Source: Rhizaria sp. SCN 62-66 | Lineage: Eukaryota | DNA: 20,000 nt | Reading direction: 5' to 3' | Assembly (NCBI GenBank): GCA_001724265.1 | Contig: MEDY01000240.1 | Location: 51,126 to 71,125, forward strand | Shown here: positions 1-20,000 of the stretch, piece after piece | Numbering within the stretch: position 1 is the first letter of the stretch | Layout: each line of letters opens with the position of its first letter | Position numbers and translations under genes: made by a program | The notes under the pieces: model-generated | What the model was told of the DNA's origin: nothing | The model's database searches: none | The model's input: only the letters and a program-made list of their open reading frames with translations

Positions 1-1
1 G

Positions 2-3000
2 GGAGAGCGCAGTGACCAGGAGCAGCGCGGCGCGCAATCGGGGCAGCGCCGCGCGGAGCAGGCGGGTGGCCTCTACCTGCAAGGACACCGCGGCCGCACA
101 ACTGACGCCATCAACGCCGGCAGCCTTAGCGTTGTCGCCTACGGCAGCACTCGTGTCGTTGCAGTCGAGAACGTTGTTATTGCAACTGTTGTCTGTTGTT
201 GAGGTGGGGTGATCACGTGACAAGATCGGGGCCGTGAAGACTGTCTGCTTCGGTGCGTACAAGCTTAGGCCAGCGCTGCTACCGCCACTGCCCCAACCAC
301 CACTCGCGTTCACGCTGCGAGAATGTGTGTTTGTGCAGGGCTTGAATGTTGCGTTTAGACTTGAGGCAAAACCTGTCGCGCCAAAAGGTGATGATGCTAC
401 GGCCGTCAAAGCTGTACCCGAACCGGGGTTGCTGCCGTTGCGCAATGATGAAGCCTTCACACTGGCTGCCGTAGCGGCAGTACTCAGAGAGCTTAGCAAG
501 TCGTCAAAACTAGAGTTGCTGGCGTTGGTGCTTTGATTGGGACTGTCTAAAGTCTCTAAGCGGGCGACAACGCCAAAAAGCCCTGCATGTACATCATCAG
601 CAGACTTTTCGCCCAGAGCGTCGACAGGGTTAGTGATGGGATTAAACGAGTCAGTCGCGGAGCTAGAAGCGGGCGATGCTGCTGCTAAAGCTGAAGCCGA
701 TGCGGCCGAGACCAAGGCAGAGTGCGAGCCTGTGACAGCGGCAAAGTGCAGCCAGTTAGTATCATCTCCGAACGCGACCACACTCAACCCGCTCCGGCCA
801 TTGAGGCTGTGGCCACTGCCCGCCGCAGCGCCGCCGGCGAGGCTCACGAAGGAGAACTTGCGGTAGTTGTCGCCGCGCGCGAGCGGCATGCGATGCTGCG
901 GCGGCGGCAGCATGAAGCTATGCGCGGGCCGGCCGGAGCGCAGAAAGGACTCGATCAGCAGCCTGTCGCGCGCGCGGGCCTGTTGCTGCTGTTGCTGCTG
1001 GAGCTGTTGTTGCTGCAGCAAGGCAATAGTCTGGGCTTGCGTTAGAGCTGACGCCGGTAAACGCGGTTGCTGCTGTTGTTGCTGTTGTTGTTGTGGATGC
1101 TGCTGATGTTGTGCCTGGGATTGAACACTGCTTCGCTCGAAAGCACGGGGGCGGGAGCTCGAGCGAAGTGCCATATCGTGCAAGTGCCTCGCGGGCGCCG
1201 GCGTCGGCGCGTACAGACTCGAGACGGCGCCCGTGGCCAGGTCAAACGCGATCAGCGCAAGCCCCGCGGTTTGGGCCACGAGCACCGACGGCCGCTGCGG
1301 GTGCGTCGCCGCGCTAAGAACGCCAAAGCCCGCGGAGGCGAGCGCTGCGGCCGCCGTGGGGGAGAGCAGCGGCGGGGGTGGCAGCTGGCCGGGACCGAAG
1401 CTACTGGCAGACATTGCCGCCGTTGCCGCTGTCGCTGATGTGAAGGCCGATAAAGAAGCGCGAGAGGGGGCTGCGGTGGCGGTGACGGCTAAGTCGGTGA
1501 GCAGGCGACGGCCGCAGAGCCAGGAGCGGCTTGACTTCAAGCTGTCGAGAGCCATGACGGCGGAGACGGCAGCTGCAGAAGCTGCTGCTGGCGCCATGTG
1601 AGCCGTATCATGCGCTGCAGCGGGGGCTAGGTGACTGTGAGAAGCTGTGTTGAGTTTACTGTGATACGAGGCAGGTGGGGGATATACGCACAGTTCCACA
1701 CGACGGGGATCGACATCAGTAGCATCAGCTGAATCATTGCTCTTTGGAGTGAAGCCGTCATTATTCATAGACTTTGATTGAAAGTAAAAGTAGTCGTCAT
1801 CGTCGTCATCATCGTCGTCATCGTCATCTCGCATGTTCTCTTTCTTGCCCCCCGTCGTACCGCAGCCGCCGCCACCACCGCTCTCCAGGTACAACGCGCG
1901 GCCCGCCCGCGCCTCCCGCTCCGCCCACTGCTCCCACGCCACGGCTTCGGCCACAGCGGCCTCCAGCGCCAGCGTCGGCAGGTGCAGCCCGCCGAAGCCG
2001 CCGCCGCCCGCGCCAGAGCCCGCGGCAATGACCGAGAGCCCGAAGGCGCGGAGGTCGAGCACGTCCAGGTGCCCGCTCGCGGTGACCGTGAGCAGCGTGT
2101 GCGAGCTCGACGACAGTAGCGGCGCGACGAGCGGGTGCGACGCCGCGAAACCGGGGCCATGGCTCTAGACAGCATTAGAATGACTGTGCGACAGGCTCGT
2201 GTGCGCTGCGAAGGCTTTGTTGTAGCTCGAACTGAAGATGTCTACCTCGCTACCGCAGTGCATATCATGCCTGCTGCTGGCGCTGGACGGCTCTACATCT
2301 GCGTCTGGGAACACGACCGAGACGATGCGTTTGTCGACGGTGGTCGTGCAGGTGGAGAGCGATGAATGCAGCGATTGCGGGCTCACGCCCCAGACAGACA
2401 TCAGCGACGAGGCCGCCGCGGAGGCGAACGCAGTCGCGGCGGTGCGCGTGCTGGCGCTCGCAGCCGCACTCGCAGAGCTGGTGGCGTTTGAGGTTGAAAC
2501 AGGCGATGACAGACCAGAGTCTCCAGATGCAGTTACGTTTGCAGTCGCTGCGGCTGCTGCGGCGGCAGAGGCAGCCTTCTCCGCCGCGCTTGCAGCCTCT
2601 TTCAGAGCATACTGCGTCCAGCTGTCGACGCTCGGCGCGATACGGTAGTAAATACCGGAGCCAACGCTGGTCACGGAGGACGTAGTGCTTGACCGGAGCA
2701 CATTGTGGCAGCTGGAGGCGACTGCGGTAACGCCGTTAAGCGGCAAGTTAAGCCGCCAACTTGGTGGGGCGGCGGCCGTGAGAGCGTCAGACTGCACCGA
2801 GACGTGGGCGGCGTTATTGTTTGTGCTGAAGTTGCTATCCGCGCTGGCAGTGTGGTGCGTGTGAGTGTGGCTGTTTGTGCGTGTGTTCATGTTGTTGTCT
2901 GAGAATAAACTGTACTCGTCATCGTCGTCATCGTCGTTAATCGCGCTACTGCTGCGGACAAATCCGCCCCGAGCGCCTACACCGCCGGTATAGTTCGTCC

Positions 3001-5806
3001 CCGCAGCAGAATTAGCACGGATGCCGGCGGTGCTGTTCATTGCGCTATTACTGTTGCTGTTGCTGTAGCGCGATGTAAACACCGGACTCGACCGCCCACT
3101 GCTCACACCGGCGGAGTTCGCGCCGCCCCCGCCGCTGTTGTTGTTGTTGTTACCGCCAAGCAGCAGCCTGTGCGCAGTGCTCACAGTCTCCTTGTAGGCG
3201 GGCATGCGCACGTCCCAGACGAGCGTGTGGCCGCCCTCGGTGCCCGCGACGACAACGGCGGGCGCGTGCGGCGTGGCGGCTAGTGCTGTGAAGCGCGTCG
3301 TTGTGTTGTACAGCGAGGACGGCAGCAGCAGCGTCGTGTACGGCCGCAGCGACATTGTTGGCGCCGTCGCCGTCGTCGGCGCCGCGCTGGGAAAGCGCAC
3401 CGTGACGGTGCCGTCTGCGCGATCGCCCACGCTGCCAAATATATCGTCATCATCATCACTATCATTGCTGTCGTCGTCTTTAACATGAACGGAGTTGTTG
3501 CTGTGGGAAGTTGCGAAAGAAGCGTTCTGGACAGTCGCATCAATAACATTTTTGTAGTCGCAGGCCGTGGTATATGCTGACTGTGATGGCGCGAGCAGCT
3601 GGGAGCTTGTGTTCGCAACCGCCTTACCAGTCGCGATATTCAAGCACTGCTGATGGGTACTAGTAACACTGTTCGTGTTTGCAGTGTCAGCGGACGCGTT
3701 ATCGACAATGGACATCAGTGAGTCCCACCGGCTATGCTCACAGTCACCAGTTAGATCAGCGCTACCTCTTAGAGACTCGCTGTGACTGCTGCTTAAAGCA
3801 CAATCGTCAACAGTCGGTGCAAGCACGGCGCCGCGCGAGGCGACGAAGCGCAGCAGCGCGCCAGTTGTCACCACGTCGGCATCGATCGCGGCGACCGCGG
3901 CAACAGGAGACGGTGCAGCGTCAGATGATGCATTTTGCGAAATTTGTTGTGTCGATTCGCGGATTCGCGCCAGAACAACACGTGAGTCGCTCTGGGCACT
4001 GTTTAAACCAGGTGATGTTGTTGTGACTAAACAACGCCTCTTGTTGTGCGAGAACAGTTGGGTATCGTCGTCTTCAATGTTGTCGTCTTCGTGCGCATCG
4101 TGAGCGACGGTGACGGCGGTACTCAGTAGCAACCGCCTCCGTCGCTGCTGGAGCTTCTCTAAACGAAAGCCGTGCCTCTGTCGCTGCAGCTGCCCCACGC
4201 TCAACGCGTAGCTCGACGCCACGTGCGCGCGGCCGCTTGCGACCGCGAAGCCCTGCACGAGCCGTAACGTCTCCCGGCTGCCGGCGCCCACAACGCTCGT
4301 GCGCCCGGCCAACACCGCAGCGCCGGACGCAGCCACAGAGCCCTGACCGCTGTGGTGACCAGGTGTGAGTGTCAGCATAGAGTTAATGTTGGCTATCGGG
4401 TTAGATAGGAATGATATGTCGTAAATATAGGCCGCTTTGGACGAAAACCCGACGACTGCGAGCAAACCGCCTTTGTCTGCTCCAAAGCCACCAGTGCAAG
4501 CACTTAGGTTAGAGCCAAGTGTAGCACTGATATTTTTATCTATGTTTGAGTCAGCTTTACCACTGGTGCCGCTGGTTGTGTTGCTGTAGCGAGGGGACAT
4601 CCCCGTAGCAACAACAGCAGCGGGTGCGGGCAAAAAGCGCATCGCTGTGACTTTGCTGCCAATGCTAAACGCAATCGCCGCAGTCGCGCCTGCGCTGGCA
4701 GCAGTGCCCGCATTTGTGACAGGGCTGGCTGCAGCATTAGTTGCAGCCGGGCCTGAAACCAGCGGCTTCAGCGCCTGGCTCGCCCCGGTCTCAGCACCGA
4801 TCGCACTTGCGCTCGCAGCGCTAATACTGCTGTTGGGATTATGCGACGGGAATACAGCGCTGTTGAGCGTCGCCTCAGCGTGTTCGCTGCCGTCCCAGCC
4901 GTTGTCCTCAACACTGCATTTGCCCTTAGCAGTCGCGTGACGAGTGCGGAAACTTGTACCAAAGCGAATTGAGTGTTCTTTTAATACAGTCTCAATCGCG
5001 CCTGCAGCCAGCTCGCGCAAAGTCACAGAGCTACGCCGTAAACCTGCATTGTTGGCACTGGCTGCACTCCCACTTACACTCGAGACTGAGGTACCTACAT
5101 TGAAGTCAGTCCTGCTCAGACCACGACTGTTATCGTCGCCAATGCAGCCATCCTCCGCGGCGGCGGCGCGGTGCACGGCCGTGGCGAGCGGCGTTGCGGC
5201 GATCGCGAGCCCGGGCGCCGCGTGCGTGTCGGCAAGGAAAAGCAGGTGCCGTACAACGGCGTTCTCGACGGCGGCGGCGACGAGGCGGCCGTCGCGCACG
5301 CCGAACTCGCGCAGTAGCGACACAACGCGGCCGCAATTCAGCGCGGAGAGGTCCAGCTGCGCAAGCACCTCGCTCGGGGGGCAGAACGGGAGCGCGGAGG
5401 CCGCGGGCGCGGAAGCAGCGGCGGTGGCGGAGCTAGAAGAGGAGGGGGGAGAGCAGAGGAGCTCGCGCTGCACCACGAAGTCCATGTGGGTACGCGCGTC
5501 GCCAATAACCAACTTGGATAACGCGTTGGCAACGTGGGTAATGCGCGCGCAAAAGTCTTCGTATGCATTTTCAAATGAATACACCTCGATCAAGCCCGCG
5601 TACGTCGCAGATGCCAGGAGGGAGCCATCCGGCGAGAAATCCAGCGCGATTACGGGGCTTTCATCAGCGCCGGAGAAGCGCGACGCGTTTGACAAGCCAC
5701 GTGGGGTAAAAAACCATGGCATAAGACGGTATTGAGAAGCAGCGTCTACTGCGGAAGGGAGAGGCGGGCCGAATGGGACGGCGGCGTCATGGCCGCAGAT
5801 GTCCAT
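2..5806 (-). CDS. Large WD40/beta-propeller repeat protein with long low-complexity insertions; 3'-partial (runs off the window), at least 1935 codons, one in-frame TAG at 2165-2167
   Basis: The track ORF 2165..5860 stops at TAG, but manual translation of the same frame from 2164 down to 2 (721 codons) finds no stop. WD40-like blades lie on both sides of the TAG: SPVIALDFSPDGSLLASATYAGLIEVYSF (5573-5659), FTALAATPHAPAVVVAGTEGGHTLVWDVR (3206-3292), LLTVTASGHLDVLDLR (2048-2095) and VLSAATHPQRPSVLVAQTAGLALIAFDL (1238-1321). The first in-frame ATG is at 5806; the true 5' end may involve an upstream exon. Confidence 0.75.
980..1110 (-). repeat. CAG/CAA trinucleotide tracts encoding poly-Gln in the WD40 protein
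   Basis: Plus-strand (ctg/ttg)n runs translate on the minus strand as QHQQHPQQQQQQQQQ and QQQQLQQQQQQQ, in the frame downstream of the TAG. Confidence 0.85.
1793..1828 (-). repeat. GAC/GAT tract encoding poly-Asp (12 residues)
   Basis: Plus-strand (gtc/atc)n in the WD40 gene frame, with variation confined to synonymous third positions. This supports coding downstream of the TAG. Confidence 0.8.
2165..2167 (-). other. In-frame TAG inside the WD40 gene (putative recoded or read-through codon)
   Basis: The minus strand reads AAT GCT GTC TAG AGC CAT GGC CCC. The frame is open for 1213 codons before (from ATG 5806) and at least 721 codons after, with no drop to intergenic AT-richness. Confidence 0.7.
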
Positions 5807-5815
5807 CAGGAGCCT

Positions 5816-5951
5816 CTGCGGGGGCAGGGATAAACAGATATAAACATGGGATTTAGACAATATAATTACATACTATAGTATGAAAGTCACAATCCTATTC
5901 AATAAAGTTGGATCATTTCAATAGACGGATCCTGTGATGTACATCACTCAC
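5816..5951 (-). other. Candidate spliceosomal intron at the 5' end of the WD40 gene
   Basis: On the minus strand it starts GTGAGT (5951-5946), has an AT-rich body, and ends in a pyrimidine tract TTTATCCCTGCCCCCGCAG (AG at 5817-5816). Its 136-nt length is similar to the intron in the neighbouring gene. Confidence 0.5.
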
Positions 5952-6128
5952 TGCGATGAGGGTGAACAGAGCGCGAAAGCAAGACTCGCCGCTTGCCAGT
6001 CGCTGGTGGTTGCTGGCAGGGGGGTCTCCCAACGGCTCGATCGGATCGCGAACTTTGTTTTCAAATCTCGTTGCCTTAACATCCGTGTAATTGTCTGCCA
6101 GGCAATTGCTTCGGATTTTTGTGTAAGT
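5952..6128. promoter_or_regulatory. Compact divergent promoter / 5' leader region between the WD40 and C2CD3-like genes
   Basis: Head-to-head genes with ATGs at 5806 (minus) and 6129 (plus). Inferred from position only; no motif identified. Confidence 0.35.
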
Positions 6129-9100
6129 ATGCAAACACAGACATTTTCCCTGCCTCCCGGAGTGCGTGGGGACGTCTTGGGTGAGATCGCCCTGACGATC
6201 GACCGCGTGCAGTGGGCAGTCAAGGGCAGCAGCAAAGTTGGTCTTCCCGCAGGGCCAGTCTTTGTCCGCGCGAAATGGTGGGGTGACGAAGGCGTGAACG
6301 GCGCGTCTATTTTCCTCCCTGCTACATACCCGTTGCGTCCTTCACAACAAGACACTCTCAAAAACACCATTGTGTACGGTGTTCGTGGCGACATCAGTCG
6401 CTACCTTTCTGGTTCGTCCCTCTTCTTTCTCTTGCTTCATGTAATGACAACTTCCACTCTGACAAATGAGCACATATAGTTCACTAAATGTGTTATTTTA
6501 TTCTCACAATGCGTTATACTCTGGCTTGTGTTTATCTTTGTCCGAAACTCTCTCCTCGCAGACATGAAGCTGCTGGTGTGCGACGTCTTCCCCCTCGAAG
6601 CCTCCTTCGACGCCGCGGCCGTGCGCCGCGAGAGCTACAAGAAGGCCTCCCGCATCCTATGGCCGAACCGCCGGCTGCCCGCGACGCCGGCGCCCGCGCC
6701 GCTGGCCGTGGCCGTCGCCGACCTCACCACCTTCGTCGACCTCCTCTCGCAACGCGACAGCAACACAAGCAAGGCCAACGCAGCCAACGCCACTGCTGCT
6801 GCGGATACAGCGCTGCCATCGACGAGCATCTGCATTGACGTGCCGATTGTGCAGGCCACGCGCGTCCTGGGCCAGCTTTCGCTGCACCTGGCATTCACGC
6901 CCTTGTCGGGGCTGCCGCAGTTGCTGGCCCCGGGCCCCGCCGCCGCCGCCAAGGCCGCCGCTGCCGCCGCTGCCGCGAAGGGCCAGGTCAGGGCGGGCGC
7001 TGAGGCCGCGGCCGCGCTGGGGGCGGCGCAGGAGCACCCCTTCGACCAGTTCCCTACTGTAGCTACTGCTGCTGATCCCGCCATCAACACTAACACTTCC
7101 GCTGCGACGGCGGCGGTGGCAAGCGCACCTCGCGAGAGCGCCGCTGGCGGCAACGCTGCTGCTGCGGCTGCTGGTATGTGGCGGCCGCAGTCGCCGACGT
7201 TGCAGTCGCCGTCGCCGCGGGCGCCTCTCAATGGCCAAGGCCTCCACGATGTCTCCACACAGCATCAGCAGCACCAGCAGCAACTGCAGCAGCAGCAGCA
7301 GCAGCAGTATACTGGGAGCAACAACGGCAGCATGACCGAGACGGCGAACCTGCTCTTGACCCCCCGCCCTCTCACCCAAGGCCAGCAGCAGCAACAGCAG
7401 CAGTATGCCCAGCAGCAGCAGCAGTATCAGTCTCAATCTCACTACAGCAGTGACGCGCAGCTGCTGCAGTCCCCCCAGCCCCAGCATCTCTCCTCGCAGC
7501 TCAGCAACAACAACAGCAGCAGCGGCGGCATCAACGTCAACGCAAGCGTGTCTGTGAGCAGCCGCGACCGCGATCATGGCTGCGACCGCGAGCGCGCGTC
7601 GGCTTACGGCGCAAACCTGCCGCAGATGCCCCTCCCTCAGCCCCAAGACCAACAACAGCAGCAGCAACAACAGTAGCAGCACGCAGCGAGCTCTAGCTCT
7701 AGCTCAAGCGCGAGCGCTACCTCTGCCTCAGGTGCCCGCTCTGGCACTGGCTCTGCGCTGGACTCGCTGTTCCCGCCGATGCCGCTGAGCGCAAGCGCGC
7801 ACCCCGACCTGCTCGCCCTGCGGCTGACCGTGGAGCAGGCGTCTCTCTTCGCCGCCGATGCCGCACTCGCCTCGGCAGTCTACACGGGCCGCCTCCCCGC
7901 ACCCGCGCTCGCGCCCCCGCCCCTCGCTGCGCTCTCCGCGGCGGCGTCCGCCGCGCCCGGGTCGATTGGCGCGCGCGCGGCGGCGGCGGCGACGTTCGCG
8001 ACGGGCTACGTCTACGCTACGATCACACCCTGCCCCTCGGCGCTGGCCACCGCCGCCACCACCGCCGCCGCGCGCGCCGCCGCCGACGAGGGCTACAGCA
8101 GCAGCGTTGCGTTTAGCAACGGCGTTTACGCGCCCGCGCCGCCGCTGGCCGCAATCCCGCTCGACTCTGCGCCGTTCGTGACGCCTCTCGTGCCCGCGCG
8201 GCCGCACCCACGCTGGCTCAGCACCAACACAGTTCCGCGCATCTTCTCCGCGCACCTGCCCGCAGCGCTGCGCGGAATGCGGCTCCGCTTCCGCGTGCAC
8301 TGGTGCCCGCCGCACGTCGCGGCGATGCTCCGAGTCAGCGGCTACCTGCCGCCGACCGTGGGCGGCCATAGTACGGACGCGGGAGCCGAGTCGACTGGCT
8401 CTAGCCCCCTCGACGCGCACACCCGCGACGCCACCGCCGTGGCCGTGACCGTGGCCGGGGTCGGCGCCGCGAGCACGACGTGCCACGCCACCGCCGCCGC
8501 CGCGGGTGCAGCGGCCGGCGCCTATTACGGCCCCCACCAGCAGCAGCAGCAGCGCGGGGGGCTGGGGCGCGGCGGATGCCTGCGCCCGGCGGCATGCGGC
8601 TGCGGCCACTGCGGCTGCCCTGTCTGGGCCATCTACCGCCACGGCAGCAACTCTAGCTCTCGCATCTCCGATGCTGACCCCAGTAGTGCGAGCAGCAGCG
8701 CAGCGGTGGGTGCGGCGGGTCCTGTGTCGCGGCTGCAGCGGCTGCTGGACTCGGCCACTGCCCCCGGCTCCGGCTCTGGCTCTGGCTCCAGTTTTGGCTC
8801 TGGCTTGGGAGCGAGCGCTAGCGGCGGCTCGAGCTGGGGCGGCTACAGCATCGTCCGCGCCGACGCCCGCCCCCTCACGACGAGTGCCTCTGGCCCCAGC
8901 CAGCACGGGGGCTCGCTGTTCGCGCACGCCGCCGAGGGACTGGCGACGCAGTTGGCTACCGCGCTGCGCGGAGTCGCCGCCGCGCGCGCCGTACCGCCCC
9001 TGCTCTCCCCGCTGCCGCTGCCCGCTGTCACCACGACGACGACTGGCGGCGCGAGCGGCGGCGATGTGGAGTGCGTGGCCGACACGGACGGTGGCCGCGG

Positions 9101-12100
9101 CGTGCGCGTGTACGCGCGCGTGCTCATCGATGACAACCTCTGCGACCGCGACTACTACATGCGCACCGCGACCGCCGCCGCCAACGCCAGCAGCGGTAGG
9201 AGCAGGGCCGCAATGTGCAAGCGCGATAGTGACGAGGTTGACGTGCTGTGCAGCAAGTGCTGGCAGCAGAGCACGACGCGCCTCCCCACCGCCGCCGACC
9301 TCGCCGGCGTCGTCGGAAACGGCGACTCGACTAGCTTTGAGGTGCTGTGCGCGTACTGCAACGCGGCGTCGGCGAGCTTGCTCCCGCTGCTGCCCGCCGC
9401 AGCTGTGGACGTGCGCGCGCTCAGCGTGACACTGGGCGAGGCCGAGCTCACTCTCGACGCCGCCGCCGTGGCCGGTGTAGCCAGCCTGCAGGAGCGCGTG
9501 CGGCTACACTACCTCACCAAGGAGCACAACAAGAACAGCAGCAGCTATGGCAACGCCATTGATGACGACGGCAAGGACGCTGAGCCCAAGGTCGGGGTCA
9601 GGGTGCTCGCGTCGACCATCCTTACGCTCAAGGAGCCCGTCGCCCCCTGTCCCACTCATAGCGGCAGCGCCCCCCGCTGCCCCGCGCAGCCCGCGCGGCC
9701 CGCGGCGGCGGCTGCGGAGACGACAGGCTCTTTGGCCGTGACGGTTACTCTGGCGCCGCTGGAACACGCGGCCGCGCTGGCGCGGCTCGAGGCGACTGCC
9801 ATCCAGGCTGAGCGCCGTAGTGACGCGGCCGAGGCGGGGGCCGTCGCGCTGCCGGGCGTGTGCGTGCCCATGCGCCTCACCGCCGACGCCGCGCGCATGC
9901 ACCGCGCTGCGCTCAGCGACGCGCTCAATAACAATAACAACAGCAGCCCCAACAGCAATAACAGCGTGAGCATCACTCTCGAGACGCTGCTGAGTAAGGT
10001 GCTGCCGGCGGTGCGCGCGCAGGCCGCCGCCGCCGCCGCCACGGCCGCCGCGGTCGACCATCGCTCTCGCAACCCCCTCAACCCCGCCTCTGCCGCTGCC
10101 TCTGCTTCTGCCGCGACAGCTACAACTGCAGCGGCGGCGACTGGGACGCACGCAGCACCCGCGGCCACGAGTACCCCGCGCGTGCCCGTCGCGGTGCCGG
10201 GCCGCGTGCTGGTCCCGTGGCCCCGACTGACGCTCAGCCTCGCCGACCTGCGGCTGCCGCTGTCCTGGGCCCGGGCGCCCGCACTGGCCGCGCTCGCTCT
10301 GAGCTTCTTCAGCGTCAGCGTCTCGCACCCCGGACTCGCCCCGCCGCGCCAGCCCTGGCTCGTGCCCGCCGGCAGCGTCGGCGCGAGCGCCAGGAATGTC
10401 GGTTGCGCTAGCGGCAGCAGTGACCCCGGTGTCGGTGGGAGCGGCGGCGGGCGCGCGCTGGCGCTGCAGTCAGGCTGGCGGCCGCCCATGGCCACGCACG
10501 CCGTGCGCGGCGACATCGTCGTCGCCGAGTACCCCAGTCAAACCAGCCAAGCCAGTCAAAACATCAACGCCAGCAGCAACGCGGACGACGCGAAGACTGA
10601 CAGCTCTAGTGTTGAAGTCGCCTCTGCGAAAAGCAAGACTGCTGTCGCCGTTGCTGGCGCGACTGCCACCGCGCCAGTGCCCGTACCCGTGCTCTGGGTG
10701 CCTCTGCGCGCGGCCACGCAGCTTACCCCGCTTGCGGCCACTCCCTCCGCTCACGGTCACGGTGAAGAGATTATGGTGACTATGAGCGAGCTGCGGGCCA
10801 CGCTGGCCGCGCTGCGCCGCGCACCACTGCTTCTCACGGTCACCATGTCGGACTCGCCATTCGCGCCCATCTCCACAGCAACCACTGTCGAGGCTGACGG
10901 CGACTGTGCGGACAACGGCGACACCGATGGCGAGAGTGGCGACTGTGAGCATACGACGCGTGACCACTTGCAGCCGCGGCAGCAAGTGACCGTGAGCGCT
11001 CTGGACGGCTCCATCGCGCTCCCACCCGCCCACAGCCGTTCCGGCGCGCACGGCCCCGGCTACGGGCCCGCGCACAGCACCGCCGACGCCGCCGCAGCCG
11101 CGCCCACGGCCACGCCCGCGATCGGCTCGCTGCAGGACCCGTGCCCCGGCGTGCCCGTGGACTTCGACGCTGTCGCTTACCTCGCCGCGCGCCCCGGCAC
11201 GTACACCGGCTCCATGGGGACTTACACCGGCGACGGCGAGGGCGCGGAGGGCTATCAGTACGGCAACGGCGTGCCTGCGCAGTGGGACGCGCGCGGGCGC
11301 CGCGTGCACAACCCCTTCGTGCGGACCACCGCGCCCTTTTCCGCCGCGCCGCTCCGCAAGACCGCGGCCGCGGACAAGCTCGCGCTCCACAACAAGAGCA
11401 ACGCCTCCGCGGGCGTCGGCAACGGGGGCTTTCACGGCAATGGCAACGGCGGGAATAGCAACGCGGGCATCATGTCGGCCGCTGCGGGTCACTCCGCCTC
11501 CGGTGCTAGTTCTAGCTCTAGTTCAAGTGGCGCTTCTGTGAATCCCCCCGGGATGCTGTACGGCCGCCGCACCGGCTACGACGTGGCCCCTGCGCACCTG
11601 GCACGCCTCGCCGACACCGTGCGCGACTGCGCCGTCCGCCGCGGCCACGGCCTCGGCCACGGTGACGGCGACGGCCAAAGCGGGGAGGACGAATGGGCTG
11701 TGGACGCGGCGACCGCGGCCGACACGCTCGACATCCACCACCACGACGGCGACGGGAATGTCGCTAATACTGGCCGTGAGTTCGCAACTGTGGCCGCGCG
11801 CGGCGGACGTCTGCTGAAGAACACTGACTTCGCGACCACTCAGCATGTGTACGACGTCATCACCGGCGCAACCTACGAACGCAAGCTCCGTGGCGAGCAG
11901 CCACTGCGTTCTGTTGGCAGCAGCGGCAGCAACAGTAACGTGACTGCAAGCGGCGTCAAGACGGGCAGCAAGGCCATCGCCGACTGGCTCTGGAAGGAGA
12001 AGGTGTGCGCCAGCGGCGTCTTCACCGTCGCCAACGCTAACGGCAGCGGCAGCGGCAGCGACAACGGCGCCGCGATCACTGCTGCCAGCACTGCTAACAG

Positions 12101-15100
12101 CAGCAGCAGCAACAGCAGCAGCAAGGCCAGCAGCGGCGCCAGCGTGTGCAGCGGGTCCAACACGCGCGAGATCGCTACGTGCGCCGTCTCCGCCAGCGAG
12201 CTCGCGGACGCGCTCGTCGCCTCCGTGGCGATGCGGCTTAACTTGAAGGACCCGCGCCAGCTCGACCGCGAGTACGGCTTGACTTTCATCTCGGACCCCC
12301 GTCGCCAGCAGCGCAGTACAAGCGTCTCCTCGCAGTCCAGCGGCGCGAGCAATAGCGACGGCAACGCCGCGTTTGGCGTGAACGCGCTCAGGCGCCGCGA
12401 GACCGCGATGGCGGTGGCGCTGCTGGCGGCGCCGCCGTCGCCGCTCGACGCCGCCGCGGCGGCCGCGGCGAAGCGCGAGCCTGTGTGCGTGGGCGCGCTC
12501 GCGCGGGCCGGCGTTGTCGACTACACCGTCGCGCCGTGGGCCGCGGCGGGCGCGGGCGGCGAGAGTGAGACGAGCAAGGCTGCGGCGGCCATCAACGCGC
12601 TCCAGCAGCAGCAAGGCGACGACGGAGCCGCTGTGGCGGCCAACGAGGAACGCAAGCCGGGCTGCCCTGTGACGACGCATAAGCCGCTGAGTGAGGCTGC
12701 GCTGGTGCGGCTTGACTTCAAGATCGACCCCTATGTAGCCGACGGTAGCAGCGGCAGCAAGAGCGTTGAGTCGGTGACTGCGGCTGAGGAACATGAGGCG
12801 TGGGAAGCTTACCTGCAATCGCAACAGCCGCCACAGAAGCCGCAGCAGCAGAAGAGTCAGCTCAACAACTCAATGGCTGCTCCTGCTGCCAACGCTGCGA
12901 ACGTTTCCAGTGTTTGCGATGAGAGTGAGCTGAGTGCCTTCATCCTGCCTCACATGCCCGCCTCAAGTGACTGCAATAGCAACAACAACGGCAACCTCAA
13001 CGGCTCTATGTTCGAGCGCGAGTTGAACGAAGTCACCGCTTTAACCCGTGCAGTTCGGAGCCTCATCTCCAACACACAGCAACAGCAGCAGCAGCAGCCG
13101 CAGCCGTCTCAGGGGCAGTTTGCGCCACAACAGCAGCATGCGCCGCGCGAGCGCGAGCAGTCTCTGAACGCGACGGCCGCGGTGGGGCCCGGCGTGCACA
13201 TCACGGTCAATGGCAGCTTCACAAGCGACCACAGCCACCACCACCACCACTACCTCCGCGACCGTGACCGTGACCGCGAGCGTGAGCAGATGTGGCCGAG
13301 CAGCTCCAGCAACGCCGCTGCCGCGCACGGCCAGCCTGCTCCGCCCAGCGCAAGCGCCAACACCGGTGCTGCGAGCTACGGTCTGGCTGGCCCCGCGTCC
13401 CGCCGTCCCCCCACAGCGCCCACAAACGCTGCGTTCCCCGCCGGCCCAGCGGCGGCCGCGCCCTCTGCGAAGCTGTGCGCGACAGCGCTGATCAAGGCCG
13501 CCAACACCAACGCGACGCGCGCACGCGCGCAGAGTCTCGACACGGGCGCGGAGACGGGCTTCGGCGCGCGCCACAGCCTCGGCGCCGGCGTAAGCCTCTC
13601 CGTGTACGAGGACGACGGCGATCGTGGCCCCCGCATGTCGCCGCCGGAGGCCGTGGGCTCGATCATCACGCCGCCGCAGAGCTCCCCGTCCAACTCGCAG
13701 TACAACACCAGCAACAGCAACTTTCTGAGCGGCAGCAGCGGCACCGTCGGCGCCGGTGTAATCTTGATGGCCGCGGGTGCCGCCGCGGGCGCGCACGACG
13801 ACGCGCACAGCGACACCAAGTCATACTTCCGCCCGCCCTCGCCGCTGACGGCGCCGCCGAGCGTGCCGCAGTCGCCCTGCAGCGTCGCCAAGACCGTCGC
13901 TGGCACAGATGCCGTCTCAGTCGTCGCCAGCAGCGTCGCAGGCGGCTGGGCGGCGCAATCCGCGCTGCCGCTGCCGCTGCCGCTGGCGCAGCCGGCGCTT
14001 ACGCCGGGCGCGGGTGCGGGTGCGCCGCCGCACGTGCCGCTGCCGCTGCCGCCGACCGCGAGCAGCAGCAGCAACGCAACGGTCACTGACGCGGCCCCTG
14101 TGCCTGCTGATGCAACCAGCAGCCCCATCGGTCCTGATACTTCTGAGTCTGCCGTCGCTCCTGCTGCTGCCACTGCCGGCACGCCCACTCCCGTGGGCTT
14201 TGTGTGCGGGCGCGCCGGCAGCAGCATCGTGCCCGGCGGCGTCGGCTCCATCGGCTCCATCCCGCGGCCCCCCAGCGCGAACCCGCTGGCGCAAGCGCAC
14301 AGTGTCGATGGCAGTGCGAATGCCTTGGTGCTGAACCCGGTTGCCGCAGTAGCCGGCAGTCCTGCGCCTGTCGCTGGCGGCGCCAGCACCGCGTTCACCG
14401 GCGGCGTCGGCTTTACGGTGATCGGCGGCTCGTCGCTGTGGAAGCGGCCTGCGAGCCTCATGAGCCGCGTCGCTTCGCAAACGCCAACGATGGCCGACGG
14501 TGCCGACAATAATCGCAATATTGGCGACGCAGTCTCCCCAGTCCCGACTGCAGTGCCTGTCGCGGGTGTCGTGCCCACAACGACTGCAACTGCAACTATG
14601 GCCGACGCTGCTGGTGCGAACGATTCTGCTTCTGGTGTTCAGTTGCAAGAGCATATGCTTCATGCCGCGCAACCGACAGTGTCGCAGCCCACCGCCGTCG
14701 GTGCCGCCAGCCTTCCGATGCCTCTGCCGCCAACGCCTCTGTCGTCGTCCTCCTCCTCATCCTCGCCCACCGACGCTGCCCAGTCCGACGCCGCCCGGTC
14801 CGCCGCCGCCGCGACTGTTGCCACGGCGGCCGCGTCCCCCACGCTGCCCAGCGGCAGCGACGACGCGGCCTCGCCGCAGCTGCGCGCGCACCCGCACGCG
14901 CATTCGCAGCAGCAGCAGCAGCAGCAGCAGCAGCCGTCGTCGTCGTATGTGCCCGGCACGGTCTCGAGCCCAGTCGCGGCCAGCGCGGGCGCCAGTGTCT
15001 TCGGCCTTGGCAGCGGCGGCGTCGACAGCGTACCCGGGTCCCCCGCCGCCGCGGCCGTGCCTATCTCGGTGCCGCCGCTGCCGCTGACGAGGCTCGTCGG

Positions 15101-16838
15101 CGCCGCAGGCGGCTATGCCGCGTACTCTGGCGGGCTCAGCGCCGCGGGCGGGGCTCAGCAGGCCGCCACCGCCCACCCCAGTCACGCCCACAACCACGCG
15201 CAGGCGCAGGCGCAGGCGCAGGGGCAGGCGCTGGGACAGGGGCTCGGTCACCCGGGCCAGAGCCAGACCGAGAGGCACGTCGCCACAAGCGCGAGCGCCG
15301 CCACAAGCAGCAGTCTTGCGGCAAGCGTGAGCAGCGGTGCAGTGCCGGCTGCTGGCGTGGATGCGGCGACGACCGCTCCGAATGGTAACGGCGCTCAAGA
15401 CGCCCCCCTTGGTGCTGCGGCAACGGTCAACGACGAGGATGCGTTTTACAACGCGGGAGAAGAGACCTTCCGCCGCCTCTACAGCTCGCTCGGCCCCGAG
15501 ACCGACATCAACGCGGACGCTGACGGCGACAAGGTTGGCAACGGTGCCGCTCTTAGCCCGTCTGCCGGCGCAGACCGCGACTTCGACCCGCTGGAGGACA
15601 TCGCGGCCGTGCTGGCCCGCGTCCGCGCGCGCAGTGTGGCCGCCACGCACGCCGCTGCCGTGTCCGCTGTCGCGCTGACCGACGGCGACCCCGCGGACCC
15701 CGCGCTGGCCGCGCTGCCCTCGCCGGTCATGCGCAGCAGCAGCGGCAGCAGCGGCGACGCTAGCGGCCGCGGCTACGGGCGCAGCTACGGTCACGGTGGC
15801 AGTCACGGTGTTGGTCAGAGTAGTGCTGTTGCGGCTGTTGCTAAGATCAGTCGGATGGTCAGTTCAATTAGCCCTGCAGACAACGGTCACGGCTACAACA
15901 TGGGCTACGACAGTGGTCGCAGTAGTGGCAGCAGCGGCTTCAGTAACGGCAGTCAGAACAACGACTTCGCTCCGCACAGTAGCAGCAAGTTTTTCAAGAA
16001 TTTAAGCACTTCATCTGACAACAAGTCTAAGGGGCGCGTGCCGAACCCTTATCTTGCTGATTATCACCAGAGCCCGCGCTCGTTTGCCTCCGCCTCTGCT
16101 GCCGCGCTGAGCAACAGCATCGGTCACAACGGCAGCAGCTCTAAGAACGGCTCCAGTGTGTTCGATAGTCGCCTCAGTGGCGCCAACAAGCACCAGTCGC
16201 ATTTTAATCCCCACGCTAGTAAGTACGGTGACCACGATGAGAACGCGTCACCTCGCTCGTACGGCCACAATAACAACAACTACGGCAGCCACGCGAGCGC
16301 CATTGTTGACTCTGCTCGCGGCAACGGCAACGGAATCGAGGCTAACTACGACGATGACGACGCGACGAGCGATGTGCTGGCCAACTGGCGTGCCAAGAAC
16401 GCCGCCACCACGCGCGCCGCTGCCGCTGCCGCTGTTGCTGCTGGTAATGGCAACGACGGCGAGCCAGTGAGCGTGACGCGCATTCTGGCCGCGGCCGACG
16501 CTGGTCTGGGCGTGTCTTCCCCCTCAAACCTTAGCTCGCAATCCAGCGACGGCGGCCGCCGGTACAACCACGTCGGGAGCCCAGGGCCGCTCAGCGGGCG
16601 CAGCAGCGGCAGCAGTGACGGGCTGGGCGGCGGGTTGGGCGTCAGCCCCCGCAGCGGCAGCAGCGACAGCGGCGTTGTCTGCGCCGCGGACCCGCTGAGT
16701 GACCGTGAGCACTACTACGGCGGATTCGGCCGTGACCGTGACCGTGGGCATGCGCGGTACGACAATCAGGAGCAAGTGGAGCTGCTGTCGCCTCGCAGCG
16801 GGGTCATCTCGCCGCTGAGCGGCGTTATGGACTTCTAA
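6129..16838 (+). CDS. C2CD3: C2CD3-like centriolar/ciliary C2-domain protein; join(6129..6411,6562..16838), about 3519 aa, one exonic in-frame TAG at 7674-7676 (ends at TGA 16850 if TAA is also sense)
   Basis: The spliced N-terminus SLPPGVRGDVLGEIALTIDRVQW..VFVRAKWWGD..NTIVYGVRGDISRYLSDMKLLVCDV..RVLGQLSLHLAFTPL matches the N-terminal C2 domain of C2CD3 as I recall it (LPP.V.G, V.VRVRWWGE, YLTDM..LVLEV, LGELQVSLALEPL). Track ORFs 5934, 6528 and 7779 share one frame; 6528 and 7779 are separated only by one TAG plus 34 sense codons. Later beta-strand islands (LALRLTVEQASL, TLGEAELTL, GSLAVTVTL) suggest further C2 domains. Confidence 0.8.
6412..6561 (+). other. Phase-1 GT-AG spliceosomal intron, 150 nt
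   Basis: G|GTTCGT...CTCTCTCCTCGCAG|AC. About 39% GC (59/150 by hand count) against GC-rich exons. Splicing restores the motif RYLSDMKLLV. Confidence 0.85.
7260..7679 (+). repeat. Several CAG/CAA poly-Gln tracts; the last contains a TAG
   Basis: QHQQHQQQLQQQQQQQ (from about 7260), QQQQQQQYAQQQQQ (from about 7383), and CAA CAA CAG CAG CAG CAA CAA CAG TAG CAG (7650-7679). Confidence 0.85.
7674..7676 (+). other. In-frame TAG within a poly-Gln run of the C2CD3-like gene (putative UAG=Gln)
   Basis: Eight Gln codons precede it and one follows; the frame then stays open to 16836. Confidence 0.75.
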
Positions 16839-16850
16839 TGCAGTGTGTGA

Positions 16851-17024
16851 GCAAGCGGCAAGTCGATGTAAGTGTGGATTAAACACTCTTTAATATTATG
16901 AATAGAACAATAAATAGTCGCATTTGTATTCAAATATGAAGAAAGAACAAAAACAGATTCTAGATAACATGTGCATGTAAATAATCACTCAGAGGTCTGA
17001 CGACAACTTGTGTTCGCATGTTGT
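16851..17024. terminator. AT-rich convergent 3' UTR / polyadenylation region
   Basis: Sharp fall in GC between two tail-to-tail genes; AATAAA at 16909-16914 on the plus strand. Confidence 0.4.
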
Positions 17025-17404
17025 TCAGAGCCCTTCAATCTTCGCAAGGAAATCGGCAAGGTCGTCCCCGTCGCCACTGCCAGTCCCGGCAGCCGTCTTG
17101 GGCTTCGGTGCCGACGTCATCGCAGCCGCCTGCGCCGCCCTCGCGCGCGCCACTGCCAATTCGCCAGTCGCAGTCGGCGCGCTTGCGCCCGCGCCCGCGC
17201 CCGCGGCGGCGGCGGCCTGGGGGCGCTTGGCCGCCAGAGACACCGCCGCGGGCACGAGCGCCGCGATGGCCTTGCTAACCGTCGGAACGGTCGGCGCTGC
17301 GGGGGCGGGCTTGGGGGCCGGCCCCGCGACATCCGCCTCAGTCGAAGGAGCAGTCGCGGTCGCGGCAGCATCAGTAGTCGCAGCAGCGCCAGGCGTGCTA
17401 ACGT

Positions 17405-17435
<31 letters not shown>

Positions 17436-19223
17436 CTTGTTCTTGTTGGCGTAGGGGTTCACCATGATGTGCCCCGCGCCCGCGCCGCCCGAGCCCGCGC
17501 CGCCGCGGCTGCGCTCGGCGGGGCCCAAGTACGCCAACAACGGGTCAACGGTCTCGGCCGCACCGGTGCCGGCGACAGCGCGCGCCCGGTGCCGGCGCTG
17601 CCGCGCGCTCGTCTCGTCGTCGTCGTCCGCGGGGGCGCTGGCGTTACTGTTGCTGTTGTTGCGTTGGGCGGCTTTGTTGGCCTTCCACTGCGCGCGCGCC
17701 TGTGCCGAGAGCGCGAGGGCGGCCTCGACGCCGGCGGACGCGGAGACGGGACCACCAACGATAGGGCCGCCGACAACGGGGCCGCCAACAACAGGGCCGC
17801 CAACAACGGGGCCGCCCACTACAGGGCCGCCGACGACGGGGCCAGAGACGGGGCCGCCGACGACAGGGGCGAGAGTCTTAGCGTGAGTGACGCCGTCGTA
17901 ATGACCGCTGCCATCATCGTCGTCGTCGCTGTCGTAGTTCGACACAATCGCCGCCCCAACACTCGCGCTCGCCGTGGCGCTCGGCTGAGTCGCCGCAGCT
18001 GCAGCGGTAACGGCAGAAGTGGTCGGGGGCAACTCAGGCCCGGCGACAGCACTCGCGCTCACAACACTCTGCGGTCGCGATTGTGACTGCTGGGCTTGCA
18101 GGTGGGCCCTCAGCACGGCCGGCGGGGGCGGCGGCGGCGGCGGACCTTGCCTCGGGCCATGAGGCTGCGGCTGGGCCTGCAACCGAGTCTGAGCCTGTGG
18201 CTGAGGCTGTGCGTTAGGAAACTGATTGTGCGCGCCGCGTCCCCTATGGTCCGCACCTCCGTACGCGCCCCCACGTGCTCCCCCATGTGTTACCCCATGC
18301 GTACCGGCCCCCGCACTGGCGATGGCTGCGGCGGCGTTCTGCCTGCGCTGCTCCGCGAGTGCCAGCGCCGCGCGAGCCGCCGCCGCGTCGTTGGCGGCAC
18401 GCGCGGCGGCCACGCAGTCCTCTGGCCGCAGCCAAGGCGGGAGCGGCACATTGCGCCACGGCGGCAGCGCCAGCAGCGGCCGCGCGTCCGCCGCGAGAAG
18501 CGAGTCGTCCTCGGCGCGAGTCCAGATGTTGTGGCAGCCGGCGCGGGCGGCGGCGGCGCGCGCGGCGGCGGCGTCGGCGGCGGCCGCAGCGGCCTCGGCC
18601 TCGGCGTCGGCCTTGGCCTTGGCGGCGGCGGCCGCGGCCGCTGCGGCGGCACCGCGCTTGGATGTCGCGCTCTCGGCGTCCGAGTCGTCAGAGGAGAACA
18701 AATCGGAGTAGTCCCCGTCGTCTTCTTCGTCGTCATCGTCGTCCTCGTCCTCGTCCTCGTCGTCGTCGTCGCCGTACTCGGTGGTGCGACCCTTGCCCCT
18801 GCGAGCCGTTGGCTGGCCGGAGCGCAGCTGCGCCAGCCGCCGCCGCTTCGCGCGCTGCTCCTCCGTCAGCACCGAGTCGCTGTCGTCGCCGTCGTCGTCG
18901 TCATCGCCGTCGCCCGTCGCACCGGGGCCCTTGCGGGCGCCCGCGGGGCCCGTGGCGGCGGCGGTAGCGGCGTCGCGCTCAACGGCCGCCTTGCGCAGCG
19001 TCGTCAGCTTCTTCATCTTCAGCGCGGCCACGGCGTCGTCCTTGTTGTGCACGAGCGCCACGCGCACCTTATCCATCTCGGCGTCAATGTCAGACACGGT
19101 CTTTGCGCTCCACTTGGCCGACTGCTGTTCCTGGCGCTCTTGGCGGCGCTTCTTCGCCTCGCGCTGGCTCGCCGCGCGACGGGCTTTAAGCGCGGGGTTG
19201 ATTTCGCGCTTATTTGATAGCAT
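17025..19223 (-). CDS. WBP11: WW domain-binding protein 11 (NpwBP/SIPP1)-like pre-mRNA splicing factor, 732 aa, intronless, ends in TGA
   Basis: The N-terminus INPALKARRAASQREAKKRRQER..KTVSDIDAEMDKV..KMKKL resembles the Wbp11 domain (recalled as MNP.D..RK..RKRELKKNK..R). It has acidic tracts and polyproline (QGPPPPPPPP). The C-terminal DDLADFLAKIEGL resembles the recalled WBP11 end DD.YE.FMKEMEGLL. ATG at 19223 with AT-rich flanks. Confidence 0.8.
17745..17870 (-). repeat. 15-bp coding minisatellite encoding (GGPVV) about 8 times
   Basis: The translation is PVVGGPVSGPVVGGPVVGGPVVGGPVVGGPVVGGPIVGGPV; units differ mostly at third codon positions. Confidence 0.9.
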
Positions 19224-19885
19224 CTACGCGTATAATAAACAAATAATATATGTAACGTGCGTGAATATTAGTGAGATGTTGCGAAAACGCTGTTGTCGGA
19301 TTTTACAGTCTCTTAGTTTTCTTCAAAGCAAACGATCATGACAACCTCCTCGAGCTCCCTCGAACTGAACGATAACAATTGTCAGTGATATACAACGACG
19401 GTGGAGCATGTGTTCCAGAGCTTTCTCTATGTTCCATATGTTGCAGCTTTGATTATGCGTACAAAAGCGAGTGTCTCTCAACCCTCAAGCAAACACGACG
19501 GGAGGAATCGGAAGGAATGGCCTGTCTGGATTCTCGCTCTGTCCACAACTGGGTTAACCGGATTCCCAACCCACAAGCGACGTTGTTTTCAGTCACACTC
19601 TACTCATAGCGTTTCTGGGAAACGACTGTTTTGATTAGATACTGTTCACTATTGTCAATCTCTGCGCACGAATCCAAAACCTCGCCCTCTCGATGCAGCA
19701 ACGACCGTCAGACGATGTGGATTCCTTCCCCTGATAATAATTCGTATATTAGTGGTACAAAATCGTTGATATTGAACAATAACCGAACATAAAACAATTC
19801 TAGATTCTGTATCTTCAAACATCATTTGTATATCTTCTGCAATCTGCTGAATTATTGCATTGTATTATTGTGCGTCGTCCTCGTG

Positions 19886-19958
19886 CATCACAAACATGTG
19901 ATAACACGGGGGTCGCGAATTGGGCCGTTTGCCTCTCCCACCCCACATGTTTGTGATG
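19886..19958. repeat. Perfect 15-bp inverted repeat with a 43-nt spacer
   Basis: CATCACAAACATGTG (19886-19900) is the exact reverse complement of CACATGTTTGTGATG (19944-19958). Confidence 0.85.
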
Positions 19959-20000
19959 TTGAGGCACCCCCCATCCCCAATAAACATCCCTAGATTACCA

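Follow-up and report, generated by a model that had tools for sequence, protein, structure and literature searches.

Does a TAG triplet inside a long open frame end a protein or specify an amino acid? This question is raised by a 20,000-nucleotide stretch of metagenomic DNA (hereafter the window), in which two adjacent long genes each carry a TAG within a coding frame that continues far beyond it. We consider translation of TAG as an amino acid, probably Gln, to be the best single explanation of this locus and give it roughly even chances, given two codons only. A changed code would apply to the whole genome, and two codons in ~7144 cannot prove it.

Gene content and source of the window

The features of the window are listed in Table 1. 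The three gene models comprise 6188 codons (1935 in gene A, 3520 in gene B and 733 in gene C). Two database proteins, P0003 and P0002, correspond to the pieces of gene A on either side of its TAG. Inclusion of P0002 adds 956 codons and brings gene A to ~2891 codons and the total to ~7144.

Table 1. Genes, spacer, TAG codons and putative introns of the window
Feature	Position	Strand	Description
Gene A	2..5806	-	ATG at 5806; leaves the window at base 2; giant low-complexity protein, WD40-like N-terminus
TAG-A	2165..2167	-	Gene A codon 1214; context HSNAV-TAG-SHGPGF
Candidate introns over TAG-A	2245..2165; 2192..2163		GTAGAC at 2245 to CTAG at 2165 (81 nt); 30 nt
Spacer	5807..6128		322 nt, separates the divergently oriented starts of genes A and B
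Gene B exon 1	6129..6411	+	Codes for N-terminal C2 domain of a C2CD3-like protein (PF25339)
Putative intron	6412..6561	+	150 nt; GTTCGT...CGCAG; GC 0.39
Gene B exon 2	6562..16838	+	Ends with TAA at 16836-16838; GC3 0.81
Candidate intron over TAG-B	7554..7676		GTGAGC at 7554 to TAG at 7676 (123 nt)
TAG-B	7674..7676	+	Codon 466 of spliced gene B; context QDQQQQQQQQ-TAG-QHAASS
Gene B end	16836..16850	+	TAA, three codons, then in-frame TGA at 16848-16850
Gene C	17025..19223	-	WBP11-like, 732 aa; no internal stop; ends with TGA

GC content across the window is 58-75%. The genes are separated by spacers of 115-322 nt, and true intergenic sequence has a GC content of 0.35-0.48 (0.48 over 5873-6128, part of the spacer between genes A and B). 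The sequencing runs that match the window are wastewater or bioreactor metagenomes; runs X6-X8, which contain small shares of the window's words, were left out of this habitat evidence. Relatives of the gene A locus were not found in scans of metagenome, genome and viral contigs, nor were relatives of the gene B locus in a scan of metagenome contigs. The host is best explained as an uncultured eukaryote that has few introns and whose coding sequence is very rich in GC (~70%). Trypanosomatids were dropped because of the intron in gene B, and ciliates on account of GC content and the arrangement of genes. Amoeboaphelidium, in which UAR codes for Gln, was ruled out by GC content, about 40% for its genomes (PMC10608142, Table 1) versus 58-75% here.

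Protein families could be assigned to the N-termini of two of the genes. Gene B begins with the Pfam domain C2_C2CD3_N (PF25339; E 6.4e-13, 49.2 bits versus a cut-off of 27), which scored 46.7 bits when the segment was read through the intron. No Pfam family, further C2 domains included, reached its cut-off in the 370 exon 2 residues before TAG-B or in six fragments after it, a search that divergence or low complexity may defeat. Gene C has an N-terminal Wbp11 domain (PF09429; E 1.9e-5, 25.4 bits versus a cut-off of 24.3), and a homologous-protein search with gene C, in which low-complexity words limit the candidate sets, returned none. For gene A, a WD40 match (PF00400) confined to residues 44-76 scored 19.8 bits (E 1.1e-3), below the cut-off of 27. 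The whole gene A protein matched 0 Pfam families, and no family reached the cut-off in P0002 or in the TAG-A flanks. Atlas features placed gene A with WD40 clusters (score 0.94-0.95, a lead only), and Atlas feature searches as a whole gave generic C2 and WD40 leads without a useful taxon. AlphaFold2 modeling, without an alignment, of 166 residues spanning TAG-A yielded a mean pLDDT of 35.7 and was unusable.

The TAG codons and their presence in independent samples

In stop-to-stop open reading frames, the minus-strand frame from 5872 to 2 is interrupted solely by the TAG at 2165-2167 (translated context AV*SHG), and the plus-strand frame 5925..16838 by TAGs at 6477-6479 and 7674-7676. The TAG at 6477-6479 falls inside the putative intron of gene B and was left out of the exonic count. 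The in-frame stops in the 6188 codons are then TAG-A, TAG-B, the terminal TAA (16836-16838) and the terminal TGA (17025-17027), and none of the three gene models needs a frameshift. A preliminary description of this DNA had reported one exonic in-frame TAG in each of two adjacent long genes and no internal TAA, TGA or frameshift in ~6200 codons; the open reading frames and the codon count agree with both statements, terminal stops aside. It had also placed one TAG within a CAA/CAG run, and TAG-B is indeed preceded by eight CAA/CAG codons and followed by CAG.

The same description had asked whether the TAGs are present in DNA. We compared contigs of X1, the probable source run of the window, with those of runs from other studies (X2 and X4). 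TAG-A was found in an X1 contig covering 1796-7256 and in an X4 contig covering 2026-2582, and TAG-B in X1 and X2 contigs covering 7316-10012 and 7316-8423, respectively, with 0 differences in each case. In the X2 and X4 contigs more than 31 bases flank the TAG on both sides. No alternative letter occurred at either TAG in contigs of the four runs compared, a level at which rare variants are dropped and a minority CAG would be possible. X4 comes from a strain that differs slightly (12 differences in 5857 compared bases of the listed pieces). Thus, at contig level, both TAGs are genuine DNA, common to independent samples of different studies and years.

Probable exonic location

The segment 6412-6561 of gene B has a GC content of 0.39, an in-frame GC3 of 0.46 and a coding log-odds of -58.7 bits, and is probably a spliceosomal intron whose boundaries we infer from the sequence. 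Frame-preserving GT..AG pairs could be drawn over both exonic TAGs (125 over TAG-B, with GC of at least 0.58, and 167 over TAG-A, with GC of at least 0.47). The coding log-odds was +31.9 bits for the 123-nt candidate over TAG-B and +14.9 bits for the 81-nt candidate over TAG-A; the highest value among 228 non-coding windows was 14.6. Because the flanks of the TAGs score as coding and the clear intron as strongly non-coding, splicing out is unlikely, and composition and coding log-odds suggest that both TAGs are exonic.

In the polyA RNA run X5, the listed contigs span 1796-2145, 8099-8617 and six other pieces, all outside the TAGs and the intron; the contig spanning 1796-2145 ends 20 nt short of TAG-A. 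None of the 15 listed RNA joints matches a candidate intron, in a library in which DNA carry-over is possible.

Frames beyond the TAGs and gene ends

The frame remains open for 3053 codons after TAG-B and for 721 codons within the window after TAG-A (1677 with the 956 codons of P0002). Stops account for 0.5-4.9% of codons when these stretches are read in the other five frames, so the chance of a 3053-codon open run after TAG-B is <1e-8. GC3 is 0.67-0.91 on either side of each TAG, with no AT-rich spacer like those of true intergenic regions. Neither TAG is a gene end.

TAG was likewise absent from the two visible gene ends (TAA/TGA at 16836-16850 for gene B, TGA at 17025 for gene C), as described previously, a sample of two that is uninformative. 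The sole in-frame TAA, at 16836, precedes a TGA by three codons, and gene C ends with TGA. The end of gene B fits UAA as a stop codon or, in the event that UAA and UAG both specify an amino acid, UGA as the sole stop.

Downstream of TAG-B, 8 of the 17 strain differences are synonymous, versus 26% expected (P = 0.05, dN/dS about 0.4). The strain comparison also contains two coding indels, of +3 and -15 nt, which preserve the frame, and a single 1-nt indel, which is non-coding. These data weakly suggest constraint on the sequence after TAG-B. Gene A, with 4 non-synonymous strain differences and 1 synonymous, shows no sign of constraint.

TAG usage and the proposed reassignment

If TAG were a free synonym of CAG, ~51 would be expected from the TTG/CTG ratio of 0.26; the 2 observed make it ~25 times rarer. 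It is the location of TAG-B within a Gln run, a single context, that points to Gln as the probable amino acid, and this run context accounts for 22.6% of CAG codons versus 9.5% of all TAG-producing mutations. Both TAGs lie within poorly conserved, low-complexity stretches. Neither site is covered by a homologue in the searches made: HMMER over 1.84 billion representatives gave 2 matches, both of them gene A's own pieces, P0003 and P0002. Word-index searches around TAG-A, in which low-complexity words limit the candidates, returned P0003 and P0002 only in the near length range and nothing among shorter proteins, an absence that is weak. The window contains 0 tRNA genes, 0 Rfam matches and no eRF1 gene.

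Starting from the two TAGs, their coding location and the continuing frame, the predicted steps are passage of the ribosome, insertion of an amino acid, a suitable tRNA and a change in eRF1. UAG would be translated, most likely as glutamine, to give full-length proteins of ~2891 (gene A) and ~3519 (gene B) residues. UAG would be decoded by a tRNA-Gln with anticodon CUA, which differs from tRNA-Gln(CUG) by a single mutation, and its recognition by the release factor eRF1 would have become weaker; UGA, and probably UAA, would stay terminators. Because the codon is rare (~0.3 per 1000 codons), the reassignment may be young, or UAG may be poorly decoded and selected against. A single cause for both sites, with no other lesion in ~7144 codons, is the best explanation of the pattern. 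The earlier proposal of UAG as a sense codon, likely Gln, therefore stands in part: the TAGs are real in DNA, exonic by composition and coding score, and not gene ends; against this are the small number of codons (two), their heavy under-use and a Gln assignment drawn from one context.

Alternative explanations

Assembly or sequencing error, with CAG or another sense codon as the true triplet, could be suspected in a metagenome assembly, particularly as TAG-B lies within a repeat-rich CAG tract on which many foreign contigs pile up. The letter-for-letter agreement of independent assemblies from other studies largely refutes this explanation, and we regard it as exceedingly improbable. Removal of one or both TAGs in short, frame-preserving, coding-like introns is very improbable as well. 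Such introns can be drawn at both sites, a phase-0 acceptor looks like an in-frame TAG, and TAG-A is immediately preceded by a locally AT-richer sequence with many pyrimidines (TTCTAATGCTGTCTAG; the GC content over 81 nt is 0.51). However, the genome appears intron-poor, with one clear, AT-rich intron in ~6188 codons, whereas the candidates have a GC3 of 0.67-0.79 and coding scores at the 20th-39th percentile of genuine coding windows. The CAA/CAG run before TAG-B is purine-rich and has no pyrimidine tract (0.33 pyrimidines). A GTRNGT-type donor, or either observed donor, occurs in 0 of the 167 candidates over TAG-A and in 2 of the 125 over TAG-B, both longer than 500 nt with GC 0.63-0.64.

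The TAGs could also be true premature stops in young pseudogenes, or in tolerated truncated alleles fixed in the population, whose downstream frames have not yet decayed. A possible setting is a lineage that is losing its centriole or cilium and in which the corresponding genes decay, and gene B is a C2CD3-like centriole gene. The preliminary description had argued that a TAG-only pattern speaks against decay, an argument that carries less weight than claimed: given the codon usage observed, TAG is the outcome of 60-64% of single-base nonsense changes, and two random ones would both be TAG with a probability of 0.36-0.41. In addition, CAG-rich runs are natural targets of C-to-T change, the ~25-fold deficit of TAG relative to a free Gln codon and the 4 to 1 excess of non-synonymous strain differences in gene A agree with decay, and gene C, although intact, is so short that its lack of TAG says little. 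On the other hand, decay requires two independent nonsense fixations in adjacent genes, and no frameshift or second stop is seen in ~4730 downstream codons. Both TAGs are common to different studies and years, TAG-A also in a strain that differs elsewhere; the dN/dS of about 0.4 and the in-frame indels downstream of TAG-B point the same way, and a compact genome with spacers of 115-322 nt would be carrying 14 kb of dead weight. We consider decay unlikely overall. Site-specific or leaky readthrough under the standard code by a near-cognate tRNA, or an RNA change of UAG to CAG, would explain both the rarity of in-frame TAG and the maintenance of open downstream frames. In the readthrough context of plant viruses, UAG is followed by CARYYA; the bases after TAG-B (CAGCAC) and TAG-A (AGCCAT) do not fit it. 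Moreover, it is hard to see why two giant structural genes, unrelated to each other, would both rely on inefficient readthrough, and we know of no nuclear U-to-C editing system. Either process is, in our assessment, quite improbable.

Comparison with known genetic codes

A sense reading of UAG at this locus would resemble the code in which UAR specifies Gln (NCBI table 6; ciliates, hexamitin diplomonads, Amoeboaphelidium and some green algae) in the amino acid assigned and in that both gene ends can be read as TGA, but no internal TAA is present here apart from the terminal one at 16836. Ciliate macronuclear genomes are AT-rich, and, to our knowledge, nearly all known nuclear UAR/UAG reassignments occur in AT-biased genomes. 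In a GC-rich genome such as this one, the usual mutation-pressure argument would be inapplicable. The window also differs from ciliates in its long, close-packed genes on both strands, its very GC-rich coding sequence and the length of its contig (at least 72 kb). The context-dependent or low-frequency stop/sense codes of Condylostoma, karyorelicts, Blastocrithidia and Amoebophrya sp. ex Karlodinium veneficum share with this locus the tolerance of an in-frame stop codon, but involve all three stops in AT-biased genomes, in contrast to TAG only in a GC-rich genome here. About half of the annotated transcripts of this Amoebophrya contain no in-frame stop codon (PMC6394959), which provides a precedent for low usage.

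Another close parallel is the fornicate Iotanema spirale, with a UAG-only reassignment to Gln (Panek et al. 2017, PMC5304391; Fussy et al. 2022, PMC9161772). For this organism, 204 in-frame UAG codons are described in 126 genes, many of them where Gln is hyperconserved (PMC5304391), UAG ends none of 119 complete genes, and the GTS motif of eRF1 is changed. As in Iotanema, in-frame UAG occurs here in long frames, UAA/UGA mark the ends, Gln is likely and the predicted mechanism is tRNA-Gln(CUA) with an altered eRF1. Relative to these reported figures, this locus differs in having 2 UAG codons in ~7144, none at an alignable position, and 2 gene ends, with in-frame UAG per codon roughly ten times rarer. 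Further UAG-specific reassignments are described in ciliates (PMC11687900, PMC10553269). They indicate that UAG can be reassigned apart from UAA more often than the preliminary description assumed.

Biological meaning

Tentatively, and with somewhat less than even chances, the window may record an independent change of UAG to a rare Gln codon in an uncultured wastewater eukaryote that has UGA (perhaps also UAA) as stops and a GC-rich genome. As part of the same tentative reading, the host lineage would be sampled too sparsely for a homologue of most of genes A and B to be detected among 1.84 billion protein representatives. Among the literature matches listed for activated-sludge eukaryotes with altered codes, nothing relevant was found, which is not proof of an undescribed organism.

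Nuclear stop-codon reassignments are rare, and cases in which UAG is reassigned apart from UAA test the co-evolution of release factor and tRNA pool. If the TAGs are true stops, the locus would be ordinary: two very large neighboring genes that have only just begun to decay. Gene callers that use the standard code have already cut gene A at its TAG into P0003 and P0002, and, if the code has changed, the proteome of a recurrent wastewater organism is mis-annotated. If the reassignment is true, a GC-rich host with very rare sense UAG would be a candidate for an intermediate stage of reassignment that is predicted by theory and has seldom been observed.

Gene Content of the Window

Three tightly packed genes (A, B and C; see table) were found in the 20-kb window, in which coding sequence has a GC content of 58-75% per kb and is separated by short, AT-richer spacers. 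The N-terminus of gene A is a weak WD40-like match, and no family in Pfam scored above the cut-off. Over its first 94 residues, gene B corresponds to the Pfam family for the C2CD3 N-terminal C2 domain (PF25339, E 6.4e-13), and a segment of this gene with GC of 0.39, in-frame GC3 of 0.46 and coding log-odds of -58.7 bits was read as a putative intron. Neither tRNA genes nor Rfam families were detected within the 20-kb window.

Two further observations concern gene boundaries. GTAAGT lies immediately before the gene B ATG, with CACAG 12 nt further on (6124-6141), and upstream of that ATG the gene B frame stays open as far back as 5925 and includes an alternative ATG at 5937. In addition, a short GC3-rich open frame, MTTSSSSLELNDNNCQ (19339-19384, plus strand), located 115 nt from the gene C start codon, enters GTCAGT and then over 600 nt that are AT-rich (19385-20000, GC about 0.4); 19339-20000 may hold a fourth gene's first exon and a long intron following it. 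This region is reached by contigs of metagenome run X4 and of X5, a polyA RNA library of the same study.

Features of the window and positions of the in-frame TAG codons
Feature	Position	Strand	Description
Gene A	ATG 5806, off left window end	-	1935 in-window codons
TAG-A	2165-2167	-	gene A codon 1214
Gene B	ATG 6129 to TAA 16836-16838	+	C2CD3-like, model start
Putative intron, gene B	6412-6561	+	150-nt AT-rich GT..AG segment
TAG-B	7674-7676	+	gene B codon 466
Gene C	19223 to 17025	-	WBP11-like, PF09429 (Pfam), TGA end

In-frame TAG Codons and the Frames Beyond Them

As the preliminary description had proposed, two exonic TAG codons, TAG-A and TAG-B, are the sole internal in-frame stops in 6188 codons, and neither of the two visible gene ends uses TAG (TAA, then TGA, in gene B; TGA in gene C). 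A third in-frame TAG (6477-6479) falls within the inferred intron of gene B. TAG-B is preceded by eight CAA/CAG codons and followed by CAG. At the end of gene B, TAA is followed by three codons and an in-frame TGA (16836-16850), which may be a normal tandem stop or may hint that TAA, too, is read through.

The TAGs are not gene ends. The same frame remains open for 3053 codons after TAG-B and for 721 codons, to the window edge, after TAG-A, while stops make up 0.5-4.9% of codons in the other five frames of these stretches. GC3 is 0.67-0.91 immediately either side of each TAG, and no AT-rich spacer occurs there; spacers between real genes in this window have GC of 0.35-0.48. A full HMMER search of 1.84 billion protein representatives gave two matches in all, both pieces of gene A: P0003 (1213 aa) terminates exactly at TAG-A, and P0002 (1545 aa) starts at the first Met past it and extends 956 residues outside the window. 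Gene A is therefore about 2891 codons long with one TAG, at which a standard-code gene caller divided it into two database entries.

Alternative Explanations for the TAG Codons

Contigs from metagenome runs of wastewater, bioreactor and activated sludge contain window positions 1200-9200, with shares of 1.00 for X1 (the probable source run), 0.92 for X2 and 0.67 for X4, the latter two from two studies other than that of X1. When contigs of X1, X2, X4 and X5 were aligned to the whole window, no differences were found in the pieces over the TAGs (X1, 1796-7256 and 7316-10012; X2, 7316-8423, spanning TAG-B; X4, 2026-2582, spanning TAG-A), and none of the differences listed for these four runs placed a variant letter at either TAG. 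Contigs lose minority variants, which qualifies this agreement. Because the TAGs are identical in contigs from other studies, with no other letter at either site, assembly or sequencing error is very unlikely to have produced them. Removal of one or both TAGs by splicing is improbable, though less so. Enumeration of frame-preserving GT..AG pairs of 30-600 nt gave 125 over TAG-B (each with GC of at least 0.58) and 167 over TAG-A (at least 0.47), compared with 0.39 for the clear intron. In a comparison of a codon model with a non-coding trinucleotide model, which carries a small bias as test segments were drawn from the training genes, a 123-nt candidate at TAG-B scored +31.9 bits (20th percentile of gene B windows) and an 81-nt candidate at TAG-A +14.9 bits (37th percentile of gene A windows; maximum of 228 non-coding windows, 14.6 bits), whereas the clear intron is strongly non-coding. 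The run before TAG-B is also purine-rich, without a pyrimidine tract. The argument against splicing is weaker for TAG-A, because its last 20 upstream bases are locally AT-richer.

With the trivial explanations removed, the proposed recoding stands as the leading reading, but it is not established: we give roughly even chances to UAG being a sense codon, probably for Gln. This single mechanism would cover both sites and the lack of other lesions in about 7144 codons; its support is modest. The listed pieces of X4, a slightly different strain, differ from the window at 12 of 5857 bases. Of 29 strain differences, 17 lie in gene B downstream of TAG-B, and 8 of these are synonymous versus 26% expected (P = 0.05, dN/dS about 0.4). 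Both coding indels in X4 are in frame, +CAG at 14116 in gene B and -15 nt at 17779 in low-complexity coding sequence of gene C; the sole 1-nt indel (-1 nt at 19796) is non-coding. A Gln-run context such as that of TAG-B applies to 22.6% of CAG codons versus 9.5% of all TAG-producing mutations. True premature stops, in young pseudogenes or tolerated truncations, are unlikely but deserve more weight than any other alternative: of the single-base changes that create a stop in these genes, 60-64% yield TAG, so that both stops would be TAG with a probability of 0.36-0.41 under random decay, and gene A differs between strains by 4 non-synonymous versus 1 synonymous changes. The scarcity of TAG also counts against a sense reading, since with TAG and CAG freely interchangeable in the proportion of TTG to CTG (0.26), about 51 TAGs would be expected, versus 2 seen. 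Leaky readthrough specific to these sites, or a change at the RNA level, appears improbable, about as much as splicing or slightly less so. The probability left over from these five readings is given to none.

Comparison with Known Codes and Organisms

The pattern resembles an Iotanema-type code, reported as UAG = Gln with UAA/UGA stops (PMC5304391, PMC9161772); table 6 also fits, because TAA in gene B is followed three codons later by TGA. Such codes are defined by conserved-position alignments, genome-wide terminator usage, tRNA(CUA) and eRF1 change, and we claim membership in neither. By the counts given in PMC5304391, Iotanema (204 in-frame UAG in 126 genes) and the rhizarian exLh (71 in eight genes) use UAG far more often than the genes described here, a further point against a sense reading. 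The earlier list of known cases was a little dated; ciliates are reported to include additional UAG-specific reassignments (PMC11687900, PMC10553269).

Long pieces of at least 99% identity (99-100%) place the same organism in runs with bioreactor and wastewater metagenome labels, and also in two runs of the study whose RNA run carries an activated sludge label. Its presence in three studies dated 2015 to 2025 indicates a recurrent resident of such systems. Amoeboaphelidium was ruled out, as its genomes are listed with 40% GC (PMC10608142 Table 1). Apart from the weak WD40-like N-terminus, gene A had no detectable homologue among the 1.84 billion representatives, and searches with gene C and with stretches of gene A gave none besides gene A's own pieces, PF25339 and PF09429 domain matches aside. 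This suggests a lineage that is poorly sampled or fast-evolving. Given the known biology of this family, the C2CD3-like gene implies that centrioles are present now or were recently. If UAG is a sense codon in this organism, its rarity points to a young reassignment or poor decoding.

Follow-up and report, generated by a model that had tools for sequence, protein, structure and literature searches.

UAG as a probable glutamate codon, with UAA and UGA as stops, in a protist of possible rhizarian affinity

To our knowledge, UAA and UAG nearly always change meaning jointly. The described codes in which UAG alone has acquired sense assign it to Leu (the rhizarian exLh and some ciliates), to Gln (Iotanema spirale and some ciliates) or to Ser (Scotinosphaera); Glu, which is the probable assignment in the protist considered here, is not listed for such codes in the available portions of the two sources (PMC5304391, PMC11687900). 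UAG = Glu has been reported in company with UAA = Lys (PMC10553269) or with UAA = Glu (in peritrichs and in Blastocrithidia; PMC12153298). A search of the literature on code variants (its range mostly outside subscription papers) yielded neither a code in which UAG = Glu while UAA and UGA remain stops nor any account of this organism.

The protist resembles I. spirale, exLh and the phyllopharyngean ciliates in that UAG is sense and UAA and UGA are stops (PMC5304391, PMC11687900), and it may, like exLh, be rhizarian. In contrast to the phyllopharyngean ciliates, 78-91% of whose genes use UAG (PMC11687900), it uses the codon at a frequency of ~0.1 per 1000 codons. Oligohymenophorea sp. PL0344 reads UAG as Glu by means of CUA tRNAs that are nearest to tRNA-Glu, as is the CUA tRNA of this protist; however, PL0344 has 10 such genes and UAA = Lys as well, whereas here a single CUA gene was found and TAA ends genes (PMC10553269). 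Blastocrithidia spp. (UAR = Glu, UGA = Trp) likewise combine a Glu-derived CUA tRNA with avoidance of reassigned codons in some genes, but have reassigned three stops in an AT-shifted genome, whereas the coding DNA of this protist is GC-rich and exonic TAA and TGA were not seen in it (PMC12153298). A class-I release factor whose internal stop must be read through, as must that of the eRF1 described below, is known from Mimivirus and Megavirus; that case is viral, involves frameshifting as well as readthrough and plays out in a host with the standard code, whereas here the eRF1 is cellular and TAG is sense elsewhere (PMC3521657).

As judged from sequence, the nuclear code of this organism is probably one in which UAG specifies Glu and UAA and UGA are stops. 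The window (the whole stretch of DNA analysed, 20,000 nucleotides) contains the following features.

1..5806, minus strand: divergent neighbour gene, a reading frame that leaves the window, with the window's second internal in-frame TAG at 2167-2165
6129..6411, plus strand: exon 1 of a C2CD3-like gene, starting at ATG 6129, with an N-terminal C2 domain (Pfam PF25339 C2_C2CD3_N, E 6.4e-13, 49.2 bits)
6412..6561, plus strand: predicted GT..AG intron, 150 nt, 39% GC, removal of which restores the frame
6562..16838, plus strand: exon 2 of the C2CD3-like gene, a frame that is open but for one internal TAG and is closed by TAA at 16836-16838
7650..7682, plus strand: run of eight Gln codons, in-frame TAG at 7674-7676, then CAG CAC (read from the sequence; the same in X1 and X2 contigs)
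17025..19223, minus strand: WBP11-like gene (PF09429, E 1.9e-5) ending in TGA

Read directly, bases 7650-7682 are two CAA, three CAG, two CAA, CAG, TAG, CAG and CAC, which is exactly the string given in the initial annotation. The frame does run on past the TAG into a long ORF, as had been noted: 398 open codons precede it (6480-7676) and 3053 follow (7677-16838) before the TAA, the 3019 residues noted earlier presumably being reckoned from a start further along. When the bases downstream of the TAG are shuffled 100 times, the longest open frame does not exceed 538 codons. The spliced C2CD3-like gene specifies 3519 residues, with TAG as codon 466; its exon 2 (codon counts CAG 129, CAA 29, GAG 72, GAA 11, TAG 1) has no Pfam match at E 0.01. 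As boundaries of an intron that would remove the TAG, 12 in-phase GT..AG pairs nearby were considered and rejected; they enclose DNA of 58-67% GC, as against 39% in the gene's predicted intron. The neighbour gene on the minus strand is without a Pfam match. The two long genes begin head to head, with ~320 bases between them (5807-6128). The WBP11-like gene ends in TGA, which implies that TGA is still a stop.

The T at 7674 is real. Four of the ten sequencing runs recorded as containing this stretch were compared with it base by base (X1, X2, X4 and the RNA run X5). Contigs of X1 (a possible source) and of X2 (another study) cover 7316-8400 with no differing letters; an X4 contig includes 7674 but stops at 7677. 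(Contigs lose rare variants, so that the position could be heterozygous.) The second TAG, at 2167-2165, is crossed by X1 and X4 contigs, again with no differing letters. Among the X5 pieces listed, none lies over either TAG of the window, and the comparison showed no RNA splice joint at the predicted intron.

Counts made in a sample of the genome support TAG as a sense codon generally, with UAA and UGA still serving as stops. The assembly (34.9 Mb, eukaryotic) was sampled for ~0.95-0.96 Mb of its own genome, and internal stops were counted in coding frames that a dicodon model scored best of the six. Strict limits give 13 internal in-frame TAG and no TAA or TGA; relaxed limits, covering ~190,000 coding codons, give 20 TAG, a single TGA (intronic) and no TAA, and the frequency of TAG in the sampled coding DNA is the ~0.1 per 1000 codons cited above. 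Clear gene ends (that is, strong coding sequence followed by non-coding DNA) comprise 14 TAA and 12 TGA; were TAG to make up 16-33% of stops, its absence from these 26 ends would have a probability of 0.011 to 0.00003. TAG is the first stop encountered in seven cases, with coding DNA behind five of them, and the remaining two run on in frame when inspected. At the base 3' of TAG no preference is evident (C 10, G 9, A 6, T 4; n = 29), and programmed readthrough is not suggested.

Conserved coding exons with in-frame TAG belong to eRF1, five kinases, a UBE2J1-like E2, two UCH proteins, SUV3 and an ASCC3/Brr2-like helicase. Many further TAGs within domain matches are intron acceptors and were set aside. 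Nine of 142 kinase matches hold a lone TAG, which is exonic in five and an intron acceptor in four (the tally leaves out one lone-TAA match and one of four mixed-stop matches). No exonic TAG was found in the kinesin (54) and DEAD (43) matches, each set having one lone TAG that is intronic; dynein AAA_6 gave 18 matches, and in 10 stretches of dynein heavy chain genes no exon contains TAG, all aligned TAGs lying at intron edges; SNF2 (21) and ABC (19) matches add no exonic TAG, and two new TAG matches of PF07714 are both intron acceptors. Two loci, a helicase that is presumably Prp5-like by its motifs (L164) and a kinase locus (L033), contain two in-frame TAGs each, a clustering above the overall rate.

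A single-copy gene for a tRNA with a CUA anticodon is located at G000:C84:76008-76080, in a contig stretch that also has a GC-rich frame, presumably formin-like by its motifs. (The pattern search gave 42 matches, of which six were examined in full and one is a tRNA with this anticodon.) In the acceptor stem, discriminator and T-stem, it has 21/25 bases in common with tRNA-Glu(CUC) and 19/25 with tRNA-Glu(UUC), as compared with 15/25 for Asp and 7/25 and 8/25 for two tRNA-Gln. Aligned with 13 tRNAs, it scores best with tRNA-Glu(CUC), at 68; 47 of its 73 bases are identical to that tRNA, below the 69-93% identity to tRNA-Glu of the PL0344 CUA tRNAs (PMC10553269). Its A36 counts against Glu, since in E. 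coli C36 contributes strongly to Glu identity (PMC9976931). All five copies of tRNA-Gln(CUG) and all eight of tRNA-Glu(CUC) are identical to the query, so that no second suppressor is to be found among those copies; neither pattern nor DNA searches produced a Gln-derived CUA tRNA (a CUA tRNA that is highly divergent, or interrupted by a lengthy intron, could escape them). The absence of a recognisable UUA tRNA among 41 pattern matches, two examined in full and the others by eye, is a soft one. An Rfam tRNA search in which 63 of 506 candidates were scored does not list the CUA tRNA, and folding z-scores are weak for all three tRNAs tested, controls among them. A UUA-anticodon tRNA occurs at L287:11904-11977; this eRF1 locus from the metagenome belongs to an unrelated organism.

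The search for eRF1 returned three matches: a single eRF1 gene, and two fragments of what, on reading of the sequence, is a pelota-like gene. The eRF1 gene (L079, G000:C63) has four exons, 441 codons, a GC3 of 0.90 and an internal TAG at codon 111, which aligns to human E107. The TAG is also present in a second assembly (locus L211), where 1626/1626 bases are identical; a metagenome scan of 80 loci yielded one identical eRF1 copy and no close relative. The corresponding column of 116 homologues is E 107, D 8, V 1 and Q 0. The V is that of the nearest relative, P0004 (85% identity), and implies that the column is relaxed in this lineage. The protein carries the changes T32S, G57S and T58K, all at positions nearly invariant among the 116 homologues (T32 is T in 110/110 of those aligned there), and is unchanged at NIKS, E55, L69, S70 and YxCxxxF. 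T32 bonds the G of UAG; the same position is changed in I. spirale, as T32G, whereas L69, retained here, is altered in exLh (available portion of PMC5304391). The eRF1 of P0004 has T58K in common with that of this protist and retains T32 and G57, and its sequence may represent an earlier stage of code change. The codon that follows the TAG is the sole AAA among the 32 Lys codons of the gene.

On the reading of UAG as Glu, GluRS would charge the CUA tRNA, and eRF1 with T32S, G57S and T58K would recognise UAG poorly. At 7674, a CAG-to-TAG transition would have placed Glu in a weakly constrained poly-Gln linker as a tolerated Gln-to-Glu change, and the ribosome would pass codon 466 to complete the full 3519-residue protein. 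Sites at which Gln might be expected are accounted for in the same way, as tolerated Gln-to-Glu changes. In contrast, UAG = Gln needs separate explanations for the Glu-derived body of the tRNA and for two homologue columns that lack Gln.

The alternative that survives best, though it is unlikely, is that decoding of UAG is ambiguous: the single Glu-bodied CUA tRNA would contend with residual termination by eRF1, or would be charged in part with Gln. In its favour, only one CUA tRNA gene was found, the codon is rare and missing from the dynein exons cited above, the homologue columns are divided between E/D and Q, and the TAG of eRF1 stands in a gene of high GC3 in both assemblies, where it could restrain the release factor by negative feedback, in the manner of the readthrough-gated release factors described for giant viruses (PMC3521657, available portion). 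Against this stand the 26 clear gene ends without TAG, the lack of a readthrough-type bias in the following base and the V of P0004 at the eRF1 site; moreover, Blastocrithidia also has reassigned codons that are rare in highly expressed genes (PMC12153298, as far as its available text goes). The feedback idea can also be joined to the reading of UAG as Glu, in a composite that is possible but doubtful: a probable rhizarian in which UAG alone means Glu, by way of one tRNA gene, and residual termination at UAG would regulate eRF1, strong termination at codon 111 lowering eRF1 output. (At the background rate, a gene as long as this would contain one TAG with a probability of roughly 1 in 20, so that feedback can be put forward as a possibility only.) Bacterial RF2 autoregulates. 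If true, the composite would give cellular eukaryotes a counterpart to RF2 and to the autoregulated release factors of giant viruses, and would be an ambiguous intermediate occurring in nature.

Less likely still is the meaning proposed in the initial annotation, which took the TAG to be read as Gln, with CAG to TAG as a synonymous change; I. spirale has such a code. That TAG is an amino acid codon is borne out by the contigs of the second study and by the counts in the sampled genome; that the Gln run shows a Gln meaning is not. Other TAGs stand within a run of Ser codons (L303) and within Asp/Glu runs (L299, L308, L164), which argues that a run tells which codon mutated and not what TAG means; a stop codon in a homopolymer run is a mark of its mutational source. 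Poly-Gln tracts elsewhere in the genome do contain in-frame TAG (L169, L033 twice, L328), a point on which the Gln meaning depended, and L003 is a further Gln-run site. Surveyed more widely, (CAR)4-TAG-CAR-CA has 180 matches in the genome, but of 12 sampled only one is in the Gln frame, with one undecided. Of 12 acidic-context TAG matches, only two are in a coding frame, which counts against Glu, as does the finding of no genomic match to GARGARTAGGARGAR, for which about one or fewer would be expected by our estimate. With the flagged site left out, flanks are Gln-rich at 5/27 TAG sites and acidic at 2/27, a preference for Gln worth 0.6-6.3 bits under the different assumptions made; scoring the residue context of 23 sites does not separate the candidate residues.

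Homologue columns divide three to two. Besides eRF1, those favouring E or D are UBE2J1 (D 74, H 16, S 12, E 7 and Q 0 in 120 homologues, three of which do not cover the position) and SUV3 (D in human, N in a second orthologue). Those favouring Gln are a kinase, L014 (Q 6 and E 1 in the 17 homologues of at least 50% identity; Q 26 and E 19 in all 150), and the ubiquitin domain of L313, where 4/4 paralogous copies have CAG (the Pfam scores there are E 96.2 and Q 96.3). Two further kinases point weakly to Glu (L044, E 22 and Q 5 in 132 homologues; L037, E 16 and Q 7 in 150). No invariant Gln column with TAG was found among the sites compared, and PDB alignments at the TAG column are uninformative (L014 A/Y, L158 K/M/C, L297 C). 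Pfam hardly separates E, K and Q: bits summed over six TAG sites are E 723.1, K 721.6, Q 721.3, S 718.3, Y 713.6, L 710.9 and W 709.5, E being above Q by only 1.8. (The UCH site L297, whose surroundings match the domain poorly, was for that reason kept out of this sum; its inclusion gives E 791.7, K 791.2, Q 790.0, S 788.1, Y 783.4, L 781.6 and W 778.3.) The flanking context and the two columns, L014 and L313, keep Gln in contention, as does its being the most frequent target of UAG reassignment (PMC11687900, available portion). What makes it less likely than Glu is that no CUA tRNA was found other than the one with a tRNA-Glu body and that Q is absent at the TAG columns of 116 eRF1 and 117 covered UBE2J1 homologues.

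Any other residue (Lys, Leu, Ser, Tyr, Trp or pyrrolysine) is very improbable. Lys is only 1.5 bits under Glu in the six-site Pfam sum, but the CUA tRNA scores 41 and 38 with two tRNA-Lys, against its 68 with tRNA-Glu. Leu, for which a rhizarian precedent is described in the available part of PMC5304391, lies with Tyr and Trp 9.5-13.6 bits under Glu. ARAGORN labels the CUA tRNA 'Pyl'; the label depends on the anticodon alone, and the body matches tRNA-Glu. Least credible of all is the standard code, with the TAG as a nonsense allele, a sequencing error (the initial annotation had allowed for a private allele or a base-call error) or part of a small intron: the listed X5 pieces do not span it and many TAGs elsewhere proved to be intron acceptors, but a second study has the identical base, the internal stops counted in exons are all TAG, a CUA tRNA gene exists, and termination at codon 111 would truncate the sole eRF1 gene found.

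A GC-rich genome with rare UAG, one suppressor tRNA and an altered eRF1 would make the codon-capture and ambiguous-intermediate models testable in a living lineage. Annotation with the standard code would leave some of this protist's genes truncated.

The host lineage may be Rhizaria, as suggested by eIF4A-III, whose best named matches are Plasmodiophora, Amorphochlora, Paulinella, Gymnochlora and Bigelowiella; in a one-gene tree it forms a long branch and its placement is not resolved. A relative, P0246, has an eIF4A-III of 89% identity. Apart from one run without a label, those in which the stretch occurs are described as bioreactor, wastewater, activated sludge and microbial fuel cell. A divergent 18S rRNA gene of ~4.4 kb (L210:1500-5945, G000:C706) has several long insertions, which look like group I introns, one perhaps with an open frame.

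A ubiquitin insertion is known from Rhizaria at the place where three divergent ubiquitins of this genome (L311, L317 and L318) have an extra Ser ahead of MQIF; no head-to-tail polyubiquitin junction was seen in these three, two of which stop at contig ends. The ubiquitin domain of L313 (L313:2-1297, G000:C681), with TAG where host ubiquitins have CAG, is fused to a Peptidase_S74 chaperone domain in a frame of 47% GC, possibly of viral or mobile origin. Three low-GC stretches on separate contigs (L304, L305 and L306) hold similar degenerate frames with many stops and are probably a repeat or a decayed mobile element.
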